This document shows, piece by piece, positions 1 to 60,357 of a stretch of DNA of 60,357 nucleotides. The position numbers and the translations under genes were made by a program. Origin of the DNA: Patescibacteria group bacterium (GTDB lineage: Bacteria > Patescibacteriota > Minisyncoccia > Phycocordibacterales > JAKFXT01); NCBI GenBank assembly GCA_038063555.1, contig JBBTUX010000008.1, forward strand, positions 1 to 60,357, in the 5' to 3' direction. Within the stretch, counting starts at the first letter, position 1. Every line of letters starts with the position of its first letter. The notes beneath the pieces were generated by a model, which was not told the origin of the DNA, searched no databases, and was given only the letters and a program-made list of their open reading frames with translations.

Positions 1-256
1 GTTGCAGAGCCCCGATGCCCTCCGTGCCGTGCGCCTCGTAAAACGCGGCGTTCGGTTTGTAGGCGCACACGAGGTCCTTTGTCGCTTTCACGATCGCGCG
101 GTTGAACTTGACGACGGTGTTGGCGATGCTCACATCACATTCATTGCCGCCTACGTGCGCGGACTCGGGAATCTTCTTGAACTCGCTGTCGAGCCCCACG
201 CAGACGAAATTGCCACGAGACCACTGAGCTTCCAACATACGCCGGAAATGACGCAT
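1..256 (-). CDS. pyrF: orotidine 5'-phosphate decarboxylase, type 2 (first 85 codons; continues off the left edge)
   Basis: Own translation of the minus strand from ATG at 256: MRHFRRMLEAQWSRGNFVCVGLDSEFKKIPE...AYKPNAAFYEAHG. This matches the VGLD..KKIP and AYKPN.AFYE motifs of type-2 PyrF. GGAG lies 7 nt upstream of the ATG. GC-rich. Confidence 0.75.
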   Translation of the reverse strand, partial: MRHFRRMLEAQWSRGNFVCVGLDSEFKKIPESAHVGGNECDVSIANTVVKFNRAIVKATKDLVCAYKPNAAFYEAHGTEGIGALQ

Positions 257-344
257 CTTTACTCTCCTTATCCTTGTCAGTCGCGGGATGCGACCAACCT
301 AGAACTACTAGGCAAAACCCTATATGAAAAAAAAACAAAGTCAA

Positions 345-2594
345 TTATTTCGCCACCGCTAACGCTTCATCAAAGCGAACTGATAAAACTTTTGAAAATC
401 CATCACCTCCCATGGTAACCCCGTAGAGAATCCCAGCCCGACCCATAGTCTCCCTGTTATGAGTTATCAAAATTAATTGTGAATGTTTAGATAATTCTTC
501 AATCATGTCTCCGTACTTGCGAGAATTAGCTTCATCAAGCGCGGCGTCTGTCTCATCAAGTATGATAAATGGCGGTGGATTCACTTGAGAAATAGCAAAA
601 AGTAGAGCAATTGAAGTTAGCGCTCGCTCACCCCCTGAAAGCATTGACAATCCTTTTATTCTTTTATTGGGAAGTGATACTGAAACATCAATCCCCTCTT
701 CTAACTCTTCTCCTACAACCTCTGCGGTTTCATCTTCTAACTCCAAATCAAAATCCGACTTACGACGGCGACGTTCTGGTTTAATTGTAAATAAAGAAGC
801 CTTTCCTCCACCAAACATCAATTCAAAAAATTCTTGAAATGCTTTATTTATTTTTTCTATACCAATTTTAAATTCATTTTCTAACTTTTCTGTTAATTCT
901 AATATTAATCCATCTAAAGTTTCTGCTGATTTTTCTAAATCATTTATTTCTTTTTCTAAAAATTTATCACGACTAACCACCTCTTCAAATTCTTTTTTCA
1001 CATCTTCACCTCCTCCAGCGCCGGCTTCCTCCAAACGGATTTTCATCCTTTCTATCTTCTTTCTTTTTTCTTCTTGTTCTTCCCTTTTTATAACTGAAGT
1101 TTTGTCATCTGTTTTATAATGCAATGCTGAAAGTCCGAGTAGGGCTTGTGCTTCTTGTAATTCGTTTTTAAAAGCAGATTCATCACGTAAAAGTTCATTG
1201 CTTCTAGCTTGAAAAGAAAATAGTTTTTGATTAAGCTCACTTCTTTTTTGCATTAAGACAAAAAGCTCACGCTCCGCTACTCGTCCACGTACATTTTCCT
1301 CTTCGTACTTAGATCTAAAGAGTTGATATTCTTCTTTTATTTTTTTAACAGCAATCTCCGACTTGTTTAAAATCTCTATTAATTCATTTTTCTTTTTATT
1401 AAGACGCCCGATTTCATTTTTAATTTCGGTAATAGAATTATCGCTTCCGCCTGATTCTTTTTTATCCTTAATAAACTCATTAAATTTAAACACTATTTCC
1501 TCAATTATGTTTTTAATAAAAGAAATTGTATCGTTATTTTTAGCCGTTTTTGCGACATTTTCCAAATTTTTACCTAACTCCTCCAATTCACTTATTGGAA
1601 CAGAGATATTTAAATTACCCTTAGCATTTCCAACGCTTCTCTCTAACAATCTCTCTTCCGCCAAAAGTTCTCCTTCAGTACGACTTAAATTATTTCTACT
1701 TTCATTTTCTTCTTTTTCCAATCTCTGTAAATCTCTTTCAATGCGCAGAAGGTCATCTCTCTTTTCTTCTTCTTTTTCCGATTTCTCTATAATTATTTTA
1801 TATTCTTCAATTTTTTTTTCAACAATTTTTAATTCATGCTCTGGTTCACTTTTTTCATTTTTTATTTTCTCTTTCGTTAAATGTAAATATTTTTCTTCGT
1901 TTGCAAGATAATCTTGATAATGATTAAAAAGTTCTTCGCGTAAATCTTCTGCTTTGCGCACCTTTTCAACCTGCTTTTCAAGAAATTTTATATGCGGCGT
2001 TATTTCCTTACGCAAACCCTCAACTTGTTTTATATTATCTTTAGTTTTTTCTAATTTTCTCTGACTTTCTTCTCTTTTATATTGATATATTTTTAAACCT
2101 AAAGCATCTTCTATCATATTTCGCTTTTCTTTTATGGATGCGCTCAAAATTCTATCCGCTTCGCCTTGTGAAATTATGTGATGCCCTGTGACGCCGATAT
2201 TGGCTGAGGACAAAAATTCCATTATATCTTTTAAGCGTACATGCGAACCATTTATAAAATACTCATTTACTCCATCTCTGTGCACCACTCTCTCAAGAGT
2301 TACTTCATCAAAATCTATATTAAAAATTTTTTTAATATTATCAAAGGTAAGTTTTACTCCCGCCCTATTCATCTTCGAAGCTGACTTTGAACCATTCCAA
2401 ATCAAATCTTCCCCGCGTTTTCCGCGCATTGACTTCATTGACTGCTCTCCTAAAACAAAACGAAATCCTTCAGCCACATTACTTTTTCCTGAACCATTTG
2501 GTCCGACGATTCCTGTAATTGGGACGTCAAAAGCGAAATTTGCCTTTTTAGCAAATGATTTAAATCCGTTTAATTCTAGAGATTTTAGATACAT
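345..2594 (-). CDS. smc: SMC-family chromosome segregation ATPase, unusually short (749 aa), no recognisable hinge
   Basis: N-terminus MYLKSLELNGFKSFAKK..GPNGSGKSN (Walker A), C-terminal LSGGE signature and ILDETDAALD (Walker B), K/E-rich coiled coil between them. Confidence 0.85.
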   Translation of the reverse strand: MYLKSLELNGFKSFAKKANFAFDVPITGIVGPNGSGKSNVAEGFRFVLGEQSMKSMRGKRGEDLIWNGSKSASKMNRAGVKLTFDNIKKIFNIDFDEVTLERVVHRDGVNEYFINGSHVRLKDIMEFLSSANIGVTGHHIISQGEADRILSASIKEKRNMIEDALGLKIYQYKREESQRKLEKTKDNIKQVEGLRKEITPHIKFLEKQVEKVRKAEDLREELFNHYQDYLANEEKYLHLTKEKIKNEKSEPEHELKIVEKKIEEYKIIIEKSEKEEEKRDDLLRIERDLQRLEKEENESRNNLSRTEGELLAEERLLERSVGNAKGNLNISVPISELEELGKNLENVAKTAKNNDTISFIKNIIEEIVFKFNEFIKDKKESGGSDNSITEIKNEIGRLNKKKNELIEILNKSEIAVKKIKEEYQLFRSKYEEENVRGRVAERELFVLMQKRSELNQKLFSFQARSNELLRDESAFKNELQEAQALLGLSALHYKTDDKTSVIKREEQEEKRKKIERMKIRLEEAGAGGGEDVKKEFEEVVSRDKFLEKEINDLEKSAETLDGLILELTEKLENEFKIGIEKINKAFQEFFELMFGGGKASLFTIKPERRRRKSDFDLELEDETAEVVGEELEEGIDVSVSLPNKRIKGLSMLSGGERALTSIALLFAISQVNPPPFIILDETDAALDEANSRKYGDMIEELSKHSQLILITHNRETMGRAGILYGVTMGGDGFSKVLSVRFDEALAVAK

Positions 2595-2605
2595 CCAATT
2601 AGAGA
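2543..2605. repeat. direct repeat copy 1 (covers smc start codon plus first 17 codons plus 11 nt of leader)
   Basis: 60/63 identical to 3309-3371 (mismatches at 2571, 2597, 2604). Confidence 0.9.
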
Positions 2606-2735
2606 TAGGGTAACAAAAAAAACTATATATCTCGCGAGCTAGACGCGAGCTACCTGATTATCGCATGTAAGTTCAACCATAATTCGTTAATTATAATATA
2701 TTGTGTCCGAAATTTCTAACAGAAACACGCAATAT

Positions 2736-2966
2736 TTAGTTCTTTCTTATCACTTTCAAATACTCGCTAGTTGAAATATTAAGGGTGCGCAGATTATTAC
2801 GAATAATAAATACTGGCAATTCTTTGTCTCGCGGCAAAACAATTGGCCGATTCAAACCTTTTTTAGAATAAATTCTGTGGTCGCCTTCTTCTCGCAAAAA
2901 AATGCAACCAATTTCTAAAAGAAATATCTCAAACTTTTTCCAATGCACCGGTGCAAGATGCGGCAT
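2736..2966 (-). CDS. hicA: HicA-like mRNA interferase toxin
   Basis: 76 aa with ..REEGDHRIYSKKGLNRPIVLPRDKELPVFIIRNNLR.., the YcfA/HicA pattern (G[SD]H .. vP.h). Lies 9 nt downstream of the hicB-like gene. Confidence 0.6.
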   Translation of the reverse strand: MPHLAPVHWKKFEIFLLEIGCIFLREEGDHRIYSKKGLNRPIVLPRDKELPVFIIRNNLRTLNISTSEYLKVIRKN

Positions 2967-2974
2967 AAAAAAGT

Positions 2975-3250
2975 TTAAACAAGGACTGGAACGGGAACCC
3001 TTTCACTTCCTTGCTTCACCAAAACGGGCGGGTTCCACTCTTTTTTCTTTTTTTGCCAACCAAGCGAGAAAAGGACTTCATCAAGCGTCCCACGACGACT
3101 AATTTCTTGCAAGAAAATAGACGACGCTTCAATAAAATTTTTCTTGGCTTCGGCGATTGTTTTGCCAGAAGTTGAAAGATCTAACGCCGGAGTATAGGCA
3201 ACGTAACGATTTTTTTCCTTCAAAAATAGAACTGGTAGAACGTAATTCAT
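2975..3250 (-). CDS. hicB: HicB-like antitoxin (UPF0150 fold)
   Basis: 91 aa with ..YVAYTPALDLSTSGKTIAEAKKNFIEA.., typical of the HicB N-terminal domain. Paired with the hicA-like gene. Confidence 0.6.
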   Translation of the reverse strand: MNYVLPVLFLKEKNRYVAYTPALDLSTSGKTIAEAKKNFIEASSIFLQEISRRGTLDEVLFSLGWQKKKKEWNPPVLVKQGSERVPVPVLV

Positions 3251-3291
3251 ATTTTACAGATTACACCATTTTAGAAACATTCTCAAGCATA

Positions 3292-3360
3292 TTAAAACTC
3301 CAAACTCCCCTTTTTAGCAAATGATTTAAATCCGTTCAATTCTAGAGATTTTAGATACAT
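3292..3360 (-). pseudogene. ghost 5' fragment of smc (MYLKSLELNGFKSFAKKG then SLEF stop) left upstream of the cassette
   Basis: Own translation from ATG at 3360. The first 18 codons equal the smc N-terminus and the fragment retains the upstream leader module. Confidence 0.7.
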
Positions 3361-3371
3361 CCCATTAGAAA
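3309..3371. repeat. direct repeat copy 2 of the smc 5' end
   Basis: 60/63 identical to 2543-2605. Confidence 0.9.
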
Positions 3372-3490
3372 GCTTCTCGCGCAATTCTAAGCACGTTTTG
3401 CTTTTGGTTAACTATGTTCCGACTATTTTTCATATTGTTTTATATAACTATATAACTATTCGTCGTAGCAGTTTCTAACGGGATAAATAT
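3361..3490 (-). repeat. promoter/leader module copy A with inverted termini CCCATTAGAAAG ... TTTCTAACGGGA
   Basis: Shares both termini, GCTACGACG, a TATATA box and CTTTCTAATGGGATG (including the start codon) with 49883-50023. Confidence 0.6.
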
Positions 3491-3543
3491 ATACAAAAGG
3501 CAGTATAGCAAAAAACCCTTATTTTGAGAGATAATTTAACCAC

Positions 3544-3573
3544 TTGACAAATAATAGATATATATGATATAAT
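3544..3573 (+). promoter_or_regulatory. near-consensus sigma70-type promoter
   Basis: TTGACA (3544-3549), 18-nt spacer, TGaTATAAT (TATAAT at 3568-3573). Confidence 0.7.
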
Positions 3574-3579
3574 TAAGAA

Positions 3580-3759
3580 CGAGACGAGGAAAGCGGCGAC
3601 ACAAGAGAAAAAGAAGCGCTGGCAGATTGGGACGAGGTGAACAATAACCGTCTCGAGCAACGCATTATCGCTCGCCACGGTCGCCGTCCCGTAATCGCTT
3701 GATCATCTGTCTTCCTTTTGCAACACCCCCCCCCGCCTCGTGCGGGGGTTTTCGTTTTT
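3580..3759 (+). ncRNA. candidate ~180-nt small RNA of unknown class
   Basis: Sits between the consensus promoter and an intrinsic terminator. GC-rich, contains no ATG, and has internal complementarity (GCGGCGAC/GTCGCCGT, GAGACG/CGTCTC). Confidence 0.5.
3726..3759 (+). terminator. intrinsic terminator
   Basis: CCCCCGC-ctcgt-GCGGGGG followed by TTTTCGTTTTT. Confidence 0.75.
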
Positions 3760-3774
3760 AAATTTAGAAATTTT

Positions 3775-3897
3775 TAGCATAGTAAAATCGATAAGATGCG
3801 CGGCGCGGGTAGGACCAATTTCTGGAGACGTATACAAATACGGCGTAAGAAATTAGCGGGCACCCGCAACAAAGCAGATTACGATTTTACTATGCTA
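3775..3897. repeat. 16-bp perfect inverted repeat (TAGCATAGTAAAATCG) enclosing 91 nt of GC-rich sequence, overlapping the rnc stop codon
   Basis: Arms at 3775-3790 and 3882-3897. The interior has the GCGGGcaCCCGC hairpin. Confidence 0.7.
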
Positions 3898-4588
3898 GCC
3901 AACCTTTTTTTTCTAATGCTCTTTTTGCCGCATCCTGCTCTGCTTCTTGTTTACTCCTCCCCTCACCCCCAGCTACAAGCTCATTCCCCAAATAAATCCC
4001 CACTTTAAAACATTTGTCATGATCAGGTCCCACTTCTTCCAATGTTTTATAACTTGGTGTAATTCCCGCGCGTTCCTGTGCTTGCTCCTGAAAATGACTT
4101 TTTTTATCAAGCCATGTTTTTTCTGCCACAATTTTATCAGTTAAAGGAAAAACGTATCTTGCGATAAATTTTGTTGCCAAATCATATCCTTGATCAAGGT
4201 AAATTGCTCCAACCACTGATTCAAAAGTGTTTGCTAAGATTGAGTCGCGAGCACGCCCCTTATCTTTAGCTTCTCCTTTAGAAAGAAGTAGAAATTCTTC
4301 CACGCCAAGATTTTTAGAAACCTCTGACAAAGTAACCGCATTCACCAAAGCTGCCCTGTAAGCTGTTAAATCTCCTTCATTGGCTTTGGGATATTTTTCA
4401 AATAAAAATTTAGTAATCACTAATTCCAAAACAGCGTCTCCCAAAAATTCTAGACGTTCATTATGATTTGAGGTGTTTCCTTTGTGTTCATTCAAATAAG
4501 ATCGGTGCGTAAAGGCCTCCTTTAGCAATTTTTTATCGCTAAAAGTTATGCCAATTTTTCCTTCGAATTGTTCAAATTTTGGTAACAT
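3890..4588 (-). CDS. rnc: ribonuclease III
   Basis: HRSY..NERLEFLGDAVLE signature followed by a C-terminal dsRBD (..GEGRSKQEAEQDAAKRAL). Confidence 0.9.
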   Translation of the reverse strand: MLPKFEQFEGKIGITFSDKKLLKEAFTHRSYLNEHKGNTSNHNERLEFLGDAVLELVITKFLFEKYPKANEGDLTAYRAALVNAVTLSEVSKNLGVEEFLLLSKGEAKDKGRARDSILANTFESVVGAIYLDQGYDLATKFIARYVFPLTDKIVAEKTWLDKKSHFQEQAQERAGITPSYKTLEEVGPDHDKCFKVGIYLGNELVAGGEGRSKQEAEQDAAKRALEKKGWLA

Positions 4589-4689
4589 GTTTTGAAAAGA
4601 GTTATGAGTTACGAGGTGTGAGTTATGATTTTTTAAAATTTTTTAATTCCTGGCTCGTAACTCTTATCTCATAACTCGCCGTCGATATT

Positions 4690-5586
4690 TTACTTTTTCA
4701 GTAAAATATCGACGGCCTTGGTTACAATTGGCAAAATATCATCATACAAATTAAGCTCAATCACTTCCTTTAATTTAAACCACTTAGCATCGTCCAATCC
4801 CCCACTTTCCCCCAGATGTAACTCCCCGTAAGGAGATTTTGCCAAAAAATACATTACCTGCTTTCGAATTTTGCCGTTTTCTGGGTCATTGGCAATGTAT
4901 TCATTCATAGAAAGTTCTTTTTCTATTGCTATATCAAGTCCAATCTCCTCTTTAATTTTACTCTTAGTTCCATCTTCAATTTTTTTATCTTTCTCTATCT
5001 TACCCTTAGAAAGAGTCCAGTGTCCGAAAATATCGTGTACAAAAGCTAAATATATTTCCCCTTTATGTTTAGCGTAGACCACCGCTCCGCCCAATTTCTG
5101 AATAGGCATATTTTCGTAAGGAACATTAGGGATTTTCTTTTTTTTAGAAACCTCATCTTTTCCCGGCTCCCCAATTTCCTTATATACCGCGCCCAATACA
5201 CCGTTGACAAACTTACCGGAATTTTCTCCACCATAAGTTTTGGCAAGTTCAATCGCCTCATTGATTGCAACCTTAGCCGGCACTTCTTTCCTATCGGCAA
5301 AAAGAAGTTCATACAGGCCAATCCGTAGAACATTTCTATCAATGGTAGATATTCTATCAAGTGGCCAATCTGGCGCCGCTTTTTCTATAATTTTATCAAT
5401 TTCGTTTCTTTTTTTGAGCACGGTTTCACCAAGATTCTTCATAAATGAAAAATCACTCATGCCGGGAGCAAACTCCTCAGCATTACGTTTAATTACATTT
5501 ACCAAATCTTTATCCGCGCGACCCATAAAATCCCACTCAAAAAGTGATTGGAGGACAATTGACCTAGAAAGATGCCTATTTGCCAT
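4690..5586 (-). CDS. nusB: NusB antitermination factor fused to a C-terminal Nudix-fold domain
   Basis: N-terminal ~140 aa are NusB-like (..RSIVLQSLFEWDF.., INEAIELAKTYGGENSGKFVNGVLG). C-terminal ~130 aa carry a degenerate Nudix box GKIEKDKKIEDGTKSKIKEEIGL. Confidence 0.75.
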   Translation of the reverse strand: MANRHLSRSIVLQSLFEWDFMGRADKDLVNVIKRNAEEFAPGMSDFSFMKNLGETVLKKRNEIDKIIEKAAPDWPLDRISTIDRNVLRIGLYELLFADRKEVPAKVAINEAIELAKTYGGENSGKFVNGVLGAVYKEIGEPGKDEVSKKKKIPNVPYENMPIQKLGGAVVYAKHKGEIYLAFVHDIFGHWTLSKGKIEKDKKIEDGTKSKIKEEIGLDIAIEKELSMNEYIANDPENGKIRKQVMYFLAKSPYGELHLGESGGLDDAKWFKLKEVIELNLYDDILPIVTKAVDILLKK

Positions 5587-5705
5587 TTTTATGTAATGAA
5601 CTTAGAGAGAAACCCAATATACTGAACACGATACAACTAATACTGAATACAGTGTACTGAATTTCACTATTTTGATTTACCCGCCAAAATTTTGCTACGC
5701 AAAAC

Positions 5706-5939
5706 TTAGGCGGGCGAGCCCACCTCTGCCTTCTCTTTGGCTTTAGAGGCCTTCTTTGAGACCGCCTTAACCATATCAATGACTACTCTGCCATTGTATT
5801 TGCCACAACTTGTGCAAACACGATGAGGAATATGCACAGCGCCACAATCGGCGCATTTTGAAAAACGCGCGCCTATTAGGGCGTGATGCGAGCGACGCTT
5901 TCTGGTCGCCGAACGATTTATCCTCATTCGAACAGTCAT
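5706..5939 (-). CDS. rpmF: 50S ribosomal protein L32
   Basis: ..RSATRKRRSHHAL.. followed by two CxxC pairs (C.DCG...HRVCTSCG.YNGR). Confidence 0.85.
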   Translation of the reverse strand: MTVRMRINRSATRKRRSHHALIGARFSKCADCGAVHIPHRVCTSCGKYNGRVVIDMVKAVSKKASKAKEKAEVGSPA

Positions 5940-6004
5940 AGAGGAGAGTATACAAAAATAGGGCTAATTTGCAAGAGTTTTCAAAAAATTTATAGAAAAT
6001 TTAA

Positions 6005-6040
6005 AAGGGCGCCCTCCTTATAGCGCCCTGTCTCTGTTGA
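6005..6040 (-). terminator. intrinsic terminator of the 6054-6332 gene
   Basis: On the minus strand, AGGGCGC-loop-GCGCCCT followed by TTTTAAATTTTC. Confidence 0.55.
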
Positions 6041-6053
6041 TGCTGATCGAAAC

Positions 6054-6332
6054 CTATATCGATGTCCCGAGTCGCCTCTCAAGAATTTGCTTGACCACTG
6101 CATCATCAAGAGGTTCTTGGCAATTCAGAACATAAAAAGCATTGGTGTGACCCCTTTCGCAACTCTGCCGATTGGGACACCCAACACAAAGCGATGGCGA
6201 TGCACCAAGCGAAGCCACCATTCCGGGCCTCAAAGCGCCGGGCACATCTTTTAATATTTCTCTCAAGCGCTCTGGTGTCCATATGGTTTGAGGGAGTGGC
6301 GATGACCAGCCCCCATTCAACAACGTCTGCAC
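6054..6332 (-). CDS. hypothetical small Cys-containing protein (93 codons, GTG start)
   Basis: GC-rich island. GGAG lies 6 nt upstream of GTG at 6332. The longer ORF-track start has no RBS. Confidence 0.45.
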   Translation of the reverse strand: MQTLLNGGWSSPLPQTIWTPERLREILKDVPGALRPGMVASLGASPSLCVGCPNRQSCERGHTNAFYVLNCQEPLDDAVVKQILERRLGTSI

Positions 6333-6500
6333 GTTAATCTCCTTTTTTCTGTGCAGGTTAAAGTATTGATACAGTTTCCCGTATCTCCGACCTTGGAAAG
6401 AACATCTTCCTCGGCTCCCTTTGTTCGTATAAACGACCAAAGGGAGCCGAAAAAATTAATACTGCCACTTTTAGATATCATTGTCAAAGGATATGTGAAA

Positions 6501-6526
6501 GGGCGGTGGAAAAACTCCCACCGCCC
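6501..6526. terminator. GC-rich hairpin between the two island-D ORFs
   Basis: GGGCGGTGG-8 nt-CCACCGCCC. Confidence 0.5.
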
Positions 6527-6552
6527 CTATTTACGTTTAGGTCCGCGACCAA

Positions 6553-6714
6553 TTACACGGCCTCGGCTCGAACCGTCTTTTCGCTTGGGATTGCCAACGC
6601 TTGAGCCACCTGATTGCGCATCAAGGCCCCGTGTTGAGCCAACCCATGAGGCGGCAGATCCGGAAGGCCGCATTCGCAAAGATCTGCAGGAAGAACTTTT
6701 CTTTCGTTTTGCAT
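6553..6714 (-). CDS. hypothetical 53-aa protein (below the ORF-track cutoff)
   Basis: Own translation: MQNERKVLPADLCECGLPDLPPHGLAQHGALMRNQVAQALAIPSEKTVRAEAV. GGGAG lies 8 nt upstream of ATG at 6714. Confidence 0.35.
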   Translation of the reverse strand: MQNERKVLPADLCECGLPDLPPHGLAQHGALMRNQVAQALAIPSEKTVRAEAV

Positions 6715-6844
6715 TACCTATACTCCCTCTATGTAACAAAAAAGAAAACGAGCGGCGACATGCCGTTCGTTGCTCCAAATTTAACACGACAGCGATTATA
6801 AGTCAATTATTTTTGTTCTCTTGTTCTTAAGAACAATAGAGTAA

Positions 6845-7459
6845 TTATCTTTGTTTTGGGCGTATGTTTTTACAAAAAGTTTTTCGGTGAATGGAGCTTA
6901 GTCCGTGTTTTTTTATTAAACTTATATGTTTTTTTGTGCCATAACCTTTGTTTATTTCAAATTCGTATTTAGTATGCTTTTTCGCCAATCTTTTCATCAA
7001 TTTGTCTCGGAAAACTTTGGCCACAATTGAAGCTAGAGCTATAAGCAAATTCTTTTCATCCCCTTTTATAATTGTCTTTTGATTTTTGAATCCTTTAGGG
7101 GCTTTCAGGGAACCGTCCAGAAGAATTTCACTATTTTTTGGATTTATTTTTAGTTTTTTCAGTCCCCGGGCAATCGCTTTTGCGATTGCCCGGGTAATAC
7201 CAAACTTATCAATATCTCTAACGCTTCCAAACATAACCGCAAATTCAATAATTTTTTCATTTTTTATTTTTTCAAAAATTTCCTCGCGCTTTTGGGGTGA
7301 AAGTTTTTTTGAATCTCTAAATCCCCTCCCTCTCTTCAAACCCCTAAAAATGTTAAACACCGAGTGTCTAACATTTTTAGGGATAGTAACGATTCCAATT
7401 GTAACGGGTCCTGCAAGAGGTCCTCTCCCCGCTTCATCTATTCCGACAATATATTTCAC
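6845..7459 (-). CDS. rnhB: ribonuclease HII
   Basis: N-terminus MKYIVGIDEAGRGPLAGPV. Confidence 0.9.
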   Translation of the reverse strand: MKYIVGIDEAGRGPLAGPVTIGIVTIPKNVRHSVFNIFRGLKRGRGFRDSKKLSPQKREEIFEKIKNEKIIEFAVMFGSVRDIDKFGITRAIAKAIARGLKKLKINPKNSEILLDGSLKAPKGFKNQKTIIKGDEKNLLIALASIVAKVFRDKLMKRLAKKHTKYEFEINKGYGTKKHISLIKKHGLSSIHRKTFCKNIRPKQR

Positions 7460-7601
7460 TTTTTAATTATACACAGGAGATTCCTTTCTTTTTAGGACAA
7501 AAAAGGATACTATTAAAAGTGGCTCGCTCTTTTCAGGCTTGGACAGCTGTCTTGAGCTAGCTCCAACCGCGTCAACTGACGCGCAACCCAAGGAGAAAGA
7601 C

Positions 7602-7703
7602 ATGAGAAACCGCCACACCGTCAGTACCGCGCCTCCGGCCGCCGCCGCCGCCGCGAACACCGTCCAGGCCAAGTTGAACGCCGACCGGCGCAAGGCAACC
7701 TGA
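7602..7703 (+). CDS. candidate 33-aa peptide (MRNRHTVSTAPPAAAAAANTVQAKLNADRRKAT), or part of an sRNA
   Basis: GC-rich island. GGAG lies 6 nt upstream of the ATG and a terminator hairpin lies 27 nt downstream. Confidence 0.25.
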   Translation: MRNRHTVSTAPPAAAAAANTVQAKLNADRRKAT

Positions 7704-7729
7704 AGAACCAAGTCCAGCCCAAGGAGGCA

Positions 7730-7770
7730 AGCCCCAGGCGCACAACGCGCTCGGGGCTTTAAATTTTCGC
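7730..7770 (+). terminator. intrinsic terminator
   Basis: AGCCCCAGGCGC-loop-GCGCTCGGGGCT followed by TTAAATTTTCGCTTTT. Confidence 0.6.
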
Positions 7771-7815
7771 TTTTAGATTTTTATACGAAAAATACAAATA
7801 AGTTATAATGCCTAA

Positions 7816-10800
7816 ATGGCAAAATTTACTCATCTCCACACTCATTCTCATTACTCCTTGCTTTCAGCTATTCCCAAAATTCCTGAATTGGTGGGAATTG
7901 CCAAAGCGGAAAAAATGGAAGCTCTTGCCTTAACTGATAATGGAAATTTATATGGAGCTATTGAGTTCTATAAAGAATGCAAAAAAGCAAAAATAAAACC
8001 AATTATAGGCGTAGATTTTTATATTTCTCCGAGAAAAAGAAGCGACAAGGAACACAATTTGGACGATAAATACAGTCGTATAATACTTTTAGCTAAAAAT
8101 TTCAAAGGTTATCAAAATCTCATAAAACTCGTCACTCTTTCAAACTTGGAAGGTTTTTTTTATAAACCAAGAATTGATAAGGAACTTTTAGAAAAATATA
8201 AAAATGGGTTAATAGCCATACTTCCTGCTTTTAATAACGAGGTTTCCAAATCTCTCAATAATTCCAATGAAAAGCAGGCGGAAGAAAAACTGCTTTGGTA
8301 CAAAAATACCTACGAGGAAAACCTGTATTTAGAAATCACCAAACACAATGACATAGAAAATCATGCCAAATTAATAGAAAACATAAAATCTTTGGGAGAA
8401 AAATGTTCTGTAGAACTGGTGGCGTCGCATGGTGTTTATTATTTAAAACCCGAAGAAAAAAGAGTTCTGCACGTGGTTGAATCCATTCAAAACAATACCC
8501 ATGAGCCATACGAAGATAGTGGTGGAGATTTTTCTTTTTTGGATGAAAAAACGATTCTCAAAAATTTTGAAAATGAGCCAAGAGCGCTTGAAAATAATCA
8601 AAAAATCGTTGATGAGTGCAATTTGGAATTGGAACTTGGCAAATGGACTTTCCCGAAACTTAAAATTGAAAGTGGTAAAACGCCTGACGAAGAATTGCGG
8701 GACATAACCTACAAAGGACTGGGTTTTAGAAATTTGGAAAAAACAAAAGAAGTAATAGATCGCATTGAATACGAACTTGGTATCATAAAAATGAAAGGAT
8801 TTGCTCCATATTTTTTAGTGGTAGCTGACCTTTTAAAATATGCTCACAATCATGAAGTACTTAGCAATATTCGTGGTTCTGTTTCAGGTTCTCTTGTCAC
8901 CTATTTATCCGGTATTACCAATATTAATCCCATTGAATACGAAATTCCTTTTGAAAGATTCTTAAACCCGGAACGTCCTGGTGCGCCAGATATTGATATG
9001 GATTTTGCTGATAATAGGCGTGACGAAATGATTGAATACGCCAAAAATAAATACGGGTCCACACACGTAGCGCAGATTGGAACCTTCGGAACAATGATGG
9101 CCCGCGGAGCTGTGCGAGATGTTTCTCGCGCCTTGGGTTACCCCTACGGGGTCGGCGACAGAATTGCCAAATTAATTCCTTTTGGCTCACAAGGATTTCC
9201 TATGACAATTGATCACGCTCTTAAAATAACGCCAGAACTTGAAGAATTGTATAAAAAAGAGTCAGATATTAAAGAAATAATTGATATGTCAAAAAGAATT
9301 GAAGGCAATGCGAGGCATATTTCAATTCATGCCGCTGGGGTCGTAATGTCGCCGACAAACCTTGAAGAAACCGTTCCGATTCAACTTGACCCAAAAGAAA
9401 GTGGAAGAATTATTACTCAATACGACATGTATTCGGTTGAAGAAGTTGGTCTTTTGAAATTTGATTTTCTGGGACTTGGCAATTTGGCCATAATTGCTGA
9501 CACTTTCAAATTAATTGAGCGTTTTCACGGAATAAAACTTTCTATGGATAAAGTTCCAATCGATGACAAGAAAACTTTCGAAATGCTGGCTCGTGGCGAA
9601 ACATCTGACACCTTTCAACTTAATGGAAGCGGTATGACAAGATTTTTAATGGATCTAAAACCAACGACAATTCATGATATTAACGCCATGGTGGCGCTTT
9701 ACAGGCCTGGTCCCATGCAATTTATTCCTGATTACATAGCCAGAAAACACGATCCGAAAAAAATACGCTATTTAGATCCTGCACTGGAACCAATATTGCA
9801 AAAAACTTATGGAATTCTGGTCTATCAAGACGATCTTTTAATAATGGTTAACCGTTTAGCTGGATATTCCTGGGGCGAAGTAGATAAATTCCGTAAAGCG
9901 GTCGGTAAAAAAATTCCAGCGGAAATGGAGGCGCAAAGAGAGAATTTTATTAAAGGAGTGGTAAAAAATTCTAAGTGGAGCGAGAAAAAAGCGACTGAAC
10001 TTTGGACTTGGATAGAACCATTTGCCGCCTATGGATTCAACAAAGCTCACTCGGTTTCTTATGGTTTTATCGCTTATCAAACCGCTTATTTAAAAGCCAA
10101 TTTTCCCGGTGAATATATGACTGCGGTATTGACTGAAGAATTGGGCGAGGTGGAAAAAGTGGCTTCCAGTATAAAAGAATGTAAAAGAATGGGTATATCG
10201 GTTCTTCCCCCCAATATCAATGAGAGTTTCAAGGATTTTACTTTAATTAAAGATGGAAACCTGCCCGCCGCCCGCCTGCAAGAAAGCGGGCAGGCGTCGT
10301 TTAACTCCACGGCGCAGGCAGGAAAGGACACAATTCGTTTTGGGCTTGGCAGTATTAAGAATTTTGGTGAAGGTATAGCTCAAATAATCATTGACGAAAG
10401 AAAAAAGAATGGACGTTTTTCCTCTTTAGCAAACTTTTTAAAACGAATCAAAAATAGAAACTTAAATAAAAAATCTCTGGAAGCGTTGGTTTACGCCGGC
10501 GCCTTGGATGATTTTGCTGAACGCGGAATAATGCTTGGCAATCTTGAAGCCCTCCTTGAATTTAATAAAGAAAATCAAAAAGATGATAATCAAACCTCTC
10601 TTTTCGGCGCACTTTCGCAAAACGGCGATGAATTAACTCTAAAAACAATGCCCTCAATGGCAAAAGACGAGAAATTAAAATGGGAAAAAGAATTGCTCGG
10701 ACTTTATTTATCGGGACACCCACTTGATAAATACAAAGAAAAACTGGAGGGACGCGCCATGACCATAGAAAAAATAACCACGCAAATGAAAGAAGGTATG

Positions 10801-11040
10801 ATTGCGGTAGTTTCCGGGATTGTAGAAGAATCCAAAATTCTTTTAACCAAAGGCGGAGACAGAATGTGTTTTGTAAAAATGACAGATTTTACAGGTTCCC
10901 TTGAAGTGGTTATATTTCCTAGAATTTATAATGAGATTAAAGATTTGTTGATTTTAGAAAATTGCATCGCCATAAAAGGCAAAATTTCCCATAGAAATGG
11001 AGCCGTTTCTCTCATAGCCGAAGCGGTGAAAAAACTTTAG
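7816..11040 (+). CDS. dnaE: DNA polymerase III alpha subunit
   Basis: 1074 aa with PHP domain HLHTHSHYSLL and polymerase core (..PDIDMDF.., YQDD-like ILVYQDDLL). TATAAT lies only 4 nt before the ATG. Confidence 0.9.
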   Translation: MAKFTHLHTHSHYSLLSAIPKIPELVGIAKAEKMEALALTDNGNLYGAIEFYKECKKAKIKPIIGVDFYISPRKRSDKEHNLDDKYSRIILLAKNFKGYQNLIKLVTLSNLEGFFYKPRIDKELLEKYKNGLIAILPAFNNEVSKSLNNSNEKQAEEKLLWYKNTYEENLYLEITKHNDIENHAKLIENIKSLGEKCSVELVASHGVYYLKPEEKRVLHVVESIQNNTHEPYEDSGGDFSFLDEKTILKNFENEPRALENNQKIVDECNLELELGKWTFPKLKIESGKTPDEELRDITYKGLGFRNLEKTKEVIDRIEYELGIIKMKGFAPYFLVVADLLKYAHNHEVLSNIRGSVSGSLVTYLSGITNINPIEYEIPFERFLNPERPGAPDIDMDFADNRRDEMIEYAKNKYGSTHVAQIGTFGTMMARGAVRDVSRALGYPYGVGDRIAKLIPFGSQGFPMTIDHALKITPELEELYKKESDIKEIIDMSKRIEGNARHISIHAAGVVMSPTNLEETVPIQLDPKESGRIITQYDMYSVEEVGLLKFDFLGLGNLAIIADTFKLIERFHGIKLSMDKVPIDDKKTFEMLARGETSDTFQLNGSGMTRFLMDLKPTTIHDINAMVALYRPGPMQFIPDYIARKHDPKKIRYLDPALEPILQKTYGILVYQDDLLIMVNRLAGYSWGEVDKFRKAVGKKIPAEMEAQRENFIKGVVKNSKWSEKKATELWTWIEPFAAYGFNKAHSVSYGFIAYQTAYLKANFPGEYMTAVLTEELGEVEKVASSIKECKRMGISVLPPNINESFKDFTLIKDGNLPAARLQESGQASFNSTAQAGKDTIRFGLGSIKNFGEGIAQIIIDERKKNGRFSSLANFLKRIKNRNLNKKSLEALVYAGALDDFAERGIMLGNLEALLEFNKENQKDDNQTSLFGALSQNGDELTLKTMPSMAKDEKLKWEKELLGLYLSGHPLDKYKEKLEGRAMTIEKITTQMKEGMIAVVSGIVEESKILLTKGGDRMCFVKMTDFTGSLEVVIFPRIYNEIKDLLILENCIAIKGKISHRNGAVSLIAEAVKKL
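10271..10294 (+). repeat. 24-nt GC-rich hairpin mini-element (CCCGCCTGC-N7-CGGGCAGG) inside dnaE, within a 65-nt GC-rich in-frame patch (10261-10325)
   Basis: The same 9+8 nt arms are found at 49992-50015 (opposite strand). Encodes part of LPAARLQESGQASFNSTAQAGK. Confidence 0.7.
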
Positions 11041-11063
11041 AAATATCCCCTTCTCCTTATTTT

Positions 11064-11097
11064 CTCCTTAATTCTTACGATCGTAAGAATTAAGGAG
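11064..11097. repeat. perfect 34-nt palindrome between dnaE and thrS
   Basis: CTCCTTAATTCTTACGA|TCGTAAGAATTAAGGAG. Confidence 0.8.
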
Positions 11098-11147
11098 GGC
11101 GGGAAAAAATTTTGAAGTAAGCAAAAAATCAGTTAGGATAAATACCA

Positions 11148-12401
11148 ATGAGTGAAGATGCAGAAAAATCAAATGATCATAAACGCTTAGGGCACGAACT
11201 AGACCTTTTTGCATTTTCCGACACTGTGGGAAAAGGACTCCCTCTTTGGACCTCGAAAGGAGCGACGGTTAGACGCGAGCTGGAGAGATTTATAGTGGAT
11301 GAAGAAATTAAGCGTGGCTACCTGCATGTTTACACGCCAGATATTGCAAAGTTAGATTTATATAAAAAGTCAGGACATTACCCACACTATCAAGATTCAA
11401 TGTATGCGCCAATTGAAATTGATAAAGAAAAATTTATGTTACGCCCCATGACTTGCCCGCATCATTTTGAACTTTATTTACGCAAACCCTGGAGCTACAG
11501 AGAGTTGCCAGTACGCATGGCAGAACTTGCCAAACTTTATCGCTATGAACAATCGGGCGAACTTATGGGGCTACAGAGAGTGCGCACTTTTTGTTTAGCT
11601 GATGCCCATATTATTTGTAAAAACGAAGAGGAAGCGGTGGATGAAATGGGCCGGGCCTTAGATTTAATAGAGTATGCCAACGGCGTTTTGGGACTCGAAA
11701 TGGGAAAAGATTATCATTATCGCCTTTCGCTTGGAGACAGAAACAATATAGAAAAATATTATAAAGATGATAAGGGTTGGGACAAAGCGGAAGATTTGTT
11801 GCGCAAACTGATGGACGGGAGAGGGGTAAAATATGTGGAAGGAAAAAATGAAGCCGCCTTCTACGGACCCAAAATTGATATTCAAATGAAAAATGCCAAC
11901 GGTAAAGAAGACACCGCTTTCACTGTTCAATATGATTTATCTAGTCCAGAAAAATTTAATCTTGTTTATATAGGCGAGGACGGCAAAGAACATCGCGCTT
12001 TTGTGGTGCATCGCTCATCAATTGGTTCCATTGAGCGCACTATGTCTTTCTTAATAGAAAAATATGCTGGCGCCTTCCCTCTTTGGCTCTCACCCACTCA
12101 AGTAAGGATTTTGCCGATAAGCGAAAAACACCTTGAATACGCAAAATCAGTTTACGAAGAATTTAGAAAAGAAAATATTCGCACAGAAATTGATGAGAGT
12201 AATGAAACTTTGGGCAAGAAAATCAGAAACGGCAAGACGGAAAAAATCCCCTATCTTTTGGTAATCGGGGACAAGGAAATAGAAAGTGAGACGGTGAGTG
12301 TAGAAAGCCGCGATGAAGGCCAGCTCGGTGCTCAAAAATTAGAGGGTTTAATCTCCAAACTCAAAAAAGAAATCTCCGAAAAGAAATCGGGAAAGAAGTA
12401 G
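11148..12401 (+). CDS. thrS: threonyl-tRNA synthetase, catalytic plus anticodon-binding domains only (417 aa)
   Basis: ..RLGHELDLF...GKGLPLWTSKGATVRRELE.., class II motifs. The N-terminal TGS and editing domains are absent. Confidence 0.85.
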   Translation: MSEDAEKSNDHKRLGHELDLFAFSDTVGKGLPLWTSKGATVRRELERFIVDEEIKRGYLHVYTPDIAKLDLYKKSGHYPHYQDSMYAPIEIDKEKFMLRPMTCPHHFELYLRKPWSYRELPVRMAELAKLYRYEQSGELMGLQRVRTFCLADAHIICKNEEEAVDEMGRALDLIEYANGVLGLEMGKDYHYRLSLGDRNNIEKYYKDDKGWDKAEDLLRKLMDGRGVKYVEGKNEAAFYGPKIDIQMKNANGKEDTAFTVQYDLSSPEKFNLVYIGEDGKEHRAFVVHRSSIGSIERTMSFLIEKYAGAFPLWLSPTQVRILPISEKHLEYAKSVYEEFRKENIRTEIDESNETLGKKIRNGKTEKIPYLLVIGDKEIESETVSVESRDEGQLGAQKLEGLISKLKKEISEKKSGKK

Positions 12402-12429
12402 TAATCAACCCTGAAGCATCAGAAAATAG

Positions 12430-14070
12430 TTAGGCAAAAACGGGAATCATTTCTCCATTATTTCCAAGTGTATTTTCGCGAGAAGCTTTTTCCAAAAATA
12501 ATGTGGTGCTGAATCCTTGCGAACTTAATTTTTTCAAAAAGTTTTCTGCCTTTTTAAATTCGCCACGCTCAATCCACCTTGCATAATTACCGCTAAAAGA
12601 AAGGTATGTTTCAAAAATAACCTTGCGTGCTTTGGAAAGCGTTATCATGACATATTCATTTTCACGAGTTTGCGCTGAAACCACTTTTATCACTTCCCTA
12701 AGTATTGGGTAAGTTTTGTAAATGTTAAATTCCCCCGCAGAAAAAATAACTTTGGCGGCGTCCGTGGTAAGGATAGCTTCTTGTTCTTTAGCAAAAATAA
12801 TAAGTTTTTCTATGATTTCTGAAGCAATTTCTTGTGGAGAATTGGTTTTGGTTGGCACATTCACTACAGAATTCGAACTATTAATTTTCTTAAACAATAT
12901 ATTGTTTAATTGTTTTATATCCTGACCATAAACTGAAACATAGGCAATAGATACACTCATTAAGATAAGCGCTATTAAATAAAGCATGGTCAAAAGAATA
13001 TCGCCAATTCCCGTATAAGGAAGTTGTGAAAGGAATAGTCCAGAATAAGGAGTTTGGGAAAGGAAAACTGAAGCAAGTGGGGCAGATGTTGCAACGGTAA
13101 GAGAAACTGTCGGAGGAAAAGATCCACCGCCACCACCGCCACCACCGCCACCACCGCCACCACCGCCACCCGCGTTAATTGTTATAACTAGAGACGAATC
13201 GCTAGAACCACAGTTATTTGTCGCAGTAGTTGTGGCGTTAAACGTTCCTGCCACTGTGGGCGTACCAGAAATAACTCCGGTTGCGGTATCAACTGAAAGT
13301 CCGGACGGCAAATTAATTGCGCCAAATGAAGTTGGGTTGTTTGTGGCGGTTATTTGATAACTAAATAGAGAACCAACTGTCCCCGAGGCACTTCCTGAAC
13401 TATTCATAACAGGAGGCGCAACAGGACAAGCTCCAACTGGATTTATAACAATAGTTAAAATTTGATTAGCGCTACCGCAATTGTTTGTAGCTGTTATCGT
13501 AACCGTAAATGTTCCTGCAACGGTTGGCGTTCCAGAAATTATTCCTGTTAGAGAACCAATGGAAAGTCCATTTGGTAAAGCTGTAACAGTAACCAAAGTA
13601 GCATCCAATACTACAGGAGAAAAAGAAAATGGTGTTCCCACAGTTCCATTAGCAGAAGATGCGTTTGTAATAGTTGGTAATGGAAATGAACAAGGTAATG
13701 TAGGCGTAACAGGAGTAGTCCCACCACTTATAGTAGGACTAACATTATTTAAATCAACGCCACCAAAAGAGGGGTCCCCGACAGAATCGCCTCCAGTGTC
13801 TGTTGCGCTCCCACCTCCACCATCAGGAGTACCTCCGTTACTGCCTCCGCCTCCGTCAGGAGAGCCCGATGATCCACCGCCTCCGTCTGGACCACCAGCA
13901 GAACCTCCACCACCATCAGGACCATCATCAGCGTAAACCATAAGCAAGGTATTGACTGAAGAAAAATGTTCTTTCAAAAAATGATTGGGAGAAAAAATAA
14001 TTACCAATGCAAAAAAGATACTCAAAAGTACTATTAAATTTTTATTTTTTTGTAATTTCTTAACAAACAT
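12430..14070 (-). CDS. membrane-anchored surface protein with PDGGGGS repeats, two Ig-like (He_PIG-type) domains and a Gly16 tract
   Basis: Start moved to MFVKKLQKNKNLIVLL (signal/TM). Two LPNGLS..TG.ISGTPT.AGTF..T.TATNNCGS modules. Confidence 0.7.
   Translation of the reverse strand: MFVKKLQKNKNLIVLLSIFFALVIIFSPNHFLKEHFSSVNTLLMVYADDGPDGGGGSAGGPDGGGGSSGSPDGGGGSNGGTPDGGGGSATDTGGDSVGDPSFGGVDLNNVSPTISGGTTPVTPTLPCSFPLPTITNASSANGTVGTPFSFSPVVLDATLVTVTALPNGLSIGSLTGIISGTPTVAGTFTVTITATNNCGSANQILTIVINPVGACPVAPPVMNSSGSASGTVGSLFSYQITATNNPTSFGAINLPSGLSVDTATGVISGTPTVAGTFNATTTATNNCGSSDSSLVITINAGGGGGGGGGGGGGGGGSFPPTVSLTVATSAPLASVFLSQTPYSGLFLSQLPYTGIGDILLTMLYLIALILMSVSIAYVSVYGQDIKQLNNILFKKINSSNSVVNVPTKTNSPQEIASEIIEKLIIFAKEQEAILTTDAAKVIFSAGEFNIYKTYPILREVIKVVSAQTRENEYVMITLSKARKVIFETYLSFSGNYARWIERGEFKKAENFLKKLSSQGFSTTLFLEKASRENTLGNNGEMIPVFA
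13124..13171. repeat. tandem 9-nt repeat (CCACCGCCA)n encoding Gly16
   Basis: Read directly from the sequence. Confidence 0.85.
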
Positions 14071-14104
14071 ATTTCTTGAATTACTATCCAAGTATAAAAT
14101 GGTG

Positions 14105-14130
14105 CCGGAAGCGCGCGAACGCGCTTCCGG
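14105..14130. terminator. GC-rich hairpin downstream of the lipoprotein gene
   Basis: CCGGAAGCGCG-cgaa-CGCGCTTCCGG. Confidence 0.5.
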
Positions 14131-14148
14131 AACACCCAAACGAACTAC

Positions 14149-15177
14149 CTACCTTGCAAAGTGCGTACTCGCAAGACACCAGTTGCCCCACTCTTGTGGG
14201 TGGAACTTCAACTGCCTCACCCCGTCATGCTTTGGTGGAGAGAATACATCCTCGGCAAAGGTGAGAACGATTTGCTTTTTCACGTCCTTATTACTGAAAA
14301 TCATGACCGCACCACCGCCCTCCGTCATTTTCTCTCCCAAATCCCTGACGATCTTCCCCGAAGGGTAATCTGCAAGAGACAGGTTGTATTTCGTCGGAAC
14401 GCGACTCATGCGCTCACCTGCGCTTGGAGATTGTCTCAATCCCCCTCCCATAATGCGCGGGAAGGAATCACCGTGATATCCCCTTTCGCCTTTCGTGATC
14501 TGCGTTAGCCGATCACGCTGTTTCGGGGACATCTTGGTGATATCCCAGGACCAGATTACGAGTGCACGTCCCTGCGGACATATCTCCGTTGCCGGAACTC
14601 CTGGGAGTGACGCGACGGTTGGCGCTGTTGAAAATGAAACGAAAAAGTTCTGACAGCCGTCGAATTGACCGGCGTACACGCCATCACCGAGGTCACATAT
14701 CGTAACCACCTTTGACGGCAACTTTTTCAAATCAGATGCAACGTTAGCACGGTTCTTGTGGACACCGCCCGAAGTGAAGTTGAGCCAGTCGACAGCAAAT
14801 TTCTCGCCGTCTTTGATGTCATACTTCATGCACTCGCCAGACGCAAACATTGCCTTGAGCTTACCTTTTTGCCTCGTATCGAGCGGCATTTCAGCGATCG
14901 CTTCGTCGAGCATCCCTTTGTAGGGAAACAATCCCATCTCCGTCCACGTTTTGCCCTTGGTAGGGTTCTTTGAGGAGGGAAAACTGGTAATACTCAGCCG
15001 CGTTTCCGCCAGTTTGGCGGGTATTGCAACTTCTGGCGCCGGCTTGGCTGCGGGTTTTGCGACCGTGACCGGTCCCGCCGGTTTCACTTCCGGCGCCTTC
15101 GGCGGCGCCAAATGTATTGCGCACCCCGAGAGCAGAACAGCCAACATCACGGCAAACAAATTCTTCAGCTTGGTCAT
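14149..15177 (-). CDS. GC-rich lipoprotein of unknown function (342 aa)
   Basis: Signal peptide with lipobox LLSGC. GGAGG lies 4 nt upstream of the ATG. GC content is clearly above that of the neighbours. Confidence 0.75.
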   Translation of the reverse strand: MTKLKNLFAVMLAVLLSGCAIHLAPPKAPEVKPAGPVTVAKPAAKPAPEVAIPAKLAETRLSITSFPSSKNPTKGKTWTEMGLFPYKGMLDEAIAEMPLDTRQKGKLKAMFASGECMKYDIKDGEKFAVDWLNFTSGGVHKNRANVASDLKKLPSKVVTICDLGDGVYAGQFDGCQNFFVSFSTAPTVASLPGVPATEICPQGRALVIWSWDITKMSPKQRDRLTQITKGERGYHGDSFPRIMGGGLRQSPSAGERMSRVPTKYNLSLADYPSGKIVRDLGEKMTEGGGAVMIFSNKDVKKQIVLTFAEDVFSPPKHDGVRQLKFHPQEWGNWCLASTHFAR

Positions 15178-15213
15178 AAGACCTCCTTTGAATTTCGGTT
15201 TTGATTCGTTTGA

Positions 15214-15249
15214 CCCACTTTTCTAAGTTTTAAAACTTAGAAAAGTGGG
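15214..15249. repeat. perfect 36-nt palindrome
   Basis: CCCACTTTTCTAAGTTTT|AAAACTTAGAAAAGTGGG, between the sortase gene and the lipoprotein gene. Confidence 0.8.
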
Positions 15250-15335
15250 AGTTTCAATGTACTTCTTCCCCTTCCGGTTTTGCCGAAAGTTGATTGAAGA
15301 AAAATTTTTTCCTCCACTCAACTTTCTACAATGTT

Positions 15336-16004
15336 TTATATATTCGTGGCTTCCACAAATTTTGCCGTTACTATAAATCTGTCTTGCTTTTTGCCAAACG
15401 AATCACAGGTCGCAAGAATCAATTTTCTTTCAAAATTTCCTATATCAATGAATCCATCATCCGCCGTCGTCTTTTCCATCTTTTCAACAACGTAAACATA
15501 TTTTTTATCTTTGCCATAAAGTTCAATCAAATCACCCACTTTTAATTTCTGAATCCCATTGAAAGCTTTGTAAGCTTGATTATGAACTACCGGTAAGTAC
15601 GAAGAGTGTCCCAAAAGAAACATGTTTCTTTTACTTTCCAAATCTCCCGAACCTGGGTAATGCACCACACCTTTAAGAAGGGCCGCATCAAGCACGGCGA
15701 CCGCAGTCCCTTGTGGACTCAAAATTGTGTTATCCATTTCTATAGCTCTAATCACAATCCTTATCGGTTCGCTGTAAACGCCGGTGCGCTCACTGAAGAT
15801 TTCTTCATTTTTCAAAACTTCATTTGCCTTTTTCTCTTCATTATCCTTTATGAAAAGTGAAAAGAAAAAATTATTGACCTCCTTTACTGGTGTTGGACTT
15901 AAACCAATGGCTGTAAGCAAGACAAGTAAGATTGCAAAAACAGCAATGGAACGCTTCACGAAGCGCCAAAACTTATTATTTTCTGATATCCCTTTATCTT
16001 CCAT
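15336..16004 (-). CDS. sortase-family transpeptidase
   Basis: N-terminal TM segment, LLGHSSY (catalytic His) and LILATCD (TLxTC-type Cys motif). Confidence 0.7.
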   Translation of the reverse strand: MEDKGISENNKFWRFVKRSIAVFAILLVLLTAIGLSPTPVKEVNNFFFSLFIKDNEEKKANEVLKNEEIFSERTGVYSEPIRIVIRAIEMDNTILSPQGTAVAVLDAALLKGVVHYPGSGDLESKRNMFLLGHSSYLPVVHNQAYKAFNGIQKLKVGDLIELYGKDKKYVYVVEKMEKTTADDGFIDIGNFERKLILATCDSFGKKQDRFIVTAKFVEATNI

Positions 16005-16161
16005 ATGCCTTATTTTCTAGTTCTTCAAATTACACCTTTTATTAATCAAAGCAAGTTCATTATCAAAAAACTCATATCTTGCGCTACCTTGCACCCTAGC
16101 ATATATTTATATATAAGTCAATATTGGCGAAACTACTAATTAATGTTTTTATTTTAAGGTA

Positions 16162-16190
16162 TTGACAATACGTTCTCAATGTGATATACA
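16162..16190 (+). promoter_or_regulatory. sigma70-type promoter
   Basis: TTGACA, 17-nt spacer, TATACA, about 40 nt upstream of the 16230 start. Confidence 0.6.
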
Positions 16191-16229
16191 AAGAAAAAGC
16201 CCCAATTCGGGGTTAAATTAGAAAAACAT

Positions 16230-17381
16230 ATGAATAATCAGGTACCAAACAATTTGCCAACTGAATACGAGACCTCAAGCAAGAACACTGTGAAGGTGGG
16301 CTATTCTAATGTCTCTAAAAAGAGAGTTTCTGATATTTTTACACAAATATTGTCCCCCTTTAAAGATATCTTTTCTATTATAGGAATAATCGTGGTCATA
16401 CTGTTCGTTGCTTACGGCGCTACTTTTGTCGCTAAATACGCTGCAACTGGAATTAAGAAAATTGCCGCTTCCGTTTCCCTTTCAACTTCCAATGTTTTCA
16501 CATCAGAAGAAGTGATACCAGACGTGTCGTCTGAAAAAGTAGTCGTTGGCAAAGCTTTTACCCTTTCTTGGAACCATTTAAAAAAAGCCGAGGGTGGTTC
16601 ATACAGTTTGAACTATCCTTGTGTTGATGGTTTGTATTTGACCATTGATACCGTGGACTCGGGAAAAAAGACGGCACTTTGCAATAAAGATTTTGAATTC
16701 GTAAACAATAATAATGAATTGGTTATAACTCCCACTTCTGCTGAATTCTCTCGTGTAGAGCTTCCCATCACTTTGAAGTTCACCCGAAACGGCGAAAACA
16801 AACCCTATCTAAACAGTGTTATAAAAGTAGATATTGTTAACCCTGCCATAAAAGATACTTCTCCAAGTGAAGAAGCTAAAGAACCCACAAAAACGGAAAC
16901 TATAGTTATTAATACACCAGCGCCCGTAACTCAAACTACTACACCAGTTCCCGGTCAGACCACCAGCAATGTTTACACAATCGGTGGCACATCCCCCACC
17001 ACTGAAAATCCAAACGGCAGAGCCGATTTGCGTCCAACTTTTCTTGATATTGGTTATTTAGACTCAAATAATAACTTCGTTTCTACAACTTCACCAATCA
17101 GAAGTAATCGTGTTGCCGTCAAATTCAAAATAGAAAATACTGGTGATAAATCTTCAAATTCTTATCGCTTTAACGCTTATCTTCCAACTTTCCCGGGACA
17201 AATATTTAATTCTGATGAACAAATTGGTCTTGCTCCCGGAAATCGTGTTGAATATACCATCGCTTTTGATAGAGCTCTTCAAGGAAATCAGAACTTCCGC
17301 ATCCTAGTAGATGGTTCTGACAATGTTCTAGAATCAAACGAGAATAATAATGATGTTTCAACAACCATAAATATTCAGTAA
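16230..17381 (+). CDS. membrane-anchored protein with C-terminal CARDB-like domain
   Basis: TM segment near residue 55. The C-terminus ..ADLRPTF....KFKIENTGDK......VDGSDNVLESNENNN matches the CARDB pattern. Confidence 0.65.
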   Translation: MNNQVPNNLPTEYETSSKNTVKVGYSNVSKKRVSDIFTQILSPFKDIFSIIGIIVVILFVAYGATFVAKYAATGIKKIAASVSLSTSNVFTSEEVIPDVSSEKVVVGKAFTLSWNHLKKAEGGSYSLNYPCVDGLYLTIDTVDSGKKTALCNKDFEFVNNNNELVITPTSAEFSRVELPITLKFTRNGENKPYLNSVIKVDIVNPAIKDTSPSEEAKEPTKTETIVINTPAPVTQTTTPVPGQTTSNVYTIGGTSPTTENPNGRADLRPTFLDIGYLDSNNNFVSTTSPIRSNRVAVKFKIENTGDKSSNSYRFNAYLPTFPGQIFNSDEQIGLAPGNRVEYTIAFDRALQGNQNFRILVDGSDNVLESNENNNDVSTTINIQ

Positions 17382-17392
17382 TTATTAACTTC

Positions 17393-17436
17393 AAACTCCC
17401 CAGCAAGCGAAATGCTTGCTGGGGAGTTTGTTTTTT
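17393..17436 (+). terminator. intrinsic terminator
   Basis: AAACTCCCCAGCAAGC-gaaat-GCTTGCTGGGGAGTTT followed by GTTTTTT. Confidence 0.8.
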
Positions 17437-17484
17437 ATACAAAAAGTTGAAGTATAATTTATAAGAAGCTCTTTCCAATAACCC

Positions 17485-17892
17485 ATGGGGGAATCAATGA
17501 GTTTATGGTCAGCTTTCCTAACTGTCTTTTCCTCAATTCTCATTCAAGTTTTTAGGGTGCCGCCCTGGACATTAAGTGTCTTCAGGGAGTGGCGGGAATC
17601 GCACAAAACTCTTTCGGATTGGGTTGAAAAAAATCCGGACAAGTTTATTGGCGATGTTCCCTACGCCCAAGATCTTGTCTTGCGTTGTATTCTCTCGCAC
17701 AGGCAAATGATTTTACTTTTCCCAAAACTCGGTGAGCACAGGTGGATAGCTTATTTATTATCCCTTCTCAATGAACGCGGACCCGACCCGCCATTCAAAT
17801 CCTTCCCCGTCCTCGAGCAACCCCGCCACGAGGGCGGGGTTGTCTTAATTTTATATTGGCACAATCGGTCCAAATTTAGAATGGCACGATAA
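17485..17892 (+). CDS. hypothetical protein (moderately GC-rich island); 3' end uncertain
   Basis: 135-aa ORF with no SD. A strong terminator hairpin (17818-17852) lies inside the last 25 codons. Confidence 0.3.
   Translation: MGESMSLWSAFLTVFSSILIQVFRVPPWTLSVFREWRESHKTLSDWVEKNPDKFIGDVPYAQDLVLRCILSHRQMILLFPKLGEHRWIAYLLSLLNERGPDPPFKSFPVLEQPRHEGGVVLILYWHNRSKFRMAR
17818..17852 (+). terminator. intrinsic terminator
   Basis: CAACCCCGCC-acga-GGGCGGGGTTG followed by TCTTAATTTT. Confidence 0.65.
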
Positions 17893-20269
17893 TGGGTGGG
17901 ACATAAATATATACAGATTTTGGCGTTCCACTTAAAACGACATACACCAAAGGAGAGCTTAGGGCTGAAGCATTGAAAATAGTTTCATTCATATTGTCAT
18001 CAGTCGCCCAACTACTAGACACGCTTCCCAATCCATTTAAATTACTACGAGCCATGGTGCCGTAATTAGAAGTGTTTCCAAAACACCAACCCGAACAAGT
18101 TGAAACTGCGGGTGTCATATCAATAATCACAGAGATACCGCCCATTTTATGAATAATTTCTAATTGTTCTCCAGTGTTCCCAAGCCCATTAGGGCCGGAC
18201 CCACTAAACGGAACAATTAAATCTGCAGAAACATATGGCACACTATCATCATCGGTTCTTTCAATTAGATAATAAGAGTGAGAACCAATACTTCCAGAAA
18301 GCTCGATGTCTGGTCCTCCGTCAATTGATTTAATGGAAACACCATTTAGGTTGACGGTGTGATTACTACGATTATAAATTTCCAACCATTCATTATTAAA
18401 ATTTGTCTCCATTCCTGCCCAAGCAATCTCACTTATAACAAGAGGTCTCGCTATATATTCAATTGTAATTTCACTTGAAGTTCCAACGTTTCCCGTTTGA
18501 TCATATGCCAAAACTTTTATTGTATGCGCTCCAGCGGAAATATTTCTGGGACTACCTGTCTCGGTGGTGGTCGCGGATAAAACATTATCCACCGAAAGCG
18601 CGTAGTGGGCGGTGTCCGTTGCAACGCTTGTCCAGCTTATATTTATTGTACTGGTTGCAATTACACACGAGCCGACTACTAAAGAGTAGACGCATTCAGA
18701 AATCAAAACGGAAATATCAGGTGGTGTTACGTCGGGGGGCGGTATTTCGGGCGTAACTTCTTCTGTAGTTGTTGCTGTGGTTGTCGCCTCTTCTAAAACC
18801 GAAACGGTAACCTCTCTAGGAGGCATTCCGCCACCAAACCCAGCTCCCCCGCCACCTCCCGGAAGCGGATTTTGTATCGGGTTCAGTAAGGTAGGAATAA
18901 AATTTGATTCTGGTGTAGATTGTCCATTTGTTAGTTGTGAGTTGTTAGTCACAGTTTCATTTGTCGGTTGAGAATTATTGGTGTTTAATTCATTTGAGAA
19001 TGCGAAAACGGGACCTACAGCTAAAGTTGTTGGGTTTTGTTTTTGAACGAACTCATTGGTCCTTTTTACCTCTTCTTCTGTCTTTACGACTCCAAGCGCT
19101 GCTATATTAATAGTACTATGCCCTATTGCACTGTAAACATAAAAAGATTGCTGGGATAAATTTATTGGTCCTTCATTAATAAATTCACGCAAATATTTTG
19201 CAACGGCAAAGGTTTCTGTTCTTAAATTATATTCCCAAACATATTGAATTTTATATTTTGCCTTATCCCAAAACCCGCTTTCCGAAAGTTTTTGATTTGC
19301 CTCCAATAATTCTTTTTGTCTCAATTCTTCCTTCGCTTTAAAATCTTCCCGCTCTTTCTGATATTTCTTCTTCGCTTCTTCCGCTTCTTTGAAGAAAAGT
19401 TCTATAACCCCCGCCCCAACCGGAACTATTTGTCTAGATAAACGGTCAAAGTAACTCGATAATACCGAAGTATCATCCCCAACCATTAAAATCCTTTCCA
19501 CCTTACCAGTATTTATATTTTCTAGATATATATATAGTTTTATTTTTTTTCCATTATATTCATCAACTCCATACATATAGTCACCTATTAATTCTACTTC
19601 TAGTGGCTCATTATATTTATAAAGCTCTCCTTTTATACTATCTCTACTAAAGAAATTTCTATTGGAGTAATTAGCCAAGAAATCAAAATAATCACCCAAA
19701 CTATTTTCTCGTTTAGGGGTTATCCCTTCACTTACAAAAGTCAAATACAAACCTTTTAAGGTCTGCCTACCCTTATTATCATTGGCCCATTTTTCATAGG
19801 GACTTTCATTAGTAAAAACACCCTCTATTCCATCTCCTTTATGCGGGTCATTCCTAGTGTGATCTGGCACTCCCATATCTTCTATTAGATGAATTATGTG
19901 ACCCAAGGTTTTGAAAGCCACTTCTTCATCACCCCTCGCGTAAGCGTTTAAAGCGTCTTGCCAAGAAAAATCATTATTTATAATTTCTCCACTTGCCCAT
20001 TGCTTAGAAGTTGGGAAATTATTAAATCCAATATTTCGGACTGGGTCATAAAAATGATTAAGGGGTCTGTCATTTGGAAAATCCTCATCAATTGACCCTT
20101 GAATAATTAATTCTTTTTCTTCTTCTGTTATTTTTGGATAAGAAAAAAAATTATAAAAATCAACTATTTCTTGAGTAAGACCCGCATGAGTTGTGTATGG
20201 CTCATAAGAATAGGAAATTGTTGGAATTATTAAAAAGATAAATATGAAACTTTTCAAAAAAACTTTCAT
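17876..20269 (-). CDS. secreted zinc phospholipase C-like protein with C-terminal lamin-tail domain
   Basis: Signal peptide from ATG at 20269. H..GLT, NHFYDP and HLIEDMGVPDHT motifs. C-terminal LVISEIAW..NEWLEIYN (LTD). Confidence 0.6.
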   Translation of the reverse strand: MKVFLKSFIFIFLIIPTISYSYEPYTTHAGLTQEIVDFYNFFSYPKITEEEKELIIQGSIDEDFPNDRPLNHFYDPVRNIGFNNFPTSKQWASGEIINNDFSWQDALNAYARGDEEVAFKTLGHIIHLIEDMGVPDHTRNDPHKGDGIEGVFTNESPYEKWANDNKGRQTLKGLYLTFVSEGITPKRENSLGDYFDFLANYSNRNFFSRDSIKGELYKYNEPLEVELIGDYMYGVDEYNGKKIKLYIYLENINTGKVERILMVGDDTSVLSSYFDRLSRQIVPVGAGVIELFFKEAEEAKKKYQKEREDFKAKEELRQKELLEANQKLSESGFWDKAKYKIQYVWEYNLRTETFAVAKYLREFINEGPINLSQQSFYVYSAIGHSTINIAALGVVKTEEEVKRTNEFVQKQNPTTLAVGPVFAFSNELNTNNSQPTNETVTNNSQLTNGQSTPESNFIPTLLNPIQNPLPGGGGGAGFGGGMPPREVTVSVLEEATTTATTTEEVTPEIPPPDVTPPDISVLISECVYSLVVGSCVIATSTINISWTSVATDTAHYALSVDNVLSATTTETGSPRNISAGAHTIKVLAYDQTGNVGTSSEITIEYIARPLVISEIAWAGMETNFNNEWLEIYNRSNHTVNLNGVSIKSIDGGPDIELSGSIGSHSYYLIERTDDDSVPYVSADLIVPFSGSGPNGLGNTGEQLEIIHKMGGISVIIDMTPAVSTCSGWCFGNTSNYGTMARSNLNGLGSVSSSWATDDNMNETIFNASALSSPLVYVVLSGTPKSVYIYVPPIIVPF

Positions 20270-20270
20270 A

Positions 20271-20867
20271 TTATGGTTCAACTATTTTCCAAATATTAGG
20301 AAATTTATTAAACTCCAAATTTATACTCCTCTTCCTCAAATTTCCTTTTGGGATAGTTATTGTATCTTGGGAACCTTCTATACTAAGAATCTCTTCTTTT
20401 GGATTAACGTATTCATAGACAATGTAGCAATTATCCTCGACACAGGTCTTATTTCCTCTGTTTTTAACTTCAGTGGCAAAATCAATTGGAAACTCTAGAT
20501 TATTTTTAGTTTTTACTTCCGCCAAATCTCTTAAAACTTCTTCTTGTTGATCAACTCTATAATATTTTGACGCCAATCCAACATCTCCTTTTTTTAGAGC
20601 TTCAATGTATAAATCCAAAGTTTCTTCTGGAGTTTTGCCACCATAAGTATCATTTTTTTGAAGTTCTTCTAATCTCTTGTCTTCCGCCTTTACTTTAGCT
20701 ATATAATTCTCTTGCGATTTTTTTATCAAATACTGTTGAAATTTTGGTCCATAATATCCAATCTCCATTAGCAGTAGGAAAAGTATCACGAGAATTATCC
20801 CAGTCCACTTTATAATCTTCCAAAATAATTTTCTATCCCAAATTATTTTTTCATCTTCATCGTTCAT
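20271..20867 (-). CDS. membrane-anchored hypothetical protein
   Basis: 198-aa ORF with one N-terminal TM segment. Confidence 0.6.
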   Translation of the reverse strand: MNDEDEKIIWDRKLFWKIIKWTGIILVILFLLLMEIGYYGPKFQQYLIKKSQENYIAKVKAEDKRLEELQKNDTYGGKTPEETLDLYIEALKKGDVGLASKYYRVDQQEEVLRDLAEVKTKNNLEFPIDFATEVKNRGNKTCVEDNCYIVYEYVNPKEEILSIEGSQDTITIPKGNLRKRSINLEFNKFPNIWKIVEP

Positions 20868-20879
20868 GTTTTTTATAAA

Positions 20880-21392
20880 TTAATTCATAAAGAATATTCT
20901 AGCAATACTGAAAACAAAAACGAAAGTGTTTGCTTTAAACAAAAAATTAAGCGATACAACCTTTCTCAAAAACTCTTCAAAACCATAGAAAATTTGGTAT
21001 TTTCTGTCTTTTAACATTTTTACAATAACATAAAGAAGACAGAATAAAACATACGGCACAACGATAAAATACAGCGCGCTCGTAACCGATATTATTATTG
21101 TCAATAATGGGTCGATTTCATCGGGAATACCAATAAAATAAGAGTATATATGTATTATTTGAGAAAAAACCACTACAAAAATCACAAACATCGAAAATTT
21201 CTTTAAAAAAGATAAACTTGGATTTGTCTCATACCCTTTATTCTTCCTGATTTTTTTTATTAAAAAAATAATTGTCAGAATAACAAAGACCGCGATCGAC
21301 ATTACTGGCGCAAACAGTGCCAAAATTGACTCAATAGGCGGGTGTCCTCCGCAACCAAACAAACAGAAAACCAAATTGTCTATTTCCTCCAT
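20880..21392 (-). CDS. polytopic membrane protein, hypothetical
   Basis: Start set at MEEIDNLVF (ATG at 21392). Has 4-5 hydrophobic segments. Confidence 0.55.
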   Translation of the reverse strand: MEEIDNLVFCLFGCGGHPPIESILALFAPVMSIAVFVILTIIFLIKKIRKNKGYETNPSLSFLKKFSMFVIFVVVFSQIIHIYSYFIGIPDEIDPLLTIIISVTSALYFIVVPYVLFCLLYVIVKMLKDRKYQIFYGFEEFLRKVVSLNFLFKANTFVFVFSIARIFFMN

Positions 21393-21455
21393 ATTTTTTA
21401 ATTGTAACACTAACCTCTGCCCTCGCAATTCCCATACCCACACTTCTTATATAGA

Positions 21456-21479
21456 CCTAATTCGCGCGAATGGTAGAAT
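21456..21479. promoter_or_regulatory. 24-bp inverted-repeat arm (left) containing the palindrome TTCGCGCGAA and a TAGAAT box
   Basis: 23/24 reverse-complement match to 21820-21843. Confidence 0.8.
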
Positions 21480-21490
21480 GATGAAAAAAA

Positions 21491-21760
21491 TTACACCAAT
21501 ATGCTCAAAATGCGTCTCGACAATTCCGGGGCGCTATCAGAAAAACGATAAAATATTTGTATACTTCTTTGTTCTTTATCAAGAAGGTCAACTGAATCTA
21601 GAATTTTTAAATGTTTTGACGTAGCTCTAAAAGACAGTTTTATTTCTTCAGCAATGTCACCAACCGATGCTTCTTTTTTCTTTTTTAAAAAACGCAAAAT
21701 ATTTAAGCGCCTTTTATTAGCAATTGCTTTTAATAATCTTTCTAAATCTTTTTCTTTCAT
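21491..21760 (-). CDS. ArsR/SmtB-family HTH transcriptional regulator
   Basis: ..LKAIANKRRLNILRFL....SVGDIAEEIKLSFRATSKHLKIL. Confidence 0.8.
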   Translation of the reverse strand: MKEKDLERLLKAIANKRRLNILRFLKKKKEASVGDIAEEIKLSFRATSKHLKILDSVDLLDKEQRSIQIFYRFSDSAPELSRRILSILV

Positions 21761-21819
21761 AAAATTATTTAAATGAAAATGTTCTATGAAAATAATAGCA
21801 ACTTATAGCATTCCACAAT

Positions 21820-21843
21820 ATTCTACCCTTCGCGCGAATTAGG
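21820..21843. promoter_or_regulatory. 24-bp inverted-repeat arm (right), candidate operator/promoter of the ArsR-family gene
   Basis: Reverse complement of 21456-21479 with one mismatch, 60-83 nt upstream of the regulator start. Confidence 0.8.
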
Positions 21844-21879
21844 TATAGGATGATACTGTAAATTATAATATGAAATAGT

Positions 21880-22320
21880 TGTGTCGCAAAGGAAATGTGA
21901 TATATTCTAAATTAGGTTGTACACGGAAAGGAGGTGATACTGTCCCGTAACATATGACTGTTACTGACATAGCTGGGCCTACTCCCCTGACCCAGCGAGT
22001 TGCGGTAGCGGTAGTATCAAGGGCGGTGCAATGCCGTCCTATTTCTGGGACTGCCGTTGGGCGGGTTTTTCCCTCGCTGGGTTACCGCCCGACGGCAGGT
22101 AGTTTCGCTCTTTAAGATTTTTGGAAGGCCATAAGCAAATCCTTTCTCCTCGCAAGGGGTCCCGGGTTTTGCCGGCAAAGGGAGTCTGATGTCCCCTTAA
22201 TGCTGTGCGCCGTCGGAAAGCGCATGGCAAACACAAAACCAATGACGCGGCCTTGGGGTCGAGTCGCTTGGAAGCAAAGTCGCCCGCGTTCTCTATAGGA
22301 GACCGGGCGATTTCATTTTT
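21880..22320 (+). ncRNA. candidate ~440-nt GC-rich structured RNA of unknown class (5' end not defined)
   Basis: No convincing ORF on either strand. Long-range pairings include CCCAGCGAG/CTCGCTGGG and the 14-bp CTGCCGTTGGGCGG/CCGCCCGACGGCAG. Ends in an intrinsic terminator. Confidence 0.45.
22280..22320 (+). terminator. intrinsic terminator
   Basis: TCGCCCG..TCTC-tatag-GAGA..CGGGCGA followed by TTTCATTTTT. Confidence 0.7.
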
Positions 22321-22376
22321 ATAAAAAGAAAACCCCCGCCATAGACGTGGATTTCAATTTTAACAATGAATCCGAA

Positions 22377-22685
22377 CTAAATCATCTTCACCTTCTTCCA
22401 AATTGAAGTCGATCTCAAATTATTGAGTAGGTCGGCAGAGACTGTAAAACACTTCTTTCTGTTGTTAATCTCCCGACAAAAGGCCTTTCCACGCAAAGAA
22501 GCAATTTCGGTTTTATCACCGAAATAAACCCTGACCACAACCATTCTATTTCTAAGGATTGCGGTTAAAATCTTTCCAGGCGCTGCTTCCCACGCATCAA
22601 AAAGACCTGTTCTGATTCTCGCAACAACTTGAAACTTCCCCTCAAAATCTCTTGCTTTCTCAAAAAACTCCCGAACCGTAGCCAT
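22377..22685 (-). CDS. hypothetical protein (102 aa)
   Basis: Start set at MATVREFF (ATG at 22685) with GGAG 5 nt upstream. Intermediate GC. Confidence 0.55.
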   Translation of the reverse strand: MATVREFFEKARDFEGKFQVVARIRTGLFDAWEAAPGKILTAILRNRMVVVRVYFGDKTEIASLRGKAFCREINNRKKCFTVSADLLNNLRSTSIWKKVKMI

Positions 22686-22739
22686 AAAATCTCCTCGAAG
22701 ATCGAATGTAAGGAATGCTATCACCAATTCAGAAAAAAA

Positions 22740-24890
<2,151 letters not shown>

Positions 24891-24893
24891 TCA

Positions 24894-24998
24894 CCCCTCC
24901 CCAGTTTTGGGGAAACAACAAAATATAATCTTTTTTTTAAATTAAATCACCACTTACCACACTAATTTGTAATCCCATTCAATGAAACTGGGGAGGGG
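24894..24998. repeat. 14-bp inverted repeat (CCCCTCCCCAGTTT) separated by 77 nt in the gyrB upstream region
   Basis: Arms at 24894-24907 and 24985-24998. Confidence 0.75.
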
Positions 24999-25136
24999 GT
25001 ACTCAAAAACAATAGTCGCTTTTGGCTCCTTTGTTTTGTGGTAATTATATCAAATTTTAACCCAAAAAGGAAGCTGTTTTGGTGTCAAAATATGGCTTAA
25101 AACAGTGGTTTTTCCACTGTTTTGGTCCAAAACAAA

Positions 25137-26987
25137 CTATCTCACCTGCCAGCCAGTTTTTCCATTCAAAATTTTTGTCAATTTTTCCATTACTTCATTT
25201 ATTTCACTATCGGTCAAAGTTTTTTCCACCGATTGAAAAACCAAGTGATAAGCGTAGGAAATTTTTTCTCCTTTTTTAAATTCATCAAATTTGTCTATTC
25301 TTACTAAATATTCTCCGGAATCATCTTCAATTATTTTTTCCAAGTCATTACTTTTTACATTTTCCAGAACAAAAATAGCGATATCCCTAAGAATAAACGG
25401 GTATGGCGAAATTGATCTGTATTTTATACTTCTCTCATCAACTCCAGATCTTGCAATTTCCCCTTCATCCACGTTTGCTATGGCAAATTTTTCATAAACG
25501 CCTTTAAGAGAATATTCTTCTGTATTTATTTTGCCTTTGCTGAAAGTTCCAAGACACAAATGGGTTTCTTCTCTTTTATTTGCAAACACCACTCCGATCT
25601 CAAATATTTTTAAACTTTCAAGTCCAAGAATGGGAGAATTCCTGGCGTTTAACTCCAATGATTTCCCGACCCCGTTTTCCAAATTTTCTCTCATAAAAGA
25701 TTTGTCCGTAGCTATTGGGTTTTCTATTTCCACTACTCCCTCGGAAACCATCGCGTATGTTTGCACTTCAGAATATCCGTCGTTTTTCAAAACCTCTCTA
25801 ATTTTTTGAGTTCTATAAAAATCTTGGTTTATTTCCGGAACCTGGGACAAATTATCTGGCAAAACAGATCCTATATGTTCAAAACCATAAATTCGTCCCA
25901 CCTCTTCCGCAATATCTTCTGGAATTTCTAAGTCCAATCTTTCAAATGGAGCTGTAACTTTAAACACATTATTATTTTCCTGAAAAGAGAATTCTAAGCG
26001 TGACAATATTTTTTCCACTTCTTTGGTGTCTAATTTTGTTCCAAGAATATTATTTATTTCCTTTAAAGAAATCCCTATTTCCCTTTCTTGATTATTCACT
26101 TTTTTAAAATCAAACTCCCCTTCCACTTGAAAATTATCTCCCTTGGCGATTTGTTCTATAAGATCGAGCGCATATTCTATGGCAAAAAGCGGCAATTCCT
26201 CTGAAATTCCATTTTCAAAGCGAATCGAGGCATCGGTCCTAATGTTCAGTAATTTGCTGTGTTTCCTTATGGTTGGGGCGTCAAAATTGGCGGCTTCCAA
26301 AATTACGCTCTTGGTATTGAGGTCGATTTCCGATGAGCTACCCCCTTTAATTCCGGCAATTCCCAAAATTGTTTTACCATTATTTCCCCCGTCCGTTATT
26401 AAAAGCGCTCCTTCCTTCAAAAATCTCTCCACTCCGTCAAGCGTGGTAATTTTTTCGCCGTTTTTTGCCTCTCTCACAATGAACGAAGAAACTCCCCCGT
26501 CGGAAGTTATTTTGTCAGCATCAAAGGCATGCATCGGCTGACCCAACTCAAGCATTACGAAGTTCGTTATATCAACCACATTATTTATGGAGCGTCCCCC
26601 CAGAACCTCAATTTTATTCTTTAACCACTTGGGCGACTCTCCCACTTTTACCCCGTTGATCTTCAGTGTTTTAAACCTTTTTACTTTTTCAGTTTTTATT
26701 TCTACCGAAAATTCATTGGACTGCGGAAAAGTCCTCGGTGTTTTAACAAACATCTTTCTGCTTAAAGGTATTTCAAAAATAGCCGCAACTTCTTTAGCCA
26801 AACCATAATGACAGAGGCAGTCGTGGGCGCGGTTTGGTAAAACTTTAACGTCAAAAACTTCATCCCCCTGCTTTTCTTCTACTCCTTCAACTTCAAAGGC
26901 GTGCATTGTTATGCCATTGGATAGTTTTTCTCTATCCGGCAATTTGCTTTCAAAAAAAGTTTGTAACCAATTTCGGGAAATAAGCAT
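25137..26987 (-). CDS. pheT: phenylalanyl-tRNA synthetase beta subunit (short, 616 aa)
   Basis: N-terminus MLISRNWL..F and B5/B3-4 and C-terminal domains. Immediately downstream of pheS. Confidence 0.85.
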   Translation of the reverse strand: MLISRNWLQTFFESKLPDREKLSNGITMHAFEVEGVEEKQGDEVFDVKVLPNRAHDCLCHYGLAKEVAAIFEIPLSRKMFVKTPRTFPQSNEFSVEIKTEKVKRFKTLKINGVKVGESPKWLKNKIEVLGGRSINNVVDITNFVMLELGQPMHAFDADKITSDGGVSSFIVREAKNGEKITTLDGVERFLKEGALLITDGGNNGKTILGIAGIKGGSSSEIDLNTKSVILEAANFDAPTIRKHSKLLNIRTDASIRFENGISEELPLFAIEYALDLIEQIAKGDNFQVEGEFDFKKVNNQEREIGISLKEINNILGTKLDTKEVEKILSRLEFSFQENNNVFKVTAPFERLDLEIPEDIAEEVGRIYGFEHIGSVLPDNLSQVPEINQDFYRTQKIREVLKNDGYSEVQTYAMVSEGVVEIENPIATDKSFMRENLENGVGKSLELNARNSPILGLESLKIFEIGVVFANKREETHLCLGTFSKGKINTEEYSLKGVYEKFAIANVDEGEIARSGVDERSIKYRSISPYPFILRDIAIFVLENVKSNDLEKIIEDDSGEYLVRIDKFDEFKKGEKISYAYHLVFQSVEKTLTDSEINEVMEKLTKILNGKTGWQVR

Positions 26988-26990
26988 GGG

Positions 26991-27728
26991 TTAAAATTGA
27001 TTAACTAAACGCAAGTCGCCATTATACAAAAGACGCACATCGTCAATTCCGTACTTGAGCATTGCCAAACGATCTATTCCCATGCCAAAAGCAAATCCTT
27101 TATATTTTTTGGAATCAACACCACCCCATTCCAACACTTTAGGATGAACCATCCCCGCCCCCATAAGTTCAATCCAACCAGTTTGTTTGCATATAGCACA
27201 ACCCTTACCGTCACATTTTATACAAGTTATATCAGCTTCAACTCCTGGCTCCACAAATGGAAAATAAGAAGGCCTTAGGCGCATTGAAACTTTAGTATTA
27301 AAAAATTCACTAAAAAATTGTTCTAATACTCCTTTAAAATGCGCTAAACTACAATTCTCATCAACCATTAATCCTTCTAATTGATAAAATTGCGCTTCAT
27401 GTGTCGCGTCTGTTGCCTCGTGTCTATAAACTTTCCCAGGAACAATAACTCTCAAGGGTGCGCCATGTTCTTTCATATAACGAATCTGAACTGGACTTGT
27501 ATGAGTCCTAAGCAATCTTCTGTCCTTCAGAGGTTTTAACCAAAATGTATCCCACATATCACGGGCTGGATGCCATTCTGGAATATTAAGAGCATCAAAA
27601 TTATAATATTCTGTTTCTATTTCTGGGCCATCAGCAACAGAAAAACCCATTTTGCGGAAAATGGCCGCCATATCATTAACAATCAATGTTATAGGGTGCA
27701 AGTGACCCTTTTTGTTCTCGTTCTCCAT
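26991..27728 (-). CDS. pheS: phenylalanyl-tRNA synthetase alpha subunit (catalytic core only, 245 aa)
   Basis: ..HPARDMWDTFW..LRTHTSPVQIR.., FGMGIDRLAML. Confidence 0.88.
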   Translation of the reverse strand: MENENKKGHLHPITLIVNDMAAIFRKMGFSVADGPEIETEYYNFDALNIPEWHPARDMWDTFWLKPLKDRRLLRTHTSPVQIRYMKEHGAPLRVIVPGKVYRHEATDATHEAQFYQLEGLMVDENCSLAHFKGVLEQFFSEFFNTKVSMRLRPSYFPFVEPGVEADITCIKCDGKGCAICKQTGWIELMGAGMVHPKVLEWGGVDSKKYKGFAFGMGIDRLAMLKYGIDDVRLLYNGDLRLVNQF

Positions 27729-27757
27729 TTCCCAATTATACTCAAATTAGAATGTAT

Positions 27758-28627
27758 TTATAGTGATACCGAATAAATTTTTGTGCCATTTTTCAAATAT
27801 AATTCACTGCCATTTACTACTTTAAAATCAAAATCTGGACCAGAAACCAGTTTCTGTATATTCTGTTTGGACCTATCATCAATTTCTATTACATATATAC
27901 CATCTGACAATTTAACGATTAAAAGATCGTCACGACCTGGAAAAAAATCATATGATTTAACTGAAGAAGGGGTGTTTACAAATATCTCCTTTTTACAATT
28001 TATATCCTCACAAAAATAATAGGGTGTAAAATCTACTTCCCCCTCCCATGAAATACGCAGTCGACTAAAGGTATTGTCTATTGTTACTCTTCTTATAGAT
28101 TTTACGCTCTGAGTGGTAGTAGCTGTAGTTGTAGCTTTCACGGGAACAGTAGTAAAAATTTTATTTACATTTTCATATTCTAGATTTCTGATTTGAGTAC
28201 TCAATGAAGTTGTTGTTGCGTTGTTTGTATTTGAAAACCTGGGGATTTCTTCCATACTTGTATCATTATCCAATAGAAAAGGTCTTGCTTCTGTCACTAA
28301 CTCGGGAAAAACCCTCAAGAATTTTACCCAACTTTGCTGTCCATCTTTAGACGCTTTAATTTCATAAATCCCCGGTTTCAAATCTTGAACAAAAATACTT
28401 TTTTGCACTATATTGGTCTTTCTAACCAGCGCATCATTAACATAAATTGAGACCCCTGCTTCATCTGCGCTTATGTAAAAACCACCCGTTAAGGCGACCT
28501 TGAACACTTCTCCAAAATTAGGACGATATCCTTTGGCGTATAAAATCAAAAGTGGAGACACGACAAAAAAAATCACAGTGAGAATTAAAAAATATGATAC
28601 TCTTTTTTTTCGTGAAAGCGGTTGCAT
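27758..28627 (-). CDS. membrane-anchored PEGA-domain protein
   Basis: Start set at MQPLSRKK (ATG overlaps the upstream stop as TAATG). ..SIYVNDALV......PGIYEIKASKDG. Confidence 0.6.
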   Translation of the reverse strand: MQPLSRKKRVSYFLILTVIFFVVSPLLILYAKGYRPNFGEVFKVALTGGFYISADEAGVSIYVNDALVRKTNIVQKSIFVQDLKPGIYEIKASKDGQQSWVKFLRVFPELVTEARPFLLDNDTSMEEIPRFSNTNNATTTSLSTQIRNLEYENVNKIFTTVPVKATTTATTTQSVKSIRRVTIDNTFSRLRISWEGEVDFTPYYFCEDINCKKEIFVNTPSSVKSYDFFPGRDDLLIVKLSDGIYVIEIDDRSKQNIQKLVSGPDFDFKVVNGSELYLKNGTKIYSVSL

Positions 28628-30168
28628 TAAGATATTTTTTCTCTGTGTTTGGGAGTAACCCAAAAACCCATATATTTTCCTGACATTAACCTGGTTTGGG
28701 CATCGAGTCCAGGAAAAGCTCCGAAAATTAAGATTGTCAAAGGAACTAATATCCACTGTAAAATTAAGGCCAATTTTGACGGTTTGTTTTTATCTTTTGG
28801 TGGCTCTGGCAAAAAAGAAATGAAAATAATTGATGACATTATCAACCCAACCATAGCCACTATCATTATATTTCTGGTTAAAATCGGTAAATTATAAGAA
28901 AGAACCGTTTCATTGAATCTGTAGCCACCAAGTATCACAGGAAGCCAGCCCAAAAGAAAAATCATTATTGGGTTTGTGGCAAGAGACCAAAAACCTTCAA
29001 TTTGGACAAATGATGTTTTTATTTTGGTCCAAAGAGATATTTTTTTATTTTTTATAAAACCGAATAATATGTATGGTAAATTTTCTGCTCCATATGTCCA
29101 ACGTCTATGTTGTCTATAAATATTTTTTACGGTTTGCCAAAATGTTGGTGCTACATTCGCATCCATTGAAACTGGATATGAAAGTGGCAAAACCGAGTAA
29201 TCACCGTTGCGCGCTAAAAATAAATTCCAGAATATTCTTGAATCTTCTGAAACCATATTTTTTTGCCAATAACCTATTTCGTGCAAAGATTTGAAAGAAA
29301 CCGAGTGAGAAGAAAAGGTGGCTAATTTTTCTGGCCTCTCCTGTTGCATCATTTGCCAAAAAGTACTGGAGCCAGCCGCAACTCTGGAAAGTGCTGGGGC
29401 GCGCCAAATATTGTTATTATAAAAAGGCACTGGCTGAAACGAAACTTTGTATGGGTCAGGTACGGTAAGAAAATGCCAAGTCAAACACGAAAAGTATTGT
29501 TTGTAGACAACGGTATCGATATCAAAAGCAGAAACTATTACATCATCATAAGTAATTTTGTTTTTGTCTAGAATATTAATTCTTGCCTCTTCCGTTGCGT
29601 ATGCAATATTGGAACCTTTGCCAGCAAGCTCCCCTTCTGTGTCTTTAGGATGAGTGGTAATCAAAAAATCACCGAAAAAATGGGCGTATTTATCTTTTAC
29701 GATTTTAGATATTTCTTGAGCGCCATCTCCAGCCCTTTCTTCTGTAGCCAAAACAATCGCCATTTTTTTCTTATCATATTCAGAATCAGTAATACTTTTC
29801 ACGCTCTGCTCAACAACTTCCAAACTTTCTTTATAAAATGGCAAAACCACAAGATGATATACGTGCTCGTATTTTAGTTTTGAAAGCATTAAAGACCAGT
29901 CCGCTTTCATATTGTGCTTCAAGCGTTTCCAATTATGTCGAAGATGAAAAGAAAGATAAATTGTTTTGAGTAGCCAATATATATCAAAAGCAATAATAAA
30001 ATAAGCTGCGGCAATAGGGGCATAAAGAGAAAGTAAAATAGTCGTCAAAATGGTGCCCCAAGAGAGAAATCCTGGCAGTATTTCAAGGGCTCTGTATATG
30101 ACTCTATCAACACCGAAAAGGTCGCTGGCACGGCCAACTTTGAAATACTTTGTATCTTTATAATCCAT
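28627..30168 (-). CDS. family-2 membrane glycosyltransferase (cellulose-synthase-like)
   Basis: TM-flanked GT-A domain, D.D (FDIDT), QHRRW (QxxRW) motif. Confidence 0.75.
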   Translation of the reverse strand: MDYKDTKYFKVGRASDLFGVDRVIYRALEILPGFLSWGTILTTILLSLYAPIAAAYFIIAFDIYWLLKTIYLSFHLRHNWKRLKHNMKADWSLMLSKLKYEHVYHLVVLPFYKESLEVVEQSVKSITDSEYDKKKMAIVLATEERAGDGAQEISKIVKDKYAHFFGDFLITTHPKDTEGELAGKGSNIAYATEEARINILDKNKITYDDVIVSAFDIDTVVYKQYFSCLTWHFLTVPDPYKVSFQPVPFYNNNIWRAPALSRVAAGSSTFWQMMQQERPEKLATFSSHSVSFKSLHEIGYWQKNMVSEDSRIFWNLFLARNGDYSVLPLSYPVSMDANVAPTFWQTVKNIYRQHRRWTYGAENLPYILFGFIKNKKISLWTKIKTSFVQIEGFWSLATNPIMIFLLGWLPVILGGYRFNETVLSYNLPILTRNIMIVAMVGLIMSSIIFISFLPEPPKDKNKPSKLALILQWILVPLTILIFGAFPGLDAQTRLMSGKYMGFWVTPKHREKIS

Positions 30169-30222
30169 AAAGGTAAGGGCAATTTAGCAAGAAAGAATGA
30201 ATAAATCTAGGAATACTGTTTT

Positions 30223-31224
30223 TTATTGACTAAAGACATTTTTCGCCTCATCAAAATACTCGCTATAACCTTTATCTTTCATCCAGTGCCACCACTCCAC
30301 ACCCCAAAGGTATTGCCTGTCAAAACCAGTCCTCTTGGCAAAATCAATTACTTCAGCAAATTTATTGATATCCATTCTGCTTATTTGCGTTTCCAAGGTT
30401 ACATTATTTATCGGCTCAATTAACCATGGCTCCAAAGAAAGCTCTATGAGGAGGGCTTCCTTTTTGCCAAATAAAAATGAGGAAATGTTTGTCTTTGCCT
30501 TATATATAAAAGGTTTGTAAATTGTCTTGATTTGCCCGATTTCCGGATTCCAAAGATAAATATACACACTGGTGCCGAAAACATCACCCCTAGCCCAAGC
30601 TTTATACCAAAGGCCCAGGTTACCACTATCGGTAATCAAAACTTTTCTTTGTGGGTCTAATTTTTTAACCAAGGCGATTTCTTCTTTCAAGAATTCCTCA
30701 TCCAAATCTCCGCATTGCTCTTTGGCAAAAACGGAAAGATAGGGTTCGTTTTCCACTTGCCAATATTTTATGTTTTCATAACTCTTATATCTTTCAATCA
30801 CTTTTTCTATATAAATAAGTATTTCTTTTTCCTGTTCTTCGGAACTCAAGTTTTTAGCCCAATCGGGTATATGACACTCTGGCCAACTTGGCAATCTTTT
30901 ACCTACAGCCAAAATTACTTCCGCGTTTCTTTCTTCAGCTTCTTTTATTTGAAAATCAAGTTCCTCAAAATTGTAATTATCTTTTTGCGGTTCAATCATT
31001 GGCCAATGAGCCGATAATCTAAAGTTTCTTACTTTTAAATCATCTAGGATTGAAATAAAGACGTCTTTCCAAGAAAGACCGAGTTCCTCGGCGCGAAATT
31101 TGCTAAAAGAAACACCGTAAGAAATTTTCTCTGGATTTTTACGAAAAGAAAATAAAATCAAAATAAAAACCATTAAAGCAATTGCCCAGAAAACGGCCTT
31201 TAATATTTTTTTTAAAATAATCAT
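30223..31224 (-). CDS. membrane-anchored TIM-barrel glycoside hydrolase (clan GH-A type)
   Basis: ..RLSAHWPMIEP.., YWQVENEP catalytic-acid motif. Confidence 0.55.
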   Translation of the reverse strand: MIILKKILKAVFWAIALMVFILILFSFRKNPEKISYGVSFSKFRAEELGLSWKDVFISILDDLKVRNFRLSAHWPMIEPQKDNYNFEELDFQIKEAEERNAEVILAVGKRLPSWPECHIPDWAKNLSSEEQEKEILIYIEKVIERYKSYENIKYWQVENEPYLSVFAKEQCGDLDEEFLKEEIALVKKLDPQRKVLITDSGNLGLWYKAWARGDVFGTSVYIYLWNPEIGQIKTIYKPFIYKAKTNISSFLFGKKEALLIELSLEPWLIEPINNVTLETQISRMDINKFAEVIDFAKRTGFDRQYLWGVEWWHWMKDKGYSEYFDEAKNVFSQ

Positions 31225-32126
31225 AGGAACAAAACTGAAAAACCAAGCACTATAAAAAACATGGCGATTACTTTGTGTAATATGTGACCCGTTCTGAATT
31301 CATGATGATAAAGGTCGGGTAATTTCTTAGCAAAAAATAGTATCAATAAGAAAACAAATACAAATTGCAGGGAGGAAAGAGCGTTCACAACGGAAACTGA
31401 ACCAAGGTGAATTGCATACAATATGAACAAGAAAGCCACCCCGCCCAATATTCTATTAGCTATAACTAGAAAACTCGTTCTGTGGGAAGTGTTTTTTGAT
31501 ATAATAAAAACGTGATTCCTAATAGAGGGAAGGGCCAATAGGCTCAAAGCGGCGATAAGATTTCCCATACGTGACCAAAAAAATCCATCTACAAAATCGG
31601 TGTGGGAAAAAAGAATTTTTAATAAAACGGCTGATAAACCAAACAAGATACCAGAAACCACTACTTGTAAAAAAGAACGGGCATAAAACCGAAAATGTCC
31701 CACAAAAAGAATACCCAATATGAAAAGCGCCATAGCATAGGGAAATGTTTTCGGTAATTGCTCATTCAAAAATATAGCTCCGAAAATAAATGTTGTTAGC
31801 GTAGAAATGGCTGTAAGCCAAGCTACAACATCTGTGGCATTAGCGTGCTTAAGTGCTCTAAAAAGAAAAAGGATTGAGGCGACAAAGACAAACCCTATAT
31901 TAAGTGAAAGCCAAATTGTCTCTGAATCTGGTATATCAATTACCCCAAACGGAACCAAAATAAGGACAATCCCCGACATTAAGCTCACATAAAAAGCATA
32001 GACTCCAGGCTTACTTATTGATGTTTTAGTAACAATGTACTTATCAATTAAAACGATTACTGCATTAAGGATTTGTCCAACCAGAACGAAAACAATCGAT
32101 AGGGTAAAAGCTAAGTCTGGATTCAT
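31221..32126 (-). CDS. EamA/DMT-family transporter
   Basis: 301 aa, about 10 TM segments, overlapping stops and starts with both neighbours. Confidence 0.6.
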   Translation of the reverse strand: MNPDLAFTLSIVFVLVGQILNAVIVLIDKYIVTKTSISKPGVYAFYVSLMSGIVLILVPFGVIDIPDSETIWLSLNIGFVFVASILFLFRALKHANATDVVAWLTAISTLTTFIFGAIFLNEQLPKTFPYAMALFILGILFVGHFRFYARSFLQVVVSGILFGLSAVLLKILFSHTDFVDGFFWSRMGNLIAALSLLALPSIRNHVFIISKNTSHRTSFLVIANRILGGVAFLFILYAIHLGSVSVVNALSSLQFVFVFLLILFFAKKLPDLYHHEFRTGHILHKVIAMFFIVLGFSVLFL

Positions 32127-33280
32127 ACGAGTGAATTATTTTCAGCTATTTTTTTATAAACATAGGCGGAAGGTCTTATTTTTCTTTCTAGGGTTTTCCT
32201 ATCAACCTCTACAAGTCCAAAGCGTGGCCAAAAACCCTTATCCCATTCAAAATTATCCATGAGTGACCAATGGAAATATCCTTTGACATCAACTCCTTCG
32301 TCAATTGCCTTTTTAACAAATGAAAGATAATTTTTTATAAAATCTCCTCTTATAATATCTTTTTCATCAGCAATACCATTTTCTGTAATGTAAATTGGTT
32401 TATTATATTTTTTTAATTGTAATAAACATCTATAAATTGCCTCAGGAAAAATAGTCCACCCCATGTCCGATTTCGGTAAAATCTTTTTTTCTCCCAAATG
32501 GAAATAACTGTAATGGTTGAGTCCTATAAAATCCTGATATTTAGAAATTCCATCTAGAAATCTAATATTTCTAAACCAAGTCGCAAAATTTGCTAACAAC
32601 CCCCATAAAAATCCTTTCGATGAATAATAAATATTATTCTTAGCCAAACCAATGTTTATATTTGAATTCATCTTTTTCATTTCAACATAAGCTAAATTGT
32701 GAGATTTTATTAATCTATTTATAACAAATAAAAATTGTAATGGGTTATGTTTAAAGGGTAGCCAATTACCTCTTATATATCCATTTGTTGAAAAAACCAT
32801 TGGCTCATTAATTGTTATCCAAAAATTGGCTTCATTCCCCAATTTAGAAACAACATATTTACAATATTTAGCAAAAATTTCTGGTGCTTCTTTATTTTCA
32901 AAGCCACCTTTATCAGAAAACCACGTCGGTAAAGTAAAATGCCAAAGTGTTACAAATGGCTCTATCCCACGTTTTTTTAAAGATTGTATTACCCTTCTGT
33001 AATGTTCAATTTCTTTTTCATCAAAATCCCCTTCTTTTGGCTCAACTCTAGACCATTCAAGGGAGATTCTGTGTGCGTTTTGGGAAAGTGATCGGACAAT
33101 ATCAAAATCTTCTTCATATCTATTATAGTGATCACAAGCCATACCTGCTTTTGGTACTTTTTCTTCTCTTCCTGCTTTAGCCCAATCATTATTTTCTATT
33201 CCCCCCTCCACTTGATATGAAGCTGTAGCCGAACCCCACAAAAAACCTTTCGGAAAATTACCTCTGTTGCCAATTTGCAT
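32123..33280 (-). CDS. glycoside hydrolase family 1 (beta-glucosidase-like, short)
   Basis: FLWGSATASYQVEGG, ITINEP, YITENG, WSLMDNFEW. Confidence 0.85.
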   Translation of the reverse strand: MQIGNRGNFPKGFLWGSATASYQVEGGIENNDWAKAGREEKVPKAGMACDHYNRYEEDFDIVRSLSQNAHRISLEWSRVEPKEGDFDEKEIEHYRRVIQSLKKRGIEPFVTLWHFTLPTWFSDKGGFENKEAPEIFAKYCKYVVSKLGNEANFWITINEPMVFSTNGYIRGNWLPFKHNPLQFLFVINRLIKSHNLAYVEMKKMNSNINIGLAKNNIYYSSKGFLWGLLANFATWFRNIRFLDGISKYQDFIGLNHYSYFHLGEKKILPKSDMGWTIFPEAIYRCLLQLKKYNKPIYITENGIADEKDIIRGDFIKNYLSFVKKAIDEGVDVKGYFHWSLMDNFEWDKGFWPRFGLVEVDRKTLERKIRPSAYVYKKIAENNSLV

Positions 33281-33349
33281 GAAATTTAATTCATCAAATT
33301 ATAACAAGAAAATTGAAGAAAAACCCGCTATTTAAAATATGATTCGGAG

Positions 33350-33378
33350 CCCGCCTCCCAGGCTTGAACTGGGGACCT
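33350..33378 (-). pseudogene. orphan tRNA 3' fragment (variable loop, T arm and acceptor 3' strand)
   Basis: 29 nt identical to 33438-33466 of the intact tRNA-Thr. Confidence 0.7.
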
Positions 33379-33382
33379 ATTT

Positions 33383-33571
33383 ATCCCGTTAGAAAATCGC
33401 ATGGAGCAATTATAGAAAGTTGCTTCCATTTTCCGAGCCGCCTCCCAGGCTTGAACTGGGGACCTACTCATTACAAGTGAGTTGCTCTACCAACTGAGCT
33501 AAGGCGGCTCGGAAAACACAAGTTTTTTAATTCAAATGTACAATCGGGTTTTAATTTATTTTCTAACGGGA
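33383..33571. repeat. segment bounded by 14-bp perfect inverted repeats TCCCGTTAGAAAAT / ATTTTCTAACGGGA that contains the intact tRNA-Thr
   Basis: Arms at 33383-33396 and 33558-33571. The same terminal motif occurs at 3472-3484 and 50016-50023. Confidence 0.7.
33436..33508 (-). tRNA. tRNA-Thr (anticodon UGU), no encoded CCA
   Basis: Manual cloverleaf: GCCGCCT TA GCTC AGTTGGTA GAGC A ACTCA CTTGTAA TGAGT AGGTC CCCAG TTCAAGC CTGGG AGGCGGC T (73 nt). Confidence 0.9.
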
Positions 33572-33612
33572 CGGGCAAAACCGTTGCTCTGCAGAACCCA
33601 AGCTAAGGCGGC
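33572..33612 (-). pseudogene. orphan tRNA 5' fragment (acceptor 5' strand, D arm and a degenerate anticodon region)
   Basis: GCCGCCTTAGCT is identical to the tRNA-Thr 5' end and GAGCAAC is conserved. No matching 3' half is contiguous. Confidence 0.55.
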
Positions 33613-33657
33613 AATAGTGCCTACTTTAACAAATACTCTCAAAATGGCAAAACGTTT

Positions 33658-34092
33658 TTACTTCTTACTATCAGCTTCAACAGATTTTTCTACTTCCTTT
33701 TCAAACTCTTTTTTCATTTCTTCACTACCCTGAACTGCGGCACTCTTAAATTCCGCCACATCCCTTAAAAAAGCTGAAACAGGCCCCGATGCTTTGGGTA
33801 TGACCTTACCTCTAATTAATTCAAATATTTCCGAACTAGTGAATTTTTTCCAAATTAAAGTGATGAGGTCAACAATCTTTGCCACCAAAAAAGCTAGGGT
33901 GATGCGAGCGGTTGTCCAACTTATATAGCGTGAATGGGATTTTAGATTCTCTATACCTCTTCTAACCAAAATATCCAATCTGTAACGCAAAACAGAAAAA
34001 GGTTTAGCACCACGATGAAGCTCCCATGCCTTGAGAGAAACAAGTATCATTATCCCTATTAGAGATGAGAAGAATATATAAATTAGCCCCAT
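33658..34092 (-). CDS. hypothetical membrane protein
   Basis: 144-aa ORF with an N-terminal TM segment and an acidic/lysine-rich tail. Confidence 0.55.
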   Translation of the reverse strand: MGLIYIFFSSLIGIMILVSLKAWELHRGAKPFSVLRYRLDILVRRGIENLKSHSRYISWTTARITLAFLVAKIVDLITLIWKKFTSSEIFELIRGKVIPKASGPVSAFLRDVAEFKSAAVQGSEEMKKEFEKEVEKSVEADSKK

Positions 34093-34112
34093 AGGACTTG
34101 ATTATACCAAAA

Positions 34113-34700
34113 TTAAGCCTTCAATCTTGTGAAAGTGGAAATAACCACGCGTTCACCAAATCTCTGAACCGCTTCAGAAATAAGAACTTTAATGGTCACA
34201 TCGGGATTCTTTATAAAGGACTGTTCAAGCAAAACCTTATCCTTAAAATAAGAATCCAATTTACCTGCTACTATTTTTTCGCGCATTTCTACCGATTTGC
34301 CCTCGGATTCTTTTTCAAAAACTTCTCTAGCTTTTTTCATATCGCCTTCCGGAATATCATCAAGAGAAAGGTATTCTGGATTACTTGCGGCAACATGCAT
34401 GGCTATGTCATATGCCAACTTTCTGAAATCTTCATTTTTTGAAACGAAATCGGTTTCACTTTGCAAAACAACCATGGCTCCAATTGTGCCATTGCTGTGC
34501 AAATATGAACCGATAGCGCCAGAACCCAATTCTCTATCTCCTTTTTTGGCGGCTATTTCACCGCTTTTTTTCCTTAAAATAATCAATGCCTTTTCGCTAT
34601 CGCCCAGAGCTTCTTCCAGCGCTTTCTTGCATTGCATGACCGAAACCCCCGTTTTATCACGAAGCTCCTTTATTGAATCTACGCTAATGTTTTTACTCAT
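34113..34700 (-). CDS. tsf: elongation factor Ts (short form)
   Basis: ..IKELRDKTGVSVMQCKKALEEA.. UBA-like N-terminus. Downstream of rpsB. Confidence 0.88.
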   Translation of the reverse strand: MSKNISVDSIKELRDKTGVSVMQCKKALEEALGDSEKALIILRKKSGEIAAKKGDRELGSGAIGSYLHSNGTIGAMVVLQSETDFVSKNEDFRKLAYDIAMHVAASNPEYLSLDDIPEGDMKKAREVFEKESEGKSVEMREKIVAGKLDSYFKDKVLLEQSFIKNPDVTIKVLISEAVQRFGERVVISTFTRLKA

Positions 34701-34713
34701 AATTTTTGACTCG

Positions 34714-34750
34714 ACCCCAACCCCATAGGATAATCCTATGGGGTTGGGGT
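34714..34750. repeat. CCCCATAGGA palindrome, copy 1
   Basis: ACCCCAACCCCATAGGAT-A-ATCCTATGGGGTTGGGGT, between rpsB and tsf. Confidence 0.85.
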
Positions 34751-34755
34751 TAGCT

Positions 34756-35493
34756 TTAAGAAATCTCTGGGCTAGAGGTTATGCTTTTCAACCCTTCTTT
34801 GTAAGATTGAACCATTTCATCAAGAAAAATAGAAATGCTACTTTTAAGCGAATCGTTGCCAGGCACAGGGTAATTCACTTCTTTCAAATTGCAATCGGAA
34901 TTCAGTAAAGCGATGACTGGTATTTTCAAATCTTTGGCTTCTTTAACCGCAATATTCTCACGCTTTGAATCAATCACAATGAGAGCGGAGGGAAGAGCTT
35001 TCATAGTGCGAATACCACCGAAATTGTGTATTAAACGAGTAATTTCCCTATCTATAAGCAAACGCTCCTTTTTGGTGTAGCGATTAAGTTCACCTGACTC
35101 CTTTTCCTCCAAAAATTTTTCTAATTTTTCTATTCTTTTCCTGATTTGAACAAAATTTGTAAGAGTTCCTCCAATGAAACGTCCCGCAACACGAGGCATA
35201 CCAATAGCATCTGCCGCCTTCTCCACCATATCCCTTGACTCTTGTTTACCACCGACTATTAAGACAACTTTTCTTTCTTTGCCTAAACTTTTTACAAATT
35301 CCTTGGCCAAGGAAAGCGCTCCGAAAACTGTCTCTAAATTAAAAATTTCAACTCTATTTTTAGAACCGAAAATAAAAGGTGAGATGGAAGGGTGGCGACG
35401 TGATTTTGAGTAAGCGTATTGAACCCCCGCTTTAAAAAGGCGCTCTATTGTAGAATTTTCTGATTCTCCTGTTTCGGCAGTTACAACTTTCAT
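34756..35493 (-). CDS. rpsB: 30S ribosomal protein S2
   Basis: Start set at MKVVTAE (ATG at 35493, GGAG upstream). ..LFKAGVQYAYSKSRRHP.., ..PVIALLNSDCN. Confidence 0.85.
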   Translation of the reverse strand: MKVVTAETGESENSTIERLFKAGVQYAYSKSRRHPSISPFIFGSKNRVEIFNLETVFGALSLAKEFVKSLGKERKVVLIVGGKQESRDMVEKAADAIGMPRVAGRFIGGTLTNFVQIRKRIEKLEKFLEEKESGELNRYTKKERLLIDREITRLIHNFGGIRTMKALPSALIVIDSKRENIAVKEAKDLKIPVIALLNSDCNLKEVNYPVPGNDSLKSSISIFLDEMVQSYKEGLKSITSSPEIS

Positions 35494-35575
35494 AGTAGCG
35501 CTCCACTTTAACAAAAAGGGTGTCGTTTGGCAACACACTAGTCGTAATATGCCCAAATTGCTTCAACCCCCTTAC

Positions 35576-35622
35576 CCCATAGGACTATCCTATGGGGTGG
35601 TCCTATGGGGTAATTGGTGAGC
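35576..35622. repeat. CCCCATAGGAC repeat, copy 2
   Basis: CCCCCTTACCCCATAGGACTATCCTATGGGGTGGTCCTATGGGGTA. Confidence 0.85.
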
Positions 35623-35679
35623 ATATAGCAAAATTCTATTTTTGAGTCCGGAGCTAAATACTTCTTAGTTTTATGCTAT

Positions 35680-36579
35680 TTAAATCTCTTGATAGTTTGG
35701 ATTTAGGCGACAAGAAAACCTTTTTGTCGCGGCAACAGTATTGCCGTTATAACAGGTTATGGTGTAAGTTGCGGAGCCGACCGTATCCACCCCAATTCTG
35801 GGCGTGATAAATAGCCCGGTGGGAGCTTCGTTTTGTTTATTAACTCCTGGTCCAACTATAGTGCATCTTGTGGCGGGAGATGCATCCCAGACAATACTAC
35901 AAACGCCACCAAGCCCTACAATTTCTGATTCACGCGGAATTATGGTTGTAACAACTTCACAATCTGGTCCACCAATTTCGCAATTAGGAGGAATCGTAGT
36001 CGCGGTCGTTGTCCCCACTTCAATTTCCACATCATTACAATCCAAATCGTCAGCTGGCCTAATAGCCCCACAGGCGCCACTGCAACCTCTATAACCTTGA
36101 CCAAAAACTCCGCAATTATTTGGCTGAGATTGGCAATATTGGCCCGCTCCATTAGGTAAAGGCAACGTTTGAGCACTACAACTACCATCACACTGACGAG
36201 TACCTGAATTACTTACTCCACAAGAATTAGTTACGCTGCAAGTTGTACCCAAATCAGCTGGCACCGGAGGAACAGTGGCATTACAAACACCGCCACATTG
36301 ATAAGTGCCGGGAGCGGTTGCCCCGCATGAATTTAGAGCTGATTGACAAGAAGTACCATAAGTAGGATCATCATGTAAATCAGAAGGACAAGAAGCTGGA
36401 ATGCTGCGTCCACTTAACTCACCGTTGGGGGATAAACTATAAAAAGAAAACTCCGAGGACTTAAAGGTAACACCTCCATCTTTAAATAAGTTGCCAATTA
36501 ACAAAAACACACCCAAAACAAACAAAAAGATTACGGCGTATAGATTTTTTTTCGCAAAAGAGATCAGATTCTTCTCCAT
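35680..36579 (-). CDS. secreted Cys-rich repeat protein
   Basis: N-terminal TM/signal segment. Repeated C..NSCG....G...C.G.C modules. Confidence 0.6.
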   Translation of the reverse strand: MEKNLISFAKKNLYAVIFLFVLGVFLLIGNLFKDGGVTFKSSEFSFYSLSPNGELSGRSIPASCPSDLHDDPTYGTSCQSALNSCGATAPGTYQCGGVCNATVPPVPADLGTTCSVTNSCGVSNSGTRQCDGSCSAQTLPLPNGAGQYCQSQPNNCGVFGQGYRGCSGACGAIRPADDLDCNDVEIEVGTTTATTIPPNCEIGGPDCEVVTTIIPRESEIVGLGGVCSIVWDASPATRCTIVGPGVNKQNEAPTGLFITPRIGVDTVGSATYTITCYNGNTVAATKRFSCRLNPNYQEI

Positions 36580-36640
36580 TAATACTATGTTAGCACTATC
36601 ACCCAAAGCTTTTCTAATTCCTTATCCACACAAACATCTG

Positions 36641-37339
36641 CTAATAATCCTTCAGAAGGTCCAAATTGTAAATTATTGCTTCCCTAGTAGCCATGTGCCC
36701 GTCTTTATATATCTTAGGGTCATTTCCTGGATACGCTTTCCCCCACTGCTCGGCGGTCGTTTTATCAATATTTTCTAAAGCCTTTTCAAAGGCGACTTTA
36801 GCTTCAGACATATCTTTCAAATTAATTAATGCAATGCCCAAAGAATTATAGAGCCAAGGATTATTTCCAGCATACCTTAGACCATCAACAGCAATATCAC
36901 GTGCTAACTCAAAGTCCCCTTTTTGGAAATACACCCAAGAAAGATCGTTGTAGGATGCCCAATTAAACGAGTCGTATTCTTGAAACTTTTTAAATCCATT
37001 TACAGCTGTCTCAAAATCCCCAGCATAACCCGCTATCAAACCCTCCATATAATAAGATTTGTAAAAATCTGGATATAAACTTATCTCTTTGTTTATTTCA
37101 TTTTTTGCTTCAATAAACCGTGCGTTCAAAAAACTTATTCTTGCTAATTGATAATGGGCTCTCGGGTAATCTTCTTCTATTGAAACAACCTTCCTAAAAT
37201 ATTTTTCTGCTTTTTTTAAATCATACACCCCACCACCAAAATAATAATTTCCTATACTAAAATAAATGTTTTCTCGTGAAAAAAAAATCACTACCAAAAA
37301 AACAAGAGAAATTAAAATATATAAAACTTTTTTGCTCAT
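36641..37339 (-). CDS. TPR-repeat protein with N-terminal membrane anchor
   Basis: Several 34-aa A/Y/G-patterned repeats (..AHYQLARISF.., ..SYYMEGLIAGYAGDFETAV..). Confidence 0.7.
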   Translation of the reverse strand: MSKKVLYILISLVFLVVIFFSRENIYFSIGNYYFGGGVYDLKKAEKYFRKVVSIEEDYPRAHYQLARISFLNARFIEAKNEINKEISLYPDFYKSYYMEGLIAGYAGDFETAVNGFKKFQEYDSFNWASYNDLSWVYFQKGDFELARDIAVDGLRYAGNNPWLYNSLGIALINLKDMSEAKVAFEKALENIDKTTAEQWGKAYPGNDPKIYKDGHMATREAIIYNLDLLKDY

Positions 37340-37481
37340 AAAAGAAGCATATCATCTCAGCCTAAATCAAAAAATATACATTTAAACAGCGTTTGACAAA
37401 ATCAATTTTTTGTCATTATAATCGAATTGGATTGATTTATCGGCAATTTTACCCCCAAACTCAGAGGTTAAGGAGCACTCG

Positions 37482-38109
37482 ATGAAAACACCATTGGCTT
37501 TGATTCTGAGTATTTTCCTCACATTCCTTGTTGGAAACTCCCTGTCACAAGAATTTCCAAAGCCCGAATACACCAAGGGCTACTGGTGCGAATACGAGAG
37601 CAATTCTCGCGCCGCTGGAATCATTCGGCAGGAAATCATCGAGGTTTTCCCTGACGGTGGTCACAAGCTCTTCGTGAAAGATGGTCGCGGAAATTCCACA
37701 AGAATTTTCGACGGCAATCACCAGCTGGTTAAACGGGACAATATCGAGTATTCACCAGCTTGGGTAATGCCGAATTACCCACTCAAAGTGGGAATGACTG
37801 GGGGAGGAAAATTTAACTACCCCCACCCACGAATGCAAGGCAAGGTAGAGGCCGAAAGTAGCGTGTCCAGCGCTACCTTCGAAAAAGGTGTGACCGTTTC
37901 CGGCGGGAACTTTTGACACCATAAAGATCGAGGTTGTCACCGCCTATCGGGCTCCAAACGGTTACTCAGGTAGCATGGTACAAACCGCTTGGTTTCCGAC
38001 CGACCCCAAGATCAAGCGCTATGTGATGATGAAATTCGTTGACCGCGGAACTGGACCCGAGGAAATCCAACAGCTGATTGGCTGTGGCAACGCGAGCGAA
38101 ACGAAGTAA
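37482..38109 (+). pseudogene. GC-rich secreted protein gene interrupted by a +1 frameshift near 37897-37899
   Basis: Signal peptide MKTPLALILSIFLTFLVGNS and GGAG 6 nt upstream. The reading frame continues in +1 as PAGTFDTIKIEVVTAYRAPNG...ETK. Removing one T from GTTT restores VTVPAGTFDT. Confidence 0.65.
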
Positions 38110-38129
38110 ATGCTTCAATGACAAGTAAG

Positions 38130-38176
38130 GAGCGCGACGATTTGAAAAAGTCAGTCGCGCCCTCTTTGTTTTTTTA
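38130..38176 (+). terminator. intrinsic terminator
   Basis: GCGCGAC-15 nt-GTCGCGC followed by CCTCTTTGTTTTTTT. Confidence 0.65.
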
Positions 38177-39283
38177 AAATTTCCAACCTAATGTTTGAAG
38201 AAAATTTTTAAATGAATTATCAACAGATACTAAACTAACAATAAAACCTGCTACTTCATCAGTTTTTGGATCAGCGCTAGCTTTATTTTTTAAATATTGG
38301 AATATTTTTAAATTTCTGTCTTTCTCTTCATAAATATTCCTAAGAGTCGATACTATTTTGTCTGAATTTTGAGCAAGGTTTTCTATACTAAGATAAATCG
38401 CGTAATTAAAATGAAGAAACATTAGAGTATTTCTATCGTTATATAGATTTGCATAATCAGAACCCTTAACATACGCATCTGTTGGATCCCCCAATATATA
38501 ACCCGCCCTTTTTAAATTTGTCGAAAGTATTAATTTTCTATTATAAATAACCGGCAATTGATCTATATTCGGACTTCCTCTTAAAACTTCTATGCCTATG
38601 TCTGCCACAGTTATGTCATTTTTTATTTCTGAAATAAGATTTTCTTTTTCAACTTGCTTTTGAGGGGGCAGGTTCATTAAATCCCTAGCTTTATAATCGG
38701 CTGACCTTAAAGATAAAATTGGTAATGCCTGAAAGGACTTCCCATATTCTACTAATTTTCTCAAAGCATTATCTTTGTTTCCATCTGCAAAGAAACCTTT
38801 GTAAGGGTCATCAGAAAAAATAATATTAAATAAATTTGTGTCATTGGTGGAAAAATACTCTTGAGCCAAAAACTGTACGGAGTAAGCCTTTGTTATATTA
38901 GAGACAGTACTAGACGATATTAGATTCTTAAACAAAGAAACGGATTCCTTCACATTGCCACTTCTATAAGTAGCCAGTGCTACTCTAAAAGAAATACTAT
39001 CAATATCAGATTGTGAAAATGCTTGCGCTAAAGCTTTTTTATATGACTCCAATGCCTGACTAGGATCTTCACCAAGAAGAGATTCTGCCTTGGCAAAATC
39101 TTCGTTTCTATTTGCCAAATCATTTCTATTAGAAGCCGTATTTATGACTTCAACTTTTTTTGTTTTAAACATTGGTAGTTTTTCTTTTAATAAAAACAAA
39201 GTAAAAATTATCCCACCCAAAACAAGAAGCCAAATGGCTATCTTTATTAATTTCCCCAAATTATCATCTTTGTTTTCTTCCAT
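38174..39283 (-). CDS. membrane-anchored hypothetical protein
   Basis: 369-aa ORF with one N-terminal TM segment. Confidence 0.6.
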   Translation of the reverse strand: MEENKDDNLGKLIKIAIWLLVLGGIIFTLFLLKEKLPMFKTKKVEVINTASNRNDLANRNEDFAKAESLLGEDPSQALESYKKALAQAFSQSDIDSISFRVALATYRSGNVKESVSLFKNLISSSTVSNITKAYSVQFLAQEYFSTNDTNLFNIIFSDDPYKGFFADGNKDNALRKLVEYGKSFQALPILSLRSADYKARDLMNLPPQKQVEKENLISEIKNDITVADIGIEVLRGSPNIDQLPVIYNRKLILSTNLKRAGYILGDPTDAYVKGSDYANLYNDRNTLMFLHFNYAIYLSIENLAQNSDKIVSTLRNIYEEKDRNLKIFQYLKNKASADPKTDEVAGFIVSLVSVDNSFKNFLQTLGWKF

Positions 39284-39307
39284 ATTTTAAAAATTATATA
39301 CTTTATT

Positions 39308-39559
39308 TCACCAACTATCACAACCGCTACTAGCGCCACCAACGCCACTATCACAGCCACCATCATAATAAACATAATAAACCGCGGGATCACCTTCATA
39401 AGGCACATATGGCACTTCTACTGGCACGGGAACATCGGCCGATGAAACTTTTACAATAGAGGATTCCTTTTCTTGAGAATTAAAAAATGTCGAAACAATG
39501 GGCAACAAAAAAACAACAGTGAGAGTATACAAGGTTATTTTTATAAAACTTTTAATCAT
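39308..39559 (-). CDS. small secreted hypothetical protein
   Basis: 83 aa with a signal/TM segment at the N-terminus. Confidence 0.45.
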   Translation of the reverse strand: MIKSFIKITLYTLTVVFLLPIVSTFFNSQEKESSIVKVSSADVPVPVEVPYVPYEGDPAVYYVYYDGGCDSGVGGASSGCDSW

Positions 39560-39571
39560 TTTTTTAAATTA

Positions 39572-40063
39572 TTATAATATACAGGTTTGTATTTGTTCAT
39601 AGGAAACTTTTATTGCTTCTGTTTTTTGACTTAACCTATTTGACTCTGTTGGCAAACCAAGTTCTATCCATTTTTCAATACCACCATCAATTCTAACCAT
39701 GTTGGTAAAACCATAATGTTGCAAATAACTATAAGCAACACCAGATGCACGACCACCACTGCATATTAGAACTATATCTTTTCCTTTTTTTGGTAGGATT
39801 TTTCTTTCATCATAAAGAGTGTGGAGCGGTTTGTTTACAGAACCTTTAGCGTGTATTTGATTATAAGCATCTTCTCCCCTAACATCTATAAAAATGTAAT
39901 TATCTGGATCTTTCGAAAACTTTTCATAAAAAGTAGCCCCGTCTATATCTTTAATGGTTGGTTCTATCATATCCGTATAGCGAAGAGGTGTGCCATAAAT
40001 TAGCAACAAGGTGAAAATAAATGTACCCGCAACCGTTAATAAATACTTATTTATTTGACTCAT
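39572..40063 (-). CDS. membrane-anchored rhodanese-domain protein
   Basis: ..FIDVRGEDAY..H..GS.N.., active-site loop CSGGRAS. Confidence 0.75.
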   Translation of the reverse strand: MSQINKYLLTVAGTFIFTLLLIYGTPLRYTDMIEPTIKDIDGATFYEKFSKDPDNYIFIDVRGEDAYNQIHAKGSVNKPLHTLYDERKILPKKGKDIVLICSGGRASGVAYSYLQHYGFTNMVRIDGGIEKWIELGLPTESNRLSQKTEAIKVSYEQIQTCIL

Positions 40064-40134
40064 AATATATAAAGTGATTTTATTGTATCCTTTTGTTAAA
40101 ATATAGCTCTGAAAGAGGTTTTTGTCTTCAAATT

Positions 40135-41799
40135 ATGTGGATAAAGTATATGGATAAAAATTTACTAAATTTAAAAAATATAATAGAGGAAAAGGTGTTT
40201 TTAAGTAAAAAAAATGCCAAAATTGCTAACGATACAGGCAGGGAAATAGACTGGGTTTTTGATTTCAGAAAAATACTCTTTGATGTTGAAATATTAAATC
40301 AAATATCCAATCTATTTTTAGAAAAACTAAAAGATTTGCCTAAATTTCAAATCGGAGGATTAGAAACGGCCTCTATCCCAATAATTACTTCCGTCATTTT
40401 AAATTCAAACAAAAATATTTCTGGTTTTTATGTTCGTAAGTCGAGAGAAAAAAACGACTTACAAAATATGACTGAAGGGAATCTTACGGGTGAACCAATA
40501 GTTTTGGTAGATGACTTGATGAACAGGAGCTTGGGTTTTATAAGGCAAATTGAAGTATTGGAATCTTTAGGTAAAAAAGTAATAGCGGTCTGTACCATTT
40601 TACGCTTTCGTGACATTTCTTATTACAAATATTTAAATGATAAAGGCATAAAAATATTTTCACTATTTACACTGGAAGATTTCAAAGACACTTTAGGCAC
40701 ATCATTACTAGAGAATAAAATTAAAGAGAGTCCCGACTTTCCTTTTAAAATCAATTGGCAAGTAAAAATACCAAACCCAGCATATTTATATGTAGTCCCT
40801 AAATCAGCTCCAATTATTGATGAAAGTTTCATTTATTTTGGAAGTGATAGTGGTAATTTCTGGGCATTAAATCAAGAAACTGGTAAAGAGGTTTGGCGCT
40901 TCAAAATACTGGGGTTCGGGGCTAATGGGAAAACGATTTTTTCTTCCCCTACTCTATACAAGGAATTTGTTTATTTTGGTGCCTATGATGGTAATTTCTA
41001 TGCCCTAAACAAAGAAACCGGCAAGAAAAAATGGATATTTATGGAAGCTGATTGGATAGGCTCATCCCCCGCTATAGCGGAAGATCTAGGACTTATATAT
41101 GTTGGGCTTGAATTTGGTTTTTGGAAAAAAAGAGGTGGTATTGTGGCATTAAATGCTGAAACCGGAAAGAAAAAATGGGAATGTAAATTTGATGGCTTGA
41201 CTCACAGCTCTCCTGCTTATTATAAAAAAAATAAGTTCGTGGTCATTGGATCAAACGATGGTGGAGTATATTGTTTCAAAGCAAAAACAGGAGAAATGAT
41301 TTGGAAATTCCAAACAGGAGGCGAGGTTAAGGCATCTTTTGATTTTGATGAGAAAAAAGAACTTGTAACTTTTGGTTCTCATGACGGAAAACTATATATT
41401 TTAAAAGTAAAAACAGGAGAAGTTGTACACACATATGATACAGGCATGGTTATATACTCGTCCCCATTGATTTATGATAATAAGGTCTTCTTTGCTTCAC
41501 TTAACAAATTCATTTATTGCATTGATTTAAATAATTTCGAATTAATTTGGAAATTTGAAACTCAAGGAAGAATTTTTGCTAGCCCCATAGCTATAGATGG
41601 AAAAATTTATATAGGATCTAATGATGCAAGATTATATGAAATAGAACCACAAACTGGAAAAAACACGGGAATATTCCAATCAGTAGAAAGGATTGTTAAC
41701 AAAATCGCCTACAATGAGAAAACAAAAAGATTTTTCGTACCAACTTTTGCTAATGAGATTTACTGTTTAAGTAAAACGGTAAAAGATGTTGATATATAA
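40135..41799 (+). CDS. phosphoribosyltransferase-like domain fused to a PQQ-like beta-propeller
   Basis: N-terminal ~190 aa are PRTase-like (..GGLETASIPI.., ..PIVLVDDLMNRS..). C-terminal repeated G.DGNFYALN.ETGK..W blades. Start uncertain (ATG 40135 or 40150). Confidence 0.65.
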   Translation: MWIKYMDKNLLNLKNIIEEKVFLSKKNAKIANDTGREIDWVFDFRKILFDVEILNQISNLFLEKLKDLPKFQIGGLETASIPIITSVILNSNKNISGFYVRKSREKNDLQNMTEGNLTGEPIVLVDDLMNRSLGFIRQIEVLESLGKKVIAVCTILRFRDISYYKYLNDKGIKIFSLFTLEDFKDTLGTSLLENKIKESPDFPFKINWQVKIPNPAYLYVVPKSAPIIDESFIYFGSDSGNFWALNQETGKEVWRFKILGFGANGKTIFSSPTLYKEFVYFGAYDGNFYALNKETGKKKWIFMEADWIGSSPAIAEDLGLIYVGLEFGFWKKRGGIVALNAETGKKKWECKFDGLTHSSPAYYKKNKFVVIGSNDGGVYCFKAKTGEMIWKFQTGGEVKASFDFDEKKELVTFGSHDGKLYILKVKTGEVVHTYDTGMVIYSSPLIYDNKVFFASLNKFIYCIDLNNFELIWKFETQGRIFASPIAIDGKIYIGSNDARLYEIEPQTGKNTGIFQSVERIVNKIAYNEKTKRFFVPTFANEIYCLSKTVKDVDI

Positions 41800-41919
41800 G
41801 GTTATTTTACACTTTTTGCACAGGTGGGTCGGGTTGTGACTTTGACTTTTGATGTTTATTGGAGTTCAATTAAGGGTGGATAGCGTTGCCCTCGCGACGC
41901 CAAAAAAGAGGACATTGCC

Positions 41920-42444
41920 ATGAAAGCACTATTGCTTCTGCTGGTTGCAGTTGCCTTCCCGGCGTTCGCATGGATGCCGGAGGATTTCAAACCAATCATG
42001 ATCGAGCGTTCTGGTGGTCTCACCGAGAACATCTTCGATCTTGACCACGCCATCAAGGTGGCTCAGGAAAAAAAGAAGCTCATCTTCATCTACATCAGCG
42101 CCAACGATTGTTCTTGGTGTGCCAGGTATGAGGAATTTCTCAAAACGAACAAGGAGGCGATGAAAGAAATCTTTGCCCCCTATGTCGTGGCGAATCTCTT
42201 CGTTAATACCAGAGGAGGAGCCAAGCCAACCTTCCGTATTGGCGGTCAGATCTATAATGCCAACGGGTTCAGGGCACTCGTCGGGGATAAGGCAGGACTT
42301 TGCTATTATCCTTGCTTCTGGGCTCTGACACCGGACCTCAAGCAGGTGAGACAGCAACCGCGCGGCGCCACGTACTACATGACGGTCGAGGGGCACGCTA
42401 AGTTGCTCCAATCCGAGAAGGACGTCCTGGCGGCACAGAAGTAA
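41920..42444 (+). CDS. GC-rich secreted thioredoxin-fold protein (CSWC motif)
   Basis: Signal peptide MKALLLLLVAVAFPAFA and ..IFIYISANDCSWCARYEE... GAGG lies upstream. Confidence 0.7.
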   Translation: MKALLLLLVAVAFPAFAWMPEDFKPIMIERSGGLTENIFDLDHAIKVAQEKKKLIFIYISANDCSWCARYEEFLKTNKEAMKEIFAPYVVANLFVNTRGGAKPTFRIGGQIYNANGFRALVGDKAGLCYYPCFWALTPDLKQVRQQPRGATYYMTVEGHAKLLQSEKDVLAAQK

Positions 42445-42470
42445 GTCTCTGTGTCCGGAAACAGAATTCA

Positions 42471-42500
42471 AGCCCCGCGCACGCGGGGCTTTTTTTTATT
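42471..42500 (+). terminator. intrinsic terminator
   Basis: AGCCCCGC-gcac-GCGGGGCT followed by TTTTTTTATTTTTT. Confidence 0.85.
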
Positions 42501-42511
42501 TTTTAAAAAAC

Positions 42512-43489
42512 TTACTCCCCTTCTACGACTTCCCCGTGCTCCTTGGTTTGGAGTAATTCAATAATATCTTCAATTTCACCATCTAAAATACCTGGTAAAT
42601 TGTGCCAACTTTCTTTAATTCTATGATCTGTCACTCTGTCTTGGGGAAAATTATAGGTCCTTATCTTTTCATTTCTATTACCTGTTCCTATTTGAGATTT
42701 TCTATTACCGGACTCCGTACTTGCTTCTTTTTCATCTTGAAGAACTTGTAACTTTGCCGAAAGGATGGCGAGGGCTTTTTCTCTGTTTTTTTGCTGACTT
42801 CGCTCTGAAGTACAACGTACATCAAGGCCTGTGGGTTTATGAACAATGCGCACAGCTGTTTCTACTTTGTTTACATTTTGACCACCAGCTCCACCTGAAC
42901 GAGAAAATTCTACTTCCAAGTCAGCTGGATTTATTTCAATTTTTGATTTTTTAACAATAGGCAAAATTACAATACTTGCGGTTGAAGTATGAAGACGCCC
43001 AGATTTTTCTGTAGCGGGAATTCTTTGCACTCTATGAACCCCTGTTTCAAATCTAAGTTTCTTGTAAACACCCTCTCCTGTTATTTCAAAAGTGGCTTCT
43101 TTATATCCATCAAGTGAACTTTTGGACTCATAAACATTTTTAAATTGCCAATTAACCTTTTGCGCGTAGCGCTCATACATCCGAGCAAGTTGCCAAGCAA
43201 AAAGAGCCGCTTCTTCCCCACCCGTTCCCGCTCTTACTTCCAAAATTATTTCATTGGGAAATTTTTCTTCCTTTTCATCTTCCTTAACTATATTTTCCAT
43301 TTGATTCCAAACCGTTTCTTTTTCTTCTTTAATTCGTAAAAGGTCTTCCTTTCCCAATTCGGCCAATTCTTTATTTTCGCTAATCGTCTTTTCCAATTCT
43401 GTCTCTTCTTTGAACAATTGTTCAAAACGCCCCGCCAAATAACTGGTTTTATAATTTTCTTTAAAATTTTTTAGGCGTCCTTTGTCCAT
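42512..43489 (-). CDS. prfA: peptide chain release factor 1
   Basis: PAT tripeptide (RIPATE) and GGQ ([17 protein letters not shown]). Confidence 0.88.
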
Positions 43490-43517
43490 AGTTTTAATTA
43501 TATTTCAAATGCGTAGC

Positions 43518-43562
43518 GAAACACTCCCTCCCTCCGCCTGAGGCGGAGGGAGGGAGTGTTTC
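43518..43562. terminator. 21-bp GC-rich hairpin downstream of rpmE
   Basis: GAAACACTCCCTCCCTCCGCC-tga-GGCGGAGGGAGGGAGTGTTTC. Confidence 0.55.
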
Positions 43563-43567
43563 TTAAG

Positions 43568-43807
43568 TTATTTTGAGCTCTTTTTTTTAGAAGATTTAGC
43601 CGGTTTAGCGGCGAGAGCGCGGGTCTTGAATTTTTCCACGCGTCCGGCCGTATCCAATATCTTTTCATTACCTGTATAAAATGGATGGCATTTACTGCAA
43701 ATTTCAACTTTTATTTTTTCTGTGGTAGAACCAACAGTAAAATGCGCCCCGCAGACGCAGGTAACATTGGATTCGGCAAAGTATTTCGGATGTATCTCGG
43801 TTTTCAT
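43568..43807 (-). CDS. rpmE: 50S ribosomal protein L31
   Basis: MKTEIHPKY....C.CG......S......V.ICS.CHPFYTG. Confidence 0.88.
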
Positions 43808-43900
43808 TGAAGTGCCACTTTAACACAAAAAAGTGCTAATGCAAGCGTAGTGAATTAGAGTTTTTGTCTTTCTTAAACTCCCACACAAACATTACACGCC

Positions 43901-43946
43901 CCCTTACCCCATAGGACACCCCATAGGACAGTCCTATGGGGTAAAA
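43901..43946. repeat. CCCCATAGGAC repeat, copy 3
   Basis: CCCCCTTACCCCATAGGACACCCCATAGGACAGTCCTATGGGGTA. The first 19 nt are identical to copy 2. Confidence 0.85.
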
Positions 43947-43973
43947 TAATTCACATAATTATAAATCTTGTTT

Positions 43974-45320
43974 TTAGCGGGACGAGTTAAGTATATTAAT
44001 CTGCCCCTGATATTTATCGGCCAATTCCATAACGTCATTTCCATAAAATGCATAGGCCGACTTTGTGGCATTTGCCCAACCAGCTAAATAACGCAATGCC
44101 GCAAGACGCTCTGATGCACGGGTCCCCTTCGTGGCGCCATTATCAGCCATCAATGTAGCGGAAGCCATAAAAGCGTCTTTAGGGTTCCATGGACTTGGTG
44201 GTTGATTACCGGTAAGTTTTCCAATTCTATCTTTATTGGCATCATAATTACAAACAGGTGGTGTTTGTAATTTATCGCAAGAAAAACCAGCGTAAAGAAT
44301 CCAAGTGGAAGGAATAAACTGTGCCGGTCCCATAGCTCCTCCCCAGCCATACCAAGCCCTCTTTGAAACGGGCGCGGTATCCGGATTTAGCCCCATAATT
44401 CTCATTATTTCGGCAAACAATGGCTGATCCCTTGTGGGGTGCATATCTATTCTCCAATTGCCAGTCCCCACGTTTTCTCCAAGATTTGACTCTTCAGCGA
44501 TTATGCCGAGAATTAAAGCTGGTCTCACCCTTGTTTTACTTGATGCAAAATTGGCATATTCGAGGGCTTTTTCAAAAGGAATGGCGGCAGAACCTTGTAA
44601 TTGGAAAAGTTCAGACCTAATTTGGGCTGCTGTTTTTTGTTTTTCGGATAAAACTTTTTGATATTCTTTTTCCAATCCCTTTGAAATACTTAAAATGCTT
44701 TTTTTATCTTTTTCTTGTTGTTCTATTTTCTTTTTCTCAAGTTCTTGAATATGCAGAAGTTCTGTTTGTTCGTTTCTCTTACCTTCCAAATTTTCTTTTT
44801 CTTCTTCCGTTTCCCCTTTGGTATCTTTGACAGCGCCAAGGGATGTCTGCAAGGCATCATTGACCGATTTGAATGAGTCTATATCAGAAAAAAATTCAGA
44901 AATGCTTTTATTACCCAAAGCCATTTCCACCACGGAATAATTGTCTATTTCGTCAGTTTTTCGCAAGATTTGCGATAACGATTGTCTTTCTCTGTCTAAT
45001 TTCTCTGAAAGCGTTCCTATAACCTTTGTTTTTTGTTTTACCTCATCAGATAGTTTTTCAATACTCAAATTACGGGCTTTTATAGAAAGTTTGGCTTCGC
45101 TAATTTTAGCATTCAAAATAGCCACGTCTCTTTCCAAAGAAACGGATTCTTTCTGTCTAGCTTCAAGCACCTTTTGCTGGTCGGTTATTTGTTTTTCCAC
45201 GTCTTGAAGTTGACGTTCAAGTTCAACGCGACGCTCAACCGAAAGCTGACCCGAAACTTGGGCATTAGTAATTAAAGGAAAAACCAAAAAAAACAACAAA
45301 ATTGAAATTGTTGACCGCAT
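43974..45320 (-). CDS. secreted coiled-coil protein with C-terminal lytic transglycosylase-like domain
   Basis: Signal peptide, long coiled coil, then ..WYGWGGAMGPAQFIPSTW... Confidence 0.65.
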   Translation of the reverse strand: MRSTISILLFFLVFPLITNAQVSGQLSVERRVELERQLQDVEKQITDQQKVLEARQKESVSLERDVAILNAKISEAKLSIKARNLSIEKLSDEVKQKTKVIGTLSEKLDRERQSLSQILRKTDEIDNYSVVEMALGNKSISEFFSDIDSFKSVNDALQTSLGAVKDTKGETEEEKENLEGKRNEQTELLHIQELEKKKIEQQEKDKKSILSISKGLEKEYQKVLSEKQKTAAQIRSELFQLQGSAAIPFEKALEYANFASSKTRVRPALILGIIAEESNLGENVGTGNWRIDMHPTRDQPLFAEIMRIMGLNPDTAPVSKRAWYGWGGAMGPAQFIPSTWILYAGFSCDKLQTPPVCNYDANKDRIGKLTGNQPPSPWNPKDAFMASATLMADNGATKGTRASERLAALRYLAGWANATKSAYAFYGNDVMELADKYQGQINILNSSR

Positions 45321-45401
45321 GCCTCAACATTATATCATGTCCCGATTTTGGAAATTAAAAACAAAATATGGCGGCAGGAATAATGCGAAATAATCAGAGG
45401 A

Positions 45402-46091
45402 TTATTTCTTTTCCGGCTTCTTTTCAGCTTTCTTTTCTGCTCTTTCTTCAACAACCTCCGCTCCCTCTTCTTCCACTTTGCCCTTCTTTTCTACTTCAAT
45501 AGTTGAAAGGTCAATAGGTTCTTCGACTATTTCTTCTTTAGCAACAGTGATAGAGGCAACCACTTCCGTAACATCTCCAGTTGGGCGCACACCGTTTGGC
45601 AATTTCAAGTCAGCAACAGTGATTTGACTGTCCAAACCAAGAAGAGCGCTAATATCCACCGCAATAGTGTGTGGTAAATCTTTTGGTTCGGCTTCAATTT
45701 CAATTTCACGCATAACCTTAACCAAAATACCGCCCAAACTTTTTACCGCTTCTGACTCTCCTTCAAAATGAAGCGGAACGTCAATTTTTACTTTGCGTCC
45801 TTTCTCCAAAATATAAAAATCGGCGTGGCGCACATCCCCTTTTATAGGGTCAAAATCAACTTCGTGAATTAACGCTTCCAGTTTTTTACCTTGATTATCC
45901 AGCGTCACAACACTGGACTCACCTGCTTTTTTATAAACTTTTGTAAATTCACTTTTCTGTAAAACAACTGGGGTTGCCTTCTCTTTGCGACCATAATAAA
46001 CAGCCGCCATTTTATCTTTTGGGAGACGCTTTGATGTCTTTCCGAGTATTTCTCTTGGGGTTATTGTAAGTGTAAATTGATTTTCCGACAT
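45402..46091 (-). CDS. rplY: 50S ribosomal protein L25/Ctc
   Basis: Start set at MSENQF. ..ALIHEVDFDPIKGDVRHADF.. plus a Lys/Glu-rich tail. Confidence 0.8.
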   Translation of the reverse strand: MSENQFTLTITPREILGKTSKRLPKDKMAAVYYGRKEKATPVVLQKSEFTKVYKKAGESSVVTLDNQGKKLEALIHEVDFDPIKGDVRHADFYILEKGRKVKIDVPLHFEGESEAVKSLGGILVKVMREIEIEAEPKDLPHTIAVDISALLGLDSQITVADLKLPNGVRPTGDVTEVVASITVAKEEIVEEPIDLSTIEVEKKGKVEEEGAEVVEERAEKKAEKKPEKK

Positions 46092-46137
46092 AAGGCACCA
46101 GTATACTGATTTTGCCTCTAAAGGCAAGACCATTTCT

Positions 46138-46998
46138 CTATAGATTATTGAAAAGACGCAGCCGTTTTTCTACCACTTTTTCTACCGCTTCAATCACCGG
46201 TTTCATCATTTTATACGGAGCTACTTCATCCGGATTATCTTCCATACTCTTTTTTATAGCATCATGATAGGCCACACGCAGTTCTGTGCTTATATGCACA
46301 ATAGCAATACCGGCTTTTATAGCATTAACAAAATCTTCATCTTCCGTCCCAGAACCACCGTGAAGGACGAGTGGCTTATTTGTTACTTCACTTATTTCTT
46401 TTATTCTTCCTATGTTCAATCTCGGGTCTTTGGTGTTGCGAAGCATGCCGTGAATATTTCCAACGGACGGCGCAAATAAATCTATACCTGTTTCTCTGAC
46501 GAATTTTCTAGCTTCATCTGCTGTAGTCAAATTTGAAAGTGAAACCCCTTCTGGAATTTCGTCCAACACCTTTGAAGACATACCTATGTAACCGAGTTCC
46601 GCTTCAACTAAAATATTTGGATTAACTTTTCTTGCATAATCCACACATTGCTTAGTTATTTTTACATTTTCTTCAAAACTTAATTTGGCGCCATCAAAAA
46701 TTACACTGTCATAACCTTCATCAATTACTTCCTTAACTCTTTCAAACGAATAGGTGTGGTCTGCGTTTAGAAAAATTGGGTGATTGAATTCTTCCTTTGC
46801 GGCATTCACCAATGCTCGTGCCTCACGTATTCCTATAAAATCTCTTTCTCCTTCGGAAACTCCAATAATTACTGGTAAATTTAATTTTCTAGCCGCATTA
46901 ATTACCGCCCAAAAAACTTCAATGTTGGAAATATTAAAATGTCCTATAGCCACACCGCGACTTAATGCATCAGCAATATATTCTTTGTAAGATTTCAT
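46138..46998 (-). CDS. fba: class II fructose-bisphosphate aldolase family
   Basis: ..GVAIGHFN.., NADH, LVLHGGSG. Confidence 0.85.
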   Translation of the reverse strand: MKSYKEYIADALSRGVAIGHFNISNIEVFWAVINAARKLNLPVIIGVSEGERDFIGIREARALVNAAKEEFNHPIFLNADHTYSFERVKEVIDEGYDSVIFDGAKLSFEENVKITKQCVDYARKVNPNILVEAELGYIGMSSKVLDEIPEGVSLSNLTTADEARKFVRETGIDLFAPSVGNIHGMLRNTKDPRLNIGRIKEISEVTNKPLVLHGGSGTEDEDFVNAIKAGIAIVHISTELRVAYHDAIKKSMEDNPDEVAPYKMMKPVIEAVEKVVEKRLRLFNNL

Positions 46999-47100
46999 TT
47001 ACAAAATTATAACACGATACTTTTTCTATTATTTTATATATTTGACAAAACCTTACTTATTATGCAATGTAATTTAAACCCCAACCAGAAAGGAAACCCC

Positions 47101-47571
47101 ATGGACTGGGAAAAAGTAAAAGAGTTCTTTTTCACGGCAATGATGCAGGGATGGGCGGTGGCGGGAAGCAAAAAAATAAAGATCCCCGATATGCCTGGAT
47201 ACAAAGCCATCGCCTTCCGAGAGGGTGACTTTTATCTTCTCGACCGTTACTGCGTAACGCCCAACTCGCTGAAATCGGCTGGGACAACAACCATCTGGTT
47301 CCGAAACGACCCGATTTGGGTCATGAATTACGAAGGATTCTACGAAGAAAGAGCAATCATACCCCTAAAGGAAGCTCTCTTCTTCAGTTACCGGACGGGC
47401 CAATTTGTTGGCGGTCGTGGGCCAAAGATTTATGTCGATGGCAACATGATCTATGTGAATCAGTCACGCCACAACGAATTCCAGGAGTTCGATGGCATCG
47501 AGGAAATCTTCGATGGAAGCAAAGAGGAATCCCTTGGCAACCACAAATACTCGGGAATGTCTCTCATATGA
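47101..47571 (+). CDS. GC-rich hypothetical cytoplasmic protein (156 aa)
   Basis: Start set at MDWEKVKEFF (ATG at 47101) with GAAAGGAA upstream. Followed by a terminator. Confidence 0.55.
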   Translation: MDWEKVKEFFFTAMMQGWAVAGSKKIKIPDMPGYKAIAFREGDFYLLDRYCVTPNSLKSAGTTTIWFRNDPIWVMNYEGFYEERAIIPLKEALFFSYRTGQFVGGRGPKIYVDGNMIYVNQSRHNEFQEFDGIEEIFDGSKEESLGNHKYSGMSLI

Positions 47572-47594
47572 ACAAGGTGGCCCTATGACCCACG

Positions 47595-47625
47595 CCGCGA
47601 CGCAAGTCGCGGTTTTCTTTTTCTT
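47595..47625 (+). terminator. intrinsic terminator
   Basis: CCGCGAC-gcaa-GTCGCGG followed by TTTTCTTTTTC. Confidence 0.75.
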
Positions 47626-47687
47626 ATACACTCCCCACCCGCACTTGTACTGCCCCACTCAAAGAAATTTTCCCACTACAGACTCTC

Positions 47688-47729
47688 AAGTCTTATGCTA
47701 GTGTTTTGCAAAACACTAGCATAAGACTT
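47688..47729. repeat. perfect 42-nt palindrome
   Basis: AAGTCTTATGCTAGTGTTTTG|CAAAACACTAGCATAAGACTT. Confidence 0.85.
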
Positions 47730-47837
47730 TTAGGAAATTGAAAAATAGTTTATGTCTTTCTTTTAAATCATAACTCGTTACTGAATAATCCACGCTCTAA
47801 GTAATGCCCCAATCGTAAAATAACATATAATACTTGA

Positions 47838-48833
47838 ATGAAAGATTTTGACTTTGTAGCAGTTGGCGACATTGTGACTGATGCATTCATTCGTCTTAAA
47901 GATGCCTCTGTTCATTGCGATATAGATAAAGAAAATTGCCAAATTTCAATGCGCTTTGGCGATAAAATTCCCTATGAATTTGTAGAAGTTGTTGCCGGAG
48001 TGGGAAACAGTCCAAATGCTGCAGTTTCCGCATCTCGTCTTGGTTTAAAGACAGCACTTGTTACTGATCTTGGAGATGACAGAGTGGCGGAAGACACTGT
48101 TACTGTTTTAAAAAGCAATAATATAGATACTTCTTTTGTTCATCTTCATGATGGAATGAAAAGTAATTACCATTACGTCTTGTGGTTTGAAGATGATAGA
48201 ACAATTTTGGTAAAACATTATGATTATCCATATAAATTTCCTGATATTGGAAATCCAAAATGGCTTTATCTTTCTTCTTTAGCCGAACAATCTCTTCCCT
48301 ATCACAAAGAAATAATAAATTATTTAAAAGCGCATCCAAAAATAAAACTGGCCTTTCAGCCAGGAACGTTTCAAATGAAACTTGGTATTTCAAGATTACG
48401 CGAAATTTATACAATAGCCGAAGTTTTTTTCTGCAATGTGGAAGAAGCTAAAAGGATATTAAACACAGATGAGCATAAAATTGGTCGCCTACTTCATTTA
48501 ATGCGGGAAGAAGGACCAAAAAATGTGGTTATTACTGATGGTCCTCGTGGCGCTTATGCCTATGACGGAAAGACTGCTTACTTTATGCCACCATATCCTG
48601 ATCCCAAACCACCGTATGAAAGAACCGGCGCAGGAGATGCTTTCGCCTCCACCTTTGCTTCCGCTTTAGCCCTTGGCAAATCAATTCCTGAAGCACTGCA
48701 GTGGGGACCGGTTAATTCTATGTCTGTTGTTCAATATGTCGGCGCTCAAAAGGGGTTGTTGCACAGAGGAGATTTGGAAAATTATTTAAATCACGCTCCA
48801 GAAAACTACAAGCCGCAAAAAATCCTTGAGTAG
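47838..48833 (+). CDS. PfkB-family carbohydrate kinase
   Basis: ..FVAVGDIVTD.., C-terminal TGAGDAFAS motif. Confidence 0.8.
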   Translation: MKDFDFVAVGDIVTDAFIRLKDASVHCDIDKENCQISMRFGDKIPYEFVEVVAGVGNSPNAAVSASRLGLKTALVTDLGDDRVAEDTVTVLKSNNIDTSFVHLHDGMKSNYHYVLWFEDDRTILVKHYDYPYKFPDIGNPKWLYLSSLAEQSLPYHKEIINYLKAHPKIKLAFQPGTFQMKLGISRLREIYTIAEVFFCNVEEAKRILNTDEHKIGRLLHLMREEGPKNVVITDGPRGAYAYDGKTAYFMPPYPDPKPPYERTGAGDAFASTFASALALGKSIPEALQWGPVNSMSVVQYVGAQKGLLHRGDLENYLNHAPENYKPQKILE

Positions 48834-48835
48834 CC

Positions 48836-48877
48836 ATAAACAAAAATCATACGATATATCGTATGATTTTTGTTTAT
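48836..48877. terminator. 42-nt perfect palindrome between convergent genes (bidirectional terminator candidate)
   Basis: ATAAACAAAAATCATACGATAT|ATATCGTATGATTTTTGTTTAT. The 18-nt core CATACGATATATCGTATG is also at 56434-56451. Confidence 0.7.
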
Positions 48878-48895
48878 CAGTGTTTGTATGCACTT

Positions 48896-49882
48896 CTACC
48901 TCTTAGAATCAGGATATGGAGGGTACTTCTCTGGATCAATTATTCTTTCAAAGCAAACGTATCCTACCCCGTGTTTCCAATTTTCATCCATTCCACCAGG
49001 ATATGGATATGAAGATTCACTTAGTCCTATTCCACCTCCCTTTCCTCCGTATGGATCTGGATAACTTCTTTCATTACTTTCTTTATTAAATTCTGCGCAA
49101 AGTTTAAAACTCATTCCTTCACCAAGAAGGTACTCATAATCTTTTCCTGTTTCTTTATCTTTTGGTATCATAAATCCGCTTAGAGGATCAGTCAAATCTG
49201 CCAACCCTTTGGGCATTTTTTCTTTTTGTTGCCAATAATTCACTATTTGCCACTGAATACTTTGCAAATCACTTATTTTTTGCTGGTCAAAACGAATCAT
49301 TCTTTGGCTCTGCGGGGAACCGATAACAAAAAAACCGCCAACAATAGAAGCAAAAACGATAATGGCGGCAACAATTCCAAGTGATCGCCCCAGCATTGGC
49401 TTTTCCACATACTTGCCTTTTAAATCCCAAGTGTAGTAAAGGAGAGTAAACCCGGTCAAAACTAAAACGGCCAAAACTTTCAAAATAAAACGGGTGGTAA
49501 TCTCTCCGTTTAGGAAAGTGTTAACAAGAACAACTAAATCTCCTATCACGATGGCGACAGCAACAAAAACAGTGAGATAAAGTAGCCACTTTCTGATGGC
49601 AAGTTCCTGCTTTTCCGGGTAGGCCCTCAAATCTTTATTGATGTAATACGTGGCAAACCAAAATACCGGAAATAAAATTATAAGCACTGCCAGAGAAAAT
49701 CTGACCGCCGCGGTATATGGATCATAGTAATAATAACTATCGGTTAAAATGTCAGGAAAATAATAATTTATGTAATTGAACAAAAGATTAAGCAAACTGC
49801 CGAAGGAAACATACAAAAGCGCTACTGTTGCAAGATAAATGAAAAAATCCTTGGCTGTTGTTTTTGGTGTCATAGGTGGCAT
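48896..49882 (-). CDS. polytopic membrane protein, hypothetical
   Basis: 328 aa with 5-6 TM segments followed by a soluble C-terminal domain. Confidence 0.65.
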   Translation of the reverse strand: MPPMTPKTTAKDFFIYLATVALLYVSFGSLLNLLFNYINYYFPDILTDSYYYYDPYTAAVRFSLAVLIILFPVFWFATYYINKDLRAYPEKQELAIRKWLLYLTVFVAVAIVIGDLVVLVNTFLNGEITTRFILKVLAVLVLTGFTLLYYTWDLKGKYVEKPMLGRSLGIVAAIIVFASIVGGFFVIGSPQSQRMIRFDQQKISDLQSIQWQIVNYWQQKEKMPKGLADLTDPLSGFMIPKDKETGKDYEYLLGEGMSFKLCAEFNKESNERSYPDPYGGKGGGIGLSESSYPYPGGMDENWKHGVGYVCFERIIDPEKYPPYPDSKR

Positions 49883-50023
49883 CCCATTAGAAAGTCGCTC
49901 GCAAAATCACGAACGAACTATGCTTTAAATTAGCTTTATTTAGACCTTTTAACATATACTTCTATATATAATTTTCCGTCGTAGCGACTTCCCTGCCCGT
50001 CATGTCGCAGGCGGGTAACGGGA
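49883..50023 (-). repeat. promoter/leader module copy B (as 3361-3490) carrying a 24-nt GC hairpin insertion
   Basis: CTTTCTAATGGGATG, GCTACGACGG, TATATA and TCCCGTTA are shared with copy A. Confidence 0.6.
49992..50015 (-). repeat. 24-nt GC-rich hairpin mini-element (minus strand CCCGCCTGC-gacatga-CGGGCAGG)
   Basis: Deleting it restores TTAGAA-18 nt-TATATA as seen in copy A. The arms are identical to 10271-10294. Confidence 0.7.
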
Positions 50024-50027
50024 CAGG

Positions 50028-51026
50028 TTATTCCACCAATTCTAACACTGCTTTTTTGATGTTAGCAACACTTAAACCATAATGTTCCAAAAGTTCGTCG
50101 GGCGTTCCCGATTGGCCAAACTGATCATCAACTCCAATTATTTTCATAGGAACTGGATAATTTTGGGAAAGAAATTCTGCTACAGCTGAACCCATTCCCC
50201 CTTTTGCTTGATGTTCTTCCACTGTTACTACTTTACCCGTACGCTTGGCCACTTCAAAAATAGTTTTTTCATCAAAAGGTTTTATTGTTGAGAGATTCAC
50301 TACAATCATTTGAATTCCTTCGGCTTCCAATTCTTTGGCAACAACCAATGCCTTGTGCACCAATGCCCCCGTCGCCACGATTGCGGCGACGGGTTTTTCA
50401 TCTTTATTTTCAGGTTGCCAAAATATCTGCGCCTTACCAATTTCAAATGGAGTTTCATCCGTTGTAATTATTGGAGTTTTTTCTCGAGCAAGACGAATAT
50501 ACACCGGTCCAATCATCTTGGCGGCGGCAATGGTGGCTTTTTTGGCTTCAATTGAGTCACACGGAGAAATTACCGTGAGGCGAGGAATAACGCGCGTAAT
50601 GGCAATATCTTCAATGGCTTGATGCGTGCCTCCATCTTGTCCGACTGAAATACCGGCGTGGCTTCCAGCAATTTTCACATTCCTATTGTTATAGCAAATT
50701 GTAGTGCGAATTTGTTCCCAATTTCTCCCAGGAGAAAACATGGCGTATGAGGAAATGAATGGGATCTTTCCCATCGCCGCCATTCCGCTTGCAACGGATG
50801 CCATGCTTTGCTCTCCTATTCCCATTTCTATGAATCTTTCGGGAAACTTTTGTTTAAATAAATGCATTCTGGTGGATTCTGTTAAATCGGCGCAAAGCCC
50901 CACCACATTTTTATCGTTTTCCGCCGCAATCACCAATCCTTCACCAAAACCAAAACGAATGGGCATTTGTTCCACATCTTTATCAAAAAGATTTTTATTT
51001 AGTTTTTTTGAGTTTTGGTTAAGCAT
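50028..51026 (-). CDS. tkt: transketolase, C-terminal (pyrimidine-binding) subunit
   Basis: ..GIGEQSMASVASGMA.., 332 aa. Confidence 0.85.
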   Translation of the reverse strand: MLNQNSKKLNKNLFDKDVEQMPIRFGFGEGLVIAAENDKNVVGLCADLTESTRMHLFKQKFPERFIEMGIGEQSMASVASGMAAMGKIPFISSYAMFSPGRNWEQIRTTICYNNRNVKIAGSHAGISVGQDGGTHQAIEDIAITRVIPRLTVISPCDSIEAKKATIAAAKMIGPVYIRLAREKTPIITTDETPFEIGKAQIFWQPENKDEKPVAAIVATGALVHKALVVAKELEAEGIQMIVVNLSTIKPFDEKTIFEVAKRTGKVVTVEEHQAKGGMGSAVAEFLSQNYPVPMKIIGVDDQFGQSGTPDELLEHYGLSVANIKKAVLELVE

Positions 51027-51314
51027 TTATTTAACAGTGAGAGTTAAACCAAGTCCGTGAGTCACTTTTTTTAGAAATGACAATCGCGGATTAATTCTGC
51101 CAGACTCAAAACGAGCAAGGGCTGACTGTGCCACACCAATTTTTTGTGCTAACTGTTTTTGGGTAACTCCTTTTCTAACGCGTGCCTCAATCATTGCTTC
51201 TATTAACTTAAATTCAAACTCAAGGTCGTCATAGGCCTTTTTAAACCCGGGTCTTTTCATCAATTTCTGTTTCAACTTGCTGAAGGGATAAAATTTTATT
51301 TTTTGTTTTTTCAT
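51027..51314 (-). CDS. XRE-family HTH antitoxin (HigA-like)
   Basis: ..VTQKQLAQKIGVAQSALARFESG... Downstream of the Gp49/RelE-like gene. Confidence 0.65.
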   Translation of the reverse strand: MKKQKIKFYPFSKLKQKLMKRPGFKKAYDDLEFEFKLIEAMIEARVRKGVTQKQLAQKIGVAQSALARFESGRINPRLSFLKKVTHGLGLTLTVK

Positions 51315-51364
51315 ACTTTTTTATTCTAAATAATAACATCTAATATACTAATATAACATATATG

Positions 51365-51679
51365 TTATATTTTGCGCAAGAGAACCAACCTGCCTCTGGC
51401 TGTTTTAAGATCTCTTCTTTCCAACTTTTTGGTCTTTTTGCTAACAGCGTGCAAAAGGAAGACTTTTCCGCCGTAAAAAGTATAGAAAACTCGCACATTC
51501 GACATACCCTGTATGCGCAATTCATATAAACCTTTTTCCAGCATTCTGCTAAAAGGCATAACCAAGTTGTATTCGCGGATACCAAGTAATTCTATAAGTC
51601 GCGCCACTTTTGTTGCTGTTGTGCTTTCTAGTGAACTAAAGAATTTTTCTATGTCGGGATGATAATGAATTATTTCCAT
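51365..51679 (-). CDS. RelE/ParE-superfamily toxin (Gp49/HigB-like)
   Basis: ..LEKGLYELRIQGMSNVRVFYTFYGGKVFLLHAVSKKTKKL... Confidence 0.65.
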   Translation of the reverse strand: MEIIHYHPDIEKFFSSLESTTATKVARLIELLGIREYNLVMPFSRMLEKGLYELRIQGMSNVRVFYTFYGGKVFLLHAVSKKTKKLERRDLKTARGRLVLLRKI

Positions 51680-51783
51680 TTTTTATTTTCTTTATTCAGA
51701 ACAACCACTAAATCATTTCCTTATCGGCGGCTGTTCAACATATTTATCAAAAACTTTTGGATTTAATTTTGCGTTTTGATTAA

Positions 51784-52131
51784 TCATTTTAAATTTTTTA
51801 AATCTATTTTTGTTCCCTCCGTTTTTGCTATTACTGGTATGCCTAATTCTCTAGCCAATAAAATCTCTTCTTTCATACCAGAGGAGATTTTGTCACCAAA
51901 AAGCCACAACTCATCCAAATATCTGCGGTGAAAACATTCCAAATTTGCTTCTTTTCCAAGTTCCCTATCTTCTATGACATTATCATTGAGATATCTTAAA
52001 GAAACTAAGTATGGAGCTACCGGTATTATTTCTTTTGTATGTACATCTTCACAAATCTGAAGAGATTTCTTCATGTTATTTTCTATGTCACCAGCAATTG
52101 GATGTGCTATGAATACTATTTTTTTATTCAT
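51784..52131 (-). CDS. nucleoside 2-deoxyribosyltransferase-like small protein (DUF4406-type pattern)
   Basis: KIVFIAHPIAGD..NN...S.........P.... and a C-terminal LWLFGDKISSGMKEEILLAREL. Confidence 0.4.
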   Translation of the reverse strand: MNKKIVFIAHPIAGDIENNMKKSLQICEDVHTKEIIPVAPYLVSLRYLNDNVIEDRELGKEANLECFHRRYLDELWLFGDKISSGMKEEILLARELGIPVIAKTEGTKIDLKNLK

Positions 52132-52993
52132 GTTCTGATTTAATTTTTCCTCCTAAGGTTCTAAGTTCCGCAAGTGCCATAGCGCCTTCTTCTTTATTAG
52201 GTGGTTTGCCGTGCCATTCGTATTTTCTCTCAAATTCCTTTACCCCTTTTCCCGGAATAGTGTGCGCGATAATTACAGAGGGTTTTTCAAATACGGCTTT
52301 AGCGTGTTCAATTGCAGAAATTATTTGCGGGAAATTATGTCCATCTATTTCTTCCACATGCCAATTAAATGATTCCCATTTCGCTCGCAAATTCTCAAGT
52401 GGCATAATATCTTCCGTAAAACCGTCTATTTGAATGTTGTTTCTATCAACAATTCCAATTAGATTGTGTAATTTTTCTTTTCCGGCAAGCATCATTGCTT
52501 CCCAAATTTGCCCACAATCAAGCTCTCCGTCCCCCATTAAACAATAGAAAAATTTACTGGTGGCGCGTCCATTATTCATTCTCTCTGCGAGAGCCATACC
52601 AACCGCCTGCGAAAGCCCGCTTCCAAGTGGTCCGCTTGATGTTTCCAGTAAGGGTAACCACTCTCTGTGTGGGTGTCCTTGAAGGCGTGACTCAAATTTT
52701 CTTAAAGTTTTTAGTTCATCAATTTCAAAATACCCAGAATGCGCCATCGTGGCATAAAGCACTGGGCAAATGTGGCCATTAGATAAAACCACCCTGTCTC
52801 TTTCTTCCCAATCGGGATTCTTGGGGTTGTGTTTTAAAATATGAAAATAGAGAGCGGTAAAAATATCGGCCATACCAAGGGGTCCTGCGGTGTGACCGGA
52901 TTTTGCTTCCAAAAGCATTTCAATAATTGATTTACGAATACTATTTGCTTTCAGTTCTAATTCCTCTATTTTTTTATCTGACAAGAACTCCAT
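52124..52993 (-). CDS. tkt: transketolase, N-terminal (TPP-binding) subunit
   Basis: Start set at MEFLSDKK. ..SGHTAGPLGMADI.., GDGELDCGQIWEA. Confidence 0.85.
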   Translation of the reverse strand: MEFLSDKKIEELELKANSIRKSIIEMLLEAKSGHTAGPLGMADIFTALYFHILKHNPKNPDWEERDRVVLSNGHICPVLYATMAHSGYFEIDELKTLRKFESRLQGHPHREWLPLLETSSGPLGSGLSQAVGMALAERMNNGRATSKFFYCLMGDGELDCGQIWEAMMLAGKEKLHNLIGIVDRNNIQIDGFTEDIMPLENLRAKWESFNWHVEEIDGHNFPQIISAIEHAKAVFEKPSVIIAHTIPGKGVKEFERKYEWHGKPPNKEEGAMALAELRTLGGKIKSEHE

Positions 52994-53006
52994 TTTAAAA
53001 TTATAT

Positions 53007-53315
53007 TCAGTGACGATTAGCCAACCTCTCAACTCTCATTTCTAATTTATTCAACTGAAGACGAAAATCTCTGTGAGTTCCCTCAAATTCGCGTCTGGAA
53101 ATAAAACGTGTCCCAACATCAAAAATATCTTGCCTCACCTTTTTTAAAACATCCTTATTCTCGCCCATTTCATTTTCAAGTGAAATGATTTTACTTTCCA
53201 GATCACGCAAACTAATCCTTATTTGATGTAAATTGTCTCCGAAATCGGAAAATCCCCTGCCTATCACGGTAGCCAAATCTTCAGTGCTTATATCCTTTTT
53301 CTGTTTCCTCTTCAT
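53007..53315 (-). CDS. hypothetical coiled-coil protein
   Basis: 102-aa ORF with heptad-like pattern. Confidence 0.45.
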   Translation of the reverse strand: MKRKQKKDISTEDLATVIGRGFSDFGDNLHQIRISLRDLESKIISLENEMGENKDVLKKVRQDIFDVGTRFISRREFEGTHRDFRLQLNKLEMRVERLANRH

Positions 53316-53322
53316 ATGACGA

Positions 53323-54018
53323 TTATATCACCCTCAGAGAATCGATGGCCTCTTTTATATCTACGGCATTAAAAATGTATGAGCCAGAAACAAGACGTGT
53401 TGCGCCCGCCTCCACCAATTGCGGCGCCGAATCGGCATTCACCGCTCCATCAACACTTATTATAAGGTTAGGGTATCTTTTTCTAAATTCTTTTATCCTA
53501 GTTAATACTTTTATAGAAAACGGTTCTCCCTGATAACCAATTTTGTCTATCCCCATCTGTTGCACAAAATCTACTAGTGGTATAAGAGATTCAATTTTTT
53601 CAAGCTCTGTTTCTGTACCAATGGCAAGACCCACTTCTGGAGCAGAATAATTTTCTGACTTTCTGCCATATTGTGAGCGAATCTTCTCTATTATATTTTT
53701 TATATCTCCGTGACTTTCAAAATGTAATATGATACGTGATGCCCCAATTTTAATCCACTCAAAAGCATCCCTGTCTGGCGATGAGACCATCAAATCGATT
53801 TCATAATTTATTTTTTCCCATTCTGGAAGCCCAAGCTCTTCGCGTTGCAACTTTTTAAAATCCATAATTTCCCCGCGATAAGGCCAAGTTTTCTCTGGCA
53901 CAAAATCGCCATCCATAATGTCTAGCTGAACGGATGAAACAAACGGCGCCACACGCGCAACCTTAGATGAGAGGTCAGCAAAATCGCTTGGCATTATGGC
54001 AGGAATTATCTCAGTCAT
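53323..54018 (-). CDS. rpe: ribulose-phosphate 3-epimerase family
   Basis: Start set at MTEIIPAIMP. ..VQLDIMDGDFVP... Confidence 0.75.
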   Translation of the reverse strand: MTEIIPAIMPSDFADLSSKVARVAPFVSSVQLDIMDGDFVPEKTWPYRGEIMDFKKLQREELGLPEWEKINYEIDLMVSSPDRDAFEWIKIGASRIILHFESHGDIKNIIEKIRSQYGRKSENYSAPEVGLAIGTETELEKIESLIPLVDFVQQMGIDKIGYQGEPFSIKVLTRIKEFRKRYPNLIISVDGAVNADSAPQLVEAGATRLVSGSYIFNAVDIKEAIDSLRVI

Positions 54019-54085
54019 TGGACAATTGTAACCTGTTTTCAAAATTAATGCAGAAAACAAAGAAAAATCAAAAACTTGTGGTTTT

Positions 54086-54532
54086 TTAATTTTCGTCTAT
54101 TTTTTTGAGACGTCGCACATGCCTCTCATCTTCACTATAAGCTGTCTCTAACCAAAGCTTAACGGCACTCTCTGCTTCTTCGCTTTTTAGAAAACGAGCC
54201 CCTAGTGACAAAATATTGGAATTGTTGTCTTCACGAGAAATTTTTACTATCTTTTCTGATCCTCCATAATAAACAGCGGCGCGAATTCTTTTAAAACGAT
54301 TCACTGTCATGGCTTCTCCCTGGCCCGAGCCACCTAAAATAATACCTCTGGTATCATTGGGCTCCTTTAATATTTCTTCAGCCACAAGAGAAACATAATC
54401 TGGATAATCATCATTTGGATCATGAGAAAAAGGGCCTTTGTCTATGGCTGTATATCCTTGGGCATTCAAAAAACCAATAAGATGATTCTTTAATTCAAAA
54501 CCGGCATGATCTGATGCTAAATATATTTTCAT
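54086..54532 (-). CDS. rpiB: ribose-5-phosphate isomerase B
   Basis: MKIYLASDHAGFELK.., ..GILLGGSGQGE... Confidence 0.85.
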   Translation of the reverse strand: MKIYLASDHAGFELKNHLIGFLNAQGYTAIDKGPFSHDPNDDYPDYVSLVAEEILKEPNDTRGIILGGSGQGEAMTVNRFKRIRAAVYYGGSEKIVKISREDNNSNILSLGARFLKSEEAESAVKLWLETAYSEDERHVRRLKKIDEN

Positions 54533-54543
54533 ATTATAATTTT

Positions 54544-55122
54544 TTAAGCAAATATCTCTTTTAATTTATCCCTCATACCGAAAGCGCTTGGCATGGAATC
54601 GATTAATATCATTTCTATGTTTTGCCTAGTATTGGTAGAATCCTCTCCACCGTTTAAATTTAGTTTATTCTTTATCATTTCCACAAAAAAGTAGCCATTT
54701 TTATCTTTATAGGCACTTGAAGTCACATTTGGTATTAAAATAATCTTATTGAGAAAATCCTCTAGGGCCTTTTCTTTATCACTTGTATCTATTGAGGATA
54801 TCAATATCCTATTTAATAATATTTCCCAAACTTTTCTTATACCATCAATTTCTGGGGCTGAATTTATTAGCAAATTATATTCCTCGGCATGAGGTTCTGA
54901 AGAAAGATCTTCGTACATCTTTGACATTTCTTCAGCATATTCCAAATATTTAGGATTACCACCAAGCAACTCAATGAATTCGTAAATGAACTCGGGCGGG
55001 GATTTTTCAATCAATTCTAAAAGTCCTTTCTCGTTTTCTGATTTTGACAAAACATCTTCAATCTTAATTTTCTTCTTTCCCTCCGTATTATTTTCAACAT
55101 TTTTTGCTATTATTTCTTCCAT
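54544..55122 (-). CDS. hypothetical protein
   Basis: ORF start set at MEEIIAK, just after the gap stop codon. Confidence 0.5.
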   Translation of the reverse strand: MEEIIAKNVENNTEGKKKIKIEDVLSKSENEKGLLELIEKSPPEFIYEFIELLGGNPKYLEYAEEMSKMYEDLSSEPHAEEYNLLINSAPEIDGIRKVWEILLNRILISSIDTSDKEKALEDFLNKIILIPNVTSSAYKDKNGYFFVEMIKNKLNLNGGEDSTNTRQNIEMILIDSMPSAFGMRDKLKEIFA

Positions 55123-55123
55123 A

Positions 55124-56155
55124 TTAAATATTTTTACCACTCACTATCACATGCTCTAGTAATGCATGGGAATATCCCATCTCATTATCATACCAAGCGC
55201 AAACCTTGACTAAATTCCCATCTATAACTCTGGTTAAATTTAAGTCCGCAATTGAGGCAAAGGTGTTCCCCACTATGTCAGATGACACCAATGGCTCATC
55301 CGTTACAGAAAAAACTTTTTGCCACCTCTTTTCCTTTGACGCTTTTTTTAAAGCTTCATTAACCTCTTCTACACTCGTATTTCTTTTAGAAATAAAGGTA
55401 ATGTCTGCAATAGATCCTGCTAGGACTGGCACTCGCATTGAAATACCGTCAAATTTGCCAACTAATTGCGGCAGGGCTTGGGAAAGGGCTATTGCCGCTC
55501 CAGTTGAAGTCGGCACTATATTTCCCGCGGCGGCACGTCCTTCTTTCCAATCTTTCTTTGATGGACTGTCAACGATAGATTGACTGGCGGTATAACCATG
55601 CACGGTTGAAAGTACCGCTTTTTCTATGCCAATCGCTTCATCCAATATTGCAATTAGTGGACTTGCGGCGTTCGTAGTGCAAGATGCATTTGAAGAAATG
55701 GAAGTGTCAGTAAGTAAATTGTCATTTATTCCAAGGAGCACGGTTTCTCCTTTTAACCCATCTGGCGCTTTGTCTTTAACGGGAGCGGTAATAACCACTC
55801 TTTTTGCCCCAACATCCAAATGCGCTTTTGCTTTTTCATAATTAGCAAATCGCCCAGTGGATTCTACAACAATATCAATCCCCAATTTCCCCCAGGGAAG
55901 TTTGCTCGGGTCTTTTTCACTTAAAAATGCGATCTCTTTTCCGTTTACTATTAATTTTCTGTTTTCGCCATTAACTTCTGTTTTTATATCCAAGTCACTT
56001 TTACCATAAACGGTATCGTATTTTAAAAGGTAGGCAAAATTCTCTACCATTCCCAAATCATTTATCGCCACAACTTCAATCCCCTTCTTTTTTATCGCCA
56101 ATTTGAAAAAAGCCCTACCAATTCTTCCAAAACCGTTTATAGCAACCTTCGTCAT
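55124..56155 (-). CDS. gap: glyceraldehyde-3-phosphate dehydrogenase
   Basis: MTKVAINGFGRIGR.., SNASCTTN active site. Confidence 0.92.
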   Translation of the reverse strand: MTKVAINGFGRIGRAFFKLAIKKKGIEVVAINDLGMVENFAYLLKYDTVYGKSDLDIKTEVNGENRKLIVNGKEIAFLSEKDPSKLPWGKLGIDIVVESTGRFANYEKAKAHLDVGAKRVVITAPVKDKAPDGLKGETVLLGINDNLLTDTSISSNASCTTNAASPLIAILDEAIGIEKAVLSTVHGYTASQSIVDSPSKKDWKEGRAAAGNIVPTSTGAAIALSQALPQLVGKFDGISMRVPVLAGSIADITFISKRNTSVEEVNEALKKASKEKRWQKVFSVTDEPLVSSDIVGNTFASIADLNLTRVIDGNLVKVCAWYDNEMGYSHALLEHVIVSGKNI

Positions 56156-56192
56156 TATCTTTATTTATTAATCACTATTTTAATGTTTATTA

Positions 56193-57335
56193 TTATAACA
56201 GATGCTTTCTTAACTTGTACGCATTCCCATGTTTCAACATCCCCAAATATGATTTCATTGTTTCTCGACTTGCCTTGCCATTCATTGCCCTTAGCATCCT
56301 CCTTTTTGTTGTGTTTCTCAACACCCTGTGTCTTGCAAAATTCACCCAACCCAGGAAATCAACGCCTGATGATAATGTTTTGATAAATACTTTGTTGGGG
56401 TGAAGTTGAAGTGAAAGTTCCTTTTCTAGAAAACATACGATATATCGTATGTTTTCTAGAAGTTGATTCTTGTTTTGTGAAAGTATGACAAAATCACCAG
56501 CGTATCTTATGTAATATTTAATCTTTAATTTATGTTTAATGAATTGGTCAAATTCATTCATATAGATATTGACCAGAAGTTGAGAGGTGAGATTACCCAA
56601 GGGCAGTCCTTTCTCTTCTATTCCAATGTTCTCAAGAACATTGGAATAGGTAAGAGGGCTGAAACTACTGAAACTGTTGATTACTCTCTCTAAAAGCCAC
56701 GTTGTGTCTTTATCGGTTATGTGTTTCTTAAGAATGTTCAGCAGTATTTCTTGGTCAATTGAAGCAAAGAATTTTCTGATGTCGCATTTCAAGACAAAGC
56801 ATTGTTTAGTGTTGTTTTTTGATACCTTGTAAGCAAAACTTCTGAAACGATTCATTGCCTTGTGTGTGCCTTTACCTACACGGCAGGAATATGAGTCGTA
56901 AATAAACTTCTGGTCAAAGTAAGGATAAAGAACCCTGTGGATGGCATGGTGGAGTAACCTGTCTCTGACACTGGCCTTGTGTATGTTTCGGGGCTTGGGG
57001 TCGCTAATGTTAAAGGCGCTGTATCCTCCGTGAGTGTATGTTTTGGTTTTGAGGTCGTAGTGTAAAGACAGAATATTGTCCATCAGATTAAGCTGGAATT
57101 CTTGCACGTCTTTTTTGTGTTTTTTGCCGCGTAGAAATTCCTGCCACGCTAATAACAAATTATCAACAGAAATGATATTGTGGTAAGTGTGAACAAATCC
57201 AATTTTCTTTCCGTTAAAGCCCCCCCCCTCATCAGTTTTTGCCTGTTCTCCTGCATTTGAAAGATTGTTACATTTTGTGGTATCAATATTATCAAATACT
57301 ACCCAAGATTCATCGTCATACAATTGGACAGACAA
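56193..57335 (-). CDS. DGR-type reverse transcriptase (atypical YAGD catalytic motif; start uncertain, no in-frame ATG before the conserved core)
   Basis: GLPLGNLTSQLLVNIYMNEFD (DGR-specific motif 4), IRYAGDFVIL (motif 5), N-terminal ..NLLLAWQEF... Confidence 0.85.
   Translation of the reverse strand: MSVQLYDDESWVVFDNIDTTKCNNLSNAGEQAKTDEGGGFNGKKIGFVHTYHNIISVDNLLLAWQEFLRGKKHKKDVQEFQLNLMDNILSLHYDLKTKTYTHGGYSAFNISDPKPRNIHKASVRDRLLHHAIHRVLYPYFDQKFIYDSYSCRVGKGTHKAMNRFRSFAYKVSKNNTKQCFVLKCDIRKFFASIDQEILLNILKKHITDKDTTWLLERVINSFSSFSPLTYSNVLENIGIEEKGLPLGNLTSQLLVNIYMNEFDQFIKHKLKIKYYIRYAGDFVILSQNKNQLLENIRYIVCFLEKELSLQLHPNKVFIKTLSSGVDFLGWVNFARHRVLRNTTKRRMLRAMNGKASRETMKSYLGMLKHGNAYKLRKHLL
56425..56460. 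repeat. perfect 36-nt palindrome inside the RT coding sequence
   Basis: TCTAGAAAACATACGATA|TATCGTATGTTTTCTAGA. The core is identical to 48848-48865. Confidence 0.85.
57220..57228. repeat. homopolymer C9 (G9 on the RT strand)
   Basis: Read directly. Lies in the RT 5' region and 10 nt upstream of the avd start. Confidence 0.9.
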
Positions 57336-57601
57336 CTGATAATTTGTTTATAGAAAGCATAGAAGCAATATCTGTTGCAGGTTTTTTGCAGAAAAGTGAC
57401 AAAATTCCTTTTGTGCGTCTCGCTATCAGAAAAATAGATACCATAAAAATATTTTTGCTTGTACTTTGGGAAACAAAATCTTTGGACAATAAAAAATATA
57501 TATCTCTTTCCGAAAAACTTGACCCGATAGGGCGTATGCTCGGTGGTTGGCTTGGACAACTGCAAAAACAAAACTCCCCCACGAAAGCAGGGGAGAAATG
57601 A
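57239..57601 (+). CDS. avd: DGR accessory variability determinant (Avd), encoded on the strand opposite to RT/TR/target
   Basis: ..LPKIHRHTIGQ.. and C-terminal ..IGRMLGGWLGQLQKQ...KAGEK, resembling Bordetella phage Avd (..IPRKHG.., ..VGRILGSWIARVNRKGQAGK). TTG starts only. Confidence 0.75.
   Translation: MPVLLHLKDCYILWYQYYQILPKIHRHTIGQTTDNLFIESIEAISVAGFLQKSDKIPFVRLAIRKIDTIKIFLLVLWETKSLDNKKYISLSEKLDPIGRMLGGWLGQLQKQNSPTKAGEK
57560..57596 (-). terminator. hairpin plus U-tract immediately 3' of TR (minus strand)
   Basis: Minus strand CTCCCC-tgctttcgtg-GGGGAG followed by TTTTGTTTTT. Overlaps the avd 3' end. Confidence 0.5.
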
Positions 57602-57607
57602 GGAGAA

Positions 57608-57734
57608 TTGCGCGAGAGGCAGCAGGATTGTCACCGTTCCAGTCATTGTCGAGCCAGTTGTAGTTCGACACCACCTTGCCCTCGTTCCAGTAACCATAGC
57701 GTACGTACAGGTTGTCGTTCGTCGGGTTGCGGAA
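57608..57734 (-). repeat. DGR template repeat (TR)
   Basis: 127 nt aligning without gaps to 58073-58199. The only differences are 14 positions that are A in TR (minus strand). Confidence 0.88.
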
Positions 57735-57990
57735 ATGTGCATAATGCCTTCCAGGCCACTGCTAGTAAGGGAGCATATTTACTCAATCCACTAGCTGTAT
57801 CGAATTCCGCATCGTAATGCGATAGCACTATGCACCAAGTATCTTCATTTTTTGAAGTTTCTACACACACCACTCTATCTGAATCCGTGAACACAGATAC
57901 TCTCGATGTATGGATACTGGATTCGGCCGCCGGAAACCTTAATCTCCAGCAGATTCGCCTACTACCATTGTAATGTTATACCAAAATGAA

Positions 57991-58015
57991 AGGCCCCGCG
58001 ATATTTGCGGGGCCT
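57991..58015 (-). terminator. hairpin plus U-tract downstream of the VR and target gene
   Basis: Minus strand AGGCCCCGC-aaatatc-GCGGGGCCT followed by TTCATTTTGG. Confidence 0.6.
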
Positions 58016-58067
58016 AAGGACTAAGTCCCAAGTGCCAAAATAGGCCACAGGAACTGAGTCCACAGTA

Positions 58068-58661
58068 CTAACTTGCGCGAGAGGCAGCAGGACCGCCACC
58101 GTCCCAGTCATCGTCGAGCCAGTCGTAGTTCGACACCACCTCGCCCTCGCTCCAGCAACCACAGCGTACGCACAGGCTGTCGCTCGTCGGGTCGCGGAAG
58201 ATGTCATCCCAGAAGTACACGTAAATCGTGTTACCCTGGTCATTCTTCTTCCAGCTCTCTGGCCAAAGCGCGGGGTTTTCAACGCACTTGTCGAGAACGC
58301 TCGCGCTGACGTTGTCGCCCGCAGCATCTCGTTCCTTGCGGAGATCGTGGCCACCAGCGACTTTGCCGCCCCTCTGATTCTCAGAGAAAACGAGCTCGAG
58401 CCTTGCGTCATCAAGGTAAAGATCGTTGCCGCGCTTCTCGAGCTTCACAATGCCGGACTTGGCCGGGCTCATGCGTTCGGTTCTCTTGAACGGGAGCTTG
58501 CAGGGCACCGAGAAGTCGATCAATACCTCGAGGGCGCTGAGCACGACTCCCTTGAGCCACAACTTGAACTCCTCGAAGCGGGGACGGCCGTTGTTTCCGC
58601 CGACCTGATCCATGAGTTCCGTGAGCGGTCCCTGGAGCTCAGAGACATCAACTTTTTTCAT
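58068..58661 (-). CDS. DGR target protein (197 aa, no signal peptide) with C-terminal variable region
   Basis: Start set at MKKVDVSEL (GGAG 7 nt upstream). The C-terminus FRDPTSDSLCVRCGCWSEGEVVSNYDWLDDDWDGGGPAASRAS corresponds to the TR-encoded FRNPTNDNLYVRYGYWNEGKVVSNYNWLDNDWNGDNPAASRA. Confidence 0.85.
   Translation of the reverse strand: MKKVDVSELQGPLTELMDQVGGNNGRPRFEEFKLWLKGVVLSALEVLIDFSVPCKLPFKRTERMSPAKSGIVKLEKRGNDLYLDDARLELVFSENQRGGKVAGGHDLRKERDAAGDNVSASVLDKCVENPALWPESWKKNDQGNTIYVYFWDDIFRDPTSDSLCVRCGCWSEGEVVSNYDWLDDDWDGGGPAASRAS
58073..58199 (-). repeat. DGR variable repeat (VR)
   Basis: See TR. It ends 5 nt before the target stop codon. Confidence 0.88.
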
Positions 58662-58822
58662 AACAAAACTCCTTATGTTGTGCCAGCGGACCACCGGAAT
58701 GGTAGTCATAGCGAGGAATGGCCTCTATTGTCTTTTTTGTTAAGCCACTTTTCGCTATGACCACCCGCCTGCGCAGGCAGACTCGCAAGTCATATCAAAG
58801 ACCTAATCTATAGTAAAACAAA

Positions 58823-60226
58823 TTAAATCAGTTTTGTCAATATTTCCTTTAAAACCTGCGGGTTGGCACTCCCTTTGGACTTTTTCATGCCTTGACCCAC
58901 TAGAAATTGAATTGAAGATTCTTTGCCAGATTTATACTCTTCAACCGCTTTTCCGTTTTCGGCAATGACTTCTTCGGCAATTTTTTTAAGTAAACCTTCA
59001 TCGCTTTGTTGCAAAAGCCCTTTTTCTTTTGCCAAAATTTCAGGAATGGCATCCTCGTCAAAAAGAAAAGTTAGAAGGTCTTTTGCGCCACGAGAAGAAA
59101 TCTTGTTTTCTGATGTCATTTTTATAAGGTCGGCAAAATTCTTGGTAGAAACGGCAAAATTGCGATTAAAATTTTTCACAAGTCCTGCTAAGTCCGAGGT
59201 AATATAATTTGAAGCAAGCTGAATCAATTTTTTATTTTCTTCCAATTCTCCAGAAACCTCATCAAAAAATTTACCGAACAAATCATTTGTCACATACATT
59301 TCAGCATCTTCTGCTTTTAATCCTTTTTTAATGTATCTTTCTCTTTTTTCCCAAGGTAATTCGGGTAATTCTTTTTTAAGGTTTTCCTTGGAAAATTCCG
59401 TGATTTCAGAAATATAAAGTTTTGGTAAATCTGGGTCTGGAAAATATCTATAATCATGTGAATCTTCTTTAAGACGCTGACTAAAAGTGGTTAAATTATT
59501 TTCATTCCAACCACGAGTTTCTTGAATAACGTTTCCCCCTTCATTCAAAAGTTTGCTCTGTCTTTCTATTTCATAGGCAATTGCGCCCGACACAGCTTTG
59601 AACGAATTTAAATTTTTGACCTCCACCTTTGTTCCTCTTTTTCCTTTAAGCGCAACCGAAATATTGGCTTCCACCCTCATTTGTCCTTTTTCCATATTAG
59701 CTTCTCCCGCCCCAACATAACGTAAAAGAAGTTGTAATTCTTTAGCAAATTTAACTGCGGTTTCCGCATCATGTATTACAGGTTCTGTTACCAACTCCAT
59801 AAGAGGCACGCCAGCGCGATTGTAATCAATTAAACTAATATCTCCTTCGTGTTGGGAACGAGCGGTATCTTCTTCAAGGTGAACACGAGTCAATTCGACT
59901 CCATCTATTTCCCCACCTAAAACAAGGGGGTGTTTATATTGACTTATTTGATAACCCTTCGGAATATCTGGATAAAAATAATTTTTTCTATCAAATTCAG
60001 TGAAATCCGCCAGTTTACCTTTGACAGCTATGCCAATTTTTAAAACATTTTTTATAGCTTGTTTATTAATTACAGGAAGTGTCCCGGGGTGCGCCATGCA
60101 AATGGGGCAAATATTTTTGTTCGGAGTTTTTTCATCAGGATCATTCTTACAGGAGCAAAACATTTTCGTGTTTGTCTTTAACTCCGCATGCACTTCTAAG
60201 CCGATGGTGGGAATGTATTTGGACAT
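58823..60226 (-). CDS. gatB: Asp/Glu-tRNA amidotransferase subunit B
   Basis: ..IGLEVHAEL.T.TKMFCSC.., 467 aa with a C-terminal YqeY-like tail. Confidence 0.9.
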   Translation of the reverse strand: MSKYIPTIGLEVHAELKTNTKMFCSCKNDPDEKTPNKNICPICMAHPGTLPVINKQAIKNVLKIGIAVKGKLADFTEFDRKNYFYPDIPKGYQISQYKHPLVLGGEIDGVELTRVHLEEDTARSQHEGDISLIDYNRAGVPLMELVTEPVIHDAETAVKFAKELQLLLRYVGAGEANMEKGQMRVEANISVALKGKRGTKVEVKNLNSFKAVSGAIAYEIERQSKLLNEGGNVIQETRGWNENNLTTFSQRLKEDSHDYRYFPDPDLPKLYISEITEFSKENLKKELPELPWEKRERYIKKGLKAEDAEMYVTNDLFGKFFDEVSGELEENKKLIQLASNYITSDLAGLVKNFNRNFAVSTKNFADLIKMTSENKISSRGAKDLLTFLFDEDAIPEILAKEKGLLQQSDEGLLKKIAEEVIAENGKAVEEYKSGKESSIQFLVGQGMKKSKGSANPQVLKEILTKLI

Positions 60227-60234
60227 GGTAATGA

Positions 60235-60357
60235 TTATAGAGAAATTACTGATAAAGGGAAATCTCTATATTCTTTTTTTAGTTTGTGTGTATTCCCCCA
60301 CCTCAACATCCCTAAATATGATTGTCTGGTATCTTCTTTCGGATTATTCTCTAGATT
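60235..60357 (-). CDS. 3' end of a second DGR-type reverse transcriptase gene (continues off the right edge)
   Basis: Own translation: ..NLENNPKEDTRQSYLGMLRWGNTHKLKKEYRDFPLSVISL stop. Compare the first RT C-terminus ..RETMKSYLGMLKHGNAYKLRKHLL. There is nucleotide similarity to 56193-56290. Confidence 0.6.
   Translation of the reverse strand, partial: NLENNPKEDTRQSYLGMLRWGNTHKLKKEYRDFPLSVISL

Follow-up and report, generated by a model that had tools for sequence, protein, structure and literature searches.

The open reading frame at positions 56193 to 57335 on the minus strand of the window, which is the whole 60,357-nucleotide stretch of DNA analysed here, encodes the reverse transcriptase (RT1) of the second of two tandem DGR cassettes of Patescibacteria type. 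The reading that we prefer, to which we assign a probability of about 0.55, is that this RT is disabled and lies behind the poly-G tract that is characteristic of its clade. RT1 carries a genuine GAT-to-GGT change by which the first catalytic Asp of the YADD box is lost. Moreover, at a tract length of nine G residues the conserved core of RT1 has no in-frame ATG or GTG, nor a nearby TTG. With an RT that would be dead or crippled, and barely translated as well, cassette 2 would no longer rewrite its variable repeat, VR2, by itself. The window is one entire contig out of the 20 that make up the 672-kb genome of an ultra-small member of the Patescibacteria from Hainich groundwater. The presence of a DGR is usually judged from its RT, template repeat (TR) and variable repeat (VR); surveys that count 'active' DGRs by architecture would overcount if they include complete-looking cassettes, such as this one, whose RT lacks the catalytic Asp and an in-frame start.

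Organization of the two cassettes

Read along the minus strand, cassette 2 is composed of the target gene with its VR, a hairpin, the TR, a second hairpin with a T-run, an antisense avd gene, the poly-G tract and RT1. Target gene 2 (58068-58709) encodes a protein of 213 amino acids that matches no known family, and VR2 (58073-58199) forms its 3' end. Downstream of both lies a GC-rich inverted repeat (57991-58015). TR2 occupies positions 57608-57734 and is directly followed by a GC-rich hairpin and a T-run (57574-57595), which together resemble a terminator; the hairpin and a GTTTTG motif after the TR are found in most of the relatives examined. All of these elements are on the minus strand. 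The accessory variability determinant, avd2 (57239-57601), is on the plus strand, antisense to the RT, the TR and the target, and it starts with a TTG located 10 nt from the tract. Its product matches the bAvd profile (E=1e-8) and DivGenRetAVD (E=8.6e-14, profile positions 2-103 of 104), with both scores below the curated cut-offs, and we identify it as the accessory protein of the DGR. The tract itself, G9 on the minus strand and C9 on the plus strand, spans 57220-57228, between the start of avd2 and the RT1 core. TR2 and VR2 differ at 14 positions, every one a TR adenine, and VR2 ends the target ORF, which is the TR/VR relationship that defines a DGR.

The RT fragment that the sequence-only reading had noticed at the window edge (60235-60357, minus strand) is the C-terminus of a complete enzyme, RT2 (P0002), which has 354 amino acids and an intact YADD box. 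In a 202-kb ENA contig from this population, the end of the window continues into contig C11, which completes a second cassette, cassette 1. Its order, upstream of the window end, is target1, TR1, antisense avd1, a G9 tract and RT2, about 4 kb from RT1; the two cassettes are separated by gatB (58823-60226). A search of the genome for further TR/VR pairs beyond these two returned none. RT1 and RT2 are 81% identical, with a dN/dS of 0.12 at a dS of about 1.1. Between the cassettes, divergence is strong in the avd genes, the TRs and the hairpins that flank the TRs; the non-coding parts are about 44% identical, which is near the level of unrelated sequences. Cassettes 1 and 2 are old paralogues.

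RT1 and its catalytic box

Read from the TTG at 57335, RT1 has 380 amino acids and matches RVT_1 with E=5.5e-24; its conserved core begins near position 57203. The closest solved structure is that of the Bordetella RT, bRT (8ub7, E=3.4e-34). Motif 4 of RT1 reads LPLGNLTSQ, in agreement with the [ILV]GxxxSQ signature of DGR-class RTs. Motif 5 is the box tac gct ggt gat (56493-56504, minus strand), which codes for YAGD where DGR RTs have a catalytic YxDD. As the sequence-only reading had noted, the full stretch tac gct ggt gat ttt (YAGDF) runs from 56504 to 56490 and the first catalytic Asp is absent; its place is taken by a Gly, encoded at 56496-56498. In the alignment with bRT 8ub7, this Gly pairs with the first Asp of YMDD. 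In RTs generally, the first Asp of YxDD serves as a metal ligand. Mutants of bRT carrying YMAD, YMDA, YMAA or SMAA have all lost the RT-dependent priming-site product (PMC5703328). Because the YMAD mutant, which is the equivalent of the RT1 box, is defective, we infer that RT1 would be catalytically dead or severely crippled.

The rest of the protein is well conserved. When RT1 was compared with 120 homologues, it deviated at a single one of the 128 columns that are at least 95% conserved. That column is the Gly of YAGD, and the other 127 are kept; RT2 deviates at two of the same 128. Together with the dN/dS of 0.12, this conservation argues against RT1 as a pseudogene in long decay. It leaves two possibilities, a recent lesion or a protein on which selection still acts; RT1 looks recently disabled, and probably is. 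Conservation that is perfect outside the Gly would fit continued function equally well.

Authenticity and distribution of YAGD

The YAGD box is real and is no error. The ENA contig from sample R3 is identical to the window sequence, including YAGD, and an independent assembly of RT1 from the R2 replicate (L150) has YAGD as well. The same GGT is present in a solitary remnant of an RT 3' end elsewhere in the genome (contig C17, 23452-23961), which was recovered from sample R1 too. In RT1, the GGT lies 8 nt from bases that tell RT1 from this remnant, and its assembled k-mers must therefore exist in the reads.

We regard it as very improbable that GGT, G9 or both were produced by sequencing or assembly and that the true gene has YADD and, with G10, an in-frame ATG. 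Coverage is low (9-14x), one replicate assembly has G8, so that the tract is either hard to call or truly variable, and the R2 assembly contains an RT2-like mosaic segment within RT1 (56693-56795), which indicates that switching between paralogue paths does occur. Against this, the assemblies of two separate samples have GGT in RT1, and at least two samples have it in the C17 remnant; in RT1 it lies within 8 nt of bases specific to this copy. G9 was obtained from five samples with different assemblers (SPAdes-type ENA contigs and Logan), and G10 from none.

Among the best 120 homologues, 117 have YADD and one has YSDD, and YAGD is found in the window protein only. Likewise, the 96 RT genes taken from the genomes of relatives comprise 93 with YADD, one with YCDD and one with YVDD. 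In total, YAGD occurs in none of about 215 close relatives (0/119 homologues and 0/95 genomic relatives). A scan of a metagenome collection with the pattern Y[IV]RYAGDF[VI] gave seven matches. Five of them are group II intron-type RTs, one is the remnant of this organism itself and one is a DGR-type RT. This sole other DGR-type match is an unrelated RT located at a contig end. YAGD as the mark of a clade, for which an alignment against DGR RT families had been proposed, was rejected when the alignment was made: there is one sporadic metagenome case and no clade. As far as the compared sequences indicate, the Asp-to-Gly change is private to this organism.

Reading frame and start codons of RT1

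The in-frame stretch upstream of the RT1 core (...LSVQLYDDESWVVFDNIDTTKCNNLSNAGEQAKTDEGGGFNGKKIGFVHTYHNIIS; ...GKKIGFVHTYHNIISVDNLLLAWQEF) contains possible start codons at two positions only, the TTGs at 57335 and 57323. There is no ATG or GTG in this frame upstream of the core, so the original description of the ORF as open only to TTG codons is correct. An ATG (57230-57232) lies beside the tract, separated from it by a single A, and a second one (57254-57256), in the same frame, is the antisense of a His codon of avd2; both are on the minus strand. At G9, the ATG at 57232 opens an ORF of 27 codons that ends at 57149. In silico, both ATGs enter the RT1 frame when one G is added (G10), as had been predicted, and equally when two are removed (G7). 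Downstream of the tract, the only in-frame near-cognate candidate for a start is an ATT (57201-57203, minus strand), 16 nt after the tract, which we list as a putative site. The ATG at 57232 is also followed by G GGG GGG, formally a slippery heptamer, from which the ORF in the 0 frame continues to the stop at 57149. From this arrangement of codons, RT1 would be barely translated in the dominant genotype.

The poly-G tract in the Hainich population

The G9 homopolymer reported at 57220-57228 can be read directly from the sequence. At the base composition of this genome, about 0.4 runs of nine or more G or C residues are expected in 672 kb. Five are found, and each of the two RT genes has one of these at its 5' end. 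In length and position, the tract falls within the range of contingency-locus homopolymers (about 8 residues or more in a 5' coding or control region).

Contigs of other samples were fetched through exact matches to the flanking proteins and give the assembly consensus only. In these, the RT1 tract is G9 in five samples, among them R3, SRR32696712, SRR32696678 and SRR32696714, and G8 in one, the R2 replicate of H41, which differs in nothing else over 3.36 kb. At 9x coverage, a homopolymer error could also produce the G8 of this replicate. G10 was not seen in the assembly consensus of any of the six samples. The RT2 tract is G9 in all four contigs that cover it. Exact look-ups with Avd1 and Avd2 for further samples of the tracts returned one contig or none. 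At G9, the conserved upstream ATG of RT2 is out of frame and would need G8; the leader ORF stops at a TAA just past the tract.

The slipped-strand ON/OFF switch that had been proposed for the diversification machinery therefore holds in part: tract length does appear unstable (G8 against G9), but the length predicted to be ON, G10, never appeared.

The poly-G tract across the clade

The sequence-only reading had treated the tract as a peculiarity of the RT1 gene, which it is not. We compared 96 related RT genes, with 58-85% identity in the N-terminal core, and a homologous run of G6 to G13 is present in 89 of these Patescibacteria DGR RTs (93%), between the antisense avd and the RT. It is located 26-91 nt before a conserved 'IIS' anchor, and 9 and 10 are its commonest lengths. 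In one of the 96, (GA)n replaces it. The avd gene is antisense in 95 of the 98 loci of relatives, and its TTG start is about 10 nt from the tract. The two genes thus meet head to head over a very short junction, most of which is tract.

The position of the RT start relative to the tract varies. An ATG, GTG or TTG is available downstream in 67 of the 89 loci; at 22 of these 67 there is an in-frame stop between the tract and the start, and the tract is therefore untranslated there. At eight loci besides RT1, the only start is upstream, which makes the tract coding; RT2, in which a TTG is fused to G9, is one of them. A further 13 relatives are without any in-frame start. Their RT ORFs are intact, with YADD and 310-331 amino acids after the anchor (median 323), and in each of them a change of one G would put an upstream start in frame. 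Furthermore, G8, G10 and G11 occur, in consensus sequences, at three loci whose 120-nt flanks are 99-100% identical. The tract thus appears to change faster than its surroundings.

These comparisons show that the G9 tract of RT1 is the standard, length-unstable poly-G of the clade at the head-to-head junction of avd and RT. Since the start is mostly downstream of the tract in the relatives, frame switching is not its general role. At the level of the clade, then, the switch proposal keeps its conserved, unstable element and loses general frame switching. Changes in tract length may modulate expression of the RT, and perhaps of avd, across the clade, and at loci with the start upstream of the tract a change in length would shift the reading frame. 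The comparative data and the variation in length between samples are thus suggestive of an ON/OFF switch. Should RT expression be gated by the tract, then targeted hypermutation in these organisms would itself be phase-variable.

Other roles for the tract were considered. An ordinary Shine-Dalgarno sequence is unlikely, with a motif of that kind in only 3-6% of the long genes of this genome and a commonest spacing between tract and start of 13 nt in the relatives. It is also unlikely to be part of the TR RNA; the conserved hairpin and T-run close the TR unit about 350 nt earlier. Rfam gave nothing significant around the TR, avd and the tract, and promoters of sigma-70 type around the tract were no more frequent than in shuffled sequence. 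In the DGR literature searched, we found no mention of a poly-G tract or of variation in the catalytic box.

Mutation spectra of the variable repeats

All 14 differences between TR2 and VR2 change an A of the TR into a G of the VR. In cassette 1, TR1 and VR1 differ by ten A>T, seven A>G and two A>C. Relatives with YADD are also biased towards A>G, which accounts for 190 of 317 pooled differences (60%) and for up to 86% at single loci. An exclusively A-to-G spectrum as the signature of a YAGD enzyme was therefore rejected; 14 of 14 is extreme and requires no special enzyme. TR2 and VR2 differ at adenines only, with no other decay, and mutagenic homing in cassette 2 was therefore recent. The VR2 consensus is identical in at least eight samples, one of which comes from a second well and has a different SNP in the flank, and that of VR1 is equally invariant in four samples. 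Since VR1 is as static as VR2, the invariance of VR2 says nothing specific about RT1, and VR data at the level of the assembly consensus cannot separate the two cassettes. No VR variants of either target were found in the protein collection.

The spectra bear on two alternatives to the preferred reading. In the first, RT1 with its YAGD box is still active, weakened or with an altered error spectrum, and cassette 2 is still diversifying; we consider this unlikely. The same low estimate covers, jointly with it, the way in which such an enzyme might be supplied in small amounts: translation could begin at a TTG far upstream or at the ATT at 57203, or the ribosome or the RNA polymerase could slip by -1 on the G run. 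RT1 is otherwise conserved and has been under purifying selection over its history, the TR2/VR2 differences are confined to adenine sites, and their uniform A-to-G character sets them apart from cassette 1. The formally slippery heptamer would offer a route to translation, and the 13 startless relatives with intact RTs suggest that the clade may tolerate or use this state. These points are opposed by the defect of the bRT mutants with a single Asp of the YMDD box replaced (PMC5703328), by a distribution of YAGD among relatives and metagenomes that is unlike that of a tolerated variant, by the general A-to-G bias of the YADD relatives and by the lack of variation of VR2 across at least eight samples.

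In the second alternative, RT1 is dead and cassette 2 is kept running by RT2, which would act in trans on the TR2 RNA. This is possible, unsupported and, in our estimate, improbable. A complete RT2 with YADD, whose own G9 has an in-frame TTG, is encoded 4 kb upstream; RT1 and RT2 have long identical tracts in common besides their overall identity of 81%, and TR2 and VR2 are without decay at non-adenine positions. However, the divergence of Avd1 from Avd2, of the TRs and of the flanking RNA elements, with non-coding identity of about 44%, means that rescue in trans is not assured. The VR1 and VR2 spectra differ, and neither VR varies between samples. The idea that RT1 is a decaying RT which relies on the second one was thus right about the loss of the Asp and about the presence of a complete YADD RT 4 kb away. 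It fits less well with an RT1 that is otherwise conserved, and hence freshly disabled, and with a rescue that cannot be taken for granted.

RT remnants and probable gene conversion

Apart from RT1 and RT2, the genome contains RT remnants on contigs C17 and C2 and at the start of C6. Genomes of the same genus have only a degraded, non-syntenic RT remnant with YVDD; an orthologous RT1, which was sought in these genomes to date the mutation, was not found. The remnants on C17 and C2, together with the one in the same-genus genome, show that loss of RTs is common in this lineage.

Aligned as nucleotides, RT1, RT2 and the C17 remnant form a mosaic of identity levels. RT1 and RT2 have identical tracts of 110-130 nt in common, and the GGT lies within some 110 nt over which RT1 and the C17 remnant are nearly identical. 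From this mosaic and these common tracts, we infer that gene conversion between the RT copies is active and probably moved the lesion in one direction or the other. In the preferred reading, the lesion would be recent and would have been moved by gene conversion between RT1 and a remnant copy.

RT1 might instead be kept for a non-catalytic role, such as binding of Avd2 or TR2 RNA, a dominant-negative brake, or a donor of gene conversion to RT2, which seems to us quite unlikely. Such a role would agree with the alteration of the catalytic residue only, with 127 of 128 conserved positions kept, and with the conversion tracts evident between the RT copies; RTs of organellar type and of bacterial group II introns that carry YAGD do occur in metagenomes. 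Yet DGR RTs with YAGD form no clade, RT1 has no in-frame start at the dominant tract length, and nothing sets it apart from a very recent knockout.

Comparison with known systems

The DGR of Bordetella phage BPP-1 comprises bRT, Avd, the TR and the VR of mtd. Cassette 2 resembles it in the LGNLTSQ of motif 4, in the Avd helper, in TR/VR differences that fall at TR adenines only, in the position of the VR at the target 3' end and in the GC-rich hairpin after the VR; the YAGD of RT1 corresponds to the defective YMAD mutant of bRT. In contrast to BPP-1, avd is antisense here and located between the TR and the RT, a hairpin and T-run follow the TR, poly-G separates avd from the RT, the first Asp has been lost naturally, and there are two tandem cassettes. 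The 'DGR clade 2' of Roux et al. 2021 consists of cellular DGRs restricted to Patescibacteria (PMC8144416). The present cassettes agree with that clade in host phylum and in their aquatic, groundwater source, and RT1 is 60-74% identical to hundreds of Patescibacteria RTs. An avd gene in antisense, poly-G before the RT and a hairpin behind the TR are shared with Patescibacteria DGRs, whereas RT1 is the sole YAGD among the roughly 215 close relatives examined. A natural D-to-G allele of this kind is a ready negative control for the biochemistry of the enzymes of this uncultured clade.

Group II intron maturases with a degenerate YADD have likewise kept the RT fold and lost the catalytic Asp, and versions with YAGD appeared in our pattern scan. 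Unlike RT1, in which the change is private to one organism, they have a separate, selected function in splicing and form lineages.

The tract also resembles the poly-G/C contingency loci of Campylobacter, Neisseria, Haemophilus and Bordetella. As in those loci, a homopolymer of 8-11 G or C residues is found where a gene begins or in a divergent control region; in the consensus sequences compared here, its length differs among near-identical loci and among samples of one population, and a change of one G would bring an ATG into frame. It differs from these loci in that the predicted ON length was not seen here, the tract is mostly upstream of the start in the relatives, the controlled gene is itself a mutator and switching is predicted from sequence. 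A wider and more tentative interpretation is that the poly-G of the clade is a heritable, stochastic gate on hypermutation, that both cassettes are now 'off', that the knockout was spread by conversion and that a phase-silenced mutator is decaying. Under this interpretation, 'off' is relative to the conserved upstream ATGs, for which RT1 lacks a single G and RT2 has a G in excess.

Palindromes and a mosaic segment in RT1

The reverse transcriptase gene of the second DGR cassette, RT1, contains two palindromes. The first, a perfect palindrome of 38 nt at window positions 56424-56461, encodes LENIRYIVCFLE, and the second, a near-perfect palindrome of 30 nt at 56619-56648, encodes YSNVLENIG and is held in an 18-residue insert that is absent from many relatives. 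The cores of both are found again on other contigs of the genome, at C17:23686, C8:48848, C6:45408, C2:66940, C2:67236 and C10:16660. In appearance, they are small palindromic elements, dispersed through the genome and tolerated in frame.

In the R2 replicate assembly from Hainich groundwater well H41 (L150), RT1 segment 56693-56795 carries the sequence of RT2, the complete YADD reverse transcriptase of the neighbouring cassette, with 22 substitutions in about 100 nt compared with the window. This segment is either a true gene-conversion variant of the population or an assembler jump between the paralogues.

YAGD motifs and reverse transcriptase remnants

A metagenome scan gave a sole further DGR-like YAGD, in an unrelated DGR-type reverse transcriptase (L158:4493-4518, JGI Ga0315279_10041066) that reads YIRYAGDF and is otherwise intact as far as the contig end. 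The genome itself has three reverse transcriptase remnants, none of which lies within a DGR cassette. The remnant at C17:23452-23961 comprises the C-terminal 130 residues and has YAGD, as in RT1; that at C2:10269-10985 (239 residues) lacks the N-terminus and retains YADD; the third is located at C6:16-90. In a genome of the same genus (L026), the reverse transcriptase is truncated and has an internal stop.

Homopolymer tracts

The poly-G tract, which separates the antisense avd from the reverse transcriptase gene, is replaced by a (GA)n repeat in L014 and takes the form of G8 within (GA)n in L018. In L085 a run of N starts 1 base upstream of the tract and thus places an assembly gap right at it. 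The other long G/C homopolymers of the genome, C9 at window 3726-3734, C9 at C16:3418-3426 and C10 at C16:33936-33945, the last immediately followed by a T-run, may be additional contingency tracts.

Putative transcription and translation signals

Immediately 3' of the template repeat (TR), most relatives examined have a hairpin followed by GTTTTG(T/C)TTT, for example at L037:9620-9660, as does the window at 57560-57607. This element and the antisense avd's stop codon lie back to back, and the element looks like a common terminator of the TR transcript. Across the whole genome, Shine-Dalgarno-like motifs precede just 3-6% of the long ATG-started ORFs, and A-rich upstream regions are found in their place.

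What the first reader, a model, noticed from the sequence alone, without database searches (positions are those of the whole stretch)
57608..58199. All 14 TR/VR mismatches are A->G; no other substitution type
The alignment has no gaps at a fixed offset of 465 nt. On the coding (minus) strand, 14 of the 33 TR adenines differ in the VR, and every one is G in the VR. The resulting changes are N->D four times, N->S three times, Y->C three times, K->E, D->G and N->G. No non-adenine position differs. Adenine specificity is the DGR hallmark, but canonical DGR mutagenesis yields all three alternative bases. If replacements were unbiased, 14 of 14 being G would have probability (1/3)^14. This could reflect an RT with a strongly biased misincorporation spectrum (C opposite template A). 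It could reflect selection on this particular VR allele. It could also reflect an adenosine-deamination-like route rather than polymerase infidelity.
Basis: seen in the sequence. Interest (0 to 1): 0.75.

Follow-up and report, generated by a model that had tools for sequence, protein, structure and literature searches.

The report
DGR variable region with only A-to-G changes
This is a genuine diversity-generating retroelement in a Patescibacteria genome whose one fixed variable-region allele differs from its template only by A-to-G changes, which is a rare outcome of a known mechanism and not evidence of a new one.

Summary
TR 57608-57734 and VR 58073-58199 align without gaps at an offset of 465 nt. 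All 14 mismatches are TR-A to VR-G on the minus strand, out of 33 TR adenines.

The (1/3)^14 null is wrong. In 16 related TR/VR pairs A>G makes up 62% of adenine substitutions, and 74% at second codon positions. Published work on the prototype bRT in E. coli gives 59%. A realistic P(14/14) is about 1e-3 to 2e-3. The allele is still an outlier, because none of 84 other pairs (16 family, 68 viral) is all-G.

A sister DGR cassette in the same genome, with an RT 81% identical at the nucleotide level, shows G7/T10/C2. That argues against a cell-wide deaminase or dNTP effect.

The adjacent RT has YAGD where all 132 relatives have xDD, and two independent assemblies show this. It is probably catalytically dead. 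The VR allele is identical in 7 contigs from at least 6 samples and is the most acidic of 53 family VRs.

Best reading: one frozen, probably selected product of canonical, G-biased DGR mutagenesis. Read-level spectra are still needed.

Side findings are a conserved poly-G tract at the RT start, a covarying TR-RNA scaffold and a GC-rich target gene.

The parts
58068..58661 (-). DGR target gene, 197 aa. The true start is the ATG at 58661, preceded by AAGGAG; the 213-aa ORF from 58709 is an over-extension. The VR is the last ~42 codons. GC is ~58% against ~35% in the neighbours.
   Evidence: 71 homologues, all Patescibacteria or unnamed metagenome proteins. (composition). No Pfam hit. AlphaFold2 pLDDT 85, with no PDB fold match better than E = 0.8.
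58073..58199 (-). Variable region (VR). It has 14 G where the TR has A.
58018..58061 (-). Inverted repeat (hairpin) immediately downstream of the VR and the stop codon. It is the candidate target-site hairpin.
   Evidence: DNA fold -21.6 kcal/mol together with the terminator, z = -5.2. The same position is an inverted repeat in relatives (first alignment block).
57991..58015 (-). Intrinsic terminator-like hairpin of the target gene, followed by a T-run.
57735..57982 (-). Promoter-like -10 box (TATAAC at 57980-57975; TAAAAT in relatives) followed by a ~230-nt conserved, structured 5' domain of the TR RNA. It includes AAAUGAAGA (57850-57842), which pairs with 57604-57596 to close the TR into a loop.
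   Evidence: 84 predicted pairs, 46 with compensatory changes in 15 sequences; closing helix 93% paired, 3 pairs covary, 0/500 shuffles reach the covariation score.
57608..57734 (-). Template repeat (TR) with 33 adenines, mostly in AAC, TAC or GAC codon-like triplets. The last 19 nt (57626-57608, CCTGCTGCCTCTCGCGCAA) are identical to the VR and GC-rich, as an IMH would be.
57574..57604 (-). 3' end of the TR RNA. UCCUCAUUU (57604-57596) is the 3' half of the closing helix and has one A.C mismatch in this window. The terminator hairpin is at 57595-57574, followed by UUUUGUUUUU. This element lies inside the 3' end of avd on the other strand.
57239..57601 (+). avd accessory gene (120 aa). It is inverted relative to the target, TR and RT.
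   Evidence: PF22296 bAvd, E = 1e-8, 36 bits, just below the 40-bit cut-off. (inverted Avd homologues, 47-68% identical, in all related cassettes).
57220..57228 (-). G9 homopolymer (C9 on +) between the avd start and the conserved N-terminus of the RT.
56193..57335 (-). DGR reverse transcriptase RT1; the start codon is uncertain. It has KPR (bRT R74 equivalent) and LGNLTSQ, but the catalytic box reads YAGD. The Gly codon GGT is at 56496-56498.
   Evidence: (bRT 8ub7, E = 5e-34).
60235..60357 (-). C-terminal 40 codons of RT2, the RT of a second paralogous DGR cassette that continues beyond the window end.

Best explanation
This is a canonical diversity-generating retroelement of the large Patescibacteria (CPR) clade, and it sits on the minus strand.

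How it is built. A small structured RNA is transcribed on its own. It consists of a promoter, a ~230-nt scaffold, the 127-nt TR and a terminator hairpin. The RT-Avd complex reverse-transcribes this RNA with misincorporation opposite adenines, and the cDNA replaces the last 42 codons of the 197-aa target gene.

What the 14 differences are. They are the footprint of the last retrohoming event, or events, that became fixed in this population. They are all A>G for three reasons.
(i) dC misincorporation opposite A is the dominant error in this DGR family, and nearly the only one at second codon positions.
(ii) The remaining surprise, six first-position changes that are all G, is the extreme tail of that spectrum. 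Selection probably helped, because these changes give Asp, Glu or Gly and make the most acidic and least aromatic VR in the family.
(iii) We see one frozen allele, not the mutational spectrum. The adjacent RT has since lost its first catalytic aspartate (YADD>YAGD), and the allele is invariant across samples.

Shown: the anatomy, the adenine specificity, the family bias, the YAGD substitution and the allele invariance.
Inferred: that a single cDNA event produced the allele, that selection favoured it, and that the RT is inactive.
For: - Anatomy.
- Family spectrum from 16 independent homologous TR/VR pairs: A>G 152, A>T 55, A>C 38 (pG = 0.62). There is no significant heterogeneity (chi-square p = 0.29).
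- By codon position: position 1 is G 46%, C 31%, T 23%; position 2 is G 74%, T 21%, C 4%.
- P(14/14 G) is 1.25e-3 pooled, 9e-4 codon-position specific and 2.1e-3 beta-binomial.
- Literature: bRT in E. coli gives dC 59.3%, dG 26.4% and dA 14.3% of errors, with strong dependence on context (PMC12875486; bioRxiv 10.1101/2025.03.24.644984).
- Sister cassette in the same genome (RT2 81% nt identical, intact YADD): A>G 7, A>T 10, A>C 2. This argues against a cell-wide cause.
- TR adenines are conserved in all homologous TRs while the VRs differ, so the VR is the derived copy.
- The VR allele is 100% identical at the nucleotide level in the window and 6 other contigs from other runs. No VR variant exists in its 90% protein cluster.
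- The VR has net charge -6. It is the lowest of 53 family VRs, which have mean +0.3 and sd 2.6.
- RT1 has YAGD. The other 13 family RTs and 119 of the other 119 closest homologues have xDD. An independent replicate assembly reproduces it.
Against: - Even with the family's bias the outcome has P of about 1e-3. None of 84 other TR/VR pairs (16 family, 68 viral with at least 10 substitutions) is all-G; the maximum is 12/14. Chance alone is therefore a weak explanation, and the selection component is untested.
- VR2 of the sister cassette, whose RT is intact, is equally invariant across samples. Allele invariance therefore does not specifically show that RT1's defect froze VR1.
- The effect of D>G in the YADD box is inferred from other RTs. 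It was not measured here.
- Natural VRs confound the mutational spectrum with selection, so the family 'spectrum' is not purely enzymatic.
Confidence: 0.6

Rival explanations
1. RT1 itself has, or had, a transition-only misincorporation spectrum in which only dC goes in opposite template A. This might be linked to its altered active site (YAGD), so the all-G pattern would be enzymatic rather than sampled or selected.
For: - This is the only all-G pair among 85, and it sits next to the only RT among 133 with a changed catalytic box.
- bRT active-site mutants R74A and I181N change misincorporation frequency (PMC7826257), so active-site changes can tune the spectrum.
- The fraction of adenines mutated (42%) is at the low end of the family range of 27-68%.
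Against: - From established knowledge of retroviral and group II intron RTs, the first Asp of YxDD is a metal ligand, and its loss normally abolishes polymerisation rather than retuning fidelity.
- The number of G substitutions (14) is as high as in relatives with intact RTs. A crippled enzyme would be expected to give fewer.
- The closest paralogue, RT2, gives all three bases.
Confidence: 0.12
2. Assembly artefact. The population carries many VR alleles and the assembler followed the most abundant k-mers. The result is a majority-path sequence that carries only A (unmutated) or G (the commonest substitution) at each site.
For: - G is the commonest substitution in the family.
- Several contigs break just downstream of the target gene, between VR and TR, as expected near repeats or microdiversity.
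- Coverage is only 9-14x according to the contig names.
Against: - The identical 127-nt VR was assembled in the window and 6 other contigs from at least 6 runs by at least two pipelines.
- With 9-14x coverage, a hyperdiverse VR would fragment rather than assemble cleanly.
- WIN has G at sites where relatives mostly keep A or take C, for example alignment columns 107 and 89. A majority path would not do that.
Confidence: 0.07
3. An adenosine-deamination route. A-to-I editing of the TR RNA, or deamination of DNA adenines, followed by faithful copying, would give only A>G.
For: Only the pattern itself, which is exclusively A>G at adenines.
Against: - The sister cassette in the same cell shows A>T as its commonest change.
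- All 16 homologous cassettes show T and C substitutions.
- RT1-lineage substitutions show no A>G excess: 8/28, against 7/39 in the RT2 lineage.
- No H/C-A-E...PCxxC deaminase motif occurs in any frame of the window (a regex only).
- No deaminase was found among the annotated neighbours within +-10 kb.
Confidence: 0.03
4. The TR is a decaying pseudocopy of the VR that has accumulated G>A changes under AT mutation pressure. On this reading the pair is not a functional template.
For: The host genome is AT-rich, at about 35% GC.
Against: - The adenines at these positions are conserved in 16 homologous TRs from different hosts, while the VRs vary.
- There are 0 C>T changes against 14 G>A, and no change outside adenine sites.
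- The TR is embedded in a covarying structured RNA with its own promoter-like box and terminator.
Confidence: 0.01

Closest known systems
Bordetella phage BPP-1 DGR (bRT-Avd, TR, mtd VR)
   Same: - The RT is the best PDB match (8ub7, E = 5e-34) and has the DGR signature LGxxxSQ and the R74 equivalent.
- There is an Avd four-helix accessory protein.
- Only adenines differ between TR and VR, and they sit in AAC-type codons at the C-terminus of the target.
- The 3' end of the repeat is GC-rich and identical in both copies, and a hairpin follows the VR.
- The TR is flanked by structured RNA.
- dC misincorporation (A>G) is the main error of bRT in vivo (PMC12875486).
   Different: - avd is inverted and lies between the TR and the RT.
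- The conserved RNA scaffold is mostly 5' of the TR. Only ~45 nt follow the TR before a terminator. In BPP-1, as I recall it, the TR is flanked by avd sequence upstream and a spacer downstream.
- In this family, NAC-context adenines go to G (77%) and almost never to C (3%). bRT shows raised A>C in NAC contexts.
- The target protein has no detectable Mtd or CLec match.
- The RT here has YAGD.
Patescibacteria/CPR DGRs (the 'CPR set' of Wu et al. 2018, PMC5758913; DGR clade 2 of Roux et al. 2021, PMC8144416)
   Same: - The host context matches: gatB, gap, rpiB and other small-genome Patescibacteria genes, with homologues named Paceibacterota, Nomurabacteria, Zambryskibacteria and similar.
- The RT has nearly 8000 homologues at E <= 1e-60 (7996 of the 8000 candidates scored).
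- The target is a small protein of unknown family.
   Different: - I did not place the RT on the published trees, so clade membership is inferred from hosts and similarity.
- This locus is tandemly duplicated, with two cassettes flanking gatB.
- One RT carries a catalytic-box substitution.
- I did not find the poly-G tract or the 5' RNA scaffold mentioned in the papers I searched.
Homopolymeric-tract phase variation (for example poly-G tracts in Neisseria and Campylobacter genes)
   Same: - A G7-G11 run lies at or in the 5' end of the RT reading frame in AT-rich genomes.
- Its length differs between loci and, once, within this population (G8 against G9).
- In several loci the nearest start codon is out of frame by one or two bases.
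   Different: - No switching was demonstrated.
- The tract could equally be an RNA or promoter element shared by the divergent avd and RT genes.
- It concerns a side observation, not the A>G finding.

Membership tests
Diversity-generating retroelement (DGR) | A reverse transcriptase of the DGR clade, with the [I/V/L]GxxxSQ motif in place of QGxxxSP | tested here: met
   LGNLTSQ is present. The best solved-structure match is bRT 8ub7, E = 5e-34. Pfam RVT_1 E = 5.5e-24.
Diversity-generating retroelement (DGR) | A TR/VR repeat pair whose mismatches fall on TR adenines | tested here: met
   14 of 14 mismatches are at TR adenines and 0 of 94 other positions differ.
Diversity-generating retroelement (DGR) | VR inside a protein-coding target, typically at the C-terminus, with adenines at codon positions 1 and 2 | tested here: met
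   The VR is the last 42 codons of a 197-aa ORF. TR adenines fall 12 at position 1, 19 at position 2 and 2 at position 3.
Diversity-generating retroelement (DGR) | An accessory variability determinant (Avd) next to the RT | tested here: met
   PF22296 bAvd, E = 1e-8, which is 36 bits against a 40-bit cut-off. Full-length homologues occur in all related cassettes. It is inverted relative to the RT.
Diversity-generating retroelement (DGR) | A catalytically competent RT with an intact YxDD box | tested here: not met
   The box is YAGD (GGT at 56496-56498) in two independent assemblies. The other 13 family RTs and 119 of the other 119 closest homologues have xDD. The cassette is therefore DGR-derived but probably not currently autonomous. 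RT2 nearby is intact.
Diversity-generating retroelement (DGR) | An IMH-like GC-rich 3' end of the VR and a hairpin downstream of the VR | tested here: inconclusive
   The 19-nt GC-rich 3' end is identical in TR and VR, so no IMH/IMH* difference lies inside the repeat. A hairpin lies 7-50 nt downstream of the stop codon. Function was not tested.
Diversity-generating retroelement (DGR) | Ongoing diversification, meaning VR polymorphism in the population | tested here: not met
   At the assembly level, the VR is identical in the window and 6 other contigs and the 90% protein cluster holds no variant. Read-level minority variants cannot be tested with these tools.
Diversity-generating retroelement (DGR) | A target with a C-type lectin or Ig fold that displays the VR | tested here: inconclusive
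   The model is confident (pLDDT 85). The best PDB Foldseek E-value is 0.84, and C-type lectin hits appear only at E ~3 with TM ~0.25.
Adenosine deaminase-driven editing (ADAR/TadA-like) | A deaminase gene in the neighbourhood and A>G changes that do not depend on the RT template logic | tested here: not met
   No CDA-fold zinc motif occurs in the window (regex only). None was found among the annotated neighbours. Sister and related cassettes show A>T and A>C. The RT1 lineage shows no A>G excess.

The most novel reading that the evidence does not exclude
The RT of this cassette, the only one of 133 relatives with YAGD instead of YADD, is or was still active but restricted to dC misincorporation opposite adenine. 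That would make it a natural 'transition-only' DGR that explores just Asn>Asp/Ser/Gly, Tyr>Cys and Lys>Glu. Its expression would be gated by the conserved poly-G tract at its 5' end. On this reading the all-G VR would be the enzyme's signature and not a sampled allele.
Probability: 0.08. Interest if true: 0.7.

Novelty: new member of a known kind. Interest (0 to 1): 0.35.

Why it matters
If the all-G pattern were enzymatic, it would show that the DGR mutational spectrum can be narrowed by a natural active-site change. That would be useful for programmable mutagenesis tools built on bRT.

As the evidence stands, the locus mainly shows three things. A single TR/VR pair is one allele and not a spectrum. 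A>G is the expected majority class. DGR cassettes can be silenced by a catalytic-box mutation, leaving a fixed variable-protein allele.

The side observations may be of more lasting interest for understanding how the very large CPR DGR clade is built and regulated. They are a conserved poly-G tract at the RT start, a covarying TR-RNA scaffold with a helix that closes the TR, an inverted avd and a persistently GC-rich target gene.

Tried and rejected
- I searched the window for further VR copies and found none.
- An Rfam scan of 55500-60357 at E <= 1 gave only chance-level miRNA and sRNA hits.
- Pfam gave no hit for the target protein.
- Two exact-protein look-ups of RT1 failed. I replaced them with a homology search and a look-up through the neighbouring gap gene.
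- I looked for population variants of VR1 and VR2 through 90% clusters and exact look-ups. Both alleles are invariant. The only variant of target 2 differs at one residue outside the VR. This gives no spectrum information. It also means invariance does not discriminate between the dead and the intact RT.
- I tested for a local A>G mutational process in the RT1 lineage by parsimony with 9 outgroups. There is none.
- I checked whether the second C9 run in the window (3726-3734) marks another DGR. It does not; it is part of an intergenic hairpin downstream of the RNase III gene.
- The poly-G tract is not general to DGR RTs. It is absent from 21 of 22 viral-contig relatives examined.

Full report
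**1. The observation**

On the + strand, window 57608-57734 and 58073-58199 align over 127 nt without gaps at an offset of 465. All 14 mismatches are T in the first copy and C in the second. On the minus strand this means 14 of the 33 adenines of the first copy are G in the second. None of the 94 non-adenine positions differs, and similarity stops sharply at both ends.

The second copy is the last 42 codons of a minus-strand ORF.

**2. What is there**

Read 5'>3' on the minus strand, the locus contains the following parts.

- **Target gene.** It is 197 aa, with its ATG at 58661 behind an AAGGAG box. It has no Pfam domain. It has 71 homologues, all from Patescibacteria or unnamed metagenome contigs.
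- **Hairpin and terminator.** A hairpin lies at 58061-58018, followed by a terminator-like hairpin with a T-run at 58015-57991.
- **TR RNA 5' domain.** A -10-like box (TATAAC here, TAAAAT in relatives) is followed by a ~230-nt segment that is conserved in 14 related cassettes (15 aligned rows counting the window's own). It folds into stems with abundant compensatory changes: 46 of 84 predicted pairs.
- **TR.** It occupies 57734-57608.
- **TR RNA 3' end.** A short 3' segment pairs back to AAAUGAAGA upstream of the TR. This helix is 93% paired, three of its pairs covary, and no shuffle reaches the observed covariation score. A second terminator hairpin lies at 57595-57574.
- **avd.** The gene lies on the opposite strand at 57239-57601 (bAvd, E = 1e-8).
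- **G9 run.** It lies at 57228-57220.
- **RT.** It runs from 57335 to 56193. Its best solved-structure relative is the Bordetella phage bRT (8ub7, E = 5e-34). It carries the DGR signature LGNLTSQ and the equivalent of bRT R74.

The promoter-like box, the two terminators and the covarying scaffold all lie on the minus strand. The TR RNA is therefore minus-sense, and the changes are indeed A>G and not U>C. This addresses the one ambiguity raised by the inverted avd. The same order, with inverted avd, is found in every related cassette.

The contig continues beyond the window (L042, a 202-kb Hainich groundwater contig). There it holds a second, paralogous cassette (target 2, TR2, inverted avd2, RT2) directly upstream of gatB. 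Its last 40 RT codons are window 60235-60357.

**3. How surprising is 14 of 14?**

That null is not appropriate.

I recovered 16 independent homologous TR/VR pairs from genome and metagenome contigs. Pooled, they give A>G 152, A>T 55 and A>C 38, so pG = 0.62. There is no significant heterogeneity between pairs (p = 0.29). By codon position, first-position adenines give G 46%, C 31% and T 23%. Second-position adenines give G 74%, T 21% and C 4%.

Published data agree on the direction. In E. coli the prototype bRT makes 59.3% dC, 26.4% dG and 14.3% dA errors opposite A, with strong dependence on context (PMC12875486). A second study also reports context-determined A>G bias (10.1101/2025.03.24.644984). 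In vitro the order is dA > dC > dG (PMC7826257).

With these nulls, P(14/14 G) is:

- 1.25e-3 pooled
- 9e-4 codon-position specific
- 2.1e-3 beta-binomial

Most of the surprise comes from the six first-position changes.

As a broader background I extracted 71 TR/VR pairs from viral contigs whose RTs are 30-60% identical. They give G 46%, T 33% and C 21%. None of the 68 pairs with at least 10 adenine substitutions is all-G, and the maximum is 12 of 14.

The window's pair is therefore a genuine outlier, 1 in 85 empirically and about 1e-3 by model. With tens of thousands of DGRs catalogued, such pairs are expected to exist.

**4. Tests of the proposed causes**

*Decayed pseudocopy.* This is rejected. 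The adenines are conserved in all 16 homologous TRs while the VRs differ. There are no C>T changes. The TR sits in a conserved structured RNA.

*Cell-wide cause such as a deaminase or dNTP pools.* This is not supported. The sister cassette in the same genome has an RT that is 81% identical at the nucleotide level and has an intact YADD. It shows A>G 7, A>T 10 and A>C 2. RT1-lineage substitutions show no A>G excess, at 8/28 against 7/39 for the RT2 lineage. No deaminase-type zinc motif occurs in the window.

*RT-intrinsic spectrum.* This cannot be tested directly, but the RT turned out to be abnormal. Its catalytic box reads YAGD, with GGT at 56496-56498, where RT2 has GAT. The other 13 RTs of the family alignment and all 119 other closest database homologues have xDD. 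An independent replicate assembly, L133, also has YAGD. In retroviral and group II intron RTs the first aspartate of YxDD is a metal ligand; this rests on established knowledge and was not tested here. RT1 is therefore most likely inactive.

*Selection on the allele.* This is plausible. The VR is the most acidic (net -6) and least aromatic of 53 family VRs, which have mean +0.3 and sd 2.6. At AAC and AAG codons, Asp and Glu are reachable only through A>G. The same 127-nt allele, identical at every base, occurs in six further contigs from other runs and pipelines. No variant exists in its 90% cluster among 15 billion proteins.

One caveat applies. VR2 of the intact sister cassette is just as invariant. 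Invariance therefore shows a clonal, quiet population. It does not specifically show a consequence of RT1's defect.

**5. Conclusion on mechanism**

The best-supported reading has a confidence of about 0.6. The VR is one fixed product of canonical, G-biased DGR mutagenesis. It sits at the extreme of the family's spectrum and has probably been retained by selection for an acidic, small-residue binding surface. It now lies next to an RT that has lost a catalytic residue.

The rivals, with my probabilities, are:

- an RT1-specific transition-only spectrum, 0.12
- a majority-path assembly artefact, 0.07
- deamination, 0.03
- a pseudocopy TR, 0.01

Read-level base spectra and a cDNA assay would decide between them.

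**6. Comparison with what is known**

The cassette works like the BPP-1 DGR, and by sequence it belongs to the large CPR DGR group (PMC5758913, PMC8144416). It meets the membership features for RT type, adenine-specific TR/VR, C-terminal VR and Avd. It fails the features 'intact YxDD' and 'observable diversification'.

It differs from BPP-1 in four ways:

- avd is inverted.
- The RNA scaffold lies mainly 5' of the TR, and a helix closes the TR into a loop.
- A>C is nearly absent in NAC contexts, at 3% in natural VRs, whereas bRT shows raised A>C there.
- The target fold cannot be recognised.

**7. Novelty and score**

For the finding as given, this is a new member of a known kind. It is a real, statistically unusual allele, but it is not evidence for a new mutagenic route. 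I score interest at 0.35.

The side observations may merit their own follow-up. They are the conserved poly-G tract, the TR-RNA structure, the GC-rich target gene, the tandem cassettes and the RT1/RT2 mosaic contig.

Noticed in passing
window 57220-57228 (C9 on +, G9 on the RT strand); related loci L002, L005, L008, L012-L014, L016, L017, L019, L027, L032, L034, L042 and L051: A G7-G11 homopolymer sits between the divergent avd start and the conserved RT N-terminus in nearly all cassettes of this clade, in genomes of 35-46% GC. The whole 60-kb window has only two G/C runs of 7 or more. The length differs between loci and once within this population: G8 in L044 against G9 in the window, L043 and L048. 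In several loci the only nearby GTG or TTG start is out of frame by 1-2 nt, or no in-frame start exists. L013 (G10) and L019 (G7) keep the frame. 35 of the 60 RT homologues in which the conserved N-terminal motif could be located carry GG, GGG or GGGG at this spot. This may be a slipped-strand on/off switch for the RT, and perhaps for avd. No paper I searched mentions it.
   Followed up: partly
window 56496-56498 (minus strand): The RT catalytic box is YAGD (GGT) instead of YADD (GAT). It is unique among 133 relatives and is reproduced in an independent replicate assembly (L133).
   Followed up: yes
window 57565-57982 (minus strand); alignment A2: A conserved structured RNA surrounds the TR. 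It has several covarying stems 5' of the TR, a long stem ending just before the first TR base, and a 9-bp helix (57850-57842 with 57604-57596) that encloses the TR, with a terminator right after it. In this window the closing helix has one A.C mismatch. There is no Rfam family for it.
   Followed up: partly
window 58068-58661; target genes in L001, L005, L008, L010, L012-L014, L016, L027, L032 and L039: The whole target gene, not just the VR, is GC-rich (GC 0.50-0.62, GC3 0.56-0.86) in hosts of 35-46% GC, while RT and avd match the host. Both A and T are depleted, so this is not an adenine-specific effect. It is conserved across hosts and remains unexplained.
   Followed up: partly
L042:5900-8427 (beyond the window end; RT2 C-terminus = window 60235-60357): A second, complete paralogous DGR cassette sits immediately upstream of gatB, so two cassettes flank one housekeeping gene. 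Its parts are a different 215-aa target, TR2/VR2 of 118 nt with G7/T10/C2 plus one non-A change, an inverted avd2, a G9 tract in frame with a TTG start, and RT2 with an intact YADD.
   Followed up: yes
L133:240-420 (Hainich H41 R2 assembly): A contig carrying RT1 contains an internal tract of ~150-180 nt identical to RT2, flanked by pure RT1 sequence. This is either gene conversion between the two RT paralogues in a subpopulation or a de Bruijn path switch through shared k-mers.
   Followed up: partly
window 3300-3370 (minus strand): The intergenic sequence repeats the first ~17 codons of the SMC-like gene that starts at 2594 (MYLKSLELNGFKSFAKK), so it is a short partial duplication. The window's other G9 run (3726-3734) is part of a hairpin downstream of the RNase III gene.
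   Followed up: no
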